Virus record (IMG/VR): IMGVR_UViG_3300034691_000069
Length of the DNA: 64,000 bases
Origin: a virus
Taxonomy: Duplodnaviria; Heunggongvirae; Uroviricota; Caudoviricetes
Strand: one strand, 5' to 3'
Part shown: positions 1 to 64,000 of the stretch, piece after piece
How the letters are laid out: every line of letters begins with the position of its first letter
How positions within the stretch are numbered: the stretch's first letter is position 1
Program-made: the position numbers and the translations under genes
Notes under the pieces: model-generated
The model's input: only the letters and a program-made list of their open reading frames with translations
Told to the model about the DNA's origin: nothing
Database searches by the model: none

Positions 1-163
1 CGTTGCAGTATTCATGTTAGATCCTCTATGAGATGAGCGAATCCTTTCTGAAAAACTCCCTGTATATGTGATGATTATAGCAAATTTAAGTTTTTTGAGC
101 AACCTTTATTTTGACAATAAAAAAGGCCAGAGTTATCTGACCTTTTTCTGTTTCTGTATTGGG

Positions 164-319
164 TTAATGGTGACTTTTTCGAGAGCATTTTGTATGCAGC
201 AAGCTAAACTTTCTCACTTTGGATTGCGAAGGGCTTCTGTCATGGTGCTGATGATGATCGCCACCACCAGTAAAAATCAATGCAATGTAAATCAGTAACA
301 TTCTTTTCATTTTGAACAT
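164..319 (-). CDS. small membrane/His-rich peptide (about 51 aa; MFKMKRMLLIYIALIFTGGGDHHQHH...)
   Basis: ATG preceded by GGAGA RBS; stop followed on minus strand by hairpin+T-tract terminator (about 125-150); below ORF-track length cutoff; overlaps antisense track ORF 68..298 which contains that terminator hairpin. Confidence 0.4.
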   Translation of the reverse strand: MFKMKRMLLIYIALIFTGGGDHHQHHDRSPSQSKVRKFSLLHTKCSRKSHH

Positions 320-486
320 GTTAATTCTCCTGTCATAGAATAGATTAAGGCATTAGAGCTTTAAGGTATTGAATAGGCAGGTGTTGTTTTTATTTTAAAC
401 CAATTTTATTGTTTCATCTTGCTCACTTCAATGTGCGATTAAGATGAGTAGATTATACACAAAAAACATTTTTCACACAAGCTTTT

Positions 487-759
487 TTACATTTCAAATT
501 CGAAACCACTGTTTTTTTTGGGTTTGCGAAGTTTGCTTTTTTTCTGTCTAACTGGTCGGTCATCCGCCAAATAATCAATATCGCCCATCAGATCAACACC
601 TGTTTTTTCAAAAACCTGTGCAGAATGAGTGATGTTGGCAAAAGCATAACCGCGAGAAATACACCGACTGGTTTCTTTCATATCAGAGTGGATTTGCCAG
701 ATCATACCAATACAAAACAACAGAAACAGACCAAGGCCAATATATCCAAGAATACTCAT
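487..759 (-). CDS. small membrane protein (one TM helix)
   Basis: ORF track; hydrophobic N-terminal stretch; in minus-strand gene array. Confidence 0.5.
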   Translation of the reverse strand: MSILGYIGLGLFLLFCIGMIWQIHSDMKETSRCISRGYAFANITHSAQVFEKTGVDLMGDIDYLADDRPVRQKKSKLRKPKKNSGFEFEM

Positions 760-1229
760 GCTACCTCCATTTCCTGATTGACGGGAATAACAGCAGCCGT
801 CACCAAATTAACGAACTCATCAATTGGCATGATATACTGCGAATAGTCTTTCGAGTGACCATACCAACCAACTTGGGTATAAGCGTGCTTGTTTAGCATG
901 GATTTAACTACATCACGGGCTACCTGACGAACAACACGGCTCTTTTCTTTTGGCAATACCAACCCAACATGGAAACGGACGATAGACAGCAATATAGAGT
1001 TATCAAGACCAAAATACTCAGTATCCGAAGCCTGATAGAAAAGACTATCATCATCACTGTCATAGCTGGACGATTCAAGATAGGTCACGGAAAATAGATT
1101 CTTTTCAAGATCCATTTTCACAATGGCTTTATTAAAATCATAAATCGTAGCAAAAGGATATTGATGCTTGGCAAATTTTGCGGAAGCGGCAGTGATTGAT
1201 TTCAAGTTTTTGTTGATACGCATAATCAA
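756..1229 (-). CDS. hypothetical protein
   Basis: ORF track; 4-nt overlap with downstream gene typical of phage operons. Confidence 0.55.
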   Translation of the reverse strand: MIMRINKNLKSITAASAKFAKHQYPFATIYDFNKAIVKMDLEKNLFSVTYLESSSYDSDDDSLFYQASDTEYFGLDNSILLSIVRFHVGLVLPKEKSRVVRQVARDVVKSMLNKHAYTQVGWYGHSKDYSQYIMPIDEFVNLVTAAVIPVNQEMEVA

Positions 1230-1260
1230 TATCCTTTCAAGATTTAAGATAGGGTTAAAA

Positions 1261-1635
1261 TCAACCCTCGACTAACTCTACCGCAAAGACCTTACCAAAA
1301 ACATCGAAGTAGGAAACATCAACGTCTTCCAAGTTAGCAAAGTAATTGCCATTCGCATCCGAAGGCCATACTTGCAAGCCGGGTTCACTGTATTCACACC
1401 ATTTTGCATAACCTTTGACTTCATCAGGTGCTAGGCCATTTTTTCGAACATAGTCACCAGCTTCGTTCAAGAAGTTTACAAATTCAATCACGTCAGCTTT
1501 TTGACCAACTGAAAACACGGCTGTTTCCGTTGCAGTGATCTCATCATATGGATGAAGAAATGTAATTTCAACCACATACTGATTGGCATAAGGGCTAGGG
1601 CTTTCTTCAAGCACCTTCAGATCAACAATTGGCAT
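1261..1635 (-). CDS. hypothetical protein
   Basis: ORF track; RBS-like sequence upstream. Confidence 0.55.
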   Translation of the reverse strand: MPIVDLKVLEESPSPYANQYVVEITFLHPYDEITATETAVFSVGQKADVIEFVNFLNEAGDYVRKNGLAPDEVKGYAKWCEYSEPGLQVWPSDANGNYFANLEDVDVSYFDVFGKVFAVELVEG

Positions 1636-1685
1636 TAATAAATCCTCTTTTCAATGGCTTATTATACCAAAAAAGAAGGTCTTAA

Positions 1686-2078
1686 TCAACCACCAAAATC
1701 ATAAGCTTTCAATCGGCCTTTACTATCATAACCTACCTGACAGCAATCAATCGACATTACCCAAGTCGGCAAACCCTGCAGTTTTTCTGGCATGGTGAGT
1801 TTTTCTTGAACAACACAATTGAAATCACCCAGAATGACTTTACGACCTTTTGCATAGGCTGCATAACCATCGGAATAACCTTTAGATTCAATCGAATTAT
1901 CCCGAAGGCCATCGAAGTTAAGCGGGAATTTGATAACACAATGCTTGCTGGTGAAGGCTGCACGGTTACGCCCACAAGACGGTTGACCATATTTGGTTTC
2001 AAGACTGGTCAAGATATCCAACGCCAGTGCATTAAGGTTATCACAACCGAAATTGACAAAATTAGCAAGACTGGACAT
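1686..2078 (-). CDS. hypothetical protein
   Basis: ORF track; preceded (gene strand) by TTTTTTGGTATAAT promoter at about 2106-2119 and terminator at 2134-2160. Confidence 0.55.
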   Translation of the reverse strand: MSSLANFVNFGCDNLNALALDILTSLETKYGQPSCGRNRAAFTSKHCVIKFPLNFDGLRDNSIESKGYSDGYAAYAKGRKVILGDFNCVVQEKLTMPEKLQGLPTWVMSIDCCQVGYDSKGRLKAYDFGG

Positions 2079-2105
2079 GGCTAAAATCCTTTAAGATAGG
2101 ACATG

Positions 2106-2119
2106 ATTATACCAAAAAA
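2106..2119 (-). promoter_or_regulatory. sigma70-like extended -10 promoter (gene-strand TTTTTTGGTATAAT)
   Basis: plus strand reads attataccaaaaaa about 27 nt upstream of ATG at 2078; same architecture recurs upstream of dozens of minus-strand genes. Confidence 0.55.
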
Positions 2120-2133
2120 CTTAAAAATAGGCA

Positions 2134-2160
2134 ACAAAAAAGAGATCCGAAGATCTCTTT
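2134..2160 (-). terminator. rho-independent terminator (agagatcCGAAgatctct hairpin + T-tract on minus strand)
   Basis: perfect 7-bp stem, CGAA loop, A-run on plus = U-run on minus; nearly identical hairpin also at about 3903-3920 and 44694-44711. Confidence 0.6.
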
Positions 2161-2318
2161 CTGTAATCAAAACCGTCTTTTGATTGCCTCAAAGGGATAC
2201 TAAACAACACCCGTCAATGTTGAGTCATAGGAGAACGCCTACACCGTGGAACATGGCTCAAAGGCCGACTTAATAACTATAACAAAAGATCCTGAAAAAA
2301 TCAAGACCTTTTCTCATT

Positions 2319-2531
2319 TTAAGTCAAATTCAAAGCAAACTCATACGCCAGTTTAAAAGAAGTGAATTCACCTTGTTCACAGCTTTCGCCGCCATACTGT
2401 GGAATTTCAAATACTTTGAACTGTCCGTCTTGGTGCGTTTCAATATACCAGCCATCCTCAATGTAAGGTGCCCGCTGAGTGGTCAGAACACCTGTTGATT
2501 CATCGAAGAAGGAAAACAGTTGAGTGGTCAT
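2319..2531 (-). CDS. hypothetical protein (70 aa)
   Basis: ORF track. Confidence 0.45.
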   Translation of the reverse strand: MTTQLFSFFDESTGVLTTQRAPYIEDGWYIETHQDGQFKVFEIPQYGGESCEQGEFTSFKLAYEFALNLT

Positions 2532-2555
2532 TTATTCACCTATTGATTATTGACG

Positions 2556-2999
2556 TTATGATTGCAAATCAATCACAACAGAGCCAAAGTGAATTACTTT
2601 TGCTGGTGTGTGAACATAGGCTTCAAGTGTTTGATTACAACCTGTTTCAGCACGGCCTGATTGCTCAAGGTCTGAAAGAACCGAAAGTTGACGGATAAAT
2701 TCAAGAAACCGCTCCAGCTTATATTCTTTACCTTTCAACGGCGTGAAAGTAAGGTTGTTTATGGCGTTAAGGTAAACTTGACCAACAAAATTATTACCAA
2801 GAGGAAAAGCACCGCTGTAAGAATACTCACCATTGACAAAAAAATCCTCATCGGTATTGATTTCGATGAAAAGCTGTTTTACACCAAGATTTCCCTTTGC
2901 ATTCGTGATTTCCTGAATAAGCGGAAAAACCTCACGAATTACAGAGGGATCAGCATTATTGAGAACATTCAAAAGAACAGAAGCAGGTATTTTATTCAT
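2556..2999 (-). CDS. hypothetical protein
   Basis: ORF track. Confidence 0.5.
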   Translation of the reverse strand: MNKIPASVLLNVLNNADPSVIREVFPLIQEITNAKGNLGVKQLFIEINTDEDFFVNGEYSYSGAFPLGNNFVGQVYLNAINNLTFTPLKGKEYKLERFLEFIRQLSVLSDLEQSGRAETGCNQTLEAYVHTPAKVIHFGSVVIDLQS

Positions 3000-3146
3000 G
3001 AGATTATCTCGCTTGGTTTGAAGGTTGATTATAACACATCGGTGATTGAAAAGCTATATTTTGACAATAAAAAACCTGCATCGCTGCAGGTTTGGGGTTG
3101 TATTGCATGAATGAAACCATGCAATCACAAACAGTTGACTAAACAA

Positions 3147-3488
3147 CTAGTCAGTAATTATTTTAGTGATTTCGCTCCTAGATACATAGGTGCGGATGTA
3201 ATGTGGAGGGTTATCATCATCAACAGATATACCATAAACGGTATAAAGCAAAGATCCACTATGGATATCAGTCACACGAAGTATTTTGCAAATTTGACCA
3301 ATAACAAGGCAAGATGAATTTTTGCCTATTGCCACTTTGTCATTTACTGAGATCATTTTTTTTGCCTCAACCGTTGTGTGTTGATTAGGGGTTAATGCGG
3401 TATTCGAGGCTATTACGGAATTCCAGATCAGAACCAGAAACAGTAATCCAACCCACAACGGTTTCAGTATTGACTTGAACTTCACCAC
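3147..3488 (-). CDS. hypothetical protein (track ORF uses GTG start; true gene may begin at an internal ATG with GAGG RBS)
   Basis: ORF track; no RBS at annotated start; followed on minus strand by terminator at about 3075-3100. Confidence 0.35.
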   Translation of the reverse strand: MVKFKSILKPLWVGLLFLVLIWNSVIASNTALTPNQHTTVEAKKMISVNDKVAIGKNSSCLVIGQICKILRVTDIHSGSLLYTVYGISVDDDNPPHYIRTYVSRSEITKIITD

Positions 3489-3552
3489 CAGCCGCCATTG
3501 CCGCCATGAATTCTGGTGACATTACGCCATCTTCTTTGCATACTTCTTTCAT
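3385..3552 (-). CDS. small ORF (about 55 aa, MKEVCKEDGVMSPEF...) in a different frame overlapping the 5' part of track ORF 3147..3488
   Basis: ATG with AAGG RBS, placed about 30 nt downstream of a TTTTTTGATATAAT promoter (plus 3587-3600); suggests the track ORF start is over-extended. Confidence 0.35.
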   Translation of the reverse strand: MKEVCKEDGVMSPEFMAAMAAGGEVQVNTETVVGWITVSGSDLEFRNSLEYRINP

Positions 3553-3627
3553 TTTATGTTACCTTATTCTGTTCGGGAAGGTGTCCATTATATCAAAAAA
3601 TGAACACATTATCAATGTTTTTTAAAT

Positions 3628-3834
3628 TTAAGCACTCATATTACGATAACATTTGAGTCGTGCCTTGGTTTCAACCCGCTTTTTCAAGCGAGCGGCTTTC
3701 TTTTCTTCTGGTGTGCCATTCGCCATGATTTCTTTGTAATTCTTGATACGCTCCAAAGCTTCGTAAGCGATGTTGTAGGTGGAAACACGATTAAGTGCAA
3801 TGAAGAAACTTTTGATTGCCTGAAGAATTTTCAT
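3628..3834 (-). CDS. hypothetical protein (68 aa, basic C-terminus)
   Basis: ORF track. Confidence 0.45.
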   Translation of the reverse strand: MKILQAIKSFFIALNRVSTYNIAYEALERIKNYKEIMANGTPEEKKAARLKKRVETKARLKCYRNMSA

Positions 3835-3895
3835 AAATCACCGAATAGGTCATTAAGATAGATACACAGTATAACAAAATTAAGAATTTTAGACA

Positions 3896-3925
3896 ACAAA
3901 AAAGAGATCCGAAGATCTCTTTTTG
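3896..3925. terminator. bidirectional rho-independent terminator (agagatcCGAAgatctct flanked by A-run and T-run)
   Basis: second copy of the conserved hairpin; flanked by runs on both sides. Confidence 0.55.
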
Positions 3926-4063
3926 TTATTGCTTCCCTTTGGGTGTATACAGCGTTTCGATTCCACTGTATGCCCGCTGGAATTGTTGCGAGGTCAACAT
4001 CACCTACTAAAGCCCGAGGAGGACGCTAATAATATAACAAGAAGCTTGAGATGTCAACAAATT

Positions 4064-4321
4064 TTAGATGTTTTGAGGAACTGGCTTACGCTCAACAAAA
4101 CCAATAATCAAGCCATCTTCGTTGGTCATGTGGACATGAATAGAAGAATACACCCAGAAGGCTTTTACTCGGAAGGCAGTAGACCACTTATTCGATTCGA
4201 TAAAATCCAAAAGGGCACCCATTTGATCAACACATTTAACAGCATTTCGTTCAAGCAATTTGATCAACTCTTCTTTGCTGGATACAGTTGATTCAAAAGC
4301 TGGTTGCTGAACGTTATTCAT
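4064..4321 (-). CDS. hypothetical protein
   Basis: ORF track. Confidence 0.45.
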   Translation of the reverse strand: MNNVQQPAFESTVSSKEELIKLLERNAVKCVDQMGALLDFIESNKWSTAFRVKAFWVYSSIHVHMTNEDGLIIGFVERKPVPQNI

Positions 4322-4403
4322 GATTTTTACTCGTTTTGGTTAAGTGACTGCAGTATAGCAAAATACTGAGCCACTTACAATGGATTTAACAAAAAACAGT
4401 TTT

Positions 4404-4757
4404 TTAAATGTGCTTTAAATAAATTCGATACAAGTCAACAAACTTAATAGTAAAGTTGTACTCTGGATAGTGAGTGTCATAGTAGTCTTGAACTTCATCT
4501 ATACAAGCCTGACCTTTGTTATAAATTTCTTCAGCAATTTCCAAAAACTTCGCCAACGAACTATCAGGAAACAAAACCAGCGTGATTTCATAATGTGGCG
4601 GTTTCGCAACAGCTTCATCAGCAATGGAAGAACTGGTAACTTTCATGTAAAAATATTTCTTATCCTTGCTCATTCGGTAGTTAAACTGCTTCACAAAGGC
4701 AATAAAATCTGGTGATTTTTCATCGACTTCGATTTCTTTTACTTTTTTCTTAGTCAT
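4404..4757 (-). CDS. hypothetical protein
   Basis: ORF track. Confidence 0.5.
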   Translation of the reverse strand: MTKKKVKEIEVDEKSPDFIAFVKQFNYRMSKDKKYFYMKVTSSSIADEAVAKPPHYEITLVLFPDSSLAKFLEIAEEIYNKGQACIDEVQDYYDTHYPEYNFTIKFVDLYRIYLKHI

Positions 4758-4782
4758 ATTCAGTCCTCCTGTTTTAATGAAA

Positions 4783-5166
4783 CTAATCTGACACTACGTT
4801 ATACAAGATGATTTGGCGACCTTCAATTTTGAATGTGTGGTCGCAGGCACACGTTTTTTTATACGACCAAAAAACTTCTAAATCTGAATGGTCACACGCC
4901 ATATACCCGCGATTACATTTAGGGCAAAACACATCAGCTTCTGACTTGTCAACAACCACACCAGCATGTTTTTCTTTGATGTACATTTCTGCGTCTGCAA
5001 CGGTATCAAAGAACGTAAATAAGTGAGGATATTGATTTGTGGTGGCTACCGAAAATCCCTTCCCTTCCTCGGTAAGAGAATCATAGAACGACTGTTTACT
5101 GTCTAATTGATAAACTCGATGGATGTCATTTCCAAAACTCTCTTTAAAGACAATAACATTTTTCAT
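4783..5166 (-). CDS. hypothetical protein with Cys-rich (CPKC...C..C) zinc-ribbon-like segment
   Basis: ORF track; CxxC/CxC motifs. Confidence 0.5.
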   Translation of the reverse strand: MKNVIVFKESFGNDIHRVYQLDSKQSFYDSLTEEGKGFSVATTNQYPHLFTFFDTVADAEMYIKEKHAGVVVDKSEADVFCPKCNRGYMACDHSDLEVFWSYKKTCACDHTFKIEGRQIILYNVVSD

Positions 5167-5279
5167 ATGTCACCTTTTTTAATTGATGTGACAGTATAAC
5201 AAAAAACAGATTTCAAAGCAATCTATTTTTATAATGGAAACAAAAAAGGCACCCTCTCGGATGCCTTTTTTACAGGATT

Positions 5280-5414
5280 TTACTCTGCGTCTTGATGACG
5301 ATTCCGGCGACGTTTCCGAAACTCGCTATCTTTTTTGTGATACTTAGCTTGTTCATTGTCTTTTTTCTTGCCACCGCGAAAACGTTCTTGTGCGTCACCG
5401 AAAGAGCCTTGCAT
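5280..5414 (-). CDS. small basic protein, 44 aa (MQGSFGDAQERFRGGKKKDNEQAKYHKKDSEFRKRRRNRHQDAE), copy 1 of 3
   Basis: ATG with AGGAGA RBS; promoter-like TTCTTGATATACT upstream (plus about 5468-5482); about 88-90% nt identity to copy at 12759-12893; below track cutoff. Confidence 0.55.
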   Translation of the reverse strand: MQGSFGDAQERFRGGKKKDNEQAKYHKKDSEFRKRRRNRHQDAE

Positions 5415-5663
5415 TTTGTATCTCCTAACCTATTAGTTTGTTTGTGTTGTTTCGTTTTGATGGGATAAGTATATCAAGAAGCGGTTTATCGGTCAATCAT
5501 TTTTTTTCAAAAAACTTCAAAACAACTTAACCCGCCACTCGTTCATATTTAACATGATATTCAATCATCGAAGCCGCCATGAAAAGAATCATACACAAGC
5601 CGAAAGAGCCAACAAGCCATAATGGAAAAGCTTCAACTGAGAACCACTCAAAAGGCTTGCACA

Positions 5664-5852
5664 TTAGAGGTCACCATCCGTGCAAAGAGAAGGCTCATCT
5701 TTATTCATCCACGATTCGATTTCTGCTTTGGATTCCCACTTTGAATGACCTTCACAGTCCACCAGCCGAACTTTTTCATCAGTTTGGTCAATAATGCGAA
5801 ACCATGCACCAAGACCATTGACATAAATTTGAGAATTTGGTGTGAACTTCAT
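5664..5852 (-). CDS. hypothetical protein (62 aa)
   Basis: ORF track. Confidence 0.4.
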   Translation of the reverse strand: MKFTPNSQIYVNGLGAWFRIIDQTDEKVRLVDCEGHSKWESKAEIESWMNKDEPSLCTDGDL

Positions 5853-5903
5853 GATAGATCTCCATTAGTAGAGTTTAATTATACCATAAAAGACATTTTT
5901 AAA

Positions 5904-6248
5904 TCAAGCTATCTCACGTTTACTCTTGAAATCGGCCAAGATGTTGTTAAATCGCTCAGATGCTTCTTTAATACCCAGAATATAAACACTGTTCAAGATA
6001 TTATATTCCTCAATAACATCAGACATAGAACTATGCAAAATACGATCACGCAAGAGTTTATAAACAGCAAACTGGTTGGTTCCCAGTTTTACATGGATTT
6101 CATAAGCAACTTGAAAGCAAGCTACTTTAAAATCACCGGGTTTATCTTCCACCAATCGACCAGACAGATCAGAAAAAGTAGCTTCCAACTCATTGGCTGC
6201 ATCATTAACAAAAACCATGTCAGACGGAGATACTGTAATTTCGACCAT
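5904..6248 (-). CDS. hypothetical protein
   Basis: ORF track. Confidence 0.5.
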   Translation of the reverse strand: MVEITVSPSDMVFVNDAANELEATFSDLSGRLVEDKPGDFKVACFQVAYEIHVKLGTNQFAVYKLLRDRILHSSMSDVIEEYNILNSVYILGIKEASERFNNILADFKSKREIA

Positions 6249-6327
6249 GATAACCTCAAATGTAATAGATGGATTTTCTAAGGGTGTATTTTATCACTTT
6301 TTTATTGTTTTTTCAATGAATATAAGA

Positions 6328-6936
6328 TTATATTGAATACATTTTCAAGAGTTCAACATGAGCAATGTCACTCTTTAAAAAATGTTTAAACTGAGAAAAG
6401 TAATCTTCTTCTGGCAAAATCTCTTTCAAATGAGTGTGCGTCATTAAATGATTGAAAACATAAAAAGCAGCACTATTGCTATCATTTAAATTAAATTGAC
6501 AATGCAATGCATCAGAATATAACAAGTAAATCACATCCTCTGAACCATCTGGTGTAATAGATTGATTGAGTATTACCTTATTTAAATCATTGCCAGTAAA
6601 TTCAAACCACAAATTATTACGGTAAAGGTTTCTATGATTCAGTTTTATTGAACTATTGATGGTGTTCAAATCAATAGCATAAGGAATTCTTTTTTTTCCT
6701 TCTTTTATAGAAATTGGCACTCTATTTCGAACAACTTTATTAAGTGCCGGATAACTATCAAAAAATCGCTCATCACCATTAGGCATAGTAATGACACAAT
6801 AACAGCCAACATCATCATAAGCCATTCTCATCGGCTTAAATACAGCACTCACACGATCCTGAAAGAAAAAGGCTTCTTTTTCTAAAAAAGATTCGGCTGA
6901 CGCCAATACATGGTCAGGAATAATGAGATCGCTCAT
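6328..6936 (-). CDS. hypothetical protein (AT-rich, N/K/I-rich composition)
   Basis: ORF track; compositional outlier versus neighbours. Confidence 0.5.
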   Translation of the reverse strand: MSDLIIPDHVLASAESFLEKEAFFFQDRVSAVFKPMRMAYDDVGCYCVITMPNGDERFFDSYPALNKVVRNRVPISIKEGKKRIPYAIDLNTINSSIKLNHRNLYRNNLWFEFTGNDLNKVILNQSITPDGSEDVIYLLYSDALHCQFNLNDSNSAAFYVFNHLMTHTHLKEILPEEDYFSQFKHFLKSDIAHVELLKMYSI

Positions 6937-7038
6937 GATAACACCTCTAAAATTATTCTTAGATTATAGCACACTTATTAAAAACAAAGCAAAAAATCCG
7001 ACAACTAGGCCGGATTATTGTTTGCTGTTTTTTACAGG

Positions 7039-7512
7039 TTATTGTTCTATCTTGTAAACATTATAGGGTTCAGTCGCTCTGAAAGAGCCTTGCTGTTTAA
7101 AGAACTTGAAATATTTTACGGCAATTTTATTGCTGGCCTTATTACTTTCATGAACAATGTAAATAAGGTTTTTGTGAATTTTAAGGAAATGTTCAACCAC
7201 CTGACTGGCATAGCCATTACCACGTTCTTTTTTCGCAATATAAATCATGCCAAGATTGAAATATTCATGCTCTAAACCCAATCTTTTTCTAAGCGAAAAG
7301 TGAACTTCATTGACATTAACAACCCCAACAATTCTATCACCGTCTTTGATGACAGTAACAGGGTGAGTGGTGATAATCGACCGAACTTCTTTAAAGGTCA
7401 ATCCAGCAGGGTCTGAATCTGCAGTGTATTTATTCCGCATGCATTGAAACACCAGTTTTACAATTTCTGGGTTTTCGGCTGGATTAGGATAAAGTTCGAT
7501 AGAAATCATGAT
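7039..7512 (-). CDS. GNAT-family N-acetyltransferase (start moved to internal Met MISIELYP...)
   Basis: acetyl-CoA-binding motif A (KKERGNGYASQVV) and motif B-like region; promoter attatatcaaaaaa at plus about 7538-7551. Confidence 0.55.
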   Translation of the reverse strand: MMISIELYPNPAENPEIVKLVFQCMRNKYTADSDPAGLTFKEVRSIITTHPVTVIKDGDRIVGVVNVNEVHFSLRKRLGLEHEYFNLGMIYIAKKERGNGYASQVVEHFLKIHKNLIYIVHESNKASNKIAVKYFKFFKQQGSFRATEPYNVYKIEQ

Positions 7513-7610
7513 AAACCTGTCATTTGGTTGATGACCTATTATATCAAAAAACAAAAGGATGGGCAATAAAAAACCGTCAAAATGGCGGCTTAATAACAAC
7601 AAAAAACAGA

Positions 7611-7826
7611 TTAATCATTGGCGTCTTGAGCGTCTTCAAAGGATTCGTAATAACCATCAGCCTCAAAAAAATAACAGGCTTGAAGGAAACGATCCTGATC
7701 GGGATAGCTGTAACTACTGATTTCAGCATAACCCATACTGCCATCAGCACGCTTACGGTAATAAGTCTTACGGATTTCTTCATGCATGGAATATAGCCTC
7801 TTTAAATGGTTGACTAGACTTAGCAA
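7611..7826 (-). CDS. hypothetical acidic protein (71 aa)
   Basis: ORF track. Confidence 0.4.
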   Translation of the reverse strand: MLSLVNHLKRLYSMHEEIRKTYYRKRADGSMGYAEISSYSYPDQDRFLQACYFFEADGYYESFEDAQDAND

Positions 7827-8149
7827 TAAGCAAACAAATTTTTGTCGTTTTTAAGTTCGTGCAAGATAAAAAACCGATACTGACTGTCAATACAATTGAA
7901 GAATTCAAGCAAGTTTCGACGGCACTCAATCACAAATTTTTCAGCTAAATGCTCTCCAAGTTGTTTACCAAACAAATAAACCAACAAGTTTCCATTCATT
8001 TTATTAGACAGTTGAAGAAGTTCAACTACTTGGTCAGAATATTGAAAAGAACCATCACCTTTCAGATTTTTCTCATAATCTGGAAAATTGCCTACTGCAC
8101 GGTCTACAAATGTTTGATACCGAGACGACAATTCAACATTATTAGTCAT
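7820..8149 (-). CDS. hypothetical protein
   Basis: ORF track. Confidence 0.5.
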   Translation of the reverse strand: MTNNVELSSRYQTFVDRAVGNFPDYEKNLKGDGSFQYSDQVVELLQLSNKMNGNLLVYLFGKQLGEHLAEKFVIECRRNLLEFFNCIDSQYRFFILHELKNDKNLFAYC

Positions 8150-8365
8150 AGAAAGATTCCTTTTTTGAATGGTATTATGATAACAAAAAAAGTAATTAAT
8201 GTAAAGCTGTATATTTTATAAACAAAAAACCCCGTATCAACGGGGTTTTCATATCATCTTAATTAAATTTTCTGATTTAGTTTAAGGTCATAGCTGCATC
8301 GGTAGTTCACCTCGGGCACTCGATTAGATTATCTAGTGGTTAATGTTATTTTCAATCTTTCAATC

Positions 8366-8442
8366 TGGTGGGACTTACAGGACTTGAACCTGTGACCTGC
8401 CGATTATGAGTCGGTTGCTCTAACCAACTGAGCTAAAGTCCC
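8366..8442 (-). tRNA. tRNA-Met (or lysidine-Ile) anticodon CAU, CCA encoded
   Basis: minus-strand read GGGACUUUAGCUCAGUUGGUUAGAGC...CUCAUAA...GGUUCAAGUCC...AAGUCCCACCA folds as canonical cloverleaf (7-bp acceptor, D-arm, CAU anticodon loop, T-loop UUCAAGU). Confidence 0.8.
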
Positions 8443-8708
8443 GTGGTTGGTGGCTTAGAAACACATCTAAACCACCCAGTATCCTCAATTATATATTCTC
8501 TATTTTAAAATATAAATACCTAGCAATCTATTCCAAGCGACTTCTAATCTCTTTGTCGAAGCCCCTACTTTGGATTTATTTGTCTACCAAAGGTCTTAGG
8601 TTCTGCCTGAATCCGAAGGATGCTAACCTACGAAAATCTCTGTTTATCTCCATCTGATTAAAGTTAGGCTATTTTAAGCCATTCAAGAGCATTGTGCAAC
8701 GTTTAATT

Positions 8709-8792
8709 TGGTGCCCGAGGCCGGACTCGAACCGGCACTCCGTAAGGAAGGGGATTTTAAGTCCCCCGCGTCTACCATTCCACCACTCGGGC
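8709..8792 (-). tRNA. tRNA-Leu anticodon UAA (long variable arm), CCA encoded
   Basis: minus-strand read GCCCGAGUGGUGGAAUGGUAGAC...CUUAAAA...long variable arm...GGUUCGAGUCCGGCCUCGGGCACCA; class II tRNA. Confidence 0.8.
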
Positions 8793-9085
8793 TTAATATG
8801 ATATGGACTACTCTATTTATATCTGCACCGAGTAGTGTTCCATACTTACAAGCTATATTGGTAACCGAAGTTATTATTCCAAAACAAGCTACTTGTAAGA
8901 AGTGCTGGTTTATTCTGGCAAGATGTTTGTTTCTCCGTTTCGTCTTGATGGGGTAATTATAGAGAAAATCGCTGTGAAGGTCAAGCATTTTTTTAGCTTA
9001 TTTTTCAAATACTTACATCAAAAATATATTGACAAAACAAAAAAAAGACCTACTGATATAGGTCTTGATGACATAAAAGAAGGTT

Positions 9086-9997
9086 TCAGTGATAGACCAA
9101 CTCACCGATGGATTTTTTGGTCACTCGGGCATTTACAGGGTTGCCAAAAATATGGATACCACCAATACCTGTCGCAGAGCCAACAATAGATTTTAATGCA
9201 GTCACTTTTACCTTACCGATACCGGACGAAATGAGTGTAACGTTATCCGCTTTCAATCCTTTTGCGTCAACAGATCCTGTGCCAGAAGTAGTCAAATCAA
9301 GGTTTTCGCAAGTTCCATCAAAAGTCGATGAACCCACTGAATCTTGTTTAATTTTGATAGATTGGGAAGCTTCGCCATTGTATTCAAAAGATCCGGTTCC
9401 GCTGATGTTAAAGACCGAGTTCAGAACACGACCAGAAATAAAACAATCCCCAGTGCTTTCTTTATTGACAGTGGCTTCATAGGCATTGATTTTTGCGTTA
9501 AAGGAGCCTGTCCCACGAATATCAAGCAAGATAGTGTCAAAGTCACCCGTCAAAAAACCTTTACCTGTGCCCAATTTCTTGATGTTTATTTTTTCTTGTT
9601 TAAAGTCTTGGATGTCAACTTTACTTGAGCCATTGTGAGCAATGGATTCTAATAGGGGTGCAGTAATGAAAAGCTTCATAACAGGGTTAATAAGAACATC
9701 CTTTTCAACCTTGATTTTAAAACAACCATTAACAGTTTCCACTTTTAAAAATGGAATGAGTTTTTCATTGATTTCAAGTTGAATGGTAAGATTTTCACCT
9801 TTTTGGATGACAGTTTCAAAAGGGCCAACAATACTTACCGAAGAGAAATCTTTAAATTGAACCGGATGGTTGACAACAGGGCCGTAGTCTTCTTTGGGGA
9901 TTTTACCGCCAACAATGGAACCATTGATGATGGTCACATTATTGAAGCTATTTTTTTTCCCGAAAAGCGACTCCATGACATCTTTGAATACGGACAT
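9086..9997 (-). CDS. DUF2807/GIN-domain-like beta-repeat protein (putative adhesin-head-like fold)
   Basis: repeated G(S/T)GS(F/V) / SGIG strands (DIRGTGSFNAK, ISGTGSFEYNG, TSGTGSVDAKG, SSGIGKVKVT) typical of DUF2807. Confidence 0.5.
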   Translation of the reverse strand: MSVFKDVMESLFGKKNSFNNVTIINGSIVGGKIPKEDYGPVVNHPVQFKDFSSVSIVGPFETVIQKGENLTIQLEINEKLIPFLKVETVNGCFKIKVEKDVLINPVMKLFITAPLLESIAHNGSSKVDIQDFKQEKINIKKLGTGKGFLTGDFDTILLDIRGTGSFNAKINAYEATVNKESTGDCFISGRVLNSVFNISGTGSFEYNGEASQSIKIKQDSVGSSTFDGTCENLDLTTSGTGSVDAKGLKADNVTLISSGIGKVKVTALKSIVGSATGIGGIHIFGNPVNARVTKKSIGELVYH

Positions 9998-10123
9998 AAT
10001 CTGTCTCCAAGTAATTGATAAACCATTGTATCAAATTTATATTTTTAAAACAACATTTTTCATTGTTTTTTTTTTGAAAATTGAATACAAAAGATCTATT
10101 GAGCATTCAAATTAAATAGTTTT

Positions 10124-10152
10124 TTGTGGCGAAAATCTTCTATTTTTATAAT
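10124..10152 (+). promoter_or_regulatory. sigma70 promoter TTGTGG-17-TATAAT for plus-strand moron gene 10188..11054
   Basis: -35/-10 with 17-nt spacer about 35 nt upstream of ATG. Confidence 0.5.
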
Positions 10153-10187
10153 GTTGTGATAGAATGTAAAAAAATAATAAAATTTTT

Positions 10188-11054
10188 ATGAAAAAAACAT
10201 TACTATCATTAACGATGGCATTAGCTGGCGGCATAACACAAGCTGAATATGTTGTTAAATTTAACTTAGATGAACCTGTAAGATTTGCCAGTTGGGCTGC
10301 AAATTCTCCATTGTATGGCGATTGGGAAAACACAGGAAGTGTGCATTCATGTCTAAATTGGAGTCCTGCTGTTTCTGCAATAACCATTGGAAATACGTTC
10401 ACACAAACGGCAAACGATTGTAAGCAAGATCAAATAAGATCAGTCCAAGATCGAGAAATTGATAATGTTTCAGGCAGTATTCGTAACATTGGAAATCCTT
10501 ATAATGAATCTCAAAGTATTAACACAACTCAAACACGAAGTGCTGTAGGCACATTAGAAACGTGGGTAGCGATTGCTGCTGATGTCACAACATGGGTTAA
10601 CAGTGGGGGTGTAACAAGCTGCACGAACTGGAGTCCAGCCACATCAACGGTCACATCTGGTCAATCATTCACACAAACTGCCACAGATTGTCAGCAACCA
10701 CAAACTCGCAATAAACAAAATCGTGAGCAAGAAACAACCACACAAGCAATCAGAAACGTGGGTTCAGTTATTATCGAAAACCAATCAATTGCTGCTACTT
10801 CAACGAGAACAAGCGTTGGAACGAAACCAGCTACAGTATGTAACTTCGCATGGGGTTCTTATGAATGGGGTTATCAAGAAGATGAAGGTTACATTACAGA
10901 ATTAACTGTTTTATGGCAAGGTAATATTGTATATAGAAATTATGTCAATCCAGACTACCTAACTAACTATCCAGATGTAAGAGGAACTGATGGTAAACTA
11001 TATAGACGTGGGCCGTATCAGTCAGGCGGATATCAAGTTTGCCAAGTTAACTAA
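10188..11054 (+). CDS. secreted protein with three Cys-containing repeat modules (C.NWSPA.S..T.G..FTQTA.DC.Q.Q.R..Q.RE...IRN.G)
   Basis: signal peptide; internal triplication; own promoter and terminator; member of a 4-gene family in this window. Confidence 0.6.
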   Translation: MKKTLLSLTMALAGGITQAEYVVKFNLDEPVRFASWAANSPLYGDWENTGSVHSCLNWSPAVSAITIGNTFTQTANDCKQDQIRSVQDREIDNVSGSIRNIGNPYNESQSINTTQTRSAVGTLETWVAIAADVTTWVNSGGVTSCTNWSPATSTVTSGQSFTQTATDCQQPQTRNKQNREQETTTQAIRNVGSVIIENQSIAATSTRTSVGTKPATVCNFAWGSYEWGYQEDEGYITELTVLWQGNIVYRNYVNPDYLTNYPDVRGTDGKLYRRGPYQSGGYQVCQVN

Positions 11055-11071
11055 ACTATAATATACAAACA

Positions 11072-11097
11072 AAAACCCCAAGGGCGGGGTTTTTTGT
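11072..11097 (+). terminator. rho-independent terminator (aaaaaccccaagggcggggtttttt)
   Basis: GC stem + T-run directly after stop of 10188..11054. Confidence 0.6.
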
Positions 11098-11129
11098 TAT
11101 TCCTAATATAATCAAAGTTAGCTGAAATA

Positions 11130-11300
11130 TTATTCAATAATAGGAATAGGCTCGCATTCAACGTAGTTGTAATGACCTGATGACTCAAGTTCCTTTTTCA
11201 AGGCTTCTGCCTTTACTTCGTCAAGAAAAACACCCTTCACCTGTTTATCAGCGGTTCTTGGATAATACTGATCCCAAGCATAAACCATATAACCTTGCAT
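11130..11300 (-). CDS. small ORF about 56 aa (MQGYMVYAWDQYYPRTADKQVKGVFLDEVKAEALKKELESSGHYNYVECEPIPIIE)
   Basis: ATG with GGAG RBS; fills otherwise empty 270-nt gap; below track cutoff. Confidence 0.4.
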   Translation of the reverse strand: MQGYMVYAWDQYYPRTADKQVKGVFLDEVKAEALKKELESSGHYNYVECEPIPIIE

Positions 11301-11331
11301 AATCACATCTCCAAAGAAAGGGATTTCGATT

Positions 11332-11616
11332 TTAAACTTCCGAGAAAGTCAGTTTGAATACTGAGTAAGGCACTACCAGTGTTTCGCCGTTTTTCACGAC
11401 AACAAAATCACCAACTTCAATACGTTGCCAGCCAGCATTGGTTTTTACGCCAAAAAACGCATTTTTAGGAGTGCCCATCATATCACCGGGAACCTTGACA
11501 ACTTTGTTTTCATAGCCCATATAACATTTATGAACATGTTCTGCTGCTTCTGTGTCAGTGCCATATTGAGCAGCTTGGCAGGTGATGTTGTCATTACCGA
11601 TATACGTTTTCATCAA
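11332..11616 (-). CDS. hypothetical protein
   Basis: ORF track. Confidence 0.5.
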   Translation of the reverse strand: MMKTYIGNDNITCQAAQYGTDTEAAEHVHKCYMGYENKVVKVPGDMMGTPKNAFFGVKTNAGWQRIEVGDFVVVKNGETLVVPYSVFKLTFSEV

Positions 11617-11631
11617 GTTTAATTCCTATTG

Positions 11632-12021
11632 TTAACCAATGGTGAAAATACAAGCCAATTTTTTATCTGGTTCGATTTCGTTATCCCAAATGTTTTCATT
11701 GTCAAAATGTTTGACGTTTTTCTTTTTCAACAAAGCATGGAGTTCTGTGAAATTGAACTGGTATGGCTTATCCAGTTCGGGTTCAACACAAAACCGTTCA
11801 CCATCCAAATGATAGATGAAGAAATAACCGGGCAAAACAGCCACAAAGGTGATCGTCCAAACCCGCTCATCACCCATAGGTTCATCACAATGAGGGTCAA
11901 CCTCAGACATGTAGGCATATTCGACGCCATTCACAGTCAAGCGTTCTGTATAGGCAGAAGCCTTACGCTCTTTACAGCGTTCTACAATGGCATTAAGTAT
12001 TGTCTGATTGTTGGTCTTCAT
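11632..12021 (-). CDS. hypothetical protein
   Basis: ORF track. Confidence 0.5.
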   Translation of the reverse strand: MKTNNQTILNAIVERCKERKASAYTERLTVNGVEYAYMSEVDPHCDEPMGDERVWTITFVAVLPGYFFIYHLDGERFCVEPELDKPYQFNFTELHALLKKKNVKHFDNENIWDNEIEPDKKLACIFTIG

Positions 12022-12104
12022 GATGAGATACCAAGGCTAACTGATTTGTGTGTATTATATCAAGATAGCCTTGTTGAGTAAAGTAAAAACTCATTTTTGA
12101 TGAG

Positions 12105-12416
12105 TCAAATAATCTGCATAAGAATGTTTTCCATATAGTCACAAAACCCAACTGGACAATCAGAAAACCGTCCTTCCTTCGTGAGAAGAATTTCCTTATC
12201 ATTAAAACGAATGATAATGTCGTTTGGTAACAACTCTGTCTTGAAGACAGCCAATCGGAAATAATCAATAACCAGCGAACTGGATGTATAAATCAAGTGT
12301 TCATCGTTACTATCAACAATATCGGCCACAAATTCAGCGGCTAGTCCATCAGATGTTGGAACACCATGAATAGGATCATAGACCAGAAGAATGCGTGTTC
12401 CGGGTGGAATGTTCAA
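12105..12416 (-). CDS. hypothetical protein, paralog of 32303..32656 (shared YDP..GV.T.DGL ... AFRLA ... GFCD motifs)
   Basis: ORF track; alignable to second copy 20 kb away. Confidence 0.55.
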   Translation of the reverse strand: MNIPPGTRILLVYDPIHGVPTSDGLAAEFVADIVDSNDEHLIYTSSSLVIDYFRLAVFKTELLPNDIIIRFNDKEILLTKEGRFSDCPVGFCDYMENILMQII

Positions 12417-12440
12417 GGTAAATTTCCTTAAATAATTGGC

Positions 12441-12704
12441 TTAATCGCTGATAAGGTCGTCAACATTATCCAGCGTTTTAAACAGTTGAACAATGGCATT
12501 ACAGTAGCATACGACGAAAGCTTCAGCCACCACAACAACACTCAAAGCAACGGCCATAAGGTGAGTGCCCAACCAAATTTGATAAACAACACCAGCCGAA
12601 GTAGACAGAATCAAGATGCTTGCCAAAACAGTCAAGGCAAGTTTAAGATATTTCTGATTGCCGAGAACGCTTTCCGATTGATTTTTCATGATGAAAATCC
12701 TCAT
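12441..12704 (-). CDS. small membrane protein (two TM helices)
   Basis: ORF track; hydrophobic segments. Confidence 0.5.
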   Translation of the reverse strand: MRIFIMKNQSESVLGNQKYLKLALTVLASILILSTSAGVVYQIWLGTHLMAVALSVVVVAEAFVVCYCNAIVQLFKTLDNVDDLISD

Positions 12705-12758
12705 TAAAGAAAGACTTAAGCAAGAAAGCAGTAGACTGGCTACTGCTTAGCTGGTTGA

Positions 12759-12893
12759 TTACTCTGCGTCTTGGTGACGGTTACGACGACGATTTCGAAA
12801 TTCGTTATCTTTTTTGTGAAATTTTGCTTGTTCATTGTCTTTTTTCTTGCCGCCACGAAAACGTTCTTGTGCGTCACCGAAAGAGCCTTGCAT
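12759..12893 (-). CDS. small basic protein, 44 aa (MQGSFGDAQERFRGGKKKDNEQAKFHKKDNEFRNRRRNRHQDAE), copy 2 of 3
   Basis: near-identical to 5280..5414; preceded by conserved 5'-UTR hairpin element (12927-12977) and promoter CTTTGATATACT (about 12988-13000). Confidence 0.55.
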   Translation of the reverse strand: MQGSFGDAQERFRGGKKKDNEQAKFHKKDNEFRNRRRNRHQDAE

Positions 12894-12926
12894 TTTTTGT
12901 ATCCTTTTTGACTGATTTAATTAAGT

Positions 12927-12977
12927 GAGCAATTGCAAGGGTAAAGGCTTACTGGTTTGCTCGACCCTTGCTGCTTC
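12927..12977 (-). promoter_or_regulatory. conserved 5'-UTR stem-loop element copy A (stem GCAAGGGU/ACCCUUGC, 21-nt loop) between promoter and small basic protein gene
   Basis: about 50-nt block about 85% identical to 43332-43383; stem differs by a compensatory pair (U-A versus G-C). Confidence 0.55.
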
Positions 12978-13031
12978 AACGTGGTTAGTATATCAAAGGT
13001 AATGAACCAAGACAAGCTTTTTTAAGAGGTC

Positions 13032-13370
13032 TTAAGAAAAAGAAGATGGTTGCAGTGGCTCAAATGGAACCGACACCACCTTTTTATAAAATAGCACAGT
13101 CAAAAAAACGGCGAAAGCTGCAAATAGGCTAACAAAAACTGCCGAGGCATAATCGACTTTCCAGACAAAAGAACCGCAGACCAACACCAAAAAGGAAGTG
13201 ATCATAATCAAGACTGAAAAAAAGATAAAGTCAATAATTTTTTCTTCACGAAAGCTTTTAAATCTTGCTTTATCAGCTAAATAAATATTTTTTTTATCTT
13301 GTTCTTTCTGCAAAATAATCCAAGACTGAATTGCATTGATTTCTGATTGTGTTTTCATAATTTTATCCAT
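13032..13370 (-). CDS. membrane protein
   Basis: ORF track; two hydrophobic helices. Confidence 0.5.
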   Translation of the reverse strand: MDKIMKTQSEINAIQSWIILQKEQDKKNIYLADKARFKSFREEKIIDFIFFSVLIMITSFLVLVCGSFVWKVDYASAVFVSLFAAFAVFLTVLFYKKVVSVPFEPLQPSSFS

Positions 13371-13379
13371 AGGATTAAT

Positions 13380-13988
13380 TTAAATTTCAGCCAAACCGTG
13401 TTTAAAGTAATTCGAAATAAGCAAAATACGATACAAATCTTTGACTTTACTGTCAGGATCTTTTTGAAGTTCTTCCGTGATCGGTGAATAATCAAATTCA
13501 TAAAATCCCATAGGTTCCTTGGACATAATAACTTTAATCCAACGATAAGCCTTTGGAGCTTTCCGATCAGAAAGGAACAACATAAGTTCATTATCTATGT
13601 TAACAATCGCATCTTTCACTTCATATTTATAAAGATTTGAGATATCCGCAAGCGAATTTTCAGCCGCCGCATACAAACCATCAAGACCGATCATGCCGCG
13701 AAGTTCTTCAAGATGACAAGCATTTTCCAGAAAAGTCTTGTCATGATCCGTAAATTCAGTGTGATGTGAAATAATCGTGGTTAATGCCGCAACTTTATTG
13801 AGCATTCCGCCCATAATAAGGATGCTAAGTTCACCTTTTACCGATTCAATACAATTGCTGAAAAAACTGTTTTTGAGTGGTCGGGTAAAGAATCCATTTT
13901 TTTCAAGGATTTCCCGTGCATCACCAATATCCATGCCAAGTTTGATACCGTAAGAAGAGTATTGGGTCATAATATAAAAAGCTCTCAT
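13380..13988 (-). CDS. hypothetical protein
   Basis: ORF track. Confidence 0.55.
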   Translation of the reverse strand: MRAFYIMTQYSSYGIKLGMDIGDAREILEKNGFFTRPLKNSFFSNCIESVKGELSILIMGGMLNKVAALTTIISHHTEFTDHDKTFLENACHLEELRGMIGLDGLYAAAENSLADISNLYKYEVKDAIVNIDNELMLFLSDRKAPKAYRWIKVIMSKEPMGFYEFDYSPITEELQKDPDSKVKDLYRILLISNYFKHGLAEI

Positions 13989-14051
13989 TGAAAAATATGC
14001 TTGATTATAACATTATTTTTGATAAAAGAAAAGCCCATAAATGGGCTTGAT

Positions 14052-14618
14052 TTAATTACGGTATCGATCAATTACTGGCTTATATTCTGCTTTAATTTCA
14101 ACAAAAACATACCTGTTGTTCATGAGTGCGTTTACTTCAACAATCACATCACCTTTTTTGTATTTTGCCCCTGATGGTTTTGTTAAGTCTTCATACCCTG
14201 CAGCAAGAAGTTCACTTTTCGCTTTATCGTAGACTGAAAGAGCATTTTTATACAGTTCAGCTTTATCAGCTAAATACAGGTCATCTGAACGGTACACATT
14301 ACTAAACGTGTAAGTGATTTTACCACTTCTTACAATTCCATTAATATACTCATATTCGACTACTGGATTAATACGGTCACCTTTCTCTACGACAAGTGTT
14401 TTCGACAGAATACTGTCAGTATCAGTAGAGATATCAGTAACCGTAATTTGCTTACCGTCTTCTGAAGATCTGTAGACTTTGAATGATGGATATTCGCCTA
14501 TCTGTGAAGCCATCTGTGAACCACTGACAGGATAGTTAACAGACAACGGGGTTTCGGCATACACTTGCGAACAAAGTGCCAATGAGAGGCCAATGAAAGC
14601 CAATAAACGATTAATCAT
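14052..14618 (-). CDS. secreted protein (signal peptide)
   Basis: ORF track; N-terminal signal sequence ...ALCSQVYA|E. Confidence 0.55.
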   Translation of the reverse strand: MINRLLAFIGLSLALCSQVYAETPLSVNYPVSGSQMASQIGEYPSFKVYRSSEDGKQITVTDISTDTDSILSKTLVVEKGDRINPVVEYEYINGIVRSGKITYTFSNVYRSDDLYLADKAELYKNALSVYDKAKSELLAAGYEDLTKPSGAKYKKGDVIVEVNALMNNRYVFVEIKAEYKPVIDRYRN

Positions 14619-14683
14619 AAAAAAACACTCCTATAAGAAAATAAAATTTAGAAACAAAAAAGCCCCATCGCTGGGGCTTTATA

Positions 14684-14950
14684 TTACGAACTTTTTACAG
14701 TAAAAGAGTCCGATGTCACTTCTGAACCATCAAGAGAAAGTGCGATTCGATAACCAGAGTAATCGTAATCATAGTAATCTGAGCAACTAAGCTCAAACGA
14801 CACATCTTCTTTGACAATGGACACAACAGCAGCCCTCAACTCAACATCAGCTTCCATCATGCCAACAATGGAGTCTTTCAACAGTTCGGTAACAGCCGAA
14901 CGCACATCAACATCAGTTTGCAGCAAGTGAATCAGTTCTGTTTTGGTCAT
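14684..14950 (-). CDS. hypothetical acidic protein
   Basis: ORF track. Confidence 0.5.
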   Translation of the reverse strand: MTKTELIHLLQTDVDVRSAVTELLKDSIVGMMEADVELRAAVVSIVKEDVSFELSCSDYYDYDYSGYRIALSLDGSEVTSDSFTVKSS

Positions 14951-15081
14951 AATAGTATCCTCAGTAGACTATCTAAACGAAAGCTTGAGGTATTCGACTA
15001 CAGAACGTTAACGGGGATAATGTTAGCAAAGAAAAGAAAGAACGTCAAGATCTTTCGATTCATTGCTATGACAATTGCCTA

Positions 15082-15273
15082 TTATTCGGATTTTTGTTTG
15101 TCGAGAGCTTCTTTTGCATCCATTTCTTCGGCCATACGATCATAGACATCAGCATCTTGATCACCACAACGGCAAATGCAATGAATCACTTCATGAGCCT
15201 CGATCTGAGTGTTACATCCGGGGCAGATACCAAATACTTCTTTAACTGGATTAGGGTTCGGGGCGAGTGGCAT
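15082..15273 (-). CDS. small zinc-ribbon protein (CPGC...HCICRC)
   Basis: ORF track; Cys/His cluster. Confidence 0.5.
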   Translation of the reverse strand: MPLAPNPNPVKEVFGICPGCNTQIEAHEVIHCICRCGDQDADVYDRMAEEMDAKEALDKQKSE

Positions 15274-15422
15274 AATGATAATTCTCCGTTGTTTGAAGTG
15301 TCTATTATAGCACTTTCGGCCAAGATAGACAATGAAAACTTTCCAAAATCAGCCACTTGCAATCAAAAATAACAGGAGTATACTTATAAATTAGATAGCA
15401 AGCTAACAATATAAAAGGTGAT

Positions 15423-15584
15423 ATGATGAAGAAAGAAAACGTGAAAAAAGAAATGACTGGATTGGTTTTAAGCGTGTTTATGGGGTTATTTGGCACTGGT
15501 GTTATGGCCGAAGACAACTCGAAAACAAGTGATATAAAAAGCGAAGCGACCACTCAGATAGATTCTAAAAAGCTTCAAAAGTAA
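15423..15584 (+). CDS. small secreted peptide about 53 aa (signal peptide then EDNSKTSDIKSEATTQIDSKKLQK)
   Basis: ATG with AAGGTG RBS; signal-peptide-like hydrophobic core; plus-strand island; below track cutoff. Confidence 0.45.
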   Translation: MMKKENVKKEMTGLVLSVFMGLFGTGVMAEDNSKTSDIKSEATTQIDSKKLQK

Positions 15585-15594
15585 TAGAAAAATC

Positions 15595-15623
15595 TTGTTT
15601 TTGATTTAAATATTAGGTATAAT
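15595..15623 (+). promoter_or_regulatory. plus-strand promoter ending in GGTATAATAGCCTCAC (14-mer shared with promoter at 40485-40500)
   Basis: TATAAT with upstream TTGTTT; transcript 5' end predicted inside a short hairpin agcctcacaaaccaaagaggct. Confidence 0.5.
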
Positions 15624-15653
15624 AGCCTCACAAACCAAAGAGGCTTTAATATC

Positions 15654-15863
15654 ATGGCAAAGAATCAACTGAACGAACATCCGGTAACAGAACAGATGTT
15701 GGCAGGTTTTGAAGTAGGCCAACCGATTGCCCGCTATTGCTTTTTCGTTAACCTGACCTTTAAAGGCATTGTAGACGGTGAAGTAATTATTGCCGATTGC
15801 AATGGTGATACCAAGAAACATCCGAAATGGCTCTTTTTGAAGCACGCCCGAGTTGCTAAGTAG
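15654..15863 (+). CDS. hypothetical protein (69 aa)
   Basis: ORF track; own promoter; terminator aaaaggcccgcagaagcgggcttttt at 15880-15908. Confidence 0.55.
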   Translation: MAKNQLNEHPVTEQMLAGFEVGQPIARYCFFVNLTFKGIVDGEVIIADCNGDTKKHPKWLFLKHARVAK

Positions 15864-15879
15864 TTTTTCCAACAGTAAT

Positions 15880-15908
15880 ATAAAAGGCCCGCAGAAGCGG
15901 GCTTTTTA
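15880..15908 (+). terminator. rho-independent terminator
   Basis: GC hairpin gcccgc-agaa-gcgggc + T-run. Confidence 0.6.
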
Positions 15909-15945
15909 TTGTCTTAAAAATTATGAATATTTTTGCAGAAAAAGC

Positions 15946-15974
15946 TTGTGCTCATCAGTAGTGTTTGGTATTAT
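15946..15974 (+). promoter_or_regulatory. sigma70 promoter TTGTGC-17-(TG)TATTAT driving non-coding unit
   Basis: good -35/-10 with extended TG; no ORF of significance downstream before terminator at 16133-16160. Confidence 0.5.
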
Positions 15975-15980
15975 AGCTGT

Positions 15981-16160
15981 GGAGATGCGGGATGAGAAAA
16001 AACTCATCTTTCAGGGTTGATGTTTAGCATCCGATGACCATTCAGAGGCTCTGCCGACATGGTAGCTCGTCATACGCTGGTGATGTATGATGGAAAACCG
16101 CACCGCATAAAAGGAGTCCAATCTTCTTTTTGGGAGAGGCTAAATGCCTCTTTTTTTTCG
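15981..16160 (+). ncRNA. candidate sRNA (about 180 nt, promoter- and terminator-bounded, multiple internal hairpins)
   Basis: unit between strong promoter and hairpin(gagaggc-taaat-gcctctt)+T8 terminator; only 11-38 codon ORFs inside, longest runs through the terminator. Confidence 0.4.
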
Positions 16161-16211
16161 TCTATGAAAAGCTAATAAGCATAAAAAAAGCCACACATAT
16201 GGCCTTTTGTT

Positions 16212-16985
16212 TTATGGTAATTGTGAATAATATCTATCAGGATTAATTGACTCAATCAGGTAAATAAACTCTTTTTTACTAGCAATATCACTGGCTTTAA
16301 ATTCAATCAGAAGATTGTCATAAAAATGTTTGTAGTCAGAAACTGATATGAAACGTGTATTATCACTAGTCATTGCCTTGAAAGCTTCCACTGATTTAGG
16401 TAATGGTAATAGATTGATAACTTCACCTATCTTACTATTCCACTTAAAATCCATTTTTTTAATACTATCCATATCATTAGTTATCTTTTTCAATGAGGCA
16501 TAATCATGAGTAGTTAAAGCCTTTGAAAATTGTAATCCAATATCTGATTTTGAAAAAGTTGGATTAGCCAACACTAATTTTTCATAAAGTTCACTAATCG
16601 GCTGATACATGTATTCATCTGTATTCTGATAATTATAAACAAAGAAAACTGCTGGTATCAAGGAAATTGTAGTCATGAATAGTGATTTTTTTAAATTATC
16701 ACGTTTAATCCAAGATAAAACAGTTGCGAGTGTGAATGCAAAATAAGTAAAGAAAAACATTAATGCCATGATGTTGAATGAATAGTCCCCCGGTTGAAAC
16801 AAATTAGCATACGTGTAACCATCACTAATAGCTATTTTATGATTAATCATGTTCATTACAGTCAGTGTTATATAATAGAGTGCCAATGGCACTAAAACAA
16901 TTGACACTAGCACTGCAATTAATTTTTGAACAAGTGTAAATTCAACATTTCTTTGCCCCGTAAGGTCAGATTTATGCTCAGACAT
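16212..16985 (-). CDS. multi-pass inner-membrane protein (4-6 TM helices)
   Basis: ORF track; several hydrophobic helices. Confidence 0.55.
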   Translation of the reverse strand: MSEHKSDLTGQRNVEFTLVQKLIAVLVSIVLVPLALYYITLTVMNMINHKIAISDGYTYANLFQPGDYSFNIMALMFFFTYFAFTLATVLSWIKRDNLKKSLFMTTISLIPAVFFVYNYQNTDEYMYQPISELYEKLVLANPTFSKSDIGLQFSKALTTHDYASLKKITNDMDSIKKMDFKWNSKIGEVINLLPLPKSVEAFKAMTSDNTRFISVSDYKHFYDNLLIEFKASDIASKKEFIYLIESINPDRYYSQLP

Positions 16986-17090
16986 ATAAGACTCCTAAAT
17001 AAATTTCATATATCGTCGCATAAAAGCATAATAAGTCAAACAATAAACAACAAAAAACCCGCCGAAGCAGGTTCTATTTTGTTCTACTAA

Positions 17091-17432
17091 TTAGCAACGA
17101 CGCCCATTACGATGGTCTTTGCCATAAGGCTGTGTAAACTTGTGGTAGTGACGTGCTGCTGGATTTGGTTTTACACGTAGGTCGAAAGCATGACGTTGAT
17201 AAGCTTCCAGTTCAAGGCTTTCATGAATAATAATGTTATTGATTTCATTAATACTCATTGGCCTGCAAAGTTCAGCAAAAAAATCACCAACAGGGCAAGC
17301 ATGCTCATCAACCAACAGGACTTGCTTGCGAGCTTCACGCTCGGTCACAGCAACAATTTTATGATCGGGAAGACGATCCTGCAGAACACGAATGACATCA
17401 ATATCACCACCAACAACAAGAATTTTACGCAT
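17091..17432 (-). CDS. hypothetical protein (start moved to MRKILVVGGD..., GGAG RBS); possible Rossmann-like N-terminus
   Basis: ORF track with internal-start correction. Confidence 0.5.
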   Translation of the reverse strand: MRKILVVGGDIDVIRVLQDRLPDHKIVAVTEREARKQVLLVDEHACPVGDFFAELCRPMSINEINNIIIHESLELEAYQRHAFDLRVKPNPAARHYHKFTQPYGKDHRNGRRC

Positions 17433-17529
17433 TTTTAAAGCTCCGTTCGATGATTTGTTGAAGTAATTATAACACAAATGAAAGGCAAAAAAAAGCCTAT
17501 CAGGCGATAGGCTCTAAAAAATGTTCATT

Positions 17530-17754
17530 TTAAACCGAAGCGTAAAGCTCAGCAATATGCAAATCAAGAGCTTTCTTGGCCTTGTTGAAGTCGTCCCACA
17601 AGCTCGCCAACTTTTGAGCTTCTGGTGTGTCAACCAACAGGTCTTTGGTTGGGAAAGCTGGTTCAACATGTAACAGACCACCAGCTTCATGAAGACGCAA
17701 AACTTTCGCAATGCTCATTTTGTCAGGAATGTTAGTGTGAACAGGCTGGCTCAT
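17530..17754 (-). CDS. hypothetical protein (74 aa)
   Basis: ORF track. Confidence 0.5.
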   Translation of the reverse strand: MSQPVHTNIPDKMSIAKVLRLHEAGGLLHVEPAFPTKDLLVDTPEAQKLASLWDDFNKAKKALDLHIAELYASV

Positions 17755-17819
17755 GGTGTAAACTCCTACAAGGTGTGAAGGTCTTCATTATACAACAAAG
17801 ACCTTGATATTGAAAGCTT

Positions 17820-18422
17820 TTATTGTGCTGGCACCAAACCTTTTGCAATTGCCAGTGAAACCCCGATGATAGCACTGCAAGTGCGAATTTCGCCACTTTC
17901 AATCATCTTCATGGTGTCTTCACGACTGATTTTGATGATTTGAATGTCTTCATCATCAATACCATGCGAACGGTTCAGGTCGAAGCTCGAAGAGTCAACG
18001 TAGGCAAAGTAGGTATGGTGCATTTCGTTCGAGATACCAGCACTGGTGTATCCTTTGCACAGGTAACGAATATCTTCCAACTTAATCAGCATATTGGTTT
18101 CTTCTTCACCTTCACGCTGAGCGGCCAACAGTGGGTCTTCTTTCGGGTCGATATGTCCGGCAACAGGCTCGATAACCCAAGCGTCAGTTTCGTCAGGATG
18201 TTTGAAGGCACCCATGCGGAATTGCTTCACGAAAACGAATTCATCAGTCGCTTTGTCATACAAGGTCAGGCAGATAGCTGAGGGTTTAGTGAGCACATAA
18301 TGATCGATTTCTTTGGTGCCACCAAAAATACTCTCATAGGAGCCTTGCACCTGTTCCACTTGCATAAAGGAACGGTGAACATGAGAAATGATTTTTTTAA
18401 TATTGAATACTGGGATGGTCAT
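17820..18422 (-). CDS. Nudix hydrolase (ADP-ribose/NudE-like pyrophosphatase)
   Basis: Nudix box GHIDPKEDPLLAAQREGEEETN (GX5EX7REUXEEXGU). Confidence 0.75.
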   Translation of the reverse strand: MTIPVFNIKKIISHVHRSFMQVEQVQGSYESIFGGTKEIDHYVLTKPSAICLTLYDKATDEFVFVKQFRMGAFKHPDETDAWVIEPVAGHIDPKEDPLLAAQREGEEETNMLIKLEDIRYLCKGYTSAGISNEMHHTYFAYVDSSSFDLNRSHGIDDEDIQIIKISREDTMKMIESGEIRTCSAIIGVSLAIAKGLVPAQ

Positions 18423-18481
18423 AAAGGTGAAACTCCTGAATAATTATAGTGTCTTGCTAATAGCTATATTCTACACAATTG

Positions 18482-18685
18482 TTACCAATATAGAAAGCCT
18501 TTTCGTTCTTCTTTTGACTCTCGCATGACAGGCAATTTCATGGGTTCGTTATCAACATGCCCACCAAAACCACCACGGGGAAAATCAACATGAAGATCAC
18601 TAGAAACAGCAAACTTAACACTGGAAATTTTACCATTTACTGTAAGATGGACAACACCTTCGCGTTTAACTGTTTTATTGGTCAT
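18482..18685 (-). CDS. hypothetical protein (67 aa)
   Basis: ORF track. Confidence 0.45.
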   Translation of the reverse strand: MTNKTVKREGVVHLTVNGKISSVKFAVSSDLHVDFPRGGFGGHVDNEPMKLPVMRESKEERKGFLYW

Positions 18686-18755
18686 GTAGATGTAACTCCT
18701 GATTGATAAGCTATTATAACCAAAAAACCATGTTTTGGCAACAACTTCCTATGAC

Positions 18756-19562
18756 TTAGATTTCAATCATGTCTAAAAGAAGCTTATCACGCTGAGTTGG
18801 AATGGTAGCGGGTTTAACGCCAGTCATAAAACCAATCAAATCGACAGTCAGATTTTTAAAAAGGTCATCCCGAGTGACGACTTTAAATTTAGTCATCAAT
18901 TCATCAGTTTTCATAGGTGTGACGGTAAAAACAGATCCAGATTCACTGGGATGGTAATTGTAATACAGATTTTCATTGTCATAACCTACAAAAACACTAA
19001 CTTTTTCATTTTCGTAAATCGAACCAACTTCAAAACGGCAAATGAAAATATCATCGTGGCCTTTTCGTTTTAAAATTTGTGTGCAATGATCAAAAGCACT
19101 ATTTTTGTAGTAAGTGCTACGTTGAAATTCATAAACATGATGCAACGTGCCTTTTTTACTTTGAATAAGCCCGATTGAATTATCCATCATGACTGATTCA
19201 TTTTTACTGGCTGGATAGTAATAAGCCGCCATATAAGCCACTTGGAGCACTTGATTGCTCAAATCCAAGAACTTATCAGGATAGGTAATGTTAAGGGATT
19301 CAACATAATTATTATTGAATAGCATGACAGCATCACGCTTATCAGACAAAATGCCAATGTCCTCACCCGCATGACGAAGAAGGTCAAAGTCACTATCAAC
19401 AAAAAAACGATTCCACGTTTTACGGTTAGGCGTGGCCTTCATCATATCCCGCATACACCAAGCCAAACGATTATTGACAGGACAGAGTGCATTGATATAG
19501 AAACTATCAATCTTGTCTGAAAAATATTTTCGCGTTGCGGTAATGGGATTGCTGATAGCCAT
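18756..19562 (-). CDS. hypothetical protein (start moved to MAISNPITA..., strong AGGAGGA RBS)
   Basis: ORF track with start correction. Confidence 0.55.
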   Translation of the reverse strand: MAISNPITATRKYFSDKIDSFYINALCPVNNRLAWCMRDMMKATPNRKTWNRFFVDSDFDLLRHAGEDIGILSDKRDAVMLFNNNYVESLNITYPDKFLDLSNQVLQVAYMAAYYYPASKNESVMMDNSIGLIQSKKGTLHHVYEFQRSTYYKNSAFDHCTQILKRKGHDDIFICRFEVGSIYENEKVSVFVGYDNENLYYNYHPSESGSVFTVTPMKTDELMTKFKVVTRDDLFKNLTVDLIGFMTGVKPATIPTQRDKLLLDMIEI

Positions 19563-19649
19563 AAATCCTCCTAATTTGGCGTAATTATAGCACAAAATTA
19601 AGTTTAATGAAACAAAAAACCGCCAAGAAGGCGGCTTTTGATAGTTTTT

Positions 19650-20144
19650 TTAAGCTGCTGTGGCAACCATTTCGTGTTTTTGCTTCCGTTCTTCTCTTTT
19701 CCTTGCAATAACAACAGGATCTCGACGTTCACGTTTTTTTTGCTTTTTAGCCTCCATTCTTGCCTCAAAATCGAGCATTTGGACGGCCAGTTCATCCAGC
19801 GTGATAACCTGATGACCCTTCGTAGTATTACAGTGGCAGCACATAGGCTGAAGGTTTTCAAGTTCATTGCTACCGCCATTTTTCTTGGCAGTAATATGGT
19901 CAATGGTCATCAAAACCATATCGTCAGTAAACAAGTCCCAATGTCCACCACCTTGGCTATCACGGGAAAAAATCAACCGATTACCCACATTTTGGCAATT
20001 GGGAGTTACACAAGATAAACCTTTATGAAAAAAGACACGAAGGCGACGGTGCTTTTCGAAAGCATGAATACCATCAACACCACGTTCACGCACAAAGAAA
20101 TAACCACAGCCGGGAATTTTTTCGTCTTTTTTGAATGATTTCAT
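19650..20144 (-). CDS. HNH endonuclease (free-standing, homing-endonuclease-like)
   Basis: HNH motif DHITAKKNGGSNELENLQPMCCHCN; basic C-terminal tail. Confidence 0.7.
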   Translation of the reverse strand: MKSFKKDEKIPGCGYFFVRERGVDGIHAFEKHRRLRVFFHKGLSCVTPNCQNVGNRLIFSRDSQGGGHWDLFTDDMVLMTIDHITAKKNGGSNELENLQPMCCHCNTTKGHQVITLDELAVQMLDFEARMEAKKQKKRERRDPVVIARKREERKQKHEMVATAA

Positions 20145-20199
20145 GATGGCGTTGCCTTGTTCTATTGATGTTAAATCTATTGTAACAGAAACCGAAGTC

Positions 20200-20625
20200 T
20201 CATGCTACACATAAATCAGTTTTTTGAGTGAAAAGATAAGGCTCTGCTGTAATTTTAATGATGGTTGAATTCACCAAAAATTTTGCCGTCACTAATGAAT
20301 GACGATGAACAACCACCCCAGAAATGAGGGTGCCACGGTAATTGAAGTCAACCTTTGAGCCTTTTTTCAATGTCGAAAACTCTTGTGCATAACAGGCTTT
20401 AAAATCATCTGGCATGTTATTCAATTGGAGTTTTTTAAACTGCTGTTCGTCAATACGATGGGCATGAATGGATTCTGCTAATGGAGCACAATATTTTAAG
20501 TAATATTTACTATATGCCGTTGCCGGTTTAAAAAGAACAATACGTTCATCTTTAGCGACAAAAGCAAAGTATGAATCACTAAATTGGTGATACTCGAAAA
20601 TATCACCCACCTGCAAAACAGTCAT
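20200..20625 (-). CDS. hypothetical protein
   Basis: ORF track. Confidence 0.5.
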   Translation of the reverse strand: MTVLQVGDIFEYHQFSDSYFAFVAKDERIVLFKPATAYSKYYLKYCAPLAESIHAHRIDEQQFKKLQLNNMPDDFKACYAQEFSTLKKGSKVDFNYRGTLISGVVVHRHSLVTAKFLVNSTIIKITAEPYLFTQKTDLCVA

Positions 20626-21065
20626 TCGGACACCAGAACAGGCCGTTCAAATATTTTGCCCAACCAAAGAGCATTTTTCATGCCGGTATCAACCGATTTC
20701 ATACGGCCACAAGGGCGATACATTTCACGGTTATTGAAAGTTGGACGTTTCTCATGCCAGCTCCAAAAACCATCAAGGCTACCTGTCAAGAAATTAGCCC
20801 ATTCCGGGGCCGATTCCCAACTTGGACGTTGAGTGACCATAAAGAACAATTCTGGATCAAGGTCGAAATACATGTTGGGGTTGTTGAGGATTTCGGAGGT
20901 GAACACTAAATCATTGTCGAGACAATCACGCTTAGAACTATGAAGCAATTTATTGGTGATAGCCTGATGAGGGTAATCTGCAGCCGAAACACGTTCACGC
21001 ACCAGTTTGGCAATTTTGCTAATGTTGCATTCAACTTCGGAAGCGGAAAGGGTCGGCTTGCACAT
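20622..21065 (-). CDS. hypothetical protein (start moved to MCKPTLSASE..., GAGGT RBS)
   Basis: ORF track with start correction. Confidence 0.5.
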   Translation of the reverse strand: MCKPTLSASEVECNISKIAKLVRERVSAADYPHQAITNKLLHSSKRDCLDNDLVFTSEILNNPNMYFDLDPELFFMVTQRPSWESAPEWANFLTGSLDGFWSWHEKRPTFNNREMYRPCGRMKSVDTGMKNALWLGKIFERPVLVSE

Positions 21066-21144
21066 GAGATTAACCTCTGTAAGTAATGACCTAATTATAA
21101 CAGAATAACTGTATTTTTTCAAGATTTACTCGTTTTTTTAAAGA

Positions 21145-21173
21145 TTGTTTTTTATGATCAATTGTATTATAAT
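21145..21173 (+). promoter_or_regulatory. plus-strand promoter TTGTTT-17-TATAAT
   Basis: upstream of 21207 ATG. Confidence 0.45.
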
Positions 21174-21206
21174 AGGTATCCAAAACTACTTAATGGAACC
21201 TTAACA

Positions 21207-21464
21207 ATGAGCACACTTGAAAAAGAAATTCCGTGGCATGAAGCTCCTGCTGGCACCACACACTACGCTCCTGAAAGTGAAGACTTTCAATATGCGGAAA
21301 GCTGGTATCGTTTTGAAAACGGCGAGTGGTATTGTGTCAACACGTATAACGCTTGGCGTGTAGTGAATCGCGGCCTTGAAGCATGGTGTCACCGTGGCAA
21401 GACACTGAAACGTCCAATGACTGATTTGGTTGAACGTGTTACGTCTGTTGAAGCTAAAAGCTAA
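21207..21464 (+). CDS. hypothetical Trp-rich protein (85 aa; track ORF begins at non-ATG codon upstream)
   Basis: plus-strand moron with own promoter and terminator (21478-21506). Confidence 0.5.
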   Translation: MSTLEKEIPWHEAPAGTTHYAPESEDFQYAESWYRFENGEWYCVNTYNAWRVVNRGLEAWCHRGKTLKRPMTDLVERVTSVEAKS

Positions 21465-21477
21465 ATACATCAGAAAT

Positions 21478-21506
21478 GAAAAGCCGGTTAATTCCGGTTT
21501 TTTTGT
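21478..21506 (+). terminator. rho-independent terminator (aaaagccggttaattccggttttttt)
   Basis: hairpin + T7. Confidence 0.6.
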
Positions 21507-21601
21507 GCCTGAAAATAGTTGATTGAAACCTGACTTTTTTAAGACACGAATAAAAAAGGCACTCCATCACTGGAATGCCTTCTAATTAACCAAGTAACTT
21601 A

Positions 21602-22258
21602 TTACTCTTGGCGAGCTTCCATCACATGAATAAGACCACTACCACAAGTTGGGTTAGTGTTGACAACACTGTTCTGAATAAAATTCAGGAATGTCGGATA
21701 TTTTTTACGCAAGTCTTTCGAAAGCGTATTAAAGATCTCATCTTTCAGCGTATTGAAGTGCCATTTATCAGGGTTGTAATAAACGGTGTCACGCTGAGCC
21801 TTGATACTGTAATTCGTGAAGCCAAGCTCACGGTAGACAGCCACCAGTTTGTCATAATCTTCTGGATCGATGATTTTCTTGTTGATGAGCAAAGCGGCTC
21901 CCAAATCGCTCTCAGGGACGCGGATAGCTGCCAAGAAATCTTTGTTCAGTTTTTCAATTTGGCTATAAATCCGAGCGTTGTGATCCGACACTTCGGAAAT
22001 TTTTTCATTAATGATATTGCCAAAACATTCAAGATCAGCAATGAGTTTTTCATGCATAGCAAACGCTTCTGGTGGCATGGAGTCAGTGCTCAACCCACGA
22101 ACAATATCAGCAAGTGAACGACTGTCTTCATGCTCTTCATACCAAATCTCTGGAGAATCAGGAGCACGCTGGATTTTAGCTTGCAGTGCAGCTTTGTCTA
22201 CTTTAAAAGTAGCCGTCAGTTTTTTAATGTCTTCAACAGTTAATGTCATTGTTATCAC
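21602..22258 (-). CDS. paralog family A member 1 (218 aa; conserved LGFT.Y......D.VY(F/Y)NPD block)
   Basis: alignable to 22373..23029, 45720..46352, 48262..48927. Confidence 0.6.
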   Translation of the reverse strand: MITMTLTVEDIKKLTATFKVDKAALQAKIQRAPDSPEIWYEEHEDSRSLADIVRGLSTDSMPPEAFAMHEKLIADLECFGNIINEKISEVSDHNARIYSQIEKLNKDFLAAIRVPESDLGAALLINKKIIDPEDYDKLVAVYRELGFTNYSIKAQRDTVYYNPDKWHFNTLKDEIFNTLSKDLRKKYPTFLNFIQNSVVNTNPTCGSGLIHVMEARQE

Positions 22259-22372
22259 CCTAGGTAGGTTGGATTACTAAAATAATGAGAAATTATAGCA
22301 TTGAAAATCTACAAAATCAACATTCTTAAAAAGAAAAAGGCACTCCACCCGTAATGCCCATGTTTTGTAAAA

Positions 22373-23029
22373 TTAAGATTTTCGAGCGTGAATTACCATC
22401 GACATGCAACCTGTCAATGGGTTGGCGTCTACGGGTTCTTCTTTTATCCAATCCCCAAAATCAGGATAGTTGTGTTGAAACAGTGAGGGTGCATTCAGGA
22501 TTAACATATTTTTCAGGCCATTTAAATCATGCTGGTCTGGGTTAAAATACACAATGTCACGCTGAGTGCCGTTCGTGTAATGAGTTAATCCCAAGGTTTT
22601 GTAAATTTCTATAAGCACGGGATGGTATTCGACAGCAATATTCTTTTTATTAATCAACATCACGGATTTAAGTTTACGCTCAGGAATATCCGTAGCCGCA
22701 AGATAAGCAGCATTCAATTGCCGAATTTCTGCATTAACATTCAAGTTGTTAACTTGTGCGATATAAATTTTTTCATTCATAAGGTTTTGAAATTTAAGCG
22801 TAGCATTGATAGCTTCTTGATGAGCTTCCTTTACATCTTCGGGCATATAAGTGTCATTCATGGCATGAAGAAACTCAACAAGTGTAACCTTCTTTTTAGT
22901 GAGGGCGTCATGAAATTCGGGTCGTAATGGGATGACAACAAACTTTTCTTCCAACTTAGCTTTATCCGCTTTATAGGTGTCGGTTAAAGTTTGAAGTTCT
23001 TCATAGGTCAGATTCATCAAGGTCACCAT
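22373..23029 (-). CDS. paralog family A member 2 (218 aa), tandem to member 1
   Basis: same length and motif order as 21602..22258. Confidence 0.6.
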   Translation of the reverse strand: MVTLMNLTYEELQTLTDTYKADKAKLEEKFVVIPLRPEFHDALTKKKVTLVEFLHAMNDTYMPEDVKEAHQEAINATLKFQNLMNEKIYIAQVNNLNVNAEIRQLNAAYLAATDIPERKLKSVMLINKKNIAVEYHPVLIEIYKTLGLTHYTNGTQRDIVYFNPDQHDLNGLKNMLILNAPSLFQHNYPDFGDWIKEEPVDANPLTGCMSMVIHARKS

Positions 23030-23155
23030 AAGTTGAAAGTTGTTTAAATAGTGCCAACATTATAGCATTTATCGAATTTAAAAACAAGATTTATTGAAAG
23101 CAAAAAAGGCACCCCATCACTGGAATACCTTTTTTATGATACTTGTCGCTGAGTG

Positions 23156-23560
23156 TTAGCGACGAACCCAGCTATTGGCTTCAAACACGGCCATGTGCAG
23201 GGCTTGGATTTTGTTCTGGAAGGAACGAACAACCATTTCGGATTCGCCCATCTGGCAGAAGTAAGCCATCGACTTATCCAGTTCAGCAATCTGATCCAGA
23301 ACCGCACGGTTGACGCTGTGCAGTTGCATTGGGTCAAGTTGAACCGAACGCTCGCCTGACAGTTGAGCAGCCCGCATGGTGCAAACCAGACCATCCAAAC
23401 GGCTAACCACTTCTTTATGCTTGCTGACAAGGCGGTCGTTGGCGTCTTGATCCATCGAAGTGAAATCAGTCACGCTGTCCAGAACATGCATGTTTTTTTC
23501 GAGGGCATTCACTGCTACAACAACAGCACCGATGAGCAGAGTAAGGGTCGAAGTTTTCAT
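23156..23560 (-). CDS. secreted protein (signal peptide)
   Basis: ORF track; N-terminal signal sequence. Confidence 0.55.
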   Translation of the reverse strand: MKTSTLTLLIGAVVVAVNALEKNMHVLDSVTDFTSMDQDANDRLVSKHKEVVSRLDGLVCTMRAAQLSGERSVQLDPMQLHSVNRAVLDQIAELDKSMAYFCQMGESEMVVRSFQNKIQALHMAVFEANSWVRR

Positions 23561-23736
23561 GTTTTTGTTTCCTTGATTGGGTTAAGTGGGATTATTATAA
23601 CAACGAATAGCTTATGAAACAAGCATTTTTTCGAATAAAACTGAGATTTATTGTATTTTTAATGCTTGACAGAGAAGGTTTATTTGAAGTAATAAAAAAC
23701 CCGGAACCAAGTCCGGGTCTTTCGTGAGCCGTTTGG

Positions 23737-24096
23737 TTATGCGGCCATTTTTTTCAGTTGCTCAACAAAGGCTTCCGATTCGAAGCGGTCGATGTCAGCG
23801 AAGTTGTTCTGACCACCAGAATAATCTTTCATGCCTTTGCAAGTGCGGAACAGAACCTGCAGACCACGGCCCGAAGAAGAGTCGGAAATTTGAACATAAA
23901 GGCTTTCGCTGTGCAGGGTAACTTCACCAGAAACAGCAATACCGCCCTTGTTACTGCGAACTTCAAAACCACCGGCTGGCAGATTCAATTTCACAGCCAG
24001 TTCTTTCAGTGCTTTTTTACCGGCACGGTGAAACTGCTCTTTGTTGGTTTCGTTATAGGACATTTCTTTGTTCTTCAACTGTTGAAGAGTAGCCAT
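23737..24096 (-). CDS. hypothetical protein
   Basis: ORF track. Confidence 0.5.
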   Translation of the reverse strand: MATLQQLKNKEMSYNETNKEQFHRAGKKALKELAVKLNLPAGGFEVRSNKGGIAVSGEVTLHSESLYVQISDSSSGRGLQVLFRTCKGMKDYSGGQNNFADIDRFESEAFVEQLKKMAA

Positions 24097-24168
24097 GTTG
24101 ATAACCTCTTATGTATCTGTTTGTGTGTGATGATTATATCAATCAAAAATCACATTTACAAGGAATAT

Positions 24169-24444
24169 TTAAACTTTAAGAGCCAATTTTTGATTAATGA
24201 CTCGAATTGTTTCGCGGGCACGATCTGCATCACGATCACCTTCATCGTTATCAGAATAGCGAAGCCGTTGCAAAAGATCGCGGTGTTCTTTCGCAATAAT
24301 TTCAAAAAAACCAAGTTTTTCACGCAGAGCCAAAACGTCACTGGCGAGAATGACAATCGTCGCATCAGCGGGCATGGTTTTCTGATCAGTGATCAGTTCC
24401 AATGCAGATTTTTTAACAATATGTCGATCAACCATGACGTTCAC
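24169..24444 (-). CDS. hypothetical protein (91 aa)
   Basis: ORF track. Confidence 0.45.
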   Translation of the reverse strand: MNVMVDRHIVKKSALELITDQKTMPADATIVILASDVLALREKLGFFEIIAKEHRDLLQRLRYSDNDEGDRDADRARETIRVINQKLALKV

Positions 24445-24517
24445 CTATTTTCGATTAGGTGACAAGTATATCATCTTTTGAAATACCTGTCACACCATTT
24501 TTAAAGAAAACTAACTT

Positions 24518-24991
24518 TTATGCGTCTTCAAAAGCTGTCTTAAACTTGCTGAAATAAGGCATAGGGAACATGTCTTCTGGAATGCCGATATACGCATAAG
24601 CATCATCAACATAAAAGAAGTAGTCATGTCGTTTAGCCCAAGCTTCAATCAGTTCAGTGGTTGCTGGATCAAAGCTATGGGGATTTTTCTCGTCATACAG
24701 GTAATTCGGGAAGTAGGCGAAACGATAGCCTTTTTTCGGAAGGTTGTTGTAGCCTGTTTCTTGTGGGTCGATTTGAAAGGTTTCAATGTTCCTGATTTCA
24801 CGAATGACTTCTTGCACATTGAACAAATCGTTATGACTAAAAAACTCTTGCAGATTGAGTGAACCAAAGTGTTCCAAAAAAGCCCACGCCATTTCATCTG
24901 GTGTTGGTTCTTGTTTTACAACAACTGGCACTGTCTTTTTTACGGACATTGGTCGTTTTGCTGGTGCGGCGTTCGATTCTTCAAGATACAT
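24518..24991 (-). CDS. hypothetical protein
   Basis: ORF track. Confidence 0.5.
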   Translation of the reverse strand: MYLEESNAAPAKRPMSVKKTVPVVVKQEPTPDEMAWAFLEHFGSLNLQEFFSHNDLFNVQEVIREIRNIETFQIDPQETGYNNLPKKGYRFAYFPNYLYDEKNPHSFDPATTELIEAWAKRHDYFFYVDDAYAYIGIPEDMFPMPYFSKFKTAFEDA

Positions 24992-25055
24992 GATGATTCC
25001 TCAACTGTAATGAATTAATAAGATAATGAAGTATACATCAAAAACTAGATTTTAA

Positions 25056-25838
25056 TCAAGCGGCCTTTGACCGATTCGCAAAAAAATTTAAAATCGACAT
25101 TTTTTTCATAAAATCTTTGACTTTCAGAGCAAGTCGATTCGCTTCTGATTCAAGTTGTCCTTCGGAAATATCCAGCATATTATAGGTAGCTTCGTAGCTA
25201 CTGGTCAATGGGGACTGCTCCAGAATGCCGACAAATTGTCGAATACGTTTTGCTACGTCAATAGGGCCGAAATGAACATATTTTTCATTTTTTACTTCTA
25301 AATTCAAAGTCGTCCAATACACTTCTGGAATTTCAAGAGACTTCAACCAGTGAATGATAGTGTATTTAAAAATACCAAAGTCATACTCATAATTAAGAGC
25401 CGACAACAGATATTTGTAAACCGCTGGATGCAAGCCAAAGAAAACAGACATTGGGAAAAATTTAGTATGAAAAGTGTCTGCTTCTTTTTGTGTAGTGGCT
25501 TCTGGTGCATAGGTCAGCTTATAGAAAGTTTTGAAGTGTGGATAAGGTGTCGGAACAAAATCACGGTCATGAGTACTTTCTTTCGAAGTCATCCAAAGGC
25601 CAATATCATTAAAAGCCTTAGTCTGTGCAGCACATTCAACAATACTACATTCCGTAAGGCTGTCCTTACGACCAGTTGTATCATCACTGATCATATGGGA
25701 TTTAGTGGATATCCGTTTTTCAACCTGATTTTCAATAAAACTAGCCAACATGTTCAATCGAGCAATAGTTTCACTCAAAGGAATGTAAGATTCTTTGTAA
25801 TAAATATCATACACAGCTTTGGCGTTGATAGCAGACAT
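25056..25838 (-). CDS. hypothetical protein
   Basis: ORF track. Confidence 0.55.
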   Translation of the reverse strand: MSAINAKAVYDIYYKESYIPLSETIARLNMLASFIENQVEKRISTKSHMISDDTTGRKDSLTECSIVECAAQTKAFNDIGLWMTSKESTHDRDFVPTPYPHFKTFYKLTYAPEATTQKEADTFHTKFFPMSVFFGLHPAVYKYLLSALNYEYDFGIFKYTIIHWLKSLEIPEVYWTTLNLEVKNEKYVHFGPIDVAKRIRQFVGILEQSPLTSSYEATYNMLDISEGQLESEANRLALKVKDFMKKMSILNFFANRSKAA

Positions 25839-25891
25839 GTTATGGCACCTTAAGACGTTATTGTATAAAATGAATTATACCAAAAAAATGA

Positions 25892-26353
25892 CTAAATGTC
25901 GATAAAAGATTTCAAATTTTTAGTCTTAGTAATCTTAAATGGAAGAAGACGTAATTTTATTTTTTTCAAAAATGACTGCATCAATTTCTCAAAATGACTG
26001 TATTCATACACTGTCGCAGTAACAGAAATACAATGATATTCTTTTTGAAACAAATCAAGCCGAAGTTTATAGATAGTCACTTTTTCTAAAAGAATTCTAC
26101 TTGGAATCCCTTTTCTGAATGTAAATGATTCATCTGATAAATAACCCATACCCTGTTCAGACCGAATACTAATTCTATCTGAAAACTGTCCATCTTCAAA
26201 AGTGATTTCGTCAGGTGTGTAATAAACAACATTATCAGTAACGTCAAGAATCGTTAATGGAGTCGCCTCATCTGAACATTCTGGCTCATCGACGTAGAGC
26301 CACAATTGACCGCTTTCAGGCATTGGCACAGAAGGAATCTGTATGGTTTTCAT
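25892..26353 (-). CDS. hypothetical protein
   Basis: ORF track. Confidence 0.5.
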   Translation of the reverse strand: MKTIQIPSVPMPESGQLWLYVDEPECSDEATPLTILDVTDNVVYYTPDEITFEDGQFSDRISIRSEQGMGYLSDESFTFRKGIPSRILLEKVTIYKLRLDLFQKEYHCISVTATVYEYSHFEKLMQSFLKKIKLRLLPFKITKTKNLKSFIDI

Positions 26354-26507
26354 TAAATGGACTCACAGTGATTTGTCGTAATTTTAGCAAAAAATATAGG
26401 TTTTGTCTATTGAATAAAAGAAAATATGATAATAAATTTCTCAAAATGGCTAATTTTTAAAATAAAAAAAAGACCTATCTCTAGGTCTTTTTTAATGTGA
26501 TGACTGA

Positions 26508-27380
26508 TTAAACAGTCGTAACCATTGACATTTCAGCCACTACCTTTTTGTATTCATCCGAACCATATTTCAAGAAGTAAGCTTTACGAGTGCTACCTTT
26601 GATTTTACTGGTAACAGTTTCAACCAGAACCGCACCCGTCAAGCTGCCTTGAACTTTGTAAAGGCCGTCTTCGAAGCTATCGACATCATGAGTGAAGACA
26701 TTTCGATCAGCACGGTCAACATTGGCCGAAAACATTGTTTGGTCTTTTGGTGCCTTGTGTGGCAGAAAAGCAAACAGTTTATGCTCATTGACATTGACGG
26801 CTTTGAAAGCGGGCAACTTGGCCTTCACTTCAAAGTATTCATCACCCACACGAATGACATCCACAGTAGACAGAGCCGATTTATCGCCTTTGACGTAATA
26901 CAGGGCTTCTGTTTGACTTTGGAAGTAATGCACGCCATCAATGTCTTCGGTCGTGAAAACGCTAAACACCGGGCCTTGGCTGATACGTTTTTCTGGCACG
27001 ATGAAATCAGGATTCATGCTTGCTTCAAAGTTGGTATTTTTTTGCTTTGGCATTTCCAGCAACATTTCTTTCGGAATGATATAGACATTCAACAGGGCTT
27101 CATTTTTGGAAGCTGTTTTCGTGATGTTGAACAACGTGTAGTTGCCTTCACTTTTGTAAGTGTCTTCAACAGACTTCCATTCCACACGGTTGACAGTATT
27201 CAATTTAGAAAGTGCCTGTGCGAAAACTTTTTTATCCAACACCATCGAAGCACGACTATTGTTAACATCACGGAAATAGGTGTTTACGAAATAAACCACA
27301 TCATTGAAGGTCTTACCATGATGAATGATCGCAATCGAAGCAACAGCATTAGGGCGACGGTTTCCGTTGGTATGGAACAT
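26508..27380 (-). CDS. hypothetical protein (290 aa)
   Basis: ORF track; promoter attatatcaaaaa at plus about 27413-27425 and GAGG RBS. Confidence 0.55.
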   Translation of the reverse strand: MFHTNGNRRPNAVASIAIIHHGKTFNDVVYFVNTYFRDVNNSRASMVLDKKVFAQALSKLNTVNRVEWKSVEDTYKSEGNYTLFNITKTASKNEALLNVYIIPKEMLLEMPKQKNTNFEASMNPDFIVPEKRISQGPVFSVFTTEDIDGVHYFQSQTEALYYVKGDKSALSTVDVIRVGDEYFEVKAKLPAFKAVNVNEHKLFAFLPHKAPKDQTMFSANVDRADRNVFTHDVDSFEDGLYKVQGSLTGAVLVETVTSKIKGSTRKAYFLKYGSDEYKKVVAEMSMVTTV

Positions 27381-27508
27381 TGTAAAATCCTCATTCGTTT
27401 TAAGATGTGATAATTATATCAAAAATGGCCTTGGAAGACAACAAAAAACTTATTTTTGAATGAAAAAAGCCCCTGAACTAGTCAAGGGCTTTGGGTTACT
27501 TCGAAAGG

Positions 27509-28129
27509 TTAAACCGCTGCTACCGAACCTTCCAGAGCGGTGGTCATGTCGGCTTCGAAGGCTTCCATTTCGCGTGGGGCAAAAGCGTCAGCAACCACTT
27601 TCACTTCGGCGTTGATGAAGGCACGAACTGCTTTGATGTTGTCGGCTACCAGCACTTTGTTGTCAAGGGTGGCAACATAGAGCTGAGTGTGGTTGATGTA
27701 GTTACGAACAGCGACCAGTTCCAGCGAGCTACCCAGCAGGAAGTCAACAGGCACGTTACCACCGTTGCTCAGCGAGAAACCTACAAACGAGTCGCCGTTT
27801 TCGACAGTGCGTTCTTCGAGGTCAACCACCACAACTTTGCTGGCTTTCAGCGAAGTGATTGGGGTCGATTTGTTCAGGAAAATCGTGCTGGCCTTGGCAC
27901 CCTTCGGTTTGGCGTAGCTGATAACTGCAAAACGGTTGTCGATGATGGTAACCGATTGAGCTTCACCGTTTTTCATGGTGAGCGTCATGACGTTTGGAAC
28001 GTCGGTTTTCGACAGGGTGAATTCTTGGGTCAGCATTTTCGAAACAGCCTTCATGTCTTTGTTGGCGGTGAAGATGCTACGCAGTTTAGCGGACATTGCG
28101 GAGTGGTTGAGAACAGTAGTCTTAGTCAT
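27509..28129 (-). CDS. hypothetical protein (206 aa)
   Basis: ORF track; promoter TTTTTCGGTATACT and GAAGGA RBS upstream; antisense track ORF 27491..28135 looks like a shadow (F/H/G-rich). Confidence 0.55.
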   Translation of the reverse strand: MTKTTVLNHSAMSAKLRSIFTANKDMKAVSKMLTQEFTLSKTDVPNVMTLTMKNGEAQSVTIIDNRFAVISYAKPKGAKASTIFLNKSTPITSLKASKVVVVDLEERTVENGDSFVGFSLSNGGNVPVDFLLGSSLELVAVRNYINHTQLYVATLDNKVLVADNIKAVRAFINAEVKVVADAFAPREMEAFEADMTTALEGSVAAV

Positions 28130-28201
28130 TTTTGATTTCCTTCACTTCGTTGATTTGATGGGTGTAGTATACCGAAAAACTCTTATTTGGACAAGCTTTT
28201 T

Positions 28202-28777
28202 TTACAGTTTTATCAAAAGATTTTCATCTTTATCTACTGCGAAAAGGCTCGAATGTTCGATAACGTCTTTCAAGTGTGCCAATTCGGCTTGAACACGCAC
28301 TTCTGGATTTTCTGGAAGGCGAGTGACGACAATCGAGACAACATCAGTCAAATTCGACCATGCGTTCAGGTGTTCTTGGCCGGGTTGTGCTGGCTTGATG
28401 ATGTGTTTTGCACGAAAACGAACATCACTGCCTTTAATGGTCAACACATCCGATTTCATGCTGTTCAGTCGGTCTGCCAAAGAAACAGATTCCAGCTCAA
28501 CCAGCAGATTGACCTTTTGGAAGTCAGCCAGTTCCAGTTTTTTAAGCTGTTGGCCCAAGTCGAATGTGCCTTTAGAAAGTTCTTCCGTGTTAGGAACAAC
28601 GGTGAAAATCTTGTGACCCATGCGGAAAGTGAACAGGTATTCTTGTGGAACAACCACTGCAGTCTTTTCCAACTGACTCACGGCCATTTTGATGCCAGAC
28701 TTGATTTGTTCAAGCTTGCGTTTCAATACGACACTGGATTTGATTTCAGAGAGATTACCAACATTGATAGTAGACAT
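28202..28777 (-). CDS. paralog family C member (191 aa; ...IKGSDVRF...W..LTD.V.IVVT(K/R)L...), related to 41455..42009
   Basis: ORF track; alignment to second copy. Confidence 0.55.
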   Translation of the reverse strand: MSTINVGNLSEIKSSVVLKRKLEQIKSGIKMAVSQLEKTAVVVPQEYLFTFRMGHKIFTVVPNTEELSKGTFDLGQQLKKLELADFQKVNLLVELESVSLADRLNSMKSDVLTIKGSDVRFRAKHIIKPAQPGQEHLNAWSNLTDVVSIVVTRLPENPEVRVQAELAHLKDVIEHSSLFAVDKDENLLIKL

Positions 28778-28860
28778 TTTTCATTTACCTGTTCAAGTTA
28801 AGATGAGGCTATTATAAAACAAAAAAGATATTTTAGCAACAAAAAGCCGCTAGAAAGAAG

Positions 28861-29511
28861 TTATTTTACTGATTCACCTAGACTGGAATACAAGTCATAT
28901 AATGAAATCGTTGGCTGAGGTGCGAGAGTTTTTCGAATATCCTGAAATTGCATGAAGGTATCAAACCAACGTGGAGAACTCCAACCATCAACTGTGAAAG
29001 CATTATCAGGATCAATTTTATGCTTCATGCTTAATGCAATAATTGTTGATTCAACCAATTCCAGAGCAGCCTTTTTCCAGCTACTTTCAATATAGTCTGG
29101 AATATTCAGAATCAGTGCATTGCTCGATAGTGTATCAAGATGAAAAAGATTCATTTTATCCTGAAATTTGAAATTGTTTTGTGCGAATTCATCAATATTT
29201 TCTTCAATGAATGCTAATTGCATCAATTCCATTTTTCGCTCAATTTTTGGAACATCATAAAAATCAGGGGCCAATTTAAGCAAATCATCATTCATATGAA
29301 GAGGTGCTTCGAGATGCGGAACTTTTGCCATTTTGACTTCTGGATTATTAACAGAATCAATTCCACTAACAACAACAAAACCATCTGCCGTCCAACAAGC
29401 GTCTGGATCTCGAAAGAGAACCTGAATAAGTACATCCAAACGACTTTTGAAAAGTGTAGGATAATTTAACAAATGGTTTTTTACAATAATATCGGCATGT
29501 TCTAGCGACAT
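28861..29511 (-). CDS. paralog family B member 1 (216 aa)
   Basis: tandem duplicate of 29614..30291 (shared ...NIP(D)..E(S/A)SWKKAALE(L/V)VE... block). Confidence 0.55.
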   Translation of the reverse strand: MSLEHADIIVKNHLLNYPTLFKSRLDVLIQVLFRDPDACWTADGFVVVSGIDSVNNPEVKMAKVPHLEAPLHMNDDLLKLAPDFYDVPKIERKMELMQLAFIEENIDEFAQNNFKFQDKMNLFHLDTLSSNALILNIPDYIESSWKKAALELVESTIIALSMKHKIDPDNAFTVDGWSSPRWFDTFMQFQDIRKTLAPQPTISLYDLYSSLGESVK

Positions 29512-29613
29512 AAAATAGCCTCACAAATGGATTCTGGCGTTATTATATAGATTTTTTAAAAAAAGACAACAAAAAAACGCTCGAAAGCGGCATTTTAATG
29601 ATTTTAACTGTTT

Positions 29614-30291
29614 TTATTTGGGATTGACAACCGAATCCCACATGGCCGATATATCGAGAACTGCTCGATTAGACACAGGTGGTGAAAGCTGTTCACGAAC
29701 ATTATGAAACTTTTCATACATGCTGGCCCAATAACCCATCCGCCAGTTTTCAGCTTTCAACGGGTCGTTTTTTTCACCGTTAAGACTTTTCGAAATAAAT
29801 TTTTCATTCTTCAATGCCAAGATAACAGCCTCAACCACTTCCAGAGCCGCTTTTTTCCAACTGGCTTCAACATTGTCAGGGATATTGAAAATGAGTGGAT
29901 TACTGGCATTGGCAGTCAATACTTCTGCTTTCAATCCGGGTTGATGAGACAGGTTCTTTTTGGCATAGATATCAATGTTCTTTTCCATGAAGGCATATTG
30001 CATAATTTCAAGTTCACGCTCTACCAATCTAGCCTCATAGTAATCAGGCATCATTTCCTGAATTTCTTTGTCAATGGCAAGCGGTTTAACCAAATGATCC
30101 GGCATCGACATGACTGCTTTTCGAGGATTGGTGTCTTTTACTTTGTGAATATGAACACAACCATCTTCGCCCCACTGTGCGAAAGGCTCACGCAAAAGAA
30201 TATGAGACAATACGGACAAACGACTTTTTGACGTAAGCGGGCTAGTCAACATGATACGTTTAACAATGATTTCAGCGTGAGTCAATTTCAT
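29614..30291 (-). CDS. paralog family B member 2 (225 aa)
   Basis: tandem duplicate of 28861..29511. Confidence 0.55.
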   Translation of the reverse strand: MKLTHAEIIVKRIMLTSPLTSKSRLSVLSHILLREPFAQWGEDGCVHIHKVKDTNPRKAVMSMPDHLVKPLAIDKEIQEMMPDYYEARLVERELEIMQYAFMEKNIDIYAKKNLSHQPGLKAEVLTANASNPLIFNIPDNVEASWKKAALEVVEAVILALKNEKFISKSLNGEKNDPLKAENWRMGYWASMYEKFHNVREQLSPPVSNRAVLDISAMWDSVVNPK

Positions 30292-30387
30292 TTGCGTAGC
30301 CTCATGGATTTATCTATACGCCATTATACAGATTTATCAAGAATTAGACAACAAAAAACAGCTCGAAAGCGGCTTTTTTTTAATATG

Positions 30388-30702
30388 TTATGCTTTGTGA
30401 GGTCGGATATTACAGTCACCAGAAACAATGAGTTTTTCTTGAGTATCCTGCTCGTAAACATCAATTCTTAGAGTTTGATAGTCAATGCCACGATACAATA
30501 TAATATTTTCATGCTTATAAGTGACAATGCCACCTGAGCTACAAATAATATCTTGCGGGCCGTTATCTCGATAAGTATCAATTTCTTTTTGATATTTAAT
30601 CATATTAGCAGTGCTTGATTGTTCAGCTTTTGATGCTTTCAACTCATCCAAACAACCAGTGAGCAAGAAAGGTATAATCAAAAAACACAGTAATTTTTTC
30701 AT
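30388..30702 (-). CDS. small lipoprotein (lipobox LLTGC)
   Basis: signal peptide + Cys lipobox. Confidence 0.55.
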   Translation of the reverse strand: MKKLLCFLIIPFLLTGCLDELKASKAEQSSTANMIKYQKEIDTYRDNGPQDIICSSGGIVTYKHENIILYRGIDYQTLRIDVYEQDTQEKLIVSGDCNIRPHKA

Positions 30703-30715
30703 GATGACTCCAATA

Positions 30716-31003
30716 TTATTTAAGTTTATGAATAGGTGCTGGCGGTCTTGCGGTTTTCGGTGTAATCAAATCAAATTGAACACGCCCTTTAACAAACCCA
30801 AACACGTCAAGGTCATACTGAGATACACGCGGGTCATCAACAGTCAAATGTTCCAAATGATCAACAAAATCATTGAACTCTTTTACGGTTTGAAAAGCCA
30901 CTTCTGCTGTTTTTGGACCACCCATGTAGTAATGGCCGTGGCTGGATTTGCAGAAAGCATGGGCGTAACCATGACGGTTAACAATGCTTGCAGTAAAGGG
31001 CAT
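30716..31003 (-). CDS. hypothetical protein (95 aa)
   Basis: ORF track. Confidence 0.5.
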   Translation of the reverse strand: MPFTASIVNRHGYAHAFCKSSHGHYYMGGPKTAEVAFQTVKEFNDFVDHLEHLTVDDPRVSQYDLDVFGFVKGRVQFDLITPKTARPPAPIHKLK

Positions 31004-31124
31004 GTAAGTCTCCTGAATAGTTTCAATAGGTGAAGTATAGCAAAAAATACAATATTCGTAAAGCTATTTTTGACTGTAAACAAAAAAGCCCTAGAAAACT
31101 AGGGCCGTTTTATTAAACCGTCAC

Positions 31125-32246
31125 TTACTCGGGGATAGGCACTTGTTTACGAGCAAACACCATGATAGCGGCTTGTTTGTAATCAATTTCATCACCCGAA
31201 AACTTGCTCATCAACACCGACAGAAGCAATGGAGCCACTTCTTTGGCTTTACGAGCGTAATCGCCACGTTCCAAACCTTTATGCTCATCGTAGAAGCTGT
31301 CAACCGTGCGAACAAGGTAATGGTAGCTTTTACGGGCGTAGTCTTCGACTTCATCCAAGCGAGCCAGAATTTCAGCCAGTGGGAAATTATCGCTGTGTGT
31401 CCGGTAGTGATACAACGAACGGATTTCATCCAGAATTTCATGAAGGGTTGCTTCATAAATAACCTGACGTTCCTTCGAACGATCCTGAATGTTGACCACT
31501 GCCGACATTTTCAGGTAAGGAATGGTCTTGACCTTATACATGTCAGGGCCGATTTCAATCACATAACCTTCGATATCGGGGTCATTCACGTTGATTTCAT
31601 TAACGGGAATACGCTTCACCAGATGGGCAGCAATGACCGGATATTCTGCGGCAAATTCTGCCGAACGAATGTCCACATAAGCCCCTGTGTTCATGTCGCG
31701 GGCTTTCAACACATGAACTTCGTAGGTAGTGTATTCGATGAAAACACGGTTTTTCGGCGTGGTCAGTTCCAAGTCAACCGAAACACCTGTGCGGGTCAGC
31801 CGTTCAACGTCTGCGTGCAATTCTGGACTGATAGACTGTTCAACAAGGCCGTAATCAGCAAACGTAGGCTTCTTTTTACTCTTGTAGTAAAGAGTATCAT
31901 TGATCGGAGAAATATAGCTGGTGAGCAACGAGCCATCGGGTTTCAGATAAGCATGGTCGGCTTCTTCTGGCTTCACCTTTTGCGTTTCAGGGGTTTCGCC
32001 CAAGGAAAAGAATTTCTGCATTGGCAATGCCACCAGCATTGGCTCAGAACCGCCCATATAGAACATGACACCACGGCAATCCTTAGCACCCGGAAGTTTG
32101 AATTCGGAATGCTTTGGAATGTCATAGTTGAAGACACGGTAAGTCCCGCCGTCTACCGCCGAGATTTCATCACGGTATTTGAAAGACCCCGGATTAGTCA
32201 CCAGCAGGTGCATCAGTTGGGCATACAGTTCTTGTTGATAAGTCAT
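31125..32246 (-). CDS. rnlA: RNA ligase 1 (T4 gp63/Rnl1 homolog); start taken at second Met (GGAG RBS)
   Basis: similarity to T4 Rnl1 including YR(V/I)F.Y...LP...CRG(V/I)MF, nucleotidyltransferase motif I KPDGSL and motif IV EGYVI; antisense 373-aa track ORF is a shadow. Confidence 0.8.
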   Translation of the reverse strand: MTYQQELYAQLMHLLVTNPGSFKYRDEISAVDGGTYRVFNYDIPKHSEFKLPGAKDCRGVMFYMGGSEPMLVALPMQKFFSLGETPETQKVKPEEADHAYLKPDGSLLTSYISPINDTLYYKSKKKPTFADYGLVEQSISPELHADVERLTRTGVSVDLELTTPKNRVFIEYTTYEVHVLKARDMNTGAYVDIRSAEFAAEYPVIAAHLVKRIPVNEINVNDPDIEGYVIEIGPDMYKVKTIPYLKMSAVVNIQDRSKERQVIYEATLHEILDEIRSLYHYRTHSDNFPLAEILARLDEVEDYARKSYHYLVRTVDSFYDEHKGLERGDYARKAKEVAPLLLSVLMSKFSGDEIDYKQAAIMVFARKQVPIPE

Positions 32247-32302
32247 GTGAATCTCCATGATTAAATTGTCTGAATCTATTATATCAAAAACTGATTTTTA
32301 AT

Positions 32303-32623
32303 TCAAACTTTTCTTCGTGCTTGCATAATTTTATTGAGCATGTCGCCTTGAACATCACAAAAACCTTTCGGCCAAGCAGACAGTTCAAATTTGCTATCCA
32401 TTGTGATATCGGCATCATCAAAGACAAATACAACATCGTCAACACTGATTTTCTTTTCAGCAGCAGCCAAGCGGAATGCTGTGATGACACTGGCCGTCGA
32501 AGTCGTGTAGCTCACATCGCCAAGATGACGCAAAGAAATCAGTTCATCCACCAGACCGAGACACAATCCATCTGGGGTTGCAACACCATTCGTTGGGTCA
32601 TAGGTAATTCGAAATTTAGTCAT
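32303..32623 (-). CDS. hypothetical protein, paralog of 12105..12416 (start moved to MTKFRITYDP..., AGAGG RBS; first ATG of track ORF overlaps the promoter -10)
   Basis: ORF track with start correction; paralogy. Confidence 0.55.
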   Translation of the reverse strand: MTKFRITYDPTNGVATPDGLCLGLVDELISLRHLGDVSYTTSTASVITAFRLAAAEKKISVDDVVFVFDDADITMDSKFELSAWPKGFCDVQGDMLNKIMQARRKV

Positions 32624-32714
32624 AGAAACCTCTGTGGTAATCAGTGGATTATACATGAAATATTGTTTTTAAACAATGAAAAAGACAGTCAAAGACTGCC
32701 TTTTATTTTGATCT

Positions 32715-33098
32715 TTACGCTTTTGCGTCCATCGCTTCTTTCTGTTCAAGATAGAAGACATAAAGGCGAGTGTATTCAATGGTGGCAGAAAAACGCGAAT
32801 AGTTCCGTGGCGGCTCTGAATACGCTTCGGGTTCTTCGGTTATCCACCAAGAGTTGAAAAATCTACGCAGTTTTTGAGCCAGTTCCATCATAACCACCGC
32901 CGAAACGTCTGGAAACATCATGGCAACCAGTTGAAAGTTGGGTGGGCAAGCAATAGTTTCCTCGATACCAGAAGAACCATCTTCAACCAAAGACCAACAA
33001 ACAACAGACGTGTCACCTTTACGGAACCGTGCTATGAAATTCAAAAAATCTGTGTTTGTAATATCTACATCGGCTGCTTTTTCACGAATAGTTTTCAT
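32715..33098 (-). CDS. hypothetical protein
   Basis: ORF track. Confidence 0.5.
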   Translation of the reverse strand: MKTIREKAADVDITNTDFLNFIARFRKGDTSVVCWSLVEDGSSGIEETIACPPNFQLVAMMFPDVSAVVMMELAQKLRRFFNSWWITEEPEAYSEPPRNYSRFSATIEYTRLYVFYLEQKEAMDAKA

Positions 33099-33216
33099 CG
33101 AATAAACCTCTGTTTTGAATAAATTGATTATACATCAAAAACTAAAAATTAACAACCAAAAAATAGATTTTTATAAAAAAGCCCTGCAAATGCAGGGCTT
33201 CTTTCTTCATGCTGAG

Positions 33217-34338
33217 TTAAACGGGAGCGGACAAGTCGCCAAGCTCAATTTGTTCCAACGACCAATCAACCAGATGGTTTTTAGAGTAGTGATACAGGTA
33301 GTCGTTTTTGTGACCACGAATTGCCCCCATAACAAAACCAAAGTGTTTGTGGCCTTTGAGTTGGATTGCTGCAGTTTTCACGTCAACACCTTGGAATGCA
33401 GCAGCAATATCATCAACCTCTTTCGACAACGCTTCAATCGAAGCTTTGATAGCGTCATTGATACGATAAATTTCACTCAAATCAGCCGTTGGCGAGTTTA
33501 GCGACAAATAAGCAATGTAATCATCAAGTTTTTCTTCGACCACCAAACGAGCAATATCACGTTCACGAACAAAGCTAACCGCATGATGGAGATTCATATA
33601 CCATTTGGTTTTGATTTTGATCATGTTACCGTTAACGAATTGAATAACATAGCCTTCAATCCCTTCAACCGTGTTCAGCGACTTCAAAAGGGAAGCCAAA
33701 TCAAATTCTTCACCAAACAGTGGCTTGTTAACAGGAATATCAAACAACAACGCCAGTTGGTCTTTTTCAGCAGGCATTAAGTAATCGCCTGTGATGTTGT
33801 GACGAACATGAAGCAATGTCATGTTGTCTTCGTCATAACGCAAAACGATACGATGCTTTGGCGAAGTGAATTCAAAAATTGGCGTCAGTTGGGCCTGAGA
33901 GCAATATTTGGTGAACTCGTAGTATTTCTGGTTACGAGAGACAAAGCCTTCTGCCGAAACAGCCACATCCGATTTGAAAGACTTCTTGGACTTAGCAAAG
34001 AATTCGCCTTTGAACAGACCTGTGGTAATCATGGAGCCATCCATTTTATCAAACCCGGCAACCATAGTGTTCCAATCCAAAACGGCTGGCTGGACTTCTG
34101 CACGCTCTGCCAAGTTGAAGAATTTGTGCAATGGACGCGACAGTATTTTACCGTTGTCGTCAAAGGTAATACCGCGAGCTTCCTTTTCAACCGGAGTGTT
34201 GAAAGAGTCACCGTTGCTGATGTTGTAGCAAACGATGTCGGCACCGTTATCCTGTTTGTTAACAGAAATATAGGCACGGTCTTTGATATGAGGAATCATA
34301 TCATCAAGGGTTTCAATACGGGGGAAGATGCTGGACAT
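33217..34338 (-). CDS. second Rnl1-family RNA ligase (paralog of rnlA, diverged)
   Basis: EARGITFDDNGKILSRPLHKFFNL (cf. T4 Rnl1 ECRGIMFEMDG...RPMEKFFNL), motif I KMDGSM, motif IV GIEGYVIQF...IKIKTKWY. Confidence 0.7.
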   Translation of the reverse strand: MSSIFPRIETLDDMIPHIKDRAYISVNKQDNGADIVCYNISNGDSFNTPVEKEARGITFDDNGKILSRPLHKFFNLAERAEVQPAVLDWNTMVAGFDKMDGSMITTGLFKGEFFAKSKKSFKSDVAVSAEGFVSRNQKYYEFTKYCSQAQLTPIFEFTSPKHRIVLRYDEDNMTLLHVRHNITGDYLMPAEKDQLALLFDIPVNKPLFGEEFDLASLLKSLNTVEGIEGYVIQFVNGNMIKIKTKWYMNLHHAVSFVRERDIARLVVEEKLDDYIAYLSLNSPTADLSEIYRINDAIKASIEALSKEVDDIAAAFQGVDVKTAAIQLKGHKHFGFVMGAIRGHKNDYLYHYSKNHLVDWSLEQIELGDLSAPV

Positions 34339-34465
34339 GATTCAAATCTCTACTGGTTTGAGTTGGACTATTATATCGAAATACAGCAGTGAAGGCAAGT
34401 CAAAAATGATATTTTTAAAATAAAAAGCAGCCCCGAAGGACTGCTAATTAATAACCTTGTTGAGA

Positions 34466-34807
34466 TTATGCCGTAATCGTCAAACCTGAGTATTCAACTT
34501 CGCGGCAATCAACACTGACCGAAAGGCGGGAACCATCGAAAAGGGTTGGCAGTTTGCTTTCGTCTACTGCACTGTGCAAATAGAGTTCAGCCACACAAAT
34601 TTTACGTTCTTTGTCAAAGCTCAGCACCTGAAACTCATAAACATTCTTATGATAGATTTCAGCATCCAAGTGAAAAAAGTCGTAGGTGTCGTCACGAAGA
34701 ACAGTATCCAATTTGAAAGTGATGGTTACGGTAGTGATGGACATGATGGTAAACCCCTTTGGTTTTAATGGAGCCATTATAACAACGAGTGAAAACAAAA
34801 ACAACAT
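34466..34807 (-). CDS. hypothetical protein
   Basis: ORF track. Confidence 0.5.
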   Translation of the reverse strand: MLFLFSLVVIMAPLKPKGFTIMSITTVTITFKLDTVLRDDTYDFFHLDAEIYHKNVYEFQVLSFDKERKICVAELYLHSAVDESKLPTLFDGSRLSVSVDCREVEYSGLTITA

Positions 34808-34871
34808 TTATCTTAGTTTAAGTCAAAAAAAAGCAGACCCGAAAGCCTGCTTTTCTGACCATCGCTACGGC

Positions 34872-35126
34872 TTAAATCTGGCGGCGAAGGTTCTTCACTT
34901 CTTTATCACGGCTACCCAAAGTCAATTGATTGTCGATAGCATCCAGCAAAACAGCTTTGGCAACAACTTTACCAAGGGCAATATGTGTCGAGGTGTCTTC
35001 GGTGATGTTCAGGGCACCACATTCAACAGCTTTCAGCAATTTAGCCCGAGCGTCGGCCAGAACACGGTCGATCATGTCAGTAGCTTCTTCAATCACGCTT
35101 TCTTTTGGAGTTTGAACGGTAGTCAT
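34872..35126 (-). CDS. hypothetical protein (84 aa)
   Basis: ORF track. Confidence 0.45.
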   Translation of the reverse strand: MTTVQTPKESVIEEATDMIDRVLADARAKLLKAVECGALNITEDTSTHIALGKVVAKAVLLDAIDNQLTLGSRDKEVKNLRRQI

Positions 35127-35203
35127 GGCGAATCCTCTTCGTAAATGTAGGCTGATTATACAATAAAATGTGATTTATAGCAAACACAATTAGGATGATT
35201 TTT

Positions 35204-35231
35204 TTGACTTTATAATAAATAAAAGTATTAT
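35204..35231 (+). promoter_or_regulatory. plus-strand promoter TTGACT-16-TATTAT
   Basis: upstream of 35265 moron gene. Confidence 0.45.
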
Positions 35232-35264
35232 GATATAAGAGAATAAATACAAAAAATACTAAAA

Positions 35265-35684
35265 ATGAAAAAAATAATCATAAGTCTGTCAATTTTGATG
35301 ATTACATCAATATCACTTGCAAGTTATGAAGTGGTAATAAAGCCAGAATCACATCTTAATAAAGGTGATATAGTTTTTATTAATGACACACAAGTTCCAC
35401 CAATTCCACCAATTGTAACGGAACCAACCAAGCCAGATGGTTATGAATGTGATACATATAGTGAGTCAAAAACATGGACAAAAGTATTTAGAAATCATAT
35501 AACTTATGGAAACTCAATTCGATATTTAAGATGGCAAAACAGAATCTATGTAGATTCAGGATATACAAAAAAATTAAAATTCCCACTTACAGCCGAAGGA
35601 TATGTTTATATAACTGGTGAATTAGCTAGAACTGATAGTGCATATGATTACTATCAAGTCTGCAGGTATCCAACTATTAAATAA
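35265..35684 (+). CDS. small secreted protein (signal peptide; AT-rich moron)
   Basis: ORF track; own promoter; terminator aaaaaaggccaactagtggccttttt right after stop. Confidence 0.55.
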   Translation: MKKIIISLSILMITSISLASYEVVIKPESHLNKGDIVFINDTQVPPIPPIVTEPTKPDGYECDTYSESKTWTKVFRNHITYGNSIRYLRWQNRIYVDSGYTKKLKFPLTAEGYVYITGELARTDSAYDYYQVCRYPTIK

Positions 35685-35696
35685 TAATTAAAACAA

Positions 35697-35725
35697 CAAA
35701 AAAGGCCAACTAGTGGCCTTTTTCT
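35697..35725. terminator. bidirectional terminator (ggccaCTAGtggcc hairpin flanked by A-run and T-run)
   Basis: palindromic stem between convergent genes. Confidence 0.55.
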
Positions 35726-35735
35726 TTGTGTTGCT

Positions 35736-36590
35736 TTACTGCTTTGGTTGAACGATGGGCTGTGGAACTGTTACCCCTTGTGGAAGGGAGCCACCACCAC
35801 CCAAGACAATCAACATGTTGACGTTATCTTTCTTTTTGACCGTTTCAACAATCTCACGCTGGTTGTCAATTTCACGACCTCGCAAGTATTGCTCAGGTGT
35901 CATTTTCATTTTGCTCATGTATTCATTGTCAGCAGCAGCTTTGTTGGTTTCAGCTTCTTTTCGCTGAGTTTCAGCAGACGCTCGTTCAATTTCAGTTAAT
36001 GCACGTTGAATTTGAGCTTCTGTCCGAGCAGTTTCTGCAAGAACTTCATCTGGCGGCATAATTGCACCGATAGTTACAGCCAAAATTCGAACCGGAATGC
36101 CTTTTGCTACAACAATGTCAACCATTTTCTTGTAAACATCGTCTTCACCTGAGTCAGTCACTGTCTGTTCTGTAGTGAGTTGCTTCACAGTGTGTTTTCG
36201 AGCAAAGTCACGAAGCATGTTTTGAAAGTCTTTTTTCAAGTTGTTATCATACATTGCATTACCAAAGCTTTCATGGTAGATGTAAGCTTTTTCAGGAATG
36301 ATTTCATAACGAACCACCGCTTTAAAGTCTACAGGAGTCGAGTTAATGGTTGCCAAGTCATTAAACGCCTCTTCTTTCTGAATAGGTTTAATGTCATAGC
36401 GGTGCATGATGGAAGTTGGCGAGATATAATAGCGATCACCACCTTTATAAACTTCTTTCTCTACACCACCAGTGCCGAAGTAGGGGTGTTTTTCAACCAC
36501 ACCGACAAAACCCGCATCTAAGGTTTCAGAACACCCACTGAGGGCAACTGAGGCCAGAAGAACAAGAGAAGCAAAAATCTTTTTAAGCAT
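35736..36590 (-). CDS. SPFH/band-7 (prohibitin/HflKC-like) lipoprotein
   Basis: lipobox LSGC; central SPFH-like region followed by Ala/Glu-rich coiled-coil (ETARTEAQIQRALTEIERASAETQRKEAE). Confidence 0.55.
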   Translation of the reverse strand: MLKKIFASLVLLASVALSGCSETLDAGFVGVVEKHPYFGTGGVEKEVYKGGDRYYISPTSIMHRYDIKPIQKEEAFNDLATINSTPVDFKAVVRYEIIPEKAYIYHESFGNAMYDNNLKKDFQNMLRDFARKHTVKQLTTEQTVTDSGEDDVYKKMVDIVVAKGIPVRILAVTIGAIMPPDEVLAETARTEAQIQRALTEIERASAETQRKEAETNKAAADNEYMSKMKMTPEQYLRGREIDNQREIVETVKKKDNVNMLIVLGGGGSLPQGVTVPQPIVQPKQ

Positions 36591-36668
36591 TGATGTGTAT
36601 CCTTATGTGTTTTAGGTTAGTGAGAAACGAGTGTAACAAATATTACCTTTTAAAACAAGCTTTATTAA

Positions 36669-36902
36669 TCAATAAAGCGGGGTTTGTTCAAATTCATCCA
36701 GCGTCTGGTTAGCCAGATCGAGATCAGCTTTCAGTTGTTCACTGATTTCTTTGCCTGCAGTGTCAGCAGTCACACTTTCAACAAGGCAACCCAACAGCGA
36801 AATAAGACGTTCATTACGGGCCATCAGCATGGCAACCGCCTTGGCTTCGACAGTGTTGTTCGATTGCGATTCTGCTTGGTCTTCTTGAAGTTGGCTTTTC
36901 AT
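36669..36902 (-). CDS. hypothetical protein (77 aa)
   Basis: ORF track. Confidence 0.45.
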   Translation of the reverse strand: MKSQLQEDQAESQSNNTVEAKAVAMLMARNERLISLLGCLVESVTADTAGKEISEQLKADLDLANQTLDEFEQTPLY

Positions 36903-36966
36903 GGTGACACCTCTTAAATTGAAAATTGATTATATCATTGTTTGCAAAACATAACAAACATTTTTG

Positions 36967-37539
36967 TTATTTAAAAGCTTTTTGAAGCTGAACGAAATCA
37001 GTCAAGAATTTATCGTAAAATTCTTCCAAGAAAACACTGTGTTCAGCAATGTTTTTGGCGACTTCTTTGAAAAACTCTTTGAATTCTTTTTGATAAATCT
37101 CGTTACCTTCGGCACCAGTACCCATTTTGAAAGTTTGATCCAATTGGTGTTTGGCTGTGTTGGCGGCTTCGTAGATATTGATGACAGTTACCATTTTCGC
37201 ATGGTTAAAGGCGAAAAGCTTGTCATTTTCAACCTTTGTAGCAACAATCATCGCCATATCGAGAATGGTAGGCACATTGTAATGATCCCACAAATCAAGA
37301 ACACGATCATAGATTCCACGTTGGTTGTCACCATACGAATCATTGAGGTAATCATTCTCACTGTAACCAGCCCGATCAAGTTCAGTATAACCGGAATAGC
37401 CATACGAATCGTAACCCTGATTATCAAATTGCGATTCTGGCATGTGACCATTACCAAAACCACCACCGTTTTTCTCAAACCAGTCTTTATCTTGACTGTA
37501 AGAGCGGCTAACAGTTGGGGAATATTTTCCAACGCCCAT
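36967..37539 (-). CDS. paralog family D member 1 (shared N-terminus MGVGKYSPTVS.SYSQD..W.EKNGGGFGNG..PES..D..G.DSYGY)
   Basis: tandem with 37649..38143; N-terminal 60 aa conserved, C-termini unrelated. Confidence 0.55.
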   Translation of the reverse strand: MGVGKYSPTVSRSYSQDKDWFEKNGGGFGNGHMPESQFDNQGYDSYGYSGYTELDRAGYSENDYLNDSYGDNQRGIYDRVLDLWDHYNVPTILDMAMIVATKVENDKLFAFNHAKMVTVINIYEAANTAKHQLDQTFKMGTGAEGNEIYQKEFKEFFKEVAKNIAEHSVFLEEFYDKFLTDFVQLQKAFK

Positions 37540-37648
37540 GTGTGTATCCTCTTTAATTAGAAGACTATACTATCAAAAAACTGAAAAATAAGCAACCATT
37601 AAAACAAAAAACCTAGCCGAAGCTAGGTCTTTAATTGTATTAACAAAA

Positions 37649-38143
37649 TCAATCGAGCAGCAGGTCAGGATAAGCCTTAGTAATATTGGCTTTCAAACCA
37701 CGCTCAATCTCAGCAGCTTTTCGGAGAATATCTTTAACTTCGGCAAGCTGACGGAAGGCTTCTTGCATTTCTGGATTAGCAGCCGCTTCTTCACGGGACT
37801 TACGCATTGCAAGGATATTGCGGCCACTCCATTCCGATTGAACAGCTTCATGCAATGGATAATACTCGGAATCGTTGTCCCACTGAAAACTGGCAGGATA
37901 TTCATTCTCATGATGACCAGCACGATCACGACCATCGGCGTCATAGCCATACGAATCGAAGCCATCATCATCGTAATCAGATTCAGGGTCTTTGCCATTA
38001 CCAAAACCACCACCATTCTTTTCATACCATGCTTGGTCTTGGCTGTAAGAAGTGCTGACAGTTGGAGAATATTTGCCTACGCCCATTTGTGTATCCTCTA
38101 TAATGTAGAGAGCAATGATATCAAAAAACTGAAAAATAGGCAA
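37649..38143 (-). CDS. paralog family D member 2
   Basis: as above. Confidence 0.55.
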   Translation of the reverse strand: MPIFQFFDIIALYIIEDTQMGVGKYSPTVSTSYSQDQAWYEKNGGGFGNGKDPESDYDDDGFDSYGYDADGRDRAGHHENEYPASFQWDNDSEYYPLHEAVQSEWSGRNILAMRKSREEAAANPEMQEAFRQLAEVKDILRKAAEIERGLKANITKAYPDLLLD

Positions 38144-38181
38144 ACATTAAAAGAAAGACCTAGCAGGAGCTAGATCTTTTT

Positions 38182-38760
38182 TCAATCTTCGATGTAAAGA
38201 CGTTTTAAGTAAGGCCGCACGTTTTTGAAAATAACGTCAGCTTCTTCTACTGAAAAGCCTTTTTCACGAACAATACTTTCGAGTTTTTCAATGCCCTTGT
38301 TATAGACATAAAGCGGCGTGTGCAAATGATTGAAAGCAACCTTCCAGTCAAGTTCTGCAGCTTCTGGATGTTCTTTTGTGAAATTGTGTGCGAATTCAAT
38401 TTCAAGGATTTCGTAAAAACGATGAAAATACTGTTTGGATTGCTCCACGATATCGTCAACAGTAAAAACAGCAACCGGCAACGATTCCGGTGAATTACTG
38501 ACCAAAATGTTCCATTCAGTGAGTGCTGCCGTGGCTGTGATGGCTTGCAAAGCGGCATAGTTCACTGGATTAGCACGAAAGTAGATAAATAGCTTACCTG
38601 ACGCCATTTCGGCCACGACAGTGCCATGTGTCTGCCAAGAGAACAAAAAGGACTGATATTTAGTATTTTGGTGGTCTTTGAACATACTGCGAGCCACCGC
38701 AATACCGACTTCTTGAGCCAATTGTTCATCTTTCGTATTAAAAACTGAATGCTCATTCAT
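38182..38760 (-). CDS. hypothetical protein
   Basis: ORF track. Confidence 0.5.
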   Translation of the reverse strand: MNEHSVFNTKDEQLAQEVGIAVARSMFKDHQNTKYQSFLFSWQTHGTVVAEMASGKLFIYFRANPVNYAALQAITATAALTEWNILVSNSPESLPVAVFTVDDIVEQSKQYFHRFYEILEIEFAHNFTKEHPEAAELDWKVAFNHLHTPLYVYNKGIEKLESIVREKGFSVEEADVIFKNVRPYLKRLYIED

Positions 38761-38874
38761 GATGGATATCCTTTAAATTTTCTCGATTATAACATAACAG
38801 AGCTTTTTTAGGAATCTATTTTTTACAAAAAAAAAGCAACCTATCGCTAGATTACCTTCTTTAAAACGTTCTGA

Positions 38875-39273
38875 TTAATCTTCTGAGTAATTCCACTTTC
38901 CATGATAACGACTCAGTTTTGAGGCCAGATCTTTGAGAATGAAACCTTCCCCTTCACCCTTGTAGTTAACGAGCCAAACATAGGTCGAAACCTTTGCCAT
39001 TGCTTCGGCTTGTTCACGGGTCATGCCTTCATGGATGATTTCCAAGTCCGGGCTGTCAGGCGAGTCAAAAAACTCATCATCATCCAAAAACAACGGGTCA
39101 GCCGGTTGATGCTTATAAATCGGTTCCATGTGGTAAGAAACCAGTTCATCAAGCATTTCTGGGTATTGGTCAAGCGTGAATTCTTCAGCCTTATAGCTGG
39201 ACGCATACACCTGTTCGGCGTAATCCATTGCAGCTTGTCCCATTGGGCTATTTACAAATTCGTTAGTAAACAT
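38875..39273 (-). CDS. hypothetical acidic protein
   Basis: ORF track. Confidence 0.5.
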   Translation of the reverse strand: MFTNEFVNSPMGQAAMDYAEQVYASSYKAEEFTLDQYPEMLDELVSYHMEPIYKHQPADPLFLDDDEFFDSPDSPDLEIIHEGMTREQAEAMAKVSTYVWLVNYKGEGEGFILKDLASKLSRYHGKWNYSED

Positions 39274-39394
39274 TGTCGGTAATTCCTAATTTCGTTTGTT
39301 TATTTTAACAAAGAATGAGGCAAATTACAACAAAAAACTTAATTTTGAATGAAAAAAGCTTCGTAATCACTCACATCTTCTGAAAATTTTACAG

Positions 39395-39586
39395 TTAGTC
39401 ATCCGGTTCATCAACCTTTGAACCCCATGCTTGAATATCGTAATAAGATGAGATTGGTTTGCGACTACCGACTTCAAGAACAAGCATTTCTTTGGATAGG
39501 TAAACAATGTCTTTACTACCAGTCACCGCACGTTTAATCCAGTAATAACCGGGTTCTGTTGGGTGTTCATCTTTCCATACTGTCAT
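39395..39586 (-). CDS. hypothetical protein (63 aa)
   Basis: ORF track. Confidence 0.45.
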   Translation of the reverse strand: MTVWKDEHPTEPGYYWIKRAVTGSKDIVYLSKEMLVLEVGSRKPISSYYDIQAWGSKVDEPDD

Positions 39587-39630
39587 AGCGAGTTCTCCTG
39601 TGCAATGATCAAAAAACCGCCGAAGCGGTC

Positions 39631-40137
39631 TTATTCATCGGTTTTGACAGTGGCGATAGCGTCAAAGAAACCATTGGCAGTCAGCTTTTGAAGAATGACA
39701 TCCCGCGAATCGCGTTGTTCTTTCTGATCCTCACGCACAGCTTGCGGGGTAGAATGACGATAAACCAGACTGGTGATTTCAGCCGGTGTCAGCTTCATGA
39801 TGGCTTCAAAACGAGTATCGTTATATTCCATCACAGCACCAAACGGCATGACTTCTTCGCCAGACACATAGTCTTTGATGACAAGATGGGGCCGGTTAGC
39901 CTTAGAAATGCCTTGAACAAAAAGACCCATGCCAATAACTGGATTAGACCAGTCATTGCCGACTGCAATAACAGGTTTACCTACCAAGACTTCATAAGCC
40001 ACATGGTCAATAGCGTTTTCACGTTCACGCCGTTCTTGCTCAGCCGCGTTCACTGCAGCTTGTGACATCTGATACATCTCAGCCGGAAATAAGGTTTGAA
40101 AGGTCAGGAATACTTTTTCTTTGATGGTAGTCAGCAT
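39631..40137 (-). CDS. hypothetical protein
   Basis: ORF track. Confidence 0.5.
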   Translation of the reverse strand: MLTTIKEKVFLTFQTLFPAEMYQMSQAAVNAAEQERRERENAIDHVAYEVLVGKPVIAVGNDWSNPVIGMGLFVQGISKANRPHLVIKDYVSGEEVMPFGAVMEYNDTRFEAIMKLTPAEITSLVYRHSTPQAVREDQKEQRDSRDVILQKLTANGFFDAIATVKTDE

Positions 40138-40201
40138 GGTAGAACTCCAAAATTTGAATGGATATTTTAACTAAAAATAAGGTTTAAGTCAATCTAAATG
40201 G

Positions 40202-40387
40202 TTAATTAAAAAGACCAAACATGCCGCAAGAAGCAATCAAAAGAGCAATGACAAACAACCAGACCCCAAATTTTTCCTGAATGTACACAGCACCTTTCAG
40301 TGCGGACATGGTGTTCACACACACAGCCTTCTTGTCAGTGCCACCACATTTAACACATTTGCAACTAGCCATGATAACGACCTTCAC
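40202..40387 (-). CDS. small Cys-rich membrane peptide (61 aa)
   Basis: ORF track; CKCVKCGG + TM. Confidence 0.45.
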   Translation of the reverse strand: MKVVIMASCKCVKCGGTDKKAVCVNTMSALKGAVYIQEKFGVWLFVIALLIASCGMFGLFN

Positions 40388-40464
40388 TTGATGATTTCAG
40401 CTATTATAGCAAAGAAAGGCCAAGATAAAAAGGAGTTTTTTTGCAAAAATAAATCAAAAAACGC

Positions 40465-40500
40465 TTTTCAAAGTATTAAAATACTGGTATAATAGCCTCA
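40465..40500 (+). promoter_or_regulatory. plus-strand promoter TTTTCA-17-TATAAT ending in the shared GGTATAATAGCCTCAC 14-mer
   Basis: identical 14-mer to 15615-15628. Confidence 0.5.
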
Positions 40501-40539
40501 CTTAAACAAGATAACCAAACTTATTATTGAGGTGACACC

Positions 40540-40662
40540 ATGAAAGTTCAAAACTTCGTAGCAAAACACATGAACACCGTCAATAAAGCGGCTACTCATG
40601 TTGACAAGAAACGCAAAGACAAAAACAAACGCGATAAGCGTGCTTACCTCAAGGAGATGTAA
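40540..40662 (+). CDS. small highly basic protein, 40 aa (MKVQNFVAKHMNTVNKAATHVDKKRKDKNKRDKRAYLKEM)
   Basis: strong GAGGTG RBS; own promoter; terminator aaaaggtgtcttaggacaccttttttt at about 40686-40712; below track cutoff. Confidence 0.5.
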   Translation: MKVQNFVAKHMNTVNKAATHVDKKRKDKNKRDKRAYLKEM

Positions 40663-40685
40663 TTCTCCGGTAAGTTGAAAAAGAA

Positions 40686-40712
40686 AAGGTGTCTTAGGAC
40701 ACCTTTTTTTGT
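40686..40712 (+). terminator. rho-independent terminator
   Basis: ggtgtcc-uuag-ggacacc hairpin + T7. Confidence 0.6.
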
Positions 40713-40728
40713 GCTTGCATTTTAATCA

Positions 40729-41295
40729 TTAAAACAGGCTAAAAAGCCCTGCCACCGTCCCTGCTGTTCCAATCATGTCCCAAATATCAAGAGAACGAGA
40801 AGTTTCGCCAGCAGATGTTGGGCTGTATCGTGTTCTATCTGGCACACGGTATCCTAACTTGCTTGGAGACAAAACAATCGCCATCCAAAGTTCTCTATCT
40901 TCTTGTTTAGGATCTTTCGATTTACCCAAAATTACCATATCGCCAGCAGAATCCATTGCTCCATTAAGCAACTGAAAATCATCATCAACAGAAAACTTAG
41001 ATTTAAAGTGTTCTGGCATAGGCTTCAATCCTAGCTTGAAAAAGAATTCAAGGTATTTAACATAGATATCATTAATTTTTCCCGCTTCGAAGGATTCGCT
41101 ATAAACAAACATAGCCGTTTGATTAAGTTTATTAGACCCTACCAGAATACGTTCATTATCTTTTTTTAGACTAAACAAATTATAAAACAATCTATTTTGT
41201 GGAAGTTTCTCATAGGTGTAATTTTGAGCTGTTTTTGCCCGATAGATGGCTTGAACATCATCGCCAAGACCTATTTTTCGAATAATAATACACAT
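40729..41295 (-). CDS. hypothetical protein
   Basis: ORF track. Confidence 0.5.
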   Translation of the reverse strand: MCIIIRKIGLGDDVQAIYRAKTAQNYTYEKLPQNRLFYNLFSLKKDNERILVGSNKLNQTAMFVYSESFEAGKINDIYVKYLEFFFKLGLKPMPEHFKSKFSVDDDFQLLNGAMDSAGDMVILGKSKDPKQEDRELWMAIVLSPSKLGYRVPDRTRYSPTSAGETSRSLDIWDMIGTAGTVAGLFSLF

Positions 41296-41454
41296 ATTTT
41301 AAAGTCTCCAATTTTCCAAATTATACAACAAATACATGAAATAAACAACAGATTTTTTAAAATTAGCATAATTCCGTTTTTTTAGGAATATCATAGTTTC
41401 TTATGGACAAAAAAAAGACCGAACTAGTCGGCCTTTTTTCTTATCTTAGAGTGT

Positions 41455-42009
41455 TTAGACTACGGTCAGAACACCTTCTTCGTCAATTGTGTAACCCAAT
41501 TTTGCCACGGCATCAAAAGCTTCTTTCAGTTGACGTTGACGAAATTCCTGATGATCTTCATTAGTCAATTCCAGCTTAGTCACAATGATTTTAACATCAT
41601 CAGTCAAAGTGGCCCAACGTTGGTTTTTGACAGGTTCTTTTGGGTAATAACGAATATCAGAACCTTTAATAACCAGCGTATTGTTTTTCATGTGTTCATC
41701 AATCATGTAATCAAGCGTTGCCGTAGAAATTTCAGCGTAAGGTTTCTCATGCTTGAGTTCCAAAACACCAGCATCCGCCAAACGATTTCCCAAATGACAA
41801 CCTTCCTCTGTCAACTCGGTTGAACTAACAGAGATAGCCATACCAACTGGACCAACAATGTAATTGATCAAGTATTTATAGTGAGGTGCCGCATTAGTGT
41901 GTTGCAAAGCAGCTACGATCTTTTCCAGCTTCAACTGAACCGACAATACCGCATTGACTGCAGACTGAGCATCTTTTGCATTGTTCAAATTGATTTTAAC
42001 TTGAGTCAT
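41455..42009 (-). CDS. paralog family C member (184 aa), related to 28202..28777
   Basis: shared VIKGSDIRYYPKEP...W.TLTDDVKIIVTKL block. Confidence 0.55.
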   Translation of the reverse strand: MTQVKINLNNAKDAQSAVNAVLSVQLKLEKIVAALQHTNAAPHYKYLINYIVGPVGMAISVSSTELTEEGCHLGNRLADAGVLELKHEKPYAEISTATLDYMIDEHMKNNTLVIKGSDIRYYPKEPVKNQRWATLTDDVKIIVTKLELTNEDHQEFRQRQLKEAFDAVAKLGYTIDEEGVLTVV

Positions 42010-42073
42010 GATGGTGTATCCTTTATGTCGTTATGATGGGGTTATTTTACCAAAAAACTGGATTATAGTCTAG

Positions 42074-42484
42074 TCATTTCTTCATTCCATCCAAAACCCA
42101 TTGTTCCCATTTATGGACACGGGGAAGGCATGAAAACAAAGCTTCTCGATAATCTTTATGAGTCAATTCCTGATCGAATCGGACATGAGCCAAATGATTT
42201 AAGTCAATCACGTCTTTTTGAACAATATTGAGATCGATGATGTCACAACCACTGACAGTGAAAACATGCTCTTGATTGCCCACTAAACGGCCACCAAACA
42301 GGTTACGAGCGAGCAAAGCAGCAAACTTACAGCTACCAGAGCGATCACCCGTATAAGTAATACCACGCTCAGCACAGCGTTCTTCCCACATAAAATCCAA
42401 TGCAATATTAGCACGAATCATGTTATGTTCGGTGTAGGCTATTTTAGCTGGATAAACACTGCGAATGTCTTTAACTGTGAGCAT
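42074..42484 (-). CDS. hypothetical protein (possible Cys/His catalytic pair GSCKFAAL...QEHVF; unassigned)
   Basis: ORF track. Confidence 0.45.
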   Translation of the reverse strand: MLTVKDIRSVYPAKIAYTEHNMIRANIALDFMWEERCAERGITYTGDRSGSCKFAALLARNLFGGRLVGNQEHVFTVSGCDIIDLNIVQKDVIDLNHLAHVRFDQELTHKDYREALFSCLPRVHKWEQWVLDGMKK

Positions 42485-42563
42485 TTTAAGCGGCCTTCAA
42501 ATCAATTAATGACTGAATTATACACGTTAGCCCATTAAAAGACAATAAAAAACTTAAAAATGA

Positions 42564-42863
42564 TTACGAATGAACATCCAAAATGGTTTCGCAATCTTTA
42601 ACCATTAACGCCATGTCAGCCTTAATGCTTTCAATTTTGGCGAGATCCTTTTCTTTCACTTTATCGATCCAGATTTCAAAGCTATTGCGATAACTTTTCT
42701 TCAAGCTTTCAAAACCATTCACCAGTTGAGCCAGCGAAAGACCTTTGCGATAAAGGAACAGGCGACCACTCCACTCATAAGCGGTATAACCATTAGCTTC
42801 AAAAACCAGTTTATAGGATTCGTGAATAACGGCTTTGGTGGGTGCTGCAGTATGATAAGGCAT
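42564..42863 (-). CDS. hypothetical protein
   Basis: ORF track. Confidence 0.5.
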   Translation of the reverse strand: MPYHTAAPTKAVIHESYKLVFEANGYTAYEWSGRLFLYRKGLSLAQLVNGFESLKKSYRNSFEIWIDKVKEKDLAKIESIKADMALMVKDCETILDVHS

Positions 42864-42958
42864 GATTGACCTCCAAAATTTGTTAAATTATACCATAAAA
42901 TTTAAAAAAGATAAACAAAAAACCCGCACGAAGCGGGCTTTTTTTAAGCTGTCTACTG

Positions 42959-43297
42959 TTAATAGTAGCTACGGTTATACAGGCGGTTAGTCGTGCGACG
43001 AAGCTGTTCTTCAAACACCCGACGTTGACCACTGGACAAGCAACGGTCTTTGCTGGTTTCGATGCTGGCAATACGCTTTTGGAACATTTGATTGGCTCGC
43101 TGGGCTTCTTTTTGAGAGTCAGCAAACCGAACATCAGTTGCACGGCGAATATAGGCATTTTGAGCTTGTTTGTCCGCATTCACGATGCACTTGCGTTCAA
43201 TTTGACGTTCTTTATAGGAGCCATACTGGCCCGAAGACACACAGCCAGTCATCATTACAAGGGCAAGAGCAGCAAAAACAATTTTCATTACTTTCAT
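42959..43297 (-). CDS. lipoprotein (lipobox MMTGC), basic coiled-coil-like
   Basis: ORF track; preceded by conserved 5'-UTR hairpin element copy B. Confidence 0.55.
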   Translation of the reverse strand: MKVMKIVFAALALVMMTGCVSSGQYGSYKERQIERKCIVNADKQAQNAYIRRATDVRFADSQKEAQRANQMFQKRIASIETSKDRCLSSGQRRVFEEQLRRTTNRLYNRSYY

Positions 43298-43331
43298 GGT
43301 CGTATCCTTCTCGTATCAATTAAGGTCGAAT

Positions 43332-43383
43332 GAGCAACTGCAAGGGGAAAGGCTTATTGGCTTGCTCGCCCCTTGCTGCTTCG
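43332..43383 (-). promoter_or_regulatory. conserved 5'-UTR stem-loop element copy B (stem GCAAGGGG/CCCCUUGC)
   Basis: about 85% identical to 12927-12977; sits between promoter ATTGATATAAT (plus about 43392-43405) and lipoprotein gene. Confidence 0.55.
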
Positions 43384-43408
43384 ATGGAGTAATTATATCA
43401 ATATCGAC

Positions 43409-43783
43409 CTAGATAATCAAGGTTTTTGGTGAACTTCTTTCAATGAGTTCGCAAAAAAAGAAGGTCATAAATTTGAGTTTTTTCCAAAAACCTTTTGGAG
43501 AAAATTGAGAACTGTGATAGGTATACAAAGTATTTCCTTTCCAATGGTCAATCACCATACCACCACGAAAAATCATCAGAGTGACTGAGTTATAATCATA
43601 CTTGTAGTAAGTGACTTTACCAGAAACCGGATGAATGACGGGCTGACTGGTTGATTTGCTAAACTTAATTCTGGCTCCAACTCTATTACATTTATTCTTG
43701 CTGAAATATTCAACAGGCAAAGAATAACCAAGATTCATGCCAACCAGAAATCGCATCAACAAAATTTGAAAGAAGATTAACAT
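43409..43783 (-). CDS. membrane-anchored hypothetical protein
   Basis: ORF track; N-terminal TM. Confidence 0.5.
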   Translation of the reverse strand: MLIFFQILLMRFLVGMNLGYSLPVEYFSKNKCNRVGARIKFSKSTSQPVIHPVSGKVTYYKYDYNSVTLMIFRGGMVIDHWKGNTLYTYHSSQFSPKGFWKKLKFMTFFFCELIERSSPKTLII

Positions 43784-43786
43784 ATT

Positions 43787-44191
43787 TTATTCCTTAATGT
43801 AGCAACGTTTAACGATTTTAAGGGCTTTTTTAACTTCTTTTTCCCATTCTTTATCACTGACCTCAACGAGCGTTCTGACAAAGGCCAGAGCTTTTGTTTC
43901 GTCCAAACCTAACACAAGGTCTTCATCACTTTCATCAAGTGCTACGATAGGTGGATAGGCTCCATCAATGTCGATTTGACAACCATCCAGAGACAACCAT
44001 GCATGTTCGATATTTTTTATCGACAAATCATCTTCTGTGAGAATTTGAATTTCACCGCCAAATGTTCGCCACAAAGCGACCGCCAGAAAAATAGATTTTG
44101 CAGACAGGTATTCTTCTGAGAGTTCATTAGGAACGCTGTCTTTAATTTGTTTAATCATGGGAACACTCCAAGTAGGCTTTGAGTATAGCAA
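43787..44191 (-). CDS. hypothetical protein
   Basis: ORF track. Confidence 0.5.
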   Translation of the reverse strand: MLYSKPTWSVPMIKQIKDSVPNELSEEYLSAKSIFLAVALWRTFGGEIQILTEDDLSIKNIEHAWLSLDGCQIDIDGAYPPIVALDESDEDLVLGLDETKALAFVRTLVEVSDKEWEKEVKKALKIVKRCYIKE

Positions 44192-44206
44192 AACCTTAGA
44201 AATAAA

Positions 44207-44671
44207 TCAATCTTGAACGTAGTTTTTGAAGGGTTTTAGCCTGTCTTTTTGATAATGCTTAAACTTCCCAATAGTAATATGTCCTTGGTCTGTCCCCAAC
44301 ACGTTATAGTATTCACGAATTTTAAAAAACTCGGCTGAATAACAGTTTATCCACACATGGGAATCATTCCAGAACAATTCATGGGTGTAATGCAGTTCAA
44401 CAGGTTGCTGGTCAAGCCAACCCCACGGCTTAGACGTGTCGGTATTGGTATATCCTTTCAGCACTGAGCAATGAACATCCCAGTTAGGCTTATCCAACTC
44501 TATGCCATACCGTTGATAAAACTGATGGCGATAGTAAGCCGCGATATCTGGTTCTATCGTGATAACAGCCCAATGTTCAATGTTTTTCTTCATGGTGCCA
44601 CGGTCGGGGTCGTAAACAATAGTCCCTTCCGTGTTAAATTGAAGACAACGGTGTCTAAGTTGTAAGTTCAT
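44207..44671 (-). CDS. hypothetical protein
   Basis: ORF track. Confidence 0.5.
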   Translation of the reverse strand: MNLQLRHRCLQFNTEGTIVYDPDRGTMKKNIEHWAVITIEPDIAAYYRHQFYQRYGIELDKPNWDVHCSVLKGYTNTDTSKPWGWLDQQPVELHYTHELFWNDSHVWINCYSAEFFKIREYYNVLGTDQGHITIGKFKHYQKDRLKPFKNYVQD

Positions 44672-44686
44672 AATTTCAATCTCAAA

Positions 44687-44712
44687 AAAAAGGAGATCCG
44701 AAGATCTCCCTT
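44687..44712 (-). terminator. rho-independent terminator (ggagatcCGAAgatctcc), third copy of the conserved hairpin
   Basis: stem/loop as at 2141-2158 and 3903-3920. Confidence 0.55.
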
Positions 44713-44744
44713 ATTATATAGATTTTTTACAAAAGCGTCAACTG

Positions 44745-45278
44745 TTAATCTGGCTGGCCGAAGAAGACAGCACTAACATCAAGGGTCAAACCTTTACGTT
44801 CTTTGTTGAGGTTAATGTCAACAAAATTTTCAAGCCATGCTTTGTTGCAACGAGATTTTTGTTCTTGATTAGTATCAACCAAGCGAGTAACAACCAATCG
44901 CATACCCAAGAAATGGGTGCAGATATAGACGCTATCAGCCGTTGCCAGTTCTCGACAGAAAATATCGTAGGCTTCTGCATAGACGGCTGCGTCAATCTTG
45001 TTACCAACATTAGCCGCCAGCTTCACCAATTTAGGTAGCGATTTAGGCAGATCGATTTCATCAATTTCAATAGCCGATGATTTTTCATCTTTAATCGCTG
45101 TCAACAGATATTTACTGAGATTGTTAGCTTTATAAGCTTGCTCGTTAATCAAAAAGCTCAAGCCTTTGATTTTGTTCGTGGCACCTGCAAACAGGTCATT
45201 GAGTTCATCAACAGTGATGTTCTTGTCTTCAATGAGCAATGTTGCTTTGATTGTTTTATTAGCCATGTAAAACTCCAA
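44745..45278 (-). CDS. hypothetical protein
   Basis: ORF track. Confidence 0.5.
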   Translation of the reverse strand: MEFYMANKTIKATLLIEDKNITVDELNDLFAGATNKIKGLSFLINEQAYKANNLSKYLLTAIKDEKSSAIEIDEIDLPKSLPKLVKLAANVGNKIDAAVYAEAYDIFCRELATADSVYICTHFLGMRLVVTRLVDTNQEQKSRCNKAWLENFVDINLNKERKGLTLDVSAVFFGQPD

Positions 45279-45400
45279 AAAATGTGATTATAAGAAAGAA
45301 ACCTGATTATACACCAACCATACAAAACTATCAACAAAAACTGTCTTATATTACGGAAAAATGAAAAAAGGAGCCTAATCCCCTTTAGGTTTACATCCAC

Positions 45401-45712
45401 TCAATCTTCTAATAAATCCACTGCCAATTTAAATTGATTGAGGACTTCTTGTTCAATGAAAACTAGATCAGTAATACTCAGACTGGCGACCAAAGTAGGA
45501 ATACCCATTCCATCGCAATCGTATGAAGTGTCAGATGCCTTGACTTCAATTTTATCGGAATTCAATTTTTTGACAGAAATAGAAAAATCAAAATCAATGT
45601 CTTTACGCAAAGATTTAGGGAACAAATATTCCACTTTTTCTTTAAAGTCAACAGTATTTAAACATGACTTAATTTGATCTAATTGCATAATCTCATCCTC
45701 AAAAATTGCCAT
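45401..45712 (-). CDS. hypothetical protein
   Basis: ORF track. Confidence 0.5.
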   Translation of the reverse strand: MAIFEDEIMQLDQIKSCLNTVDFKEKVEYLFPKSLRKDIDFDFSISVKKLNSDKIEVKASDTSYDCDGMGIPTLVASLSITDLVFIEQEVLNQFKLAVDLLED

Positions 45713-45719
45713 GAATGTA

Positions 45720-46352
45720 TTAACTATTCAAACCAACAACATGCAACAACACATCCATGTTTTCAATACGAGAATTGTCATATTGCACATACTGACTGAG
45801 GGATGGATATTTGTTATCAGTCAAACGATGAAATTCTCTCAGAAACGGTTGACGGATTTCATCAGCTTCTGGATCAAAGTAGATATAGTCACTGATTGGT
45901 TCAATGGAGATATGTTTGAAGCCAAGGTTTCGATAAGCTTCTTTCAAAAGTGGTCGATCTGCTTCTGAAATGATTTTTTTACCAACCCGAAGTTTTCGAG
46001 TCAATCGGCTTTCAGGTACATCACGGATGTTATCCAACAGAGTGGCAGTCAAACTACCTACTTCCAGATCAATCTTTTGGTTATGCAAGGTGACTTTGAC
46101 CTGTTCTTCCTCAACAAGAGCATTCATCTCATTCATGAATGCAATAATCGACTTTTTCAGTTCTTCAACCCGTTTCGGAAGGTTCTGAGTATTGAACTGG
46201 GTAAATGCACGCAGGATTTCTGCAGGCCCAATCACAAAACCATCTTCGGCGTAAATATCCAACACTTCAACAACAGGGAGCCGACTCTCTTGAAGTTTCT
46301 CAATTTTTACTGCTGTGTCTTTGGCAAGTTTTTGAGCTTTTTGGGCGTTCAT
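45720..46352 (-). CDS. paralog family A member 3 (210 aa)
   Basis: NLGFKHISIEPISDYIYFDPEAD block matches family A. Confidence 0.55.
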   Translation of the reverse strand: MNAQKAQKLAKDTAVKIEKLQESRLPVVEVLDIYAEDGFVIGPAEILRAFTQFNTQNLPKRVEELKKSIIAFMNEMNALVEEEQVKVTLHNQKIDLEVGSLTATLLDNIRDVPESRLTRKLRVGKKIISEADRPLLKEAYRNLGFKHISIEPISDYIYFDPEADEIRQPFLREFHRLTDNKYPSLSQYVQYDNSRIENMDVLLHVVGLNS

Positions 46353-46464
46353 TTGGAAAATCCTGTTTATATTTAAGTGAAGCTATTATACCACAAAAAA
46401 ATGGTTTTGTAATCTTAAAAAATATTTAATGAAATGTTGATTTTTTACTGACTTTGTAGTATTA

Positions 46465-47352
46465 TTGAAACTATTTGAGAGGTTGTATATGGACAATAAA
46501 CGAATAGAAAATTACAAAAAGGCGGTAGAATCATATGCTGCTATAATCTACGAAGAAAAAATAAAACTTTTTGAATATGAAGAATTATTAATAGAAAAAA
46601 AACAAGAATATCAAAGAATGTTTTTTCTTAAACGTTTATTGAATAAAAATAAAAAAAATGATATTCAAACTGTAAATGAATACATCAATATATCAACTAA
46701 TCTCATACAAAAAACAAAAAAGTCTTTAGAAAATGATAAAGATATGTTAATCAAAACTTGTATTGATGATTATATTAATGCTGATGAAGAAAGATCTGCT
46801 GAATATCATCGGTTAAAGAATAATTTTAACACTCAAAAATCAATATTTGAAATTATGAGCACTGCTGAGAAACATGGAAGAAAGGCAGTAGAATCGCTCT
46901 ATTCAACCATTGGTGAGATCAATAATATATTAGCCTGTGAAGCATTAACGACGAGTTACGATGACATATTCATACCAGAAATAAATAGACAGATTGTTAA
47001 TACTATTGGTTTTATAGAGTGTTTTAAAAAGAGTGTAACTTATGGAGCAATTCAAGTTAAAGGTGTGAACTCTCTTGAAGATGTATCTATTTGGGAAAAT
47101 ACTTCAAATGTCCTGAAAGACGATAAAAGCCAATATATAACAATAAGAAATTCCAGAAGACAGTTGAAAGCTAACATGGCTGATATTAATACTTCATTAG
47201 CCGTCATGAAAGTCGCACACAATATAATGAATAATGAAAGGAATAGGCTAGTTGAACCCTATAACCTTGCGAACAGGACATTTAATGGTTTCTGGAATGA
47301 AATGACTGCTGCTGTCAAAGATAATTTAGAAAAATATGATGTAAAAGTATAA
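46465..47352 (+). CDS. AT-rich coiled-coil-like hypothetical protein (295 aa); stop codon lies inside (GTATAA)7 repeat
   Basis: ORF track; strong GAGAGG RBS; compositional outlier. Confidence 0.5.
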   Translation: MKLFERLYMDNKRIENYKKAVESYAAIIYEEKIKLFEYEELLIEKKQEYQRMFFLKRLLNKNKKNDIQTVNEYINISTNLIQKTKKSLENDKDMLIKTCIDDYINADEERSAEYHRLKNNFNTQKSIFEIMSTAEKHGRKAVESLYSTIGEINNILACEALTTSYDDIFIPEINRQIVNTIGFIECFKKSVTYGAIQVKGVNSLEDVSIWENTSNVLKDDKSQYITIRNSRRQLKANMADINTSLAVMKVAHNIMNNERNRLVEPYNLANRTFNGFWNEMTAAVKDNLEKYDVKV

Positions 47353-47388
47353 GTATAAGTATAAGTATAAGTATAAGTATAAGTATAA
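47347..47388. repeat. hexanucleotide microsatellite (GTATAA)x7
   Basis: seven perfect tandem units; first unit contains TAA stop of 46465..47352; followed by hairpin ggagccAGTCggctcc. Confidence 0.85.
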
Positions 47389-47413
47389 GGAGCCAGTCGG
47401 CTCCTTAGTTGTT

Positions 47414-47902
47414 TTAAAGGATGACTTGATATAAAGCGGCTTTAAGTTCTGGCGAGTCTTGAATAGCCTCATGAAATTCATTCCTCTCATCATCCAAGAT
47501 TGATTTATTAACACAAAAACTATTGATAAAGCTTAGCTCATCAAGAATAGAATATGCAGAACGGAGAGTAGATTGTCCAGCAGCAACCGTTTCAGCCCAA
47601 ATAATAAGCGATTGCTCGCCTAACTGATATAACCCAACAAAAATCAGATCCCGAGAACCTTCTAAAGCGTTCAAATAAGTATTCGTGGTAAATAGCTTAA
47701 ACACATCTACTGCAATTTTCGAATCAAAGAGTCCCAACATCAAATCATGCGAATTATCTTCATCAAACAGCATCGAAAGGTCTTCAACTGTTTCAATGTC
47801 ATATTCGTTATCTGACAAGTCTCCAATCGCCAAAGACATGTCAGGCTTTTTCAACATGCCCGCGTAACTGGCATTTAAAGGGTTTTGAATAACTGTTAAC
47901 AT
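47414..47902 (-). CDS. hypothetical acidic protein
   Basis: ORF track. Confidence 0.5.
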   Translation of the reverse strand: MLTVIQNPLNASYAGMLKKPDMSLAIGDLSDNEYDIETVEDLSMLFDEDNSHDLMLGLFDSKIAVDVFKLFTTNTYLNALEGSRDLIFVGLYQLGEQSLIIWAETVAAGQSTLRSAYSILDELSFINSFCVNKSILDDERNEFHEAIQDSPELKAALYQVIL

Positions 47903-47929
47903 CGTAAAAACTCCTAATTAAATGTATCG

Positions 47930-48175
47930 TTACAGTGTCGGAAGTTCCAAATCAACTTTTTTAAACAAACCATAACCACCGTTGTCATCAGGAAAAAAGA
48001 ACTGACCTGCAATCACATGCATGATTCCATTTGAAATTTTATGGATGTGTAAAATTGAAAGTTCTGCTTTAAAGTTTGGATCATCTTTTTTAAACGAAAT
48101 ATCGCCATAGAAGTAATATGAACCGACTTCTTGTGGAACAACTTCTGTCCAACCATTATCTGTGTTATCTGACAT
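47930..48175 (-). CDS. hypothetical protein (81 aa)
   Basis: ORF track. Confidence 0.45.
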   Translation of the reverse strand: MSDNTDNGWTEVVPQEVGSYYFYGDISFKKDDPNFKAELSILHIHKISNGIMHVIAGQFFFPDDNGGYGLFKKVDLELPTL

Positions 48176-48261
48176 ACATATCTCCCATTAAGACGTGTAA
48201 TATAACATAAATAAACAATAAAAAAAAGGGCCGAAGCCCTTTAATGGATAAGTGTCTTCTT

Positions 48262-48927
48262 TTATTTAACAGCGGCTTTCTGAATACGTTCAAGGTGGTT
48301 AATAAAGTCAACGGAAGTCACATTCATATAACCTTTTGGATTTACATAGTCAGGAAACCGCACCAAGAAGCGTTCTGCAATAAGATCTCGCAGATAAGGG
48401 CTTACTTTTGGGTCAAAGTAGATCACATCACGGAGTTCTTCCTTCAAGAAGTGAGTAACACCGAGTTCCAAATAAATTTCGAGGAACGCCTTCATGTGTT
48501 CATCTGTAAATTTGAGGGTGTTGATTTGCACTTTCATGGTCAATGCTTTCTCAGGTGCAGTTTCTACAATTTTTTCCATCTTCAGTACTTCAAGACGTTC
48601 TTTGCCATGAATACCGGCATTGTAAGTGCTATTTTCTTTAACACATTCTTCCACTTCATCATTATAAGCTTTCAACAAAGCGACAATTTCATCACGCATG
48701 TCAACAGCTTTGTCAGACAAACCCGAATCATCCGAACAACTCACGGCTTCTGCAATTTCCAGCAAAGAGATGGTGGTGTCTTGATCATCAAAGAACACCG
48801 ACTGAGCATCAGATACTGGCAACAACTGGGATCGGATTTCTTGTTGAGTTTTCTGAGATGCCTGAACAGCTTCAATGATTTGAGTAAGCGACATGAATGT
48901 TTTCCTTAATAAGTTTTGATAACGCAA
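48262..48927 (-). CDS. paralog family A member 4 (221 aa)
   Basis: ELGVTHFLKEELRDVIYFDPKVS block matches family A. Confidence 0.55.
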   Translation of the reverse strand: MRYQNLLRKTFMSLTQIIEAVQASQKTQQEIRSQLLPVSDAQSVFFDDQDTTISLLEIAEAVSCSDDSGLSDKAVDMRDEIVALLKAYNDEVEECVKENSTYNAGIHGKERLEVLKMEKIVETAPEKALTMKVQINTLKFTDEHMKAFLEIYLELGVTHFLKEELRDVIYFDPKVSPYLRDLIAERFLVRFPDYVNPKGYMNVTSVDFINHLERIQKAAVK

Positions 48928-48990
48928 GTATATCAGTATTAGAGACGAAAAAAAAGCCCATTTCTGAGCTTTTTGATTTTATTTCTTAAA

Positions 48991-49218
48991 TCAGTCTTCT
49001 TCGCAGCCGTAAATCAAGTCCATGCCATCATTGGCCCACATGCGATCTTCACACTCACGGCGTTCGATTTCAAGATATTCGTCTTCGTCAAACCATTTAA
49101 TATCGTGAGATTCAACCACTGCAATACTAACGGTTTCATCTTCTTCAATAACACGATAAGCACCGACTGGCAGTTCGTTACGTGCTTTGTAGAATTCGAA
49201 TGAAGTCAATTCTTTCAT
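48991..49218 (-). CDS. hypothetical acidic protein (75 aa)
   Basis: ORF track. Confidence 0.45.
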   Translation of the reverse strand: MKELTSFEFYKARNELPVGAYRVIEEDETVSIAVVESHDIKWFDEDEYLEIERRECEDRMWANDGMDLIYGCEED

Positions 49219-49364
49219 GGTCTTGTATCCTTTGTAGATTTCGTTTAAGTGAGATAATTATAACACTGTCCCACATCATAAACAAGGTTTTTAAAAACAA
49301 AAATCAATCATTTCGCCAAACAGTTTCAACAACTTTAAACAAGCTGGTGATAGTTTTATTTCAT

Positions 49365-49880
49365 TTATTTTTCAATCAAATCGTCAAGTTTGATAACACG
49401 TTCATTGGATTCAATAATCATATTGAGCAATGTGATAACCATATCACTTCCCACAAAAGAAAAGTCTTCAATTTTATTAATAACTGATTTCAAATCACCA
49501 CTTTTACTTGCATAGTGAGACGATTCAATGGCCCGCTCAAAAGAACTCGTACAACGGCCAGCACGAGTAAAAGCAGAAATAACAACGGTAGCCAGAGCCT
49601 GTTGTTGCTCATGCTCGACACAGATCATCACTTTCAAGAGATCTCGTTCAATTTTATCAAACATTTGCATAATGTCTGGTTTTGCTTCAAATCGTTCAAG
49701 GCACGCTTTCAATTCAACAATGTAATCATAAACTGCTTTGAATTCTTCTGCGGCAATGAATGCACGCCATTTAGCAGTTTCCAGAAAGAAACCTTTGAGG
49801 CTAACGCCCTGAATGAGTTCAACAACATTGATGAGTGTCAGAATTTGATCGACATGTTGTTGAGTTTCTTTATTAATCAT
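49365..49880 (-). CDS. hypothetical protein
   Basis: ORF track. Confidence 0.5.
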   Translation of the reverse strand: MINKETQQHVDQILTLINVVELIQGVSLKGFFLETAKWRAFIAAEEFKAVYDYIVELKACLERFEAKPDIMQMFDKIERDLLKVMICVEHEQQQALATVVISAFTRAGRCTSSFERAIESSHYASKSGDLKSVINKIEDFSFVGSDMVITLLNMIIESNERVIKLDDLIEK

Positions 49881-49974
49881 GAGAACACCTCTAAGGATTT
49901 TATTGGCGAAAACTAAACAAGTGAGACAATTATAACATTATCTCACTTTATGAACAACTATTTAAAAGTCTTTG

Positions 49975-50259
49975 TTACATATATTCGCTGTTATCTGCCA
50001 AGTCTTCGTCTTTGAGCATGTATTGACGCATATCAACAAAGTGAAGACGAATTTTGTTAGCAGCGGCTTCAAGGTCTTCAATGACCAGTTTGTCAGCATA
50101 ATCAGGAACAGTTTTGTCAACAGTGTTCAATACCAACTGGCGAATGTCTACCATGATTTGCTGAGTATCAGACATTTCATGGAATTGGTCGCTGGAAACC
50201 TTGATGGATTTCAGTTTGGTTTGGTCAGCGTTTTCTTTGAACTTGATAGTGGTTTGCAT
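49975..50259 (-). CDS. hypothetical protein
   Basis: ORF track. Confidence 0.45.
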   Translation of the reverse strand: MQTTIKFKENADQTKLKSIKVSSDQFHEMSDTQQIMVDIRQLVLNTVDKTVPDYADKLVIEDLEAAANKIRLHFVDMRQYMLKDEDLADNSEYM

Positions 50260-50387
50260 AGTCTTTATTCCGTTTTAGTTAATATCTGAATTATACCGAC
50301 AAACAATCGGATGAACAACACTTATTTTAAATATTTTTATGATTTAGAGGAAAAAACGCCTCGAAAGGCGTCTTATAACAATTTAAA

Positions 50388-50792
50388 TTACAGTCCAAAG
50401 TGTTCAGGAAACTTGTCAACCAGTTCTTCCGCCCACTGGTAGTCTTTGTTCGACGGCCAAGGCGTTTCTGGGCGAGCGTCGATAACTGTGAAGCCGTCTG
50501 TCAAATCGGCGTCATAACGTGTAGGAGCCTGTTCTGTAGGACGAACGCCGTAAATATCAACAGCTTTCCCTTCTGGGTTAATCACATAGCAGTGAACAAC
50601 GTCACCATCAACCATTTTTGCCTTAATAGGCCACTGGGTTTTGTAGTGGAGTGCCAAAGCAAGCATGAAGCAATTACCGCACGTAAATTCGGTTTTAACG
50701 AAGTCATCAACCCCGTTACTGGAAACCCAAGTCTCATAGTCATCGGAAACATTGCCGTGGTCTTGAATGAGTTGGGCGTCTACTGGATGCAT
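50388..50792 (-). CDS. hypothetical protein
   Basis: ORF track. Confidence 0.5.
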   Translation of the reverse strand: MHPVDAQLIQDHGNVSDDYETWVSSNGVDDFVKTEFTCGNCFMLALALHYKTQWPIKAKMVDGDVVHCYVINPEGKAVDIYGVRPTEQAPTRYDADLTDGFTVIDARPETPWPSNKDYQWAEELVDKFPEHFGL

Positions 50793-50859
50793 TGTTGTAA
50801 CTCCTTGATTTTGATAAAGCTATTCTAGCAAAAAAAGCATTCTAAAACAAGCTTTTTTA

Positions 50860-51396
50860 CTAAAATTCTGGTCGAGTGACTTGGTAGATGGCGTTATAGA
50901 CAGTCTTCACCACCTTCCCATTGTTCAGGGTGATAAAAACAGCCCGGTCACTTTTACGACCCAACAATTTTTCCCATAAGTTTTTAGGCAGGTCTTTGAC
51001 TTCGACAGCAGAAACCACACCAACGTCAACAAAACTCTTGCTGTTAACTTCATCAAAGCGTTCATTCAATTTAGAAAAGAATTCACCAGAGTGACCACAA
51101 TGATTACCAACTTTCAGATTTTGAGTGAACTGGTTGCGGACAACAACGGTAGATGGCATCAGCGAGGTCGAATTAAACAAACGTTGACTACCACCATATT
51201 GCTCATTTTCGGTAACTAATCCTTCTGCAATCAAATCTTTAAGGACTTGAATGGTAACAGGATACGCCCGAACACTGGGTTGAGTGTAGTAACCTTTCCG
51301 GCGAAGATGGCTGAGCACATCGCTACGGATTTTCTGATATTCGGCTGTGGTTTCTGTCATGTTAATATTCCGTTTTAAAAGTATGCCTTTCGGCAA
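50860..51396 (-). CDS. hypothetical protein
   Basis: ORF track. Confidence 0.5.
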   Translation of the reverse strand: MPKGILLKRNINMTETTAEYQKIRSDVLSHLRRKGYYTQPSVRAYPVTIQVLKDLIAEGLVTENEQYGGSQRLFNSTSLMPSTVVVRNQFTQNLKVGNHCGHSGEFFSKLNERFDEVNSKSFVDVGVVSAVEVKDLPKNLWEKLLGRKSDRAVFITLNNGKVVKTVYNAIYQVTRPEF

Positions 51397-51487
51397 TATT
51401 TATAGTGGATTTCAATGAGATTATTATACCTAAAAACCATATTTTAAGCAAGAAAAAAGAAGCCGAAGCCTCTTTTTATTTTTTCAA

Positions 51488-52153
51488 TTATGGTGAAACA
51501 GGCTCTCTACATATTTGATTATAGTAGTAATCCAAGCGATTTTGTTCACTAAATGTGTAATTCATCATAAACGTTCCGCGTGTATAAACATAGCCAGCAC
51601 TTACAAAAGTTGCTGTTTTAGGAGATGTTGTTGTTGTTGTTATATTACTCTTGATAGTAGTTCCCTTCCACATGATTAGCGAACCATAAGTAGTAGTGTA
51701 AGCAGGCCAATTAGTTTGAGCAGCGTCAGCCCAAAATGTATTGCCAACGGTATAACCACATTCTTTAACTATTTTAGACCCAACAGCATTAACAGTATAA
51801 GAAGCATCAGTTAATAATTTAGTTTCTTTGGTATCCACAGAATTACGAATAACCCCAGAAACAGTATTTTTTTCTGATGTTGTCATTATTCGCTCTTGGG
51901 CCTGATGACAGCCAGAAAATGTTTTCACATAAGTAATGCCAAGGGGTTGCGTGTTTTCAAGTGGATTTTCACTTCCACAATCATATGGACTGCCAATATT
52001 TAACCAATTAGTGTAGGTAGGTTCATTCTGAATCCACTGACCAAGATTTTTAAAACTAATAGGGACATTTGGATATTGAACAATATAAGTTGCATAAGAA
52101 GATGTACATAATACTGAGAAAATTGATATAGCAAGATTTTTTTTGAAGTTCAT
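51488..52153 (-). CDS. secreted Cys-repeat family protein (one W...SP.DC...P.EN...G..Y.KTFSGC.Q.QER..TTSEK.TV.G.IRN module + C-terminal domain)
   Basis: signal peptide; module matches 52252..53289 and 10188..11054. Confidence 0.6.
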   Translation of the reverse strand: MNFKKNLAISIFSVLCTSSYATYIVQYPNVPISFKNLGQWIQNEPTYTNWLNIGSPYDCGSENPLENTQPLGITYVKTFSGCHQAQERIMTTSEKNTVSGVIRNSVDTKETKLLTDASYTVNAVGSKIVKECGYTVGNTFWADAAQTNWPAYTTTYGSLIMWKGTTIKSNITTTTTSPKTATFVSAGYVYTRGTFMMNYTFSEQNRLDYYYNQICREPVSP

Positions 52154-52251
52154 AGTCTTTTTTTATTTTTGTTGTTATTATTATAATACAAAAAAATTTA
52201 TATTCTGTCAAAGATAAAAACAAAAAGAAGCCTAAGCTTCTTTTCTTTTTG

Positions 52252-53289
52252 TTATGGTGTAACAGGTTCTCTACAGACTTCATAATAGTAGTAAAAAGTG
52301 CGTATATTATCATTATGACCAGATTTCTCTTTAAACGCACCGCGTGTGTAAACATAGCCAGATTTGACATAATTAGCAGATTTTGGATAAGTTGTGCTGC
52401 TGTTTGCAGTGTTAACAAGTGTGGCACCAGCCCATTGTAAGCCCATACCATAAGTAGTTGTATAACCATCATAAGTTGCAATATCATACCATCTAGCAAA
52501 AGCTCCACTTGCTGCTGAATATCCACATTCTTTAACTATTTTAGTGCCTGTCGCATTTGTAGTATAAGTGGCATCAGTAATAAGCTGAGTTTCCTTCGTT
52601 GTTTTCACGTTACGAACATTGCCTGTAACAGTATTCTTTTCAGATGTCGTAACATCACGCTCTTGTGATTGTTTACAACCAGAAAATGTTTTTACATAAG
52701 TTGAACCAAGTGTTTGTGTGTTTTCAAGTGGTGCAGCACTTGTGCAATCATGTGGAGATTCAAGGTTTCTCCAACCTGTATAAACTGGAGCAGTTTCTAA
52801 CCATTGACCAAAATCGGTAGTGCCAATAGCATTTACTTTGTAACTAGCGTCAGTTAACACCTGTGTTTCTTTGGTGCTGACTTGATTACGAATAGCTCCA
52901 GTAACAGTTTGTTTTTCAGAAGTGGTTACAGTTCTTTCTTGGGATTGCTTACAACCCGAGAATGTTTTTTCATAAGACACACCAAGTTGTTGTGTATTCT
53001 CAAGTGGTGCAGCACTTGTACAATCATGTGGAGTTCCCACATTAACCCAAATAGAGATGACAGGATTCGTTGGAACCCATTGACCAAGATCTTTAAAGAT
53101 TACAGGAACATTTGGATATTGTATTTGATATTCTGCGAAAGAATTCATTCCTAACAATGAAAGTACAGGAACTAAGAGTATTTTTTTAATGGACATGATT
53201 TTTATTATTATTATTAATACTATAATACAAGTGGTTTTATATTGTGTCAATTTATTGTTATATAAAATTACTTTTTTTTTACCATACAA
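52252..53289 (-). CDS. secreted Cys-repeat family protein (two tandem modules + C-terminal domain); true start probably internal Met MSIKKILL
   Basis: signal peptide; duplicated 90-aa module; tandem to 51488..52153. Confidence 0.6.
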   Translation of the reverse strand: MYGKKKVILYNNKLTQYKTTCIIVLIIIIKIMSIKKILLVPVLSLLGMNSFAEYQIQYPNVPVIFKDLGQWVPTNPVISIWVNVGTPHDCTSAAPLENTQQLGVSYEKTFSGCKQSQERTVTTSEKQTVTGAIRNQVSTKETQVLTDASYKVNAIGTTDFGQWLETAPVYTGWRNLESPHDCTSAAPLENTQTLGSTYVKTFSGCKQSQERDVTTSEKNTVTGNVRNVKTTKETQLITDATYTTNATGTKIVKECGYSAASGAFARWYDIATYDGYTTTYGMGLQWAGATLVNTANSSTTYPKSANYVKSGYVYTRGAFKEKSGHNDNIRTFYYYYEVCREPVTP

Positions 53290-53312
53290 AAAAAAGAAGC
53301 CGAAGCTTCTCT
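53286..53312 (-). terminator. rho-independent terminator (aaaaaagaagcCGAAgcttctcttttt)
   Basis: hairpin with CGAA loop and flanking runs. Confidence 0.55.
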
Positions 53313-53334
53313 TTTTTTCACAACAAATGTCAAA

Positions 53335-53811
53335 TTAACGGCGGTTGAGCCATTCCTTGATTCCTTTAATGGTCTTACTCACTTTAACACCTTGATTACG
53401 AATGTCGATGCACTTGTTCACAAACGTCAATTCATCACGGCTCATTGGGCGACCAAAGAGCATCTTAGCGTTGTGAGCACTTTGAGCATCAAAAGTGGCT
53501 TTATCGCCATAGTTGGTATTGAACGAGTTCAAACCTTGGACGGTCAGCGAAGCAATGCCATCAACCATGATAGTCACCATGCCTTTGCGTTTCAAGTTGA
53601 GCAGGACGGCATTCACTTGGGCTTTTTTGATGATGTCAGAAATAGTGTGAATTTCCGAGGTTTTAACAGAACGATAACCCAGTTTGGCAATACTGGAGAT
53701 AACTTCGCGTTCTAGCTGAGTAACTTGGGTCATTGTGATCCTTAAAAGAGATGTGGGAGTTAAAAACTCCCAAAGAAGTAGTAGTTTACGCTGTTTCGAG
53801 ATGAGCCTCAA
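53335..53811 (-). CDS. winged-helix DNA-binding protein (likely starts at internal Met MTQVTQLERE)
   Basis: MarR/wHTH-like segment ISSIAKLGYRSVKTSEIHTISDIIKKAQVNAVLLNLKRKGMV. Confidence 0.45.
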   Translation of the reverse strand: MRLISKQRKLLLLWEFLTPTSLLRITMTQVTQLEREVISSIAKLGYRSVKTSEIHTISDIIKKAQVNAVLLNLKRKGMVTIMVDGIASLTVQGLNSFNTNYGDKATFDAQSAHNAKMLFGRPMSRDELTFVNKCIDIRNQGVKVSKTIKGIKEWLNRR

Positions 53812-54178
53812 GCTGCATTTTTTCGAGCAGTGGTGTGCTAGGTGTTGAGTAATATTCTTGCCAAAACTTCATGTTCACAGTGCCTTTATCTTTAAAGACA
53901 TGATTGTAAACTTTTTCAGTAACGTTAGAAGCTGTCGCCTCATCCAGCAGTTGACTGGTATGGCGGAAAATAAAACCACCCCGAACAAGGATAGTGCAAA
54001 AGAAGCGGACAGCAACTTCTTGCTCACCATTTTTTCCATCAACCACGAACTTAGCTGAGTCGTAGTCAACATTGATGACATCGGCAGTGACGATTGATTG
54101 AGGGAACATGATGTATATCCTTGCTCTTGCTGATTGTGTAGATGTATTATAACAGAGTTTTATGAGCGTGGCTATCAT
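53786..54178 (-). CDS. hypothetical protein
   Basis: ORF track. Confidence 0.5.
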   Translation of the reverse strand: MIATLIKLCYNTSTQSARARIYIMFPQSIVTADVINVDYDSAKFVVDGKNGEQEVAVRFFCTILVRGGFIFRHTSQLLDEATASNVTEKVYNHVFKDKGTVNMKFWQEYYSTPSTPLLEKMQLEAHLETA

Positions 54179-54208
54179 TTTCAGGCGAAAACCACACTAA
54201 AAAACAGT

Positions 54209-54451
54209 TTACACCTCGTAAACGTCGATGTAGTCACCATAATGTTTTTCCAAGATAGCAACCAGATGTTCATAGTCACTCGACATCATTTCTTTTGTAA
54301 TCGCTTCGCGTTCTTCTCGCGGAACTTGAAGTTGCTTACCAATGTTTTCAGCAATTGCCATCAAAGAAAAAGCATTCCCTTCTTGACCACGAAGATCAAT
54401 TTGAACTTTTTTAGCCATCTCGGAGCGAGATCGAATAGTCATAATAGTCAC
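54209..54451 (-). CDS. hypothetical protein (80 aa)
   Basis: ORF track. Confidence 0.45.
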   Translation of the reverse strand: MTIMTIRSRSEMAKKVQIDLRGQEGNAFSLMAIAENIGKQLQVPREEREAITKEMMSSDYEHLVAILEKHYGDYIDVYEV

Positions 54452-54524
54452 CTTTTAGGTTTTGATGCCACTATTCTAGCAAGAATATGGTTTTGGGGCA
54501 AGCAATATCGTATTTTTTTTATCA

Positions 54525-54809
54525 TTAAGAAACAAAATATGAAACAATACTTGTCATGATTTTAAAGAAAAGAATAGGCAATATTAAAATCATATAGAAA
54601 CACTGAAAAATGCCTAGACCTATTGAAATAGAAGGATCTTTTTTCTCTAATTTTTTGTATAAATTAACAAAGATTTTATCTTTCATAATTAATATCATCA
54701 TGATAAGATTAACAGAAACCAAATAAAATGCAGCATAATAGTCATAATAAACGATACTTAATGTTAAACTTACTATCAAATAAGATATTAAAAATAAAGA
54801 AAAAAACAT
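54525..54809 (-). CDS. small membrane protein
   Basis: ORF track; hydrophobic. Confidence 0.45.
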   Translation of the reverse strand: MFFSLFLISYLIVSLTLSIVYYDYYAAFYLVSVNLIMMILIMKDKIFVNLYKKLEKKDPSISIGLGIFQCFYMILILPILFFKIMTSIVSYFVS

Positions 54810-54865
54810 AATACTCCAAAATGTTATTACTATAGTTTATGACAATCGTTTAAAAAGTCAATATA

Positions 54866-55321
54866 TTAACGTTTTTCCTTTATTGTAAATCCGAAGTGTT
54901 GGTTAATCCAAGAAACGTCAAGTTTCCACTGAAACTTTGATCGGTCATTAAATAAATTGAAAGCTTTTTCAATATAGCGTTCTGTTTGTCTCATGGGGAC
55001 TTTATTGATAGCTGAGAAGTGAGATTTAGCATGATTATAACGACCAGTCACCATTGCCATGCCGATATGTTTCACTTGATGGCAGGGAGGACAAAGAGCA
55101 ACAGTTCTCACCAGACGTTGTACCTTATTGATATCGTCATATTCCCAAACCTCATGACATTCAACCGGCCACTTGTCACCAACACCATTACAGATTTCAC
55201 AACGATTATCTGCAGCCTTAAATGTGCTGAGTTTGACTTCTTTCCATTGAGCTTCTGTGAGGTGATCCCTCAAATTGGAAAACCAGCAAGATTTAGGTAC
55301 AAGTTCGATAGTTAAAATCAT
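54866..55321 (-). CDS. HNH endonuclease (zinc-finger type, CEICNG...ECHEVW...LCPPCHQVKH)
   Basis: CxxC...H..W + CxxCH..KH HNH/zinc-ribbon arrangement. Confidence 0.65.
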   Translation of the reverse strand: MILTIELVPKSCWFSNLRDHLTEAQWKEVKLSTFKAADNRCEICNGVGDKWPVECHEVWEYDDINKVQRLVRTVALCPPCHQVKHIGMAMVTGRYNHAKSHFSAINKVPMRQTERYIEKAFNLFNDRSKFQWKLDVSWINQHFGFTIKEKR

Positions 55322-55499
55322 TAGACAGCCCCATGTTAATTTAAAAATATTTTAGCCCAAAAGGTTCAATAACGCAACTTTAGACAAAAAATAAGACATT
55401 TGGTTAAAATGCCTTATTCAAAATGGTTGATAATTGAAGATCTCAATCATTTTGGTTGTTGTTTTAGACAACACTTTTTCAAAGTTGTCAAGCTTTTTC

Positions 55500-56372
55500 T
55501 TACCACTGCGGTGTGAACTGATATCCATTGCTTGATTTTGGTGGTGTGTACCATGAAGGCCATTTTGTAGTCGAATCATACAAGATATTAGTGAAATCAA
55601 CATTGGTAAAACTACTCGTACTGAGATCAGCTCCAATCAAATTTGCGTTAGTTAGGTTCGTATTAATAAATGCAGTATTAGTTAATATAGCTCCTGTAAA
55701 ATTTGCATTAGTAAAGTTCGTGTCAGTGACATAGGAAGTATCAAAATTAGCATTCGTTAAGTTAGCATTGGTCAAGTTTGCACCAACAAAAGCAGCATTA
55801 GTTAATACAGCACTTGTTAAATTAGAGTCAGTAAAATTAGTTTTTTCTAAATATGATTTATCCATATAAGCATTTGTTAAGTTAGCATTACTAACATCTG
55901 CATTCGTTAATGCAGTGCTTTCTCCATTTACGGTAAACTGAGTGCCTATTAGGGATGCTCCTGATAGATTACTGTTAGTTAAGTTAGAATTACCTAATAT
56001 AGCTCCATCTAATATTGAATTTGCAAAATTAGTAAAAAGCATACCGGTTTTATCAAGCGTGTAACCAGAAAGATTTCTATTTGAATAATCACCACAACTA
56101 ATGTCATAGTCTCGTATAGGATCAGTCAAAGGGTTTATTTTATTAGGAAACGAACCACATTTAGCTTCATATGCAGCCAATATAGTAGGGTCAGTAAAAA
56201 CTAATCCTCCATCACCATCACCATTACCACCACTACCGCCTGAGCCACCACTGGAAGTGTTATCATTGAAAGAAATTGCATGTTGAATTGGAATATGAAT
56301 TTGATAATCAGCTTGCGATAAAGTGCCTAAACTGGATAGAGCAATTAATGCTAAAATATATTTTTTTGTCAT
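55500..56372 (-). CDS. secreted pentapeptide-repeat protein
   Basis: signal peptide, Gly/Ser/Asp linker (SGGSGGSGGNGDGDGG), then about 30 A(N/D)(L/F)(T/S)N pentapeptide repeats. Confidence 0.7.
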   Translation of the reverse strand: MTKKYILALIALSSLGTLSQADYQIHIPIQHAISFNDNTSSGGSGGSGGNGDGDGGLVFTDPTILAAYEAKCGSFPNKINPLTDPIRDYDISCGDYSNRNLSGYTLDKTGMLFTNFANSILDGAILGNSNLTNSNLSGASLIGTQFTVNGESTALTNADVSNANLTNAYMDKSYLEKTNFTDSNLTSAVLTNAAFVGANLTNANLTNANFDTSYVTDTNFTNANFTGAILTNTAFINTNLTNANLIGADLSTSSFTNVDFTNILYDSTTKWPSWYTPPKSSNGYQFTPQW

Positions 56373-56558
56373 TTTTACCTCAAAATTAATGAACTATTTA
56401 TTTCTTATTAAATAGTATTAAAGTAAAAAGGCAAGCGTAATTGTTAAATATATAATTAATCTAAAAAAAGATATTTTTATGAAAAGTAATTATATAAAAG
56501 TAAAATAAAAAGAAACCATCGCAGGTTTCTTTTTTAAGTTTAGTCTATCAATGAAATT

Positions 56559-56870
56559 TTAAAAGCCAACTTTATCACCCATAGATTCTTTTTTCTCAGC
56601 CATAATAATTTCAAATGTATCTTTTTGGTCATCATTTAAAACTTCTTTAATTTCAGTCGTCAGTCCTTCATCGGTTGTTCTGATTTTTTTTACAATGGTG
56701 GTGTATTGTTCAGGCGTCAAGTTCAAACGAGACACATCAGAGTAAAATGATTCTTTAACCAATGTGGCTAATTGATCATTTCTAGATTTAATGACATCAG
56801 TGGTGTCAGCAATGACAGCAATAGCTGTTAATGGGACTGCAAGTAAACATGCAAACATGATCTTTTTCAT
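56559..56870 (-). CDS. periplasmic CpxP/Spy-like LTxxQ-motif protein
   Basis: signal peptide; LTPEQ motif; small helical periplasmic protein. Confidence 0.45.
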   Translation of the reverse strand: MKKIMFACLLAVPLTAIAVIADTTDVIKSRNDQLATLVKESFYSDVSRLNLTPEQYTTIVKKIRTTDEGLTTEIKEVLNDDQKDTFEIIMAEKKESMGDKVGF

Positions 56871-57063
56871 TATCGTATTCTCCTAATATTTAGTTGTTAA
56901 CAACACAATCTAGATTGCATTAGTTGCTTTAATTATAATGATATAAAGTATTAATAATTTACCACAGTGATGTAAAAAGTCAATAAATAATGAAAATGAT
57001 TATCATTACACAATGTAAAAAAGTAATAAAAAAACCACTCGAAAGTGGTCTTAGTGTATAAAG

Positions 57064-57133
57064 GCTGTATGATGGGATTCGAACCCACGACTACCGTTTT
57101 TCGACGGAGTTCTGCCGACTGAACTACAAACAG
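57064..57133 (-). tRNA. tRNA-like element with canonical acceptor/D/T arms but aberrant anticodon arm (3-4 bp stem, 6-8 nt loop UCGAAAAA); no encoded CCA
   Basis: minus-strand read CUGUUUG-UA-GUUC-AGUCGGCA-GAAC-...-GUGGG-UUCGAAU-CCCAU-CAUACAG; T-loop GGUUCGAAUCC perfect. Confidence 0.45.
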
Positions 57134-57151
57134 CCAAAACTGTAAAATTCG

Positions 57152-57283
57152 TTATTCGTTAACGTGACGATCACGACGCTTCTTTCGCCAGTTCTTGTCT
57201 TGCTCATGAGTTTTTGCTTTTTCTGTGTCACGTTTTTTGCCACCACGGAAACGTTCTGTTGCGTCACCAAATGAACCTTGCAT
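57152..57283 (-). CDS. small basic protein, 43 aa (MQGSFGDATERFRGGKKRDTEKAKTHEQDKNWRKKRRDRHVNE), copy 3 of 3 (diverged); track ORF over-extended upstream
   Basis: homologous to 5280..5414 and 12759..12893; internal ATG with AAGG RBS. Confidence 0.5.
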   Translation of the reverse strand: MQGSFGDATERFRGGKKRDTEKAKTHEQDKNWRKKRRDRHVNE

Positions 57284-57393
57284 AATATAAATACCTTTGT
57301 TTATTAGACTTCTATTATACAACAAAAAACACATTAAGTAAATAGCAAAAATGATATTTTTTTAAAACTTTTTAATGATGCGAAAATATTCCA

Positions 57394-57684
57394 CTATTTC
57401 ATGTATTTTTCAAGCTCATGGCACATTGCCACACCTTTATCAGTCAAGTCAATTGACGGCGTAAACTCGGTGCCATCTGGCATCGGATCTTCGATGGTTT
57501 CATAGCACAGATCTTTCTTAATCAGCTTGTTAAAAATACTATGACCCGGAATGATAGTATTCATGCAATCCACATACGATTTGTCCTCAATCTTGTCGAT
57601 AGATATGGACTGTTTTTGACGCAGGATGCACATTGCGTTGTATTCAGATTCTGTCAACAGTGGAAATTCGTATACTTGGCTCAT
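57394..57684 (-). CDS. hypothetical protein
   Basis: ORF track. Confidence 0.5.
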   Translation of the reverse strand: MSQVYEFPLLTESEYNAMCILRQKQSISIDKIEDKSYVDCMNTIIPGHSIFNKLIKKDLCYETIEDPMPDGTEFTPSIDLTDKGVAMCHELEKYMK

Positions 57685-57798
57685 AAGTCACCTATCTGAT
57701 TGATAAACTATTATACCAAAAGTCATCATTAAAAACAACATTTTTAAGAAATAAAAAAGGCCACTGAAGTGACCTTTATAGAAAGTTTTGTTACTTTA

Positions 57799-58251
57799 TT
57801 ACATGAACTTTTCACGAAGTGACTTTTCAAAAGCAGCAGTAGCGGCTTTAATTGCAGCTTCATTGCCCTTCATTTGTTGGTTAACCCGAGAAGTGCTCAG
57901 TTCAGTTTCTCGGGGATAGTCATCATCCAGAAAAGTATCTGCGGCATACTGAGCCAGTTTGTTGAGTTCAGTGGTTTCAAGAGCCACTTTGTCAAAAATG
58001 ATTACATGATCAATTTCCATGATGAATTCCATCAGGTTTTGCAAATGTTCTTTGCAAGGATCAGAGATATAAGCTTCCGCCACTTCTTCCAGATCGGCTT
58101 TAATCAAGTCTTCACCAGTATCTGGCAGCAATGAAGTCAGTCGTTCAATAAAACCTTCGGGGCTTTCTTCTAGTGCCCGTTTCAGTTTATTGACGTTTAC
58201 AATGCAAGCATAGATGTTAGTAGCAGTAATAAGGTTTTGATGTTCTTTCAT
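57799..58251 (-). CDS. hypothetical acidic protein
   Basis: ORF track. Confidence 0.5.
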   Translation of the reverse strand: MKEHQNLITATNIYACIVNVNKLKRALEESPEGFIERLTSLLPDTGEDLIKADLEEVAEAYISDPCKEHLQNLMEFIMEIDHVIIFDKVALETTELNKLAQYAADTFLDDDYPRETELSTSRVNQQMKGNEAAIKAATAAFEKSLREKFM

Positions 58252-58376
58252 GGGTAAAGCCTCTTTAAATTATGAAATGAGTATAGCACAAAGTGGTTTC
58301 AAAAAAAAAGGATTTAATTCATCTGAATAGAAAAAACCTCCGAAGAGGTTTCTAAAGATAGCGTCTTAATGTAGTT

Positions 58377-58964
58377 TTACTTAACAAAAAAGAACTCTTC
58401 ATAGATTTTGTATTCGGCAATAGACTCTTTAATATCTTCAAGTCCACGGTGTTTTTCTTGCTTCTTAACCATCATGCCTACTTCTGGTTTTACACGCCAA
58501 ACGATTTCTTTGAGAGTGCTTACATCAATGATGCGGTAATGCAAGATGCTGGCAAAGGTTGGCATTTGGGCCATGATAAAGTTGCGATCCAGCGAAACAC
58601 TGTTACCACAAATAGGGCTAGAACCGGGGGCAATATTGAACTGAGCGATATACGCCAAGATCATTTTCTCGGCTTCGGCCAATGAAACAGGAGAGGCATC
58701 CACACGCTCCCATAACCCACTGGTGATGTGCATGTTACGGACGTAATCATTAGCCAGTGCTTTGGCTTCTTCAACGTCATGATGAATAACCACTTCAAAG
58801 CCTTCATCAATGATATTGAATTTCGAATCGGTAATATGAATACCGACTTCAAGGATTTTGTGATACTGAGCACCCGACAACTTGTCAGCAATATCTAAGC
58901 CAGTCGTTTCAAGATCCACCCAAATAAGTAGGTCTTTGCGAAGTTCAATAGCCGTCATAGTCAT
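58377..58964 (-). CDS. orn: oligoribonuclease (DEDDh 3'-5' exonuclease, Orn family)
   Basis: LIWVDLETTGLD exo motif I, full-length collinear similarity to bacterial Orn (…SPICGNS…DR.F…HYR..DVSTLKE…). Confidence 0.8.
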   Translation of the reverse strand: MTMTAIELRKDLLIWVDLETTGLDIADKLSGAQYHKILEVGIHITDSKFNIIDEGFEVVIHHDVEEAKALANDYVRNMHITSGLWERVDASPVSLAEAEKMILAYIAQFNIAPGSSPICGNSVSLDRNFIMAQMPTFASILHYRIIDVSTLKEIVWRVKPEVGMMVKKQEKHRGLEDIKESIAEYKIYEEFFFVK

Positions 58965-59022
58965 TACCTGTCACTCCTGATTTGATTTAAGAAACCCCAA
59001 TAAAGGGGTTATTTTTCCGTTA

Positions 59023-59784
59023 TCACTCTACCAAACTAAGGTTGCACAATGGTTTGATATGATTGATGAACTCTGCAATACCGTTTTCAGTGCCTGCATT
59101 GAATTCAAACACAAAGTCATTCAAGCCAGCTTCTTTGGCCGCGTCAAAGTATTCATACATTTGTGGCACGTTGGTGCCCGTGGTGTAGACATGAACAATC
59201 GAACCGCCATTTTCTTTGAATTCAGTGAATACCTTGATCAAATCGTCTTTACTGAACTTGTGAAGGTTCAAGATATAAGAGTAATTCGGATCTCGTTCAC
59301 CCAAATACTGGCGTGTGCGTTCTTCCAGTTCTGGATCATTTTCCAGATTGATATATTGAGTGTTTTCATTGACGGTGTAAGTCAACTGAAAGCCTGTTTC
59401 AAAGGCTTCTTCCGACAGAATGGAAATATCGTCTGTCATGTAGCAATAGCCACCCAACGGGTTAACCAGAAGCTTTTTGCCTTGGGAAATATTATTAGCC
59501 ATGTTCAAAAACTTTTGCTGAATGATTCCGTCCATTTCAATCAATGGGCTTTTGCCGTGGGCTTGGCAATAGATGATGGAAGCGGCCAAGATACTGCCTT
59601 CTGGTGTGCGAGTGATCATATGATCCCACCGCTCAGGTCCAACCTTGCTTCTCAAGAGGCGAGTAATTTGCTGAACAACACGGCCCGAAGTGAACTCCAT
59701 GTATTCAGTCAACTCATTGAATGTTTCCAAAAGCAGCCAAGTACCTTCAATGTATCGGCCCTGAATGGTTACGTTACGAAGCAT
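59023..59784 (-). CDS. hypothetical protein (253 aa)
   Basis: ORF track; antisense 252-aa track ORF is a shadow. Confidence 0.5.
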   Translation of the reverse strand: MLRNVTIQGRYIEGTWLLLETFNELTEYMEFTSGRVVQQITRLLRSKVGPERWDHMITRTPEGSILAASIIYCQAHGKSPLIEMDGIIQQKFLNMANNISQGKKLLVNPLGGYCYMTDDISILSEEAFETGFQLTYTVNENTQYINLENDPELEERTRQYLGERDPNYSYILNLHKFSKDDLIKVFTEFKENGGSIVHVYTTGTNVPQMYEYFDAAKEAGLNDFVFEFNAGTENGIAEFINHIKPLCNLSLVE

Positions 59785-59813
59785 GATAAGTCTCCTAAGA
59801 AAATGATTGCTGA

Positions 59814-60080
59814 TTAGCTCGGATTATGATTGCTCAACCAGCTATTGATGTTGACGATGGCGGATTCGACGCTATCAAACTCTTTGATAATGTCGCTGTT
59901 ACCATTGCTACCGATAACCAAAACATGGTTCTGCTGAATCGGCTTATTATACCCGATAGTCGAGAACGAAATCAAGTGCCCACGGTAAATGAAGCTAGCA
60001 TTAGCCTCAACAAAACCGGTATTGTCACAAATGCTGTAGTGTTGACTGTTTTGAAAAGCGTCTTCTGATGTGCGGGGCAT
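59814..60080 (-). CDS. hypothetical protein (88 aa)
   Basis: ORF track. Confidence 0.45.
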   Translation of the reverse strand: MPRTSEDAFQNSQHYSICDNTGFVEANASFIYRGHLISFSTIGYNKPIQQNHVLVIGSNGNSDIIKEFDSVESAIVNINSWLSNHNPS

Positions 60081-60233
60081 TTTATTGTATCCTGTGTATT
60101 TTTAGTAGGTGTATCATATCAAAAAACAGATTTTATGTAAAGGTGTTTTTTATTTTTTCCTCGATATTAAAGAAAATAAATAAATATATATACTATAATA
60201 CTTGAAATATATTGTTAAAAATATTAAGATATG

Positions 60234-60241
60234 TATAAATA
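60234..60241 (+). promoter_or_regulatory. T4-type late promoter TATAAATA
   Basis: exact octamer 19 nt upstream of ATG of plus-strand gene 60261..61289 in a very AT-rich spacer. Confidence 0.5.
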
Positions 60242-60260
60242 ATAAAAACAAAAGATTAAC

Positions 60261-61289
60261 ATGAATATGACAAACAAGAAGGTAAAAGTATTATCAATGG
60301 CTTCACTTGCTCTTTTTTGCGGAATATCTTACGCAAAATACGAAGTAATAATGGGCACTGTCGAAATAAAATTCAAACAAGTTGAGTGGTTAGAAATTGC
60401 ACCTAAATCATTAGGTTTAGTTGATTTGCCAAAAGACGATCCATTATATAGATACGGTTGTACAAATTGGGCACCATTACCAGCAGATGAGTTGATCAAT
60501 ACAACCTACACTCAGACCGCAACAAACTGTAAGGGTATGAAATATGAAAGTTATATCAAGCAAGAAAAAAATGCTGTAACGGGTGAAATTCGTGATAAAG
60601 GTGTTGCTTATAACGATGAAGCATCGGGTAAAGAAATGAGCAACTTGACGAATACCAAAGAGGCAGTGGGAACGGCTACAAGTTATCTAATGATCATGAA
60701 TCCAATTGCAGGACAAAGTGGTATCTATGACATTACTGATGGTTTAGGTAATAAAGCTAAGGCTTATGTTGATATGAACACTGCAGGAGGTAATTGGATA
60801 TTGGTAGGTCGTTGGACACAATTACCGGCTGGCTCTACTAAACGTAACTTCCAAGATATCGCAATGAAAACGGGTAAAATACTTAGTTATTCAGATAATA
60901 CAACAGCGTATCCAGTAATACCAAGTGGTTCGGTAAATATAAGTTCTGCTATGATGGTAAAGAATGCTAACGCAACATGGACTAGTATGTTTGGTGCTTG
61001 GCAAACATTCAGCACCTTCAACAAAGGTCAAAACATTGGAGGTGGGTTCACAGTAAATACACCTATTGGGTCTAAAACACTTTACCCAGAAGCTGCTGGT
61101 TGGATAGGTTTAAGACCTACTGATATGACAGACACCTTTGGATTATGGCCTGTCGCGGGTGCTGGTGGGCCTTGTGGTGGTCAGGGTATAGCGGGTGGTA
61201 ACAGAATCTGTCCAAGCTTCTCTTATGCAACGGCTCCACATTTCGATGTGAGCAGCTTGAAAGAAATTTATGTGAAGTCAAAAAACTAA
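60261..61289 (+). CDS. secreted Cys-repeat family protein (N-terminal C.NWAP...YTQTATNC...EKNAVTGEIRD module) fused to a Gly-rich C-terminal domain
   Basis: signal peptide; module shared with 10188/51488/52252 genes; plus-strand moron with terminator at 61304-61330. Confidence 0.6.
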   Translation: MNMTNKKVKVLSMASLALFCGISYAKYEVIMGTVEIKFKQVEWLEIAPKSLGLVDLPKDDPLYRYGCTNWAPLPADELINTTYTQTATNCKGMKYESYIKQEKNAVTGEIRDKGVAYNDEASGKEMSNLTNTKEAVGTATSYLMIMNPIAGQSGIYDITDGLGNKAKAYVDMNTAGGNWILVGRWTQLPAGSTKRNFQDIAMKTGKILSYSDNTTAYPVIPSGSVNISSAMMVKNANATWTSMFGAWQTFSTFNKGQNIGGGFTVNTPIGSKTLYPEAAGWIGLRPTDMTDTFGLWPVAGAGGPCGGQGIAGGNRICPSFSYATAPHFDVSSLKEIYVKSKN

Positions 61290-61303
61290 AAGATGAAAAC
61301 AAC

Positions 61304-61330
61304 AAAAAACCAGCCGAAGCTGGTTTTTTT
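61304..61330 (+). terminator. rho-independent terminator (aaaaaaccagcCGAAgctggttttttt), bidirectional-capable
   Basis: hairpin with CGAA loop, runs on both sides. Confidence 0.6.
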
Positions 61331-61342
61331 ACAACTGTTCTA

Positions 61343-61717
61343 TCATTCACCATCCGTAAACATAAATTCATATTTAGGGTGAATTTTGCTCAATTTAAAA
61401 CGAGTTTCATTGCGTTTACTGCAAACCCGAGGCGTCATTTCTTTGCCTTTATTGCGGAGTTTGTGACTAAAATTCAACCAACGATCTTTCTTTTCAGAAG
61501 CTGCAGTAATCATGGAGAGTTCATTGAGAAACGATTCCATTTCATCGGAAGTAATGCTACCAGACCGATCAATATCAATGACAACACCGGGTTGCGACAA
61601 CAATGAAGACAATGCCGACTTGTCTTCTAATTTTACAATTTCGATCAACTGCGTCATGTTGAATACTCCACTTTTTTGAATGTAAGTTAGTATGACACAA
61701 TCATTATCCAATGACAA
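61343..61717 (-). CDS. EF-hand calcium-binding-motif protein (likely starts at internal Met MTQLIEIV)
   Basis: canonical 12-residue EF loop DIDRSGSITSDE. Confidence 0.5.
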   Translation of the reverse strand: MSLDNDCVILTYIQKSGVFNMTQLIEIVKLEDKSALSSLLSQPGVVIDIDRSGSITSDEMESFLNELSMITAASEKKDRWLNFSHKLRNKGKEMTPRVCSKRNETRFKLSKIHPKYEFMFTDGE

Positions 61718-61957
61718 CGATTGTTAAAAATTTTTACCCCTCGACCTGATTCCGCAGGTGCGTTTAACTGGCGGGTCGCCAGAGCCATTTGTCTCAACAG
61801 AGTTACACAAGGCTTATTGTCCTTGTGACATATCATTGGGATTCGACACCCAACTCCCTTCACAATAGTCCTCGGCCAACGAGGTGGAATTCCGCCACCA
61901 CTGCGAAAAATTACTTCTCAATAATTTTTCGCAGAAGTGCTAAAATTCGTAGGTAGT

Positions 61958-62008
61958 ATAGCGTAAAAAACAACGTATGTAAAATAGCGTAAAAAACAAC
62001 GTATGTAA
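61958..62008. repeat. two direct repeats of about 24 bp (atagcgtaaaaaacaacgtatgtaaa) followed by inverted partner tacatacgt
   Basis: read directly from sequence; on the minus strand forms ACGUAUGUAGG...ACAUACGU hairpin + U-run (terminator of 62044..62409). Confidence 0.7.
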
Positions 62009-62043
62009 ACAAAAATTTGCCTACATACGTCACATATGAACGA

Positions 62044-62409
62044 TTAAACGACCAGAAAAGAATCCTGATCAACACGTTCAACCATTAATTCATCACGGGC
62101 CGACATTTCAACAATACGGCCATTTTTAAATTTAATAGCAATAGGTCGATCACTATCAAGACAACCTTGAAGTGATTGTGGCGTTGACAAAAAAGCCGTC
62201 ATACCTTCACTGTATTTGATGAAAGCCTCATTTTCACCATCATCTTCTTTATTGAAACAAAGGTAGGCTTCTTCAACGATGTCACCAAAAACAGATTTCG
62301 CACGCTGAGTGAGTTCTTCATTTGCAAACAAGTGACGAATAATTGCAGCCATTTCTGTAATCCTCTTAAATTGAGCCATAATTATAGCATCAATGAAAAC
62401 CAACCACAA
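62044..62409 (-). CDS. hypothetical protein
   Basis: ORF track. Confidence 0.5.
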   Translation of the reverse strand: MWLVFIDAIIMAQFKRITEMAAIIRHLFANEELTQRAKSVFGDIVEEAYLCFNKEDDGENEAFIKYSEGMTAFLSTPQSLQGCLDSDRPIAIKFKNGRIVEMSARDELMVERVDQDSFLVV

Positions 62410-62447
62410 TCAAAAAATACAATTGTGATTGGTTATTTTGTTAACAT

Positions 62448-63695
62448 TTAAACAGTTGCCATTTTAAAAACTTCAAGCTGTCTTGATGTGATAACATCTT
62501 CTGTGTTAGAGATCGTTTTATTAATTAATTTTTTAATCTCCATCAAAAGAACATTATAGATATAATCAATATCATTGGTGAAATATTTAATAAATTTATC
62601 ACCCGGCTTAGGGTCTTTATGTTCGATATCAATTAAAAAATTATAAAGATAACCATTTTCATTTTCTTGATCAATGATGTTCTCATAAATATCATTGTAT
62701 TCATCATTAGGCTTCAATTGATGACCCAAAGTAATATTTAGAATATCTGAAAAATTCAAATAGCAATAATCAAAATCAAGAGTTGCAGAAGGAACCAAAC
62801 TAGTTTTTGAAAATTCTTTAAATGTAATAGAGCATTCACTCTTAGTGGATGTTAAATAATGATAAAAAGAAACCAAATTAATGAGTTGATTAATTTTTTT
62901 ATCACTTCCGGGTGATTCTATTAATTTATTAATGGCTTTGGATAAAACAGATATCATGTTAGTAGGTATTTTCATATGTTGAGTAATATTCTTATTATCT
63001 TTATTGTAATTAAGCAAATCATCTAAGTTTAAATTCAAATCAGAGCAGGCACTCAAAAGTAATGCGTTTTTATTAATGTAGTTAAAATTTGATCCAGAAA
63101 AATGTTCAATTAATAGTTCATCCGTTGACTTGTTCATAAAATCAATAACTTCTTCTGAATCTTCTGTGCAATTAAAAAAGCCTAATGCATTCAACATATT
63201 AGGGATTATTAAATCGAATGCTGCATTTAATTTATCTTCAAGCTTGTCAGCACCAGAATAAGCCACAGTTGAATCATGTTTTTGCATCATAACTGAAACA
63301 ACGATTTCATGATCTTTTAACTCAATGACAAAAGGTGGTAAGCCAGCACCAATGATTGAAAACTCAATCCCTTTATCCTTAATGAGTTTAATTTTTAAAC
63401 GTTTATGACTACCCACATGATGACTACTACCATAAAAACCAAAGCAAAATGTCCTGATTTTGTTTATCTTATTAATGGTTTCATCCTTTAGATTTAAGAA
63501 TCTTTCAACAATGTTTAAATCTTCATGTGCAATTAAATACACATCCATCGTATTCATTTCGGCCAAAACACACTGGTTTTGATCATCCAGTGAGGTTACC
63601 TTTGTATGTTTGGTATTAAATATTGGAATGTTCTTTTCCAAGGTAAATGATGTAATGATTGATTTTAATTCATTGATACGTTCACTTATAATCAT
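62448..63695 (-). CDS. large AT-rich hypothetical protein (415 aa; N/K/I/L-rich)
   Basis: ORF track; strongest compositional outlier in window. Confidence 0.55.
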   Translation of the reverse strand: MIISERINELKSIITSFTLEKNIPIFNTKHTKVTSLDDQNQCVLAEMNTMDVYLIAHEDLNIVERFLNLKDETINKINKIRTFCFGFYGSSHHVGSHKRLKIKLIKDKGIEFSIIGAGLPPFVIELKDHEIVVSVMMQKHDSTVAYSGADKLEDKLNAAFDLIIPNMLNALGFFNCTEDSEEVIDFMNKSTDELLIEHFSGSNFNYINKNALLLSACSDLNLNLDDLLNYNKDNKNITQHMKIPTNMISVLSKAINKLIESPGSDKKINQLINLVSFYHYLTSTKSECSITFKEFSKTSLVPSATLDFDYCYLNFSDILNITLGHQLKPNDEYNDIYENIIDQENENGYLYNFLIDIEHKDPKPGDKFIKYFTNDIDYIYNVLLMEIKKLINKTISNTEDVITSRQLEVFKMATV

Positions 63696-64000
63696 AATAA
63701 CCTCGAAATGTTTGGACTATAATATCATAAATTGCTCAACAATGATAGATATAATGAAAAAGAAGATAGCAAAAAAGGGCCGAAGCCCTTTCTTTATTTT
63801 GAGAACATTCTTGTTATTGAATGCCAGTCCACTGAACCGTTTTTCCTTCAAGATTGAAGATGTTTCCACGGCACTTGTTGACTGCTGGTGCTTTCCAACC
63901 GGCTGACATCAACAGCGTGCCAAATGGGAACTTCTTGTGGTTTTTGGTGTTTACGATAAAGCCAAGGCACATACGTTGGCAACTGGTTTTGTAGTAGAGG

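Follow-up and report, generated by a model that had tools for sequence, protein, structure and literature searches.

A candidate non-coding RNA gene with covarying hairpins and its own predicted promoter and terminator in a large uncultivated phage

Genomic context of the locus

The stretch of DNA analysed here, which we call the window (64,000 nt; IMG/VR record IMGVR_UViG_3300034691_000069), comes from a large, uncultivated, T4-like or jumbo-type phage. It looks like an accessory region of that phage, with a dense array of small genes, chiefly on the minus strand, and three tRNA or tRNA-like genes. A short plus-strand island comprises a 53-aa gene, a 69-aa gene and, as its third member, a predicted small RNA (Table 1). 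Each of the two protein genes is preceded by a promoter-like site, and the small RNA converges on a membrane-protein gene on the minus strand (16212-16985).

Several other genes of the window deserve mention. Two paralogues of T4-type RNA ligase 1 (31125-32258 and 33217-34338, minus strand) lie about 1 kb apart, their top phage match being the Ralstonia jumbo phage RsoM2USA (42% identity), and a Nudix gene is also encoded. The window further carries genes for pentapeptide-repeat, SPFH/Band-7 and DUF2807 (adhesin-head-like) proteins (55500-56372, 35736-36590 and 9086-9997, minus strand), which are unusual accessory genes in a phage.

Table 1. Positions of the small RNA, its predicted signals and hairpins, and associated features. 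Positions refer to the window unless a contig of a relative is named.
Feature	Position	Strand	Remarks
A-tract, UP-element-like, 5′ of the -35	15939-15943	+	AAAA kept in at least 12 of 14 homologues amid differing surroundings
-35 element TTGTGC	15946-15951	+	TTG at a fixed distance in at least 12 of 14 homologues; 17-nt spacer to the -10
Extended -10 TG and -10 hexamer TATTAT	15966-15967 (TG); 15969-15974 (hexamer)	+	Consensus TTTG.TATTAT, at least 12 of 14 homologues at those columns
Small RNA	15981-16160	+	Predicted +1 at G15981, to the end of the terminator U-tract; about 178-180 nt
P1, 5′ hairpin	15989-16010	+	8 bp, 15989-15996 with 16003-16010; A-rich 6-nt loop; 100% of cells paired
Central block, CGAUGACCAUUCAGAGGCU (16032-16050), highly conserved on to AUGGUA (16064)	16032-16064	+	Proposed functional site
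18-codon ORF (MTIQRL...), not a gene	16034-16090	+	No upstream Shine-Dalgarno; 13-18 codons elsewhere
38-codon ORF, not a gene	16059-16175	+	38, 35, 27, 18, 16, 46 or 10 codons in homologues
P4 hairpin	16067-16093	+	10 bp, 16067-16076 with 16084-16093; loop CUGGUGA, UGGU invariant
P5, A-rich/U-rich hairpin	16109-16130	+	16109-16116 with 16123-16130; directly 5′ of the terminator
Intrinsic terminator	16132-16158	+	9-bp stem, 16132-16140 with 16146-16154; loop UAAAU; U8 at 16151-16158
Upstream terminator, 69-aa gene (15654-15863)	15887-15902		Listed on the minus strand by the scan; 5′ boundary of the intergenic region
Terminator of the convergent membrane-protein gene (16212-16985)	16185-16208	-	From the scan; separate from the small-RNA terminator
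Example sites of the promoter family	15595-15630, 46392, 49264, 57717, 23601	minus-strand sites	Window-wide layout
tRNA-like gene of relatives	L003 5349-5422; L004 7525-7598; L007 and L011 7526-7599	- (L003); + (L004, L007, L011)	ARAGORN call 'tRNA-???, anticodon aa'

Extent of the transcription unit

The initial annotation had described a unit of about 180 nt bracketed by a promoter and a terminator, and both signals were recovered, as a sigma-70-type promoter (15946-15974) and as a strong intrinsic terminator (16132-16154, followed by U8). Several unrelated versions of the promoter spacer are present among the copies found in relatives, with the A-tract, the TTG, the TG and the TAnTAT unchanged in position. 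Such fixed elements across unrelated spacers are the pattern expected under selection for promoter function, and they place the predicted transcription start at or adjoining 15981. A generic promoter scan missed this promoter because three of the six bases match at the -35. It is nevertheless a member of the GGTATWATAGC family of the window, of which 10 sites were found against 1.05 expected, a number that none of 100 shuffles reached. The layout AAAA..(C/G)TTGT-N17-G(G/T)TATAAT, often followed by AGCCTCAC, is common to about 15-20 gene promoters in the window (examples in Table 1), and the A-tract is likewise common to the other promoters of the window.

At the other end of the unit, the terminator sequence GAGGCUAAAUGCCUCUUUUUUUU is unchanged in all copies, and the changes in the lower stem are of the type G-U to A-U. 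A scan of the 4.5-kb region found 11 terminator-like sites against 2.7 expected. The GC-rich hairpin on the 5′ side of the intergenic region, GCCCGC-AGAA-GCGGGC, is flanked by T-runs on both strands; because the plus strand also has a run after the hairpin, TTTTTATT, it may terminate transcription in both directions in the interval between the 69-aa gene and the promoter of the small RNA. The membrane-protein gene has a terminator of its own, so that the locus is predicted to consist of two convergent units without overlap. The transcription start, the stability and the abundance of the small RNA are predictions made from these signals.

Relatives and conservation of the small RNA

Metagenomic contigs with relatives of the locus (L numbers below) were reached by searching with the proteins of its two neighbours and of the Nudix gene nearby. 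A search with a 19-mer core pattern yielded three further true copies, found the L023 contig again and gave eight chance matches. The full-length copies number 14, of which 13 are distinct (window, L002-L007, L011, L014, L016, L029, L030, L032 and L023). The 13 metagenomic copies are 74-100% identical to that of the window, a limited divergence within what is one phage clade, and a covariance model matches all 14 copies at 108-228 bits.

The block of conservation coincides with the predicted transcript: it starts at 15980/15981 and ends after the U-tract, with a mean pairwise identity of 0.85 in the body that drops to 0.63 over the 50 nt before it and to 0.50 over the 40 nt after it. In genomes of the L004 type, the small RNA is 97-100% identical to that of the window (99% in L004 itself), whereas the identity is 74% for the 69-aa gene, 83% for the Nudix gene, 95% for the 74-aa gene and 92% for the 128-aa gene; downstream they encode a different protein of 239 aa, of which 48% aligns with the membrane protein, at 67% identity. 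Compared with L016, the small RNA is 88% identical and the neighbours 68-82%. In L002 and L014 the small RNA (94% and 92%) falls below the adjacent small genes (95-97%). By these comparisons, the small RNA is conserved as much as, or more than, most of its coding neighbours.

The identity forms a mosaic across 15400-16160 in the comparisons with L002-L016, the adjacent genes of L004-type genomes being mostly 67-86% identical, which suggests that recombination has swapped small modules between related phages. The copy of L023 is flanked by entirely different genes, and the small RNA therefore behaves as a self-contained module. It is absent from the more distant contigs L021 and L022 (Nudix proteins about 60% identical).

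L001 (5823-6004, minus strand) carries a natural deletion variant that lacks the first 61 nt of the RNA together with its promoter and the upstream terminator. The remaining 3′ part, in which the core reads AGAGCC instead of AGAGGC, is fused immediately after the upstream gene, which is here a divergent version of 88 aa.

Among 50,697 phage records, megablast, blastn and tblastn detected no match to the region, to its neighbours or to a 23-kb stretch, except for distant ones to RNA ligase. Scans of IMG/VR with the neighbour proteins and two RNA patterns also gave none, and a first gapped pattern had no match in metagenome or genome contigs. An exact look-up of the window's own proteins retrieved none on record, and a search of the window against itself revealed no second copy or paralogue of the small RNA.

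Some of the contigs with close relatives of the region are very long (L003, 1.85 Mb; L029, 1.86 Mb; L016, 1.07 Mb; L030, 0.68 Mb), and one Nudix cluster is located on a contig of 0.83 Mb. The contigs of 0.68-1.86 Mb are far above known phage genome sizes and could represent concatemeric or chimeric assemblies, or an unusually large genome. L032 (JAZBLF010000044.1, 672 bp) was binned into a Bacteroidota MAG, most likely a binning artefact with little bearing on the host.

Secondary structure

Covariation in relatives had been named beforehand as a check on the unit, and three hairpins do carry compensatory changes. RNAalifold, run on a structure-blind MAFFT alignment of 10 copies, predicted the hairpins P1, P3, P4, P5 and the terminator; in this alignment four P4 pairs change on both sides. 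A covariance model of six helices was then constructed and used to align the full set of 14 copies. In the resulting alignment, 98.7% of the cells are paired and 11 pairs have changed on both sides. Sliding the partners by 1-3 columns leaves 0-2 such pairs, and shuffling the columns gives 4.7 +/- 1.1; the observed 11 was not attained in any of 500 shuffles. These counts lean towards the structure, since the alignment was fitted to the model, and the MAFFT result for P4 is independent of it.

The GAUGAG-A6-CUCAUC hairpin that had already been noticed was found at 15991-16008 and extends to the 8 bp of P1. In P1, the pair 11:28 changes from G-C to A-U in two sequences, and three other pairs have changed on one side with pairing kept. 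In P4, both partners have changed in 5 of the 10 pairs, a single position can have as many as four pair types, and 99.2% of the cells are paired; the seven distinct versions of the stem are paired at all but one position (one C-A in L030). Four of the eight P5 pairs have both partners changed; L030 has lost this hairpin, which indicates that it is dispensable or variable. The AAGGAG in the P5 region is not conserved, being AAGUGA in L016, L029 and L032.

The stems contain many G-U pairs, which would be A-C on the other strand, so that the structure is predicted to be specific for the plus strand, in agreement with the orientation of promoter and terminator. The folding z-score is -2.37 on both strands and does not tell them apart. 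The central domain could adopt either of two folds, P2 plus P3 or ACCAU/AUGGU plus GGC/GCC; each is 97-100% paired and scarcely varies, and neither covaries. Two further helices were rejected: a long-range helix proposed by RNAalifold (5-10 with 123-128) breaks in divergent copies and has no covariation, and the inner hairpin GAUGU/GCAUC of the single-sequence minimum free energy fold is contradicted by the variation at columns 40-41.

The invariant central block and a possible action in trans

The most conserved part of the RNA lies in its central domain. The 19 nt at 16032-16050 are identical in all 14 copies, including the 74%-identical copy of L023, save for one C-to-U change in L014, and columns 71, 72 and 78 of the block vary in L023 only. 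For columns 59-70 the mean unpaired probability is 0.56, and the two alternative folds partly bury the block. It is purine-rich and resembles a Shine-Dalgarno region, with AGAGG followed after 10 nt by AUG. Such conservation makes the block most likely the functional site of the RNA, be it a seed or a protein-binding site.

Among the three mechanisms offered by the initial annotation (a trans-acting RNA, a cis-antisense regulator and a micropeptide-encoding RNA), action in trans is the one that still appears plausible; the other two did not survive comparison and are considered below. We propose that host RNA polymerase would transcribe the small RNA from its sigma-70-type promoter, probably early in infection, and that the 5′ hairpin and the terminator would stabilise it by protecting its ends. 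The almost invariant central block, CGAUGACCAUUCAGAGGCU...GCCGAnAUGGUA, would be where the RNA acts in trans, most likely by base-pairing with an RNA of the host or of the phage, for which CAUUCAGAGGCU is the candidate stretch. The A-rich stretch, the U-rich stretch and the U8 tail could serve as the handle for a chaperone of the Hfq type. We hold this reading as a whole, a structured RNA gene of about 180 nt acting in trans via its central block and most likely by base-pairing, with moderate confidence.

The base-pairing itself is put forward more tentatively. Hfq-type features can be read from the sequence: the U8 tail, a U-rich stretch 5′ of the terminator and, downstream of P4, a conserved A-rich stretch that precedes the terminator. 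Where Hfq-dependent sRNAs have a U-tail of at least 6-7 nt, the RNA described here has a 9-bp stem with U8, invariant in the 14 copies. The U-tail, the U-rich stretch and the A-rich linker fit a handle of the Hfq type and for this reason favour base-pairing in trans. Against it, the proposed seed is Shine-Dalgarno-like (AGAGG), whereas typical seeds are anti-Shine-Dalgarno-like. In a duplex scan of the core against the 263 translation-initiation regions of the window, the best duplex (-23.6 kcal/mol) was matched by 14% of shuffles, i.e., targets within the window are at chance level.

A Shine-Dalgarno-like block suits a protein-binding or decoy role about as well as base-pairing. The RNA would in that case mimic a translation initiation region and bind and titrate a protein or complex, with the hairpins as scaffolding; candidates are ribosomal protein S1, whole 30S subunits, a nuclease of host defence and a translational repressor made by the phage. 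Several observations would fit: 16032-16064 is conserved through predicted loops and stems alike, as suits a protein recognition site; AGAGG and AUG are present at constant spacing in all 14 full-length copies even though the ORF that follows is unconserved; the P4 loop retains UGGU; and the scan of the window found no RNA target above chance. On the other hand, no candidate for a partner protein is conserved beside the RNA, the neighbours of L023 differing from those of the other copies; the AUG and part of the Shine-Dalgarno are buried in both candidate folds; and the window has 6 AGAGGCU heptamers versus 3.7 expected, which is no enrichment. We regard a protein-binding or decoy RNA as unlikely and place it second, after base-pairing in trans. 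Less likely again, and offered as speculation, is the narrower version in which the RNA soaks up a host factor early in infection, either as a mimic of a translation initiation region or with the block and the UGGU loop imitating part of a host RNA. Examples of such a factor are a translational repressor, a protein associated with ribosomes or a defence nuclease that targets RNA. The RNA would then serve in anti-defence or takeover, as a type of factor so far undescribed in large lytic phages. It can be mentioned here that this phage lineage has two RNA ligases and odd tRNA-like genes.

Coding potential

Small ORFs had been reported inside the unit, and indeed it contains ORFs of 11, 11, 18 and 38 codons, the last of which crosses the terminator (Table 1). 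A small-protein gene or a dual-function RNA, in which the 38-, 18- or 11-codon ORF encodes a functional micropeptide, could draw on the AGAGG located 10 nt 5′ of the AUG at 16059, both kept in all full-length copies, and on a 36-aa version called by a gene caller in one metagenome. The comparison of the ORFs argues against it. The length of the 38-codon ORF varies among homologues because of a 1-nt indel and substitutions: it is frameshifted or truncated to 10-27 codons in 6 of the 13 distinct sequences, with MV(A/T) alone in common. Between the window and L002, changes in this ORF fall five times at codon position 2 and four times at position 3, and they coincide with the compensatory changes in P4, tracking base-pairing instead of the reading frame. 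HMMER, run with the 38-aa sequence against 1.84 billion proteins, returned one near-identical 36-aa call with a different C-terminus and no protein family; matches to huge repeat proteins were rejected as spurious multi-stretch matches.

The shorter ORFs fare no better. In copies with an intact 18-codon ORF, its first six codons (MTIQRL) do not vary, but the ORF lacks a Shine-Dalgarno and a CAG-to-TAG nonsense change in L014 leaves three codons. Both 5′ ORFs have their start codons in or beside the P1 stem, no more than 12 nt from the 5′ end, and are lost in L023. No ORF has a conserved frame, length and sequence, and the homologues in relatives are not protein-coding, as the earlier remark that the unit has no credible ORF had implied; a clear protein-coding homologue had been named beforehand as grounds for refuting the small RNA. 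Taken with the near-empty HMMER search, this makes a micropeptide, in our judgement, very improbable. In practice, gene callers occasionally mis-call the small RNA as a protein of 36-38 aa.

Decay or action in cis as improbable explanations

One could also suppose a non-functional remnant or neutral spacer, i.e., a decayed fragment between a promoter and a terminator that was spread by recombination. The unit of L001 is half-deleted in a genome that is otherwise apparently intact, and the mosaic identity points to frequent recombination. However, three stems are kept by compensatory substitutions, the promoter elements are retained over unrelated spacers, and the RNA matches or exceeds the conservation of most adjacent coding genes, all of which makes this explanation slightly more doubtful even than a micropeptide.

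The least probable explanation is a cis-acting element, either an antisense or convergent-transcription regulator of 16212-16985, as suggested initially, or a leader or attenuator of a downstream gene: the unit does point at the 3′ end of the membrane-protein gene, with the two terminators about 30 nt apart, but 52 nt separate the end of the RNA, at about 16160, from the stop codon at 16212, and each of the two genes has its own terminator, so that they do not overlap; L004-type genomes keep the RNA at 97-100% identity where this neighbour is replaced or 67% identical; the L023 neighbours are unrelated; and the RNA is not a leader or riboswitch, since no gene lies downstream on the same strand, the next gene being convergent in the window and in most relatives.

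Assignment to a class of RNA

The locus has the marks of a structured non-coding RNA gene in general: compensatory changes, transcription signals of its own and no conserved ORF. At the level of sequence comparison, these results show an autonomous, structured, non-coding unit under purifying selection, and we consider that 15981-16160 is very probably a genuine non-coding RNA gene.

Its assignment to a particular class was attempted with Rfam 15. At gathering thresholds, a scan of the window detected three tRNAs elsewhere and no match to the small RNA, among families including phi29 pRNA, 6S RNA, hammerhead, twister and pistol ribozymes, riboswitches, Y-RNA-like RNAs and CsrB/Rsm. A permissive scan of 15850-16260 gave weak matches driven by terminators, with E-values of at least 0.65 inside the RNA and scores far below threshold, and a scan of the relatives gave no match.

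Three more specific identities were also considered. Neither ARAGORN nor Rfam calls a tRNA in 15981-16160, and the P4 loop has 7-9 nt on a 10-bp stem, so a tRNA or tRNA-like RNA was rejected. The core motif of hammerhead ribozymes includes CUGANGA; the hammerhead-like CCGAUGA...GAAA of the small RNA has a C for the conserved U and an implausible topology, with no Rfam match, and was likewise rejected. A count by eye gave five GGA motifs (CsrA-type) in 180 nt versus a rough expectation of about 3.5, which is not clearly above it.

Comparison with known phage small RNAs

By its sequence features, the small RNA appears to be a new RNA family within a known kind, the small RNAs encoded by phages. 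Phages and prophages encode several Hfq-dependent trans-acting sRNAs, such as PreS of lambda, DicF, IpeX and AgvB/AsxR, and the characterised phage small RNAs are mostly from temperate phages (PMC12197685; bioRxiv 10.1101/2024.10.31.621285). Like these Hfq-dependent sRNAs, the RNA of the window has a predicted stand-alone promoter, a Rho-independent terminator with a long U-tail and a highly conserved stretch between hairpins, with no conserved ORF. Unlike them, it is at the long end in size (about 180 nt), its conserved stretch is Shine-Dalgarno-like instead of anti-Shine-Dalgarno-like, it derives from an apparently large phage of the virulent type and it has no similarity in sequence or in Rfam.

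The small RNAs of large lytic phages come chiefly from transcript maps and have no assigned function (PMC8244752, PMC5563952). Those of phiKZ (PMC8244752) and of PAK_P3 and PAK_P4 (PMC5563952) resemble the present RNA as small transcripts of large phages of the lytic type; they were found by RNA-seq, and we did not meet evidence from covariation in these two papers, whereas the RNA described here is known from sequence alone, through comparative genomics and covariation. It thus stands as a cleanly delimited family with covariation support that moves as a module between phage genomes, and the covariance model is ready for annotating it in metagenomic phage genomes. If a partner were found, it would show how such phages use RNA, and not protein, to act on the host or on their own programme. 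To our knowledge, small RNAs of large lytic-type phages are few, and almost none has comparative support.

In lambda, the 6S RNA (pR′-tR′) is about 190 nt long, starts at a strong promoter, ends at a terminator and is the substrate for antitermination by Q into the late genes on the same strand. The small RNA of the window is predicted to be a similarly short promoter-to-terminator transcript; the next gene is here convergent, and read-through would have no obvious purpose. The RNAs C and D of phage T4 are small stable non-coding RNAs that adjoin tRNA genes and are processed from the tRNA precursor transcript. By description they are comparable to the small RNA in relatives (L003, L004 and L023), where it adjoins a tRNA or tRNA-like gene, with the difference that the present RNA is predicted to be transcribed as a unit of its own, from promoter to terminator, in a direction divergent from that of the tRNA-like gene.

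This tRNA-like gene (Table 1) lies between the 69-aa gene and the small RNA in several relatives, on the strand divergent from the latter. It scores below the Rfam threshold for tRNA and is preceded by a perfect TTGACA-17-TATAAT promoter. The window has no such gene beside the small RNA and encodes a similarly odd tRNA-??? at 57063-57133 (minus strand), whereas in L023 a normal tRNA-Arg(TCT) is found about 520 nt from the small-RNA copy.

Follow-up and report, generated by a model that had tools for sequence, protein, structure and literature searches.

The stretch of viral DNA analyzed here (64,000 nucleotides of IMG/VR record IMGVR_UViG_3300034691_000069; hereafter, the window) carries on its minus strand two genes for full-length Rnl1-family RNA ligases, A (Rnl1-A) and B (Rnl1-B), separated by the small ORFs sm2 and sm1 (Table 1). 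Both ligase ORFs were found where a preliminary description of the sequence had placed them. The longest ORF of A spans 31125-32258 and can be read as a 377-aa protein from position 32258, which is the numbering used for A in the residue comparisons below; the ATG at 32246 chosen in the preliminary description is nevertheless the likely start, given a GGAG 6 nt upstream and homologs of 373 aa. A megablast search of positions 30000-36000 against deposited phages returned no matches, and the window therefore belongs to a phage without a close cultured relative. Exact look-up of the B protein in an assembly collection gave no record, and the best match among GTDB genomes was 41% identical and located on a contig of a Chloroflexota MAG, which is uninformative as to the host. 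The source is likely an uncultured phage of very large size, T4-like or jumbo, with a genome several times the size of the window, likely above 290 kb.

The region between the ligases had been described as holding two small paralog-family genes. Two small ORFs are indeed present, but they are not paralogs of each other, and sm2 alone has a paralog, a distant one, elsewhere in the window (4404-4757; 25% identity, E 6e-10). Homologs of sm2 that are 71-94% identical were found between B and A in related contigs (L010, L011, L014, L183, and L184). In L010, L011, and L184, sm1 retains only 37-39% identity whereas the flanking A retains 89-90%, and an sm1 homolog was also found in L015, 8 kb from A. 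The small ORFs were considered as end-healing enzymes and rejected as unsupported: neither has a Pfam match, the PHROG of sm1 carries no function, and the sm2 protein has zero histidines and is therefore not a 2H phosphoesterase.

Judging from consensus matches, the count of which (14) is not above that obtained from shuffled sequence (11.2 +/- 3.5), A and B each appear to have their own putative promoter and terminator. The hairpin that follows B was read directly on the minus strand; the scan had placed the stem at 33173..33200 on the opposite strand. The window also contains tRNA genes, as previously remarked, but these are 22-25 kb away from the ligases, and are thus neither adjacent nor linked to them.

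Table 1. Features of the ligase locus and tRNA genes of the window
Feature	Position	Strand	Description
Promoter-like site upstream of B	34370..34398	-	sigma-70-like, TTGCCT-17-TATAAT, 10/12
Rnl1-B	33217..34338	-	373-aa Rnl1-family RNA ligase; putative resident copy, conserved here in related giant-phage contigs
Terminator-like hairpin after B	33173..33200	-	17 nt past the B stop; AAGCCCTGC-ATTT-GCAGGGCTT then TTTTAT
Promoter-like site upstream of sm2	33127..33155	-	TTGTTA-17-TATAAT, 10/12
sm2	32715..33098	-	127 aa, function unassigned; no Pfam or PHROG match; accompanies A in every two-ligase contig
Terminator-like hairpin after sm2	32680..32704	-	11-bp stem, then T-run
sm1	32303..32656	-	117 aa (105 aa called in relatives); phrog_12026, unknown function, E 8e-14; fast-evolving
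Promoter-like site upstream of A	32278..32306	-	extended -10 (TG), TTGAAT-17-TATAAT, 10/12
Rnl1-A	31125..32246	-	373-aa Rnl1-family RNA ligase; smaller subfamily, sister to the T4 Rnl1 branch; putative added copy
Terminator-like hairpin after A	31087..31106	-	GGCCCTAG-TTTT-CTAGGGCT then TTTTTGTTT
tRNA gene	8369-8442		
tRNA gene	8712-8792		
tRNA gene	57064-57133		

Family membership, fold, and active sites

T4 Rnl1 (gp63, RnlA; PDB 2C5U, 5TT6, and 9DO4) was the top match of both proteins in sequence as well as in structure. Against the T4 Rnl1 PDB sequence, A aligned over T4 residues 2-348 (E 9e-33) and B over T4 residues 34-277 (E 2e-27). The Pfam family RNA_lig_T4_1 (PF09511) matched A with 31.3 bits (E 2e-7) and B with 96.2 bits (E 3e-27), while PHROG 562 matched them over their full length with 152 and 245 bits, respectively. 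T4_Rnl1_C scored 19.7 bits on A, under its 27-bit cutoff, and had no match on B. The earlier characterization of A as the gp63-like protein is supported by this end-to-end alignment and by the phylogeny presented below, but the family profiles fit B better. The best Foldseek matches of the AF2 models (pLDDT 94.0 for A and 89.6 for B) were the T4 Rnl1 structures 5tt6, a K99M mutant, for A (E 1.9e-25, 378 columns) and 2c5u for B (E 3.5e-22, 370 columns). Alignments of A and B to T4 Rnl1 covered 370-379 columns overall, and the global TM-scores of only 0.57-0.59, with large rmsd, probably reflect domain orientation. Membership of the Rnl2 family was rejected, since neither protein matched PF09414 and Foldseek gave E 1e-4 to 1e-6 for T4 Rnl2 structures versus 1e-22 to 1e-25 for Rnl1.

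In T4 Rnl1, A, and B alike, an Rnl1-type N-terminal sub-domain precedes the nucleotidyltransferase core, which is followed by an all-helical C-terminal domain; in the AF2 models of A and B, the latter extends from approximately residue 255 to the end. An all-helical C-terminal domain after the adenylyltransferase sets the Rnl1 clade apart from Rnl2-Rnl6. Lengths are also alike (374 aa in T4, 373 aa in A and B), as are the catalytic residues, but only 27-30% of residues overall are identical to those of T4 Rnl1. The C-terminal domains of the three proteins are 17-21% identical, compared with 23-34% for the N-terminal domains, and are still homologous (hhalign E 1.6e-5). Between B and its ortholog in L010 the C-terminal domain is likewise the faster-evolving part (67% identity, versus 86% for the N-terminal domain). 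B further differs from T4 Rnl1 in the absence of an N-terminal helix, which A possesses, and in a family-specific conserved C-terminal tail (Y347, Y351, L356, W359, L361, and G367).

For the conservation of individual residues, 40 sequences of the A-family and 46 of the B-family were compared. Motif I reads YLK106PDGS in A and FDK98MDGS in B, and its lysine (K99 in T4) was present in 40/40 members of the A-family and 45/46 of the B-family. The loss of this lysine from B, which the preliminary description had named as grounds for its refutation, was therefore not observed. Motif IV is IEGYV in both proteins. In T4 Rnl1, we take E159, E227-G228, and K240/K242 to be the nucleotidyltransferase residues of motifs III, IV, and V; those of A (E164, E230-G231, and K242/K244) and of B (E156, E228-G229, and K241/K243) were invariant within their respective families. 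Residues of the Rnl1-type N-terminal sub-domain (R62, K82, and F83 in A; R55, K72, and F73 in B) were invariant in both families, and Y38, F74, and D272 were also conserved in B. A and B match T4 Rnl1 at Y37, R54, K75, F76/77, K99, D101, G102, E159, R182, E227, G228, K240, K242, Y246, and D272, a set that was invariant or nearly so across the compared sequences of the two families, while the equivalent of K119 varied (K, M, or Q) in 14/40 A-family members and is K in the A of the window. Within the T4 N-terminal sub-domain, R54, K75, and F76 contribute to ATP binding (PMC6379707).

Profiles, T4 Rnl1 matches, and motif alignment thus agree with the earlier assignment of A and B to the Rnl1 family with intact adenylyltransferase motifs. 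With these active sites, both are predicted to be catalytically competent ATP-dependent RNA ligases. Their chemistry would follow that of T4 Rnl1, i.e., the motif-I lysine would be adenylylated, the AMP would be moved onto the 5'-phosphate end of the RNA, and attack by the 3'-OH would then seal the break.

Ancestry, distribution, and selection

The locus had been interpreted as a duplicated Rnl1 in which B is the diverged paralog. A tandem duplication in the lineage of this phage, after which the second copy diverged, would fit the common strand and family of A and B, the 1 kb between them, and their equal length. However, identity between A and B is only 25%, and both score higher against T4 Rnl1 (127 bits for A and 109 bits for B) than against each other (59-65 bits). 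The A-family and the B-family were each monophyletic in 100/100 bootstraps, A and T4 excluded B in 100/100, and A and B were sisters in 0/100, by which a recent tandem duplication was rejected. Besides, each protein has orthologs in other phages without the partner, and in contig L001, although collinear with the window to either side, a 122-aa GNAT-like ORF takes the place of sm2-sm1-A. We consequently see next to no chance that the pair arose by duplication. Since A and B are not sisters, and B is kept in collinear relatives without A, gene gain or cassette exchange is indicated instead: judging from their sequences, A and B are two anciently separated Rnl1 subfamilies that were brought together.

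The subfamily of B is the larger one, with 786 database matches versus 43 for A. The nearest cultured relatives of B, which belong to the same broad branch of Rnl1, are gp480 of Ralstonia phage RsoM2USA (41.7% identical across 97% of B) and the Rnl1 proteins of Stenotrophomonas, Xanthomonas, and Caulobacter phages. All of these phages have one Rnl1 copy each, as opposed to two in the phage of the window. The gp480 protein is annotated as a hypothetical protein only. Among metagenome contigs, B orthologs (62-98% identity) were detected in L001-L007, L010-L014, L183, and L184. Both ligases occurred together only in seven closely related contigs (L010-L014, L183, and L184), and in the 50,697 deposited phage records searched, Rnl1 never had more than one place per record (1684 places in 1684 records, and 1567 in 1567). 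L001-L007 have B without A, L002 and L094-L096 have B together with an Rnl2-type ligase, and A occurs with B absent within 10 kb in L015, L019, and L177-L182. The preliminary description had held that the occurrence of both copies in all relatives without specialization would speak against its reading; instead, some relatives have only B, others B together with an Rnl2-type ligase, and others only A. For A, single-protein patterns matched no loci in IMG/VR, and an A-family alignment matched only one, L019. A-type ligases in other contigs adjoin TyrRS, GluRS/GlnRS, NUDIX, and HAD_SAK_2 phosphatase genes.

A and the two small ORFs form a cassette of ~2.1 kb (sm2-sm1-A) that is missing from L001, and the site downstream of B holds variable cassettes. 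We propose that B is the resident ligase of the lineage, and that A may have been gained, or retained only in a narrow clade, as this cassette just downstream of B. Values of dN/dS were 0.04-0.06 for A and 0.04-0.08 for B, i.e., strong purifying selection, with dS between two-ligase contigs reaching 1.4-1.6. These low ratios, along with the conserved catalytic residues, led us to reject a pseudogene or inactive copy. The two genes have been retained together under strong purifying selection, as putatively separate transcription units.

A might still be a second Rnl1 gained by horizontal transfer and performing the task of B, as extra dosage or at a transitional stage before one copy is lost; relatives with only A or only B would then indicate that one of them is enough. 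Such redundancy is in line with the relatives that manage with B alone (L001 and L003-L007), with the loci that have A alone within 10 kb, with the variable slot downstream of B, and with the identical catalytic residues of the two proteins. Yet redundant copies are expected to decay, whereas this pair persists at near-saturated dS with the low dN/dS given above, and the pairing of B with an Rnl2-type ligase in sister lineages suggests selection for a second, different ligase. We therefore consider redundancy unlikely.

It had also been suggested that one copy was repurposed as a tail-fibre factor. Under this explanation, one of the two would act mainly outside repair, for example in a virion or in tail-fibre attachment, which T4 gp63 has as its second activity, and RNA repair would be left to the other. 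T4 gp63 is annotated with both activities, PHROG 562, which A and B match, is labelled "tail", and an Rnl1-like protein has been detected by proteomics in virions of megaphage G (PMC12484599). On the other hand, no known sequence feature reports tail-fibre attachment, and hence there is no specific support for this role; neither gene is near structural genes in the 64-kb window, and the adenylyltransferase active site conserved in both families argues that ligase chemistry was selected in both. A mainly non-repair copy is thus distinctly improbable, and a non-catalytic one is without support, as catalytic residues are kept in both families at a dN/dS of 0.04-0.08.

End healing and the roles of the two ligases

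In the T4-type tRNA restriction-repair pathway, Rnl1 and a phage-encoded bifunctional polynucleotide 5'-kinase/3'-phosphatase (Pnkp) mend the damage done by a host anticodon nuclease of the PrrC or RloC type. Rnl1 requires ends healed by Pnkp, and the C-terminal domain of the T4 enzyme confers specificity for tRNA (PMC6379707, PMC1920235). T4 has a single Rnl1 with pseT (Pnkp) 1.4 kb away, whereas the window has two Rnl1 and no Pnkp in 64 kb: in agreement with the preliminary description, tblastn with the true T4 PseT sequence found none. Among the 103 other ORFs of the window, Pfam detected no members of the kinase, HAD, 2H, metallophosphatase, or HD families, and neither the HAD_SAK_2 protein of L177 nor the Rnl2-type ligase of L094 has a homolog in the window. 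Nor did sequence within 10 kb of the ligases in about 20 related loci (L001-L007, L010-L016, L019-L021, L183, and L184) show Pnk or another end-healing enzyme, while Pnk adjoins the ligase in about 15 more distant Rnl1 loci. As far as it is visible, the repair pathway is thus incomplete. A scan of IMG/VR with a 10-sequence Pnk alignment identified none on contigs carrying A or B among the best 80 of at least 134 confirmed loci. End healing (i.e., 5' phosphorylation and removal of 2',3'-phosphate) must therefore come from a gene outside the window or from an unrecognized protein.

Multiple RNA ligases have been described in jumbo phages: BcepSauron and BcepSaruman have RtcB, Rnl1, and Rnl2, and XacN1 has three Rnl2 paralogs (Iyer et al. 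2021, PMC7824862). These ligases were inferred to be non-redundant, mending the damage caused by different RNase effectors (PMC7824862). The phage of the window resembles them in being large and having more than one RNA ligase, and its close relatives pair B with an Rnl2-type enzyme. It differs from them in that both ligases of the window are of the Rnl1 family, from two subfamilies and adjacent, and in that the usual end-healing enzymes and the RlaP nucleotidyltransferase were not seen in the window.

As a whole, the explanation that we favor, with moderate confidence, is that of a resident B joined by a cassette-borne A, two competent ligases of different Rnl1 subfamilies that perform non-redundant sealing of different broken RNAs. 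These could be, for example, different tRNAs, or RNAs damaged by different host ribonucleases. Non-redundancy is the most probable interpretation, since the pair is retained under strong purifying selection, the C-terminal domains are the most diverged parts of the two proteins, and the C-terminal domain of T4 Rnl1 confers specificity for the tRNA anticodon loop. Family membership, fold, intact active sites, phylogeny, distribution, and selection were established here, whereas we infer the ligase activity of A and B, tRNA as their substrate, and their specialization. Specialization against different anticodon nucleases, as proposed generally for multi-ligase jumbo phages (PMC7824862), is a plausible form of this division, although the divergence of the C-terminal domains could be neutral drift between old lineages and not a change in specificity. 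A more specific version, which we consider rather doubtful, is that the divergent C-terminal domains give A and B non-overlapping RNA targets. Each ligase would then counter different host anticodon nucleases, or one would act on non-tRNA RNA or on unusual end chemistry, and this clade would heal ends without a T4-type Pnkp, by means of an unrecognized enzyme among its genes of unknown function. If true, A and B would offer a naturally occurring system in which to map substrate reading by the Rnl1 C-terminal domain.

Substrate choice by Rnl1 is known only in outline, and in T4 it needs the C-terminal domain. A and B, intact enzymes kept together in one phage whose C-terminal domains are only approximately 18% identical, provide a natural contrast from which specificity determinants could be mapped, and with them one can ask if phages direct each ligase at a particular tRNA nuclease of the host. 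Beside a conserved B, this giant-phage clade swaps its second ligase, which can be an A-type Rnl1, an Rnl2-type enzyme, or none, and such swapping is the pattern expected from an arms race with varied host RNases. The pair is a new combination on a known theme, the stacking of RNA-repair enzymes by giant phages, and conceptually it adds to the published account of RNA repair in jumbo phages without changing it.

Two Rnl1-family ligase genes and their active sites

The two RNA ligase genes of the preliminary description, here called A and B, were confirmed by both Pfam and PDB sequence matches. RNA_lig_T4_1 matched A with 31 bits and B with 96 bits, T4_Rnl1_C matched A below threshold, and the only significant PDB matches were entries of T4 Rnl1 (gp63), to which A aligned over residues 2-348 (E 9e-33) and B over residues 34-277 (E 2e-27). 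A and B share 25% identity (E 4e-14), display every testable property of the Rnl1 family and fall outside Rnl2. The presence of two predicted Rnl1-family ORFs is real and far beyond chance. The start codon of A is most likely ATG 32246, as first annotated: GGAG precedes it by 6 nt, and every close homolog has 373 aa.

Location of the ligase genes and associated features in the window and in related contigs
Feature	Location	Strand	Remarks
A	31125-32258	-	longest ORF; likely start ATG 32246
B	33217-34338	-	ORF
sm1	32303-32656	-	small ORF between B and A
sm2	32715-33098	-	small ORF between B and A
Sigma-70-like promoter match before B	34398-34370	-	10/12 consensus
Sigma-70-like promoter match before A	32306-32278	-	10/12 consensus, extended -10
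Textbook terminator (hairpin and T-run) after B	33200-33173	-	17 nt past B stop codon
Terminator-like hairpin and T-run after A	31106-31087	-	motif match
NUDIX hydrolase	17820-18422	-	accessory gene
HNH endonuclease	19650-20144	-	accessory gene
Band_7/SPFH protein	35736-36590	-	accessory gene, 1.4 kb upstream of B
RNase_T-type exonuclease	58377-58964	-	accessory gene
tRNA-like gene	57064-57133	-	Rfam tRNA, 44 bits
Rnl2-type ligase	L002:2385-3461; L094:3054-4139		PF09414 and PHA02142; replaces A-type Rnl1
A-type ligase neighbourhood	L177:9553-21215; L179:11445-12701		tyrosyl-tRNA synthetase beside A

T4 Rnl1 (from NC_000866) was aligned with 40 sequences of the A family and 46 of the B family. 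Residues Y37, R54, K75, F76/F77, K99, D101, G102, S103, E159, R182, E227, G228, K240, K242, Y246, and D272 were matched in both A and B and showed little or no variation within either family, so that the adenylyltransferase motifs, motif-I lysine included, are intact in both, as had been described. Apart from R54, K75, F76, and K99, we take these to be key positions from the T4 Rnl1 mutational literature. In T4 Rnl1, R54, K75, and F76 contact ATP, and R54 and K75 are essential (PMC6379707); the title of PDB entry 5TT6 (K99M) identifies the motif-I lysine. The position equivalent to K119 is a lysine in A but is variable in the A family (K, M, or Q; 14 of 40 members). One B-family member labelled as coming from a Silvanigrellaceae MAG (P0070) has isoleucine in place of the catalytic lysine, and a B-like ligase in IMG/VR (L009:8806-10122) was recovered as two overlapping tblastn segments, suggesting a frameshift or an interrupted gene.

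AlphaFold2 models of A and B were confident (mean pLDDT 94.0 and 89.6) and had a helical C-terminal domain from approximately residue 255. Their best Foldseek match was T4 Rnl1 (370-379 columns; E 1.9e-25 and 3.5e-22), followed by fungal Trl1-LIG and then Rnl3, Rnl5, and Rnl2. Global TM-scores to T4 Rnl1 were only 0.57-0.59, with large rmsd, for whole-chain superposition, which we attribute to the orientation of the modelled domains. Between contigs carrying both ligases, dN/dS was low (0.04-0.06 for A, 0.04-0.08 for B) and dS reached 1.4-1.6, which indicates that A and B are functional and have been kept together over a long time.

From promoter and terminator sites that are consensus matches, and that are no more numerous than expected from shuffled sequence, we infer that A and B may be transcribed separately. 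The small ORFs between them had been considered paralog-family genes; this holds for sm2, which has a distant paralog at 4404-4757, but sm1 and sm2 are unrelated to each other. The fast-evolving sm1 matches phrog_12026 (function not assigned).

The window contains about 100 small ORFs, mostly on the minus strand and nearly all without a Pfam match, among them the paralog families 10188/51488/52252/60261, 21602/22373/45720, 28861/29614, 28202/41455, 36967/37649, and 4404/32715. Among the four accessory genes listed, which are the few recognisable ones, only Band_7 neighbours the ligases. The tRNA-like gene, with a two-base "anticodon" according to ARAGORN, a 4 bp anticodon stem, and a 6 nt loop (CGAAAA), could represent a degenerate or decoy tRNA.

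Origin and distribution of the pair

Bit scores to T4 Rnl1 were 127 for A and 109 for B, and only 59-65 between A and B. Neighbour joining of 172 Rnl1 sequences placed the A family as sister to the branch of T4, Xoo-sp13, and L026, and nested the B family in a separate large clade with Ralstonia phage RsoM2USA. Bootstrapping (100 replicates, 39 taxa, rooted on distant Pnk-linked Rnl1) recovered A with T4 to the exclusion of B in 100/100 replicates and A and B as sisters in 0/100, each family being monophyletic in 100/100. The phylogeny thus upholds the kinship of A with T4, but B is not its diverged paralog, and tandem duplication was rejected. The B subfamily had 786 database matches versus 43 for A.

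Seven metagenome contigs (L010-L014, L183, L184) carry B, sm2, sm1, and A in this order, collinear with the window. The next relative, a 290 kb IMG/VR contig (L001, B 74% identical), is collinear on both sides without the 2.1 kb sm2-sm1-A segment, the slot of which is filled by a 122-aa GNAT-like ORF. In four contigs (L002, L094-L096; B 68-69%) an Rnl2-type ligase lies upstream of B at a distance of 6-7 kb, and five (L003-L007) have B with no second ligase within 10 kb. The A-type ligase stands alone within 10 kb in a 498 kb contig (L015) that has many accessory genes in common with the window in a different order, and is also alone in L019 and in AT-rich contigs (L177-L182; GC 24-28%). In L177-L181 it adjoins a tyrosyl-tRNA synthetase, and in L177 a NUDIX gene lies directly upstream, with a class-Ic aminoacyl-tRNA synthetase and a HAD_SAK_2 phosphatase about 8 kb off; this neighbourhood looks like a translation and RNA-repair region. 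In IMG/VR, a pattern scan based on the A-family alignment placed an A-type gene on none of the B-carrying contigs. These combinations and the synteny indicate that B is the resident ligase, that its partner differs between lineages, and that the A+B pair is restricted to a narrow clade.

Some contigs that are collinear with the window or have many genes in common with it (L183, L184, L015, and L096) are very long, at 1.86 Mb (Ga0308158_10000001), 678 kb, 498 kb, and 1.54 Mb. They may be genomes, concatenated assemblies, or cellular contigs; two of them exceed the 735 kb given for the largest phage genome in PMC7162821.

Proposed substrate specialisation and end healing

A and B are expected to join 5'-PO4/3'-OH RNA ends through the three steps of the Rnl1 reaction. 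In T4, the physiological task of Rnl1 is to reseal breaks in the anticodon loop once Pnkp has healed the ends, with tRNA specificity conferred by its C-terminal domain (PMC6379707, PMC1920235). In this domain A, B, and T4 Rnl1 are about equidistant, at 17-21% identity, and still homologous (hhalign E 1.6e-5); in the N-terminal domain they are 23-34% identical. In B, the C-domain is the faster-evolving part and ends in a family-specific conserved tail. The two ligases may be redundant, or one copy may serve in the virion or in tail-fibre attachment, an Rnl1-like protein having been found in virions of phage G (PMC12484599). The C-domain divergence, the long co-retention under purifying selection, and the fact that sister lineages have another type of second ligase together make non-redundant specialisation, in which A and B would seal different substrates, the best-supported reading.

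The lack of a visible polynucleotide kinase, as previously described, is correct for the window: T4 PseT, identical to the NC_000866 sequence, had no match within its 64 kb, and none at related loci up to 10 kb from the ligases. As the relatives' contigs measure 290 kb to over 1 Mb, a Pnk may lie elsewhere in the genome. At about 15 Rnl1 loci that are further removed, Pnk adjoins the ligase. Pfam searches of the 103 other window ORFs yielded only DUF2807, pentapeptide repeats, RNase_T, Band_7, HNH, NUDIX, GNAT, and DUF2201, and sm1 and sm2 gave no sign of an end-healing signature. Jumbo phages with ATP-dependent ligases generally encode healing enzymes as well, and these can be HAD_SAK, 2H, cRec, calcineurin-like, or HD proteins instead of T4-type Pnkp (PMC7824862).

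Multi-ligase jumbo phages have already been described, with RtcB, Rnl1, and Rnl2 sets or, in one phage, three Rnl2 paralogs, and specialisation was inferred there too (PMC7824862). The window phage differs in having two adjacent Rnl1 subfamilies, a combination absent from 50,697 deposited phage records, in which each matching record had one Rnl1 place. The evidence thus points to novelty in this specific pairing and in the exchange of the second ligase within a clade of putatively very large phages. We rate the A+B pair as a new combination inside a known theme, whose main use would be in experiments on how Rnl1 recognises its substrates.

Follow-up and report, generated by a model that had tools for sequence, protein, structure and literature searches.

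A Covarying Leader Hairpin With a Sequence-Constrained Apical Loop in Very Large Phage-Like Genomes: A Candidate Family of cis-Acting Leader RNAs

Introduction

Between the promoter and the ribosome-binding site of a putative lipoprotein gene, the window (the whole stretch of 64,000 nt analysed here) carries a 52-nt segment which an earlier note, made from the letters of the DNA, had described as the second copy of a covarying 5'-UTR element. Is this segment an RNA structure, how far does it extend beyond this locus, and what might it do in the transcripts that it heads? To answer these questions, the two copies in the window were compared with their relatives in metagenomic contigs, and the predicted structure, its position and its flanks were weighed against known leader RNAs.

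The Leader of the Lipoprotein Gene

The genes in this part of the window all lie on the minus strand, and the features of the locus are collected in Table 1. The range given by the earlier note, 43332..43383, was one base off (the element runs from 43382 to 43331) and otherwise exact. A promoter and a ribosome-binding site were found on the two sides of the element by sequence reading and a consensus scan, in the places where the note had put them. Since the upstream ORF ends at 43409, the element is intergenic. It is followed by a 21-nt A/U-rich tail and then by the Shine-Dalgarno (SD) sequence. The ORF behind it starts with MKVMKIVFAALALVMMTGC, in which a lipobox-like site (M-T-G-C) comes after a signal peptide, in agreement with the lipobox protein described before, and its match to Pfam LPAM_1 was weak (E = 0.06). 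The next gene after the lipoprotein unit has a promoter-like TATAAT box of its own, which is absent from the consensus-scan list.

Table 1. Positions of the two element copies and of the associated features in the window.
Feature	Position	Strand	Basis or remark
-35 TTGATT, copy 2 promoter	43415..43420	-	consensus scan 10/12, 17-nt spacer
Extended -10 TG-a-TATAAT, copy 2	43392..43400	-	TATAAT = 43397..43392; sigma-70-type
String ACUCCAUC between -10 and copy 2 element		-	sequence read
Predicted transcription start, copy 2	A at 43385	-	7 nt 3' of -10; from spacing only
Element copy 2, 52 nt, GAAGCAGCAAGGGGCGAGCAAGCCAAUAAGCCUUUCCCCUUGCAGUUGCUCA	43382..43331	-	BLAST, covariance model
Hairpin core, copy 2	43334..43379	-	MFE fold, RNAalifold, covariance model
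P1, copy 2	GCA 43379..43377 x UGC 43336..43334	-	MFE fold, pair counts
3-nt bulge, copy 2	43339..43337	-	3' side
P2, copy 2	GCAAGGGG 43376..43369 x CCCCUUGC 43347..43340	-	8 bp
Conserved apical 'loop', copy 2	43348..43368	-	21 nt
Optional helix P0, copy 2	UUCGA 43330..43326 x UCGAA 43384..43380	-	possible pairing
3' tail, copy 2	43319..43333	-	CUUAAU motif at 43324..43319
SD AAGGA, lipoprotein gene	43309..43305	-	sequence read
ATG, lipoprotein gene	43297..43295	-	sequence read
Putative lipoprotein ORF, 112 aa, behind copy 2	42959..43297	-	ORF list
Intrinsic terminator closing lipoprotein unit	42917..42943	-	strong; 11-bp stem then T-run
Element copy 1	12977..12926	-	BLAST of leader against window
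Hairpin core, copy 1	12929..12974	-	covariance model, 79.8 bits
Copy 1 promoter TTGTCT-17-TATACT	-35 13015..13010, -10 12992..12987	-	promoter scan
44-aa Lys/Arg-rich basic ORF behind copy 1	12893..12759	-	ORF
Three 44-aa protein paralogues	5283-5414, 12762-12893, 57164-57283	-	sequence MQGSFGDAQERFRGGKKKD…RNRRRNRHQDAE

Two Copies in the Window

When the window was searched with the leader by BLAST, 47 of the 52 positions matched copy 1 on the minus strand without a gap (E = 4e-13 in the window), and the description as a second copy holds. A covariance model, R1, was then built from nine versions of the element and run with filters off on both strands of the 64 kb. Copies 2 and 1 scored 88.0 and 79.8 bits, respectively. 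As the next best score was just 12.4 bits, the window contains exactly two copies, which are far from chance. The two differ at five positions: two of these make up a compensatory exchange of G-C to U-A in the stem, and the other three are unpaired in the P1/P2 model. Copy 1 is identical at 52/52 positions in the relative L004, whose flanks are about 89% identical.

Copy 1 heads the gene of a 44-aa basic protein with no Pfam match. A terminator-like hairpin follows this gene at 12748..12726, and the promoter scan scored none before 12082. The protein occurs in the window as three paralogues, and the hairpin leader belongs to the middle one only; the leaders of the other two, with starts near 5414 and 57283, are ordinary and lack the element. 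The differing leaders indicate that leaders were swapped as modules. The 44-aa protein is kept in every element-bearing lineage sampled. Speculatively, it is a candidate RNA-binding protein, with its arginine-rich C-terminus (…RNRRRNRHQ).

Three tRNA genes were found in the window, at 8369-8442, 8712-8792 and 57064-57133 (minus), the third directly 3' of a 44-aa paralogue. The segment from the tRNA cluster to the first 44-aa gene measures about 3 kb in the window (5481-8366) and about 11.5 kb in L015; this region is hypervariable.

Distribution in Related Genomes

Relatives of the locus were collected by look-ups of exact proteins and by a homology search with the lipoprotein, which gave syntenic metagenomic contigs of 70-99% identity. 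A degenerate DNA pattern added more copies in JGI metagenome contigs and one in a 290-kb IMG/VR contig. The model scan of all fetched loci gave 19 distinct versions of the element from related metagenomic contigs. The element heads five unrelated families of ORFan genes: the lipoprotein (A), the 44-aa basic protein (B, with the element upstream in the window's lineage and L004 only), an ORF of about 241 aa (C), an ORF of about 177 aa (D), and a membrane protein of about 150 aa (E/F). Nine lipoprotein homologues of 70-92% identity were found, and all of their upstream regions that were examined carry the element. A homologue of D with 52% identity sits inside an operon and is without it. Individual genomes hold two to three or more copies each; L038 has three within 20 kb, and a 1.86 Mb contig has three pattern matches. 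Families C, D and E/F had no match in the window by tblastn at the thresholds used.

Searches of the general databases returned little. At gathering thresholds, Rfam 15 found three tRNAs only in the whole window and left the element unmatched. With the 161-nt region and E<=10, a spurious plant miRNA match was the only result (12.8 bits vs a gathering score of 64). GenBank phages gave no match to the 2 kb around the locus (megablast), to the element (blastn), or to the lipoprotein and a 415-aa neighbour (tblastn), and two scans of GTDB species genomes gave 0 element matches. In IMG/VR, three strict patterns had 0 matches, a permissive pattern found one true relative (L020, the 290-kb contig), and a search through the membrane protein brought back only the already known contig. 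Thirteen loci obtained with a variable-gap pattern (L021-L033) were discarded as a chance match in widespread coding sequence with no stem. Moreover, neither Pfam nor PHROGs gave anything informative for the downstream genes and the large neighbours.

All element sequences stem from one clade, and the small hairpin family is restricted to this clade of very large phage-like genomes. Part of its conservation could reflect shared descent or the recombinational spread of cassettes. The carriers are almost wholly uncharacterised, with genes that are nearly all ORFans, and a covariance model of the element could serve to tag members of the lineage in metagenomes.

Four independent assemblies contain contigs of 1.84-1.92 Mb with regions that are syntenic with the window, among them Ga0370506_000001 (L005; 1,917,244 bp) and Ga0308158_10000001 (L013/L016; 1,859,102 bp), with proteins P0002 and P0007. 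The largest phage genome found in our literature search has 841 kb (bioRxiv 10.1101/2025.01.14.633092). The window and all fetched loci look phage-like, with ORFans, T4-type RNA ligases, tRNAs, promoter/terminator cassettes and almost no Pfam or PHROG matches, and the molecule of about 1.9 Mb may be either a virus-like genome or a bacterial chromosome. Two genes of T4 Rnl1-type RNA ligases lie about 1 kb apart at 31125-32258 and 33217-34338 (minus), with matches to Pfam RNA_lig_T4_1 at E = 2e-7 and 3e-27. In the GenBank phage searches, matches were obtained with the RNA ligase only, and these were distant, the best being 42% identical, in the Ralstonia jumbo phage RsoM2USA. A 40-aa ORF at 40540-40662 (+) matches Pfam DUF7230 and keeps the same position in all syntenic loci.

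Across the window, dozens of repeated intergenic modules (families D1-D20) join a terminator with a GC stem and a GAAG loop to a TTG…TATAAT promoter, for example at 2091-2167, 3853-3929, 5449-5506, 8937-8994 and 42885-42922, and resemble PeSL cassettes (PMC2839356). In addition, direct repeats of 81-165 nt with 62-77% identity (D2, D10) occupy 51752-53050, in and next to a 345-aa ORF (52252-53289) whose protein has no Pfam or PHROG match.

Structure and Covariation of the Hairpin

The alignment of the 19 sequences (A4) was used to test a structure of 11 pairs, which consists of a 3-bp P1, a 3-nt bulge on the 3' side and an 8-bp P2. Standard pairs were formed in 99.5% of the 209 cells. Four pairs of P2 change on both sides, as in the loop-closing pair, which is G-C, A-U or U-A, and a fifth alternates between G-C, A-U and G·U, so that 5/8 P2 pairs vary. 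Among 500 column shuffles, none matched the observed covariation score or the percentage paired. When the 3' partners were slid by 1-3 columns as a control, the pairing fell to 50-63%. These results bear out the covariation claimed in the earlier note, and the 17 additional distinct versions on other contigs greatly strengthen that claim.

The G·U pairs further indicated the strand. In all of them (31/31 cells), the 5' arm contributes the G and the 3' arm the U. As the opposite strand would have A·C mismatches at these places, the helix is selected in the gene-sense RNA, which also fits the 5'-UTR placement proposed before. The element is therefore an RNA structure, and not one of duplex DNA or of an antisense transcript.

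The window is full of PeSL-like cassettes that shuffle ORFans (PMC2839356), and the 44-aa paralogues without the hairpin show that leaders were swapped. Both would suit a DNA-level feature, such as an inverted repeat or cruciform, or the relic of a mobile promoter cassette without an RNA function. We regard such an origin as highly improbable. The 31 one-way G·U cells rule out symmetric recognition of duplex DNA. Repeated independent compensatory changes and a conservation well above that of the flanking non-coding DNA also speak against it, as do the promoter spacers of the paralogous copies, which are unrelated and mark these copies as not recent duplicates.

RNAalifold returned the same helices and added a helix P3 of four pairs within the loop (G·U, A-U, G-C and C-G, with a bulged pyrimidine). 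With P3 present, the apical loop shrinks to 10 nt, A-NNNN-ARUAA. As the P3 pairs never vary, covariation neither supports nor contradicts P3; double-sided covariation was absent from P1, P3 and P0 alike. The stability of the hairpin ranged from -18 to -8.5 kcal/mol. The G·U-rich versions of one lineage have z values of about 0 against shuffles and still keep the invariant loop, and such weak versions would fit a site stabilised by a protein.

One copy folds differently. In L015 (8906-8990), the loop CAAUAAGC and the sequence GCUUAUUG directly 3' of P1 are fully complementary, and the MFE fold favours this alternative loop pairing. The gene C downstream of this copy looks truncated or frameshifted. 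In L015, and in the matching part of L016, the hypervariable segment next to the tRNA cluster holds genes C and D, with a separate copy of the hairpin in front of each.

Sequence Constraint in the Apical Loop

The apical region has the consensus C-GAGC-A-NNNN-A-R-UAAG-Y-CUUU, in which only the N positions, R and Y vary. Across the 19 versions of A4 and the five gene contexts, 17/21 apical columns are invariant. Mean pairwise identities were calculated by region from eight distinct versions of the lipoprotein locus. They amounted to 0.49 upstream of the -10, 0.83 in the stems, 0.85 in the loop, 0.59 in the tail between hairpin and SD, and 0.97 in the SD-ATG segment. Because the loop is invariant while P2 varies, the apical region must be constrained in sequence and not by structure alone. 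Read from these alignments, such conservation is the probable signature of recognition by a specific partner. A trans partner complementary to the loop was sought in the window and none was found, the exact matches being the antisense strands of the element itself.

Position of the Element and Its 3' Tail

The element begins at a fixed 13 nt after the -10 in all contexts (TATAAT-N3-CCAUC-GAAGC…), so that P1 starts at about +7 of the predicted RNA. Between the hairpin end and the AUG lie 18 to 45 nt, depending on the copy. After the -10, the string CCATC(G/A)A was also present in window promoters without the hairpin, and being general to the promoters of this genome, it is not part of the element. 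Promoters that share TATA(A/C)T-N3-CCCATCAA(A/G)AC lie on the minus strand at 5473, 8961, 28171, 54478 and other places. This suggests that the shared initial transcribed string is a conserved discriminator or start-site region which is independent of the hairpin.

Masking of the ribosome-binding site was considered as a function. Sequestration of the SD by the pyrimidine-rich 3' arm or by the loop was rejected, since the predictions were inconsistent between copies: the predicted SD/AUG pairing spanned 0.19 to 0.77 and 0.03 to 1.0, and there was no common alternative fold. The fixed distance from the promoter, the variable distance to the AUG and the inconsistent pairing of SD/AUG together argue for recognition of the hairpin itself and against a switch that masks the ribosome-binding site. 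A terminator scan of 41500..44500 did not call the hairpin, and the stem is followed by CAGUUGCUCAUUCGAC, with no U-tract.

The conserved sequence around a helix in a 5' UTR, and the sharing of this leader by several unrelated genes, would suit a small riboswitch or another ligand-sensing leader. This is nevertheless scarcely a plausible identity for the element. There was no Rfam match even at E<=10, the single hairpin has no junction or supported pseudoknot, no consistent expression platform was found in the form of a terminator or SD masking, and the downstream ORFans have no metabolic or transport theme.

The hairpin lies very near the predicted 5' end, which raises the question of whether it is a passive 5'-terminal stabiliser against RNase E/RppH decay or an RNase III processing site that needs no dedicated factor. 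In the lipoprotein and membrane-protein contexts, UCGA/UCGA could pair at +2 to +6 to form P0, and the helices total about 15-20 bp with bulges, comparable to phage RNase III sites. A P0 helix of at least 4 bp was possible in 14/19 versions compared with 54% of background windows, which was not significant overall, and six 5' nucleotides would be unpaired where P0 is absent. Several copies are thermodynamically weak. Furthermore, 17 invariant loop bases beside a freely covarying P2 are left unexplained by a stabiliser or a processing site, and we consider this account distinctly unlikely.

An exact CTTA (CUUA, mostly CUUAA(U)) was found within 24 nt after P1 in 12/19 versions and in all five contexts, compared with 7.3% of background windows. 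A pseudoknot between UAAG of the loop and CUUA of the tail was considered and judged unlikely: its register varies between copies, P3 uses the same G, and the 3-nt linker of several copies is too short to bridge some 15 bp of helix.

The tails were also compared with the lambda boxA CGCUCUUA. Two copies matched at 7/8 positions (background 0.2%), and 8/19 tails matched at 6/8 or more (background 4.7%), with copy 2 among the six at 6/8. One tail agreed at 10/12 positions with an extended 12-nt rrn boxA string (background 0.1%). The boxA-like string varies among the copies (UGCUC, UGCAC, UGCCA and UGCAA).

These observations bear on processive antitermination of the nut/put kind, in which the hairpin, acting alone or together with a small basic protein and with host Nus factors bound to the boxA-like tail, would modify RNA polymerase so that it reads through the many intrinsic terminators of the region. 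The element sits at a fixed place just past early promoters regardless of the AUG distance and is found in 2-3 or more copies per genome, as nutL/nutR and putL/putR are; taken together, the fixed promoter distance and the boxA-like tails fit a role directed at RNA polymerase at least as well as control of mRNA lifetime and/or translation. The region is packed with terminators, and the gene of copy 1 is followed by a terminator-like hairpin. The 44-aa Arg-rich protein encoded behind this copy recalls ARM proteins, lambda N among them. On the other hand, the hairpin resembles neither boxB, with its 5-bp stem and pentaloop, nor the two-hairpin put RNA, and the boxA-like string is not conserved between copies. 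There is no evident need for read-through at the lipoprotein unit, which has a strong terminator and is followed by a gene with a TATAAT of its own, and genes C and D in L016 are followed by promoters and not by terminators. Antitermination is unlikely in our estimate. A more specific form would make the hairpin with its boxA-like tail the RNA half, and the 44-aa Arg-rich protein the protein half, of a new antitermination system of the N/nut type in a phage-like genome of megabase scale, which we find very doubtful. If it were true, the one 44-aa paralogue behind the hairpin would be autoregulated, and the system would decide which early units pass the dense array of terminators.

Proposed Function

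The best reading of the sequences is that the element represents a new cis-acting leader RNA family of early phage-like transcripts. As a cis-regulatory RNA family, it is well supported by 19 versions in five contexts with multiple compensatory changes. Transcription would start from a sigma-70-type early promoter at a predicted site about 7 nt 5' of the element, and the nascent RNA would fold into the 3-bp P1, the 3-nt bulge and the 8-bp P2 below the sequence-invariant apical region. In each genome the module heads 2-3 or more transcripts, in front of ORFan genes that are unrelated to one another.

The invariant apical region may form the docking site of a sequence-specific trans-acting factor, most likely an RNA-binding protein from the same genome or from the host. 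Such a factor would subject these few early transcripts to shared control after initiation. It is quite possible, and is put forward here tentatively, that the bound protein controls the lifetime of these mRNAs and/or their translation. The element would then mark a small co-regulated set of early transcripts, and its invariant apical loop could be used as bait for the regulator. If it acted on RNA polymerase instead, phage antitermination RNAs would gain a third type beside nut and put.

Comparison With Known Systems

One comparison is with the nut sites of lambda and the leaders of rrn operons. BoxB is a short hairpin with a stem of about 5 bp and a GNRA-like pentaloop bound by the ARM protein N, and the boxA of nut is a single-stranded CGCUCUU(U)A that adjoins the hairpin. 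As in lambda nut and rrn leaders, an RNA element lies just past early promoters in few copies per genome, and a short single-stranded motif, which is boxA-like in some copies, comes after a hairpin. Lambda-type nut sites cause downstream terminators to be read through in a manner that depends on N and Nus factors, and the terminators around the element copies give a mixed picture. Unlike the 5-bp stem and pentaloop of boxB, the hairpin described here has 8+3 bp and an apical region of 21 nt, and there is no sequence similarity. The boxB sequence agcccugaaaaagggc has no counterpart in the element, which sets it apart from a lambda-type boxB (PMC2724277). The 9-nt rrn boxA, the lambda boxA consensus and the hairpin-then-boxA order of rrn leaders were taken from the same source (PMC2724277). 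The lambda N system also differs in that no N-like protein was identified here.

The put RNA of HK022 consists of two consecutive stem-loops of about 70 nt which act on RNA polymerase without protein factors. It shares with the element a promoter-proximal, cis-acting structured RNA at two early units, in copies that have sequence and covarying stems in common. By contrast, the element has one conserved hairpin and no conserved structure in the tail.

Phage translational operators include the hairpin of T4 gene 43 (loop AAUAACUC), the pseudoknot of the gene 32 leader and the coat-protein hairpins of MS2/PP7. The classical ones overlap or abut the ribosome-binding site, and the gene under control is mostly that of the binding protein. 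A hairpin in the mRNA leader with a conserved loop sequence is common to these operators and the element, but the latter keeps a fixed distance from the promoter, with 18-45 nt between it and the AUG, and is found ahead of five unrelated genes. The resemblance of the apical AAUAAG to the T4 gene 43 loop is superficial only.

Intrinsic terminators combine a G+C-rich hairpin and a short loop with an immediate U-tract. The hairpin, uncalled in the scan and without a U-tract, is not a terminator or attenuator of this type. A riboswitch couples a ligand-binding aptamer to an expression platform (a terminator or SD sequestration); the element has no Rfam match, no terminator and inconsistent predicted pairing of SD/AUG, and is therefore unlikely to be one. 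Stabilisers of the ompA type leave almost no 5' nucleotides unpaired and have no requirement for a loop sequence. They are likewise stem-loops at or near the mRNA 5' end, but about 6 nt are unpaired here unless P0 forms (counted from the predicted start), and the loop is invariant. A mimic of the GTPase centre of 23S rRNA, with which the element presumably shares the words GAAGCAGC…UGCUCA, was dropped after Rfam rRNA models gave no match.

PeSL cassettes of T4-type phages carry strong sigma-70-like early promoters, flank ORFans in hyperplastic regions and are exchanged between loci (PMC2839356). In these cassettes, a G/C-tract stem-loop that is placed upstream of the promoter, within it or overlapping it serves as terminator or attenuator (PMC2839356). 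The element resembles them as a small conserved regulatory module in a window rich in promoter-terminator cassettes, but its hairpin lies 3' of the -10 and inside the transcript, without a T-run and with a sequence-invariant loop. As it is neither a PeSL stem-loop nor a member of an Rfam family, we class the element as a new family of leader RNA.
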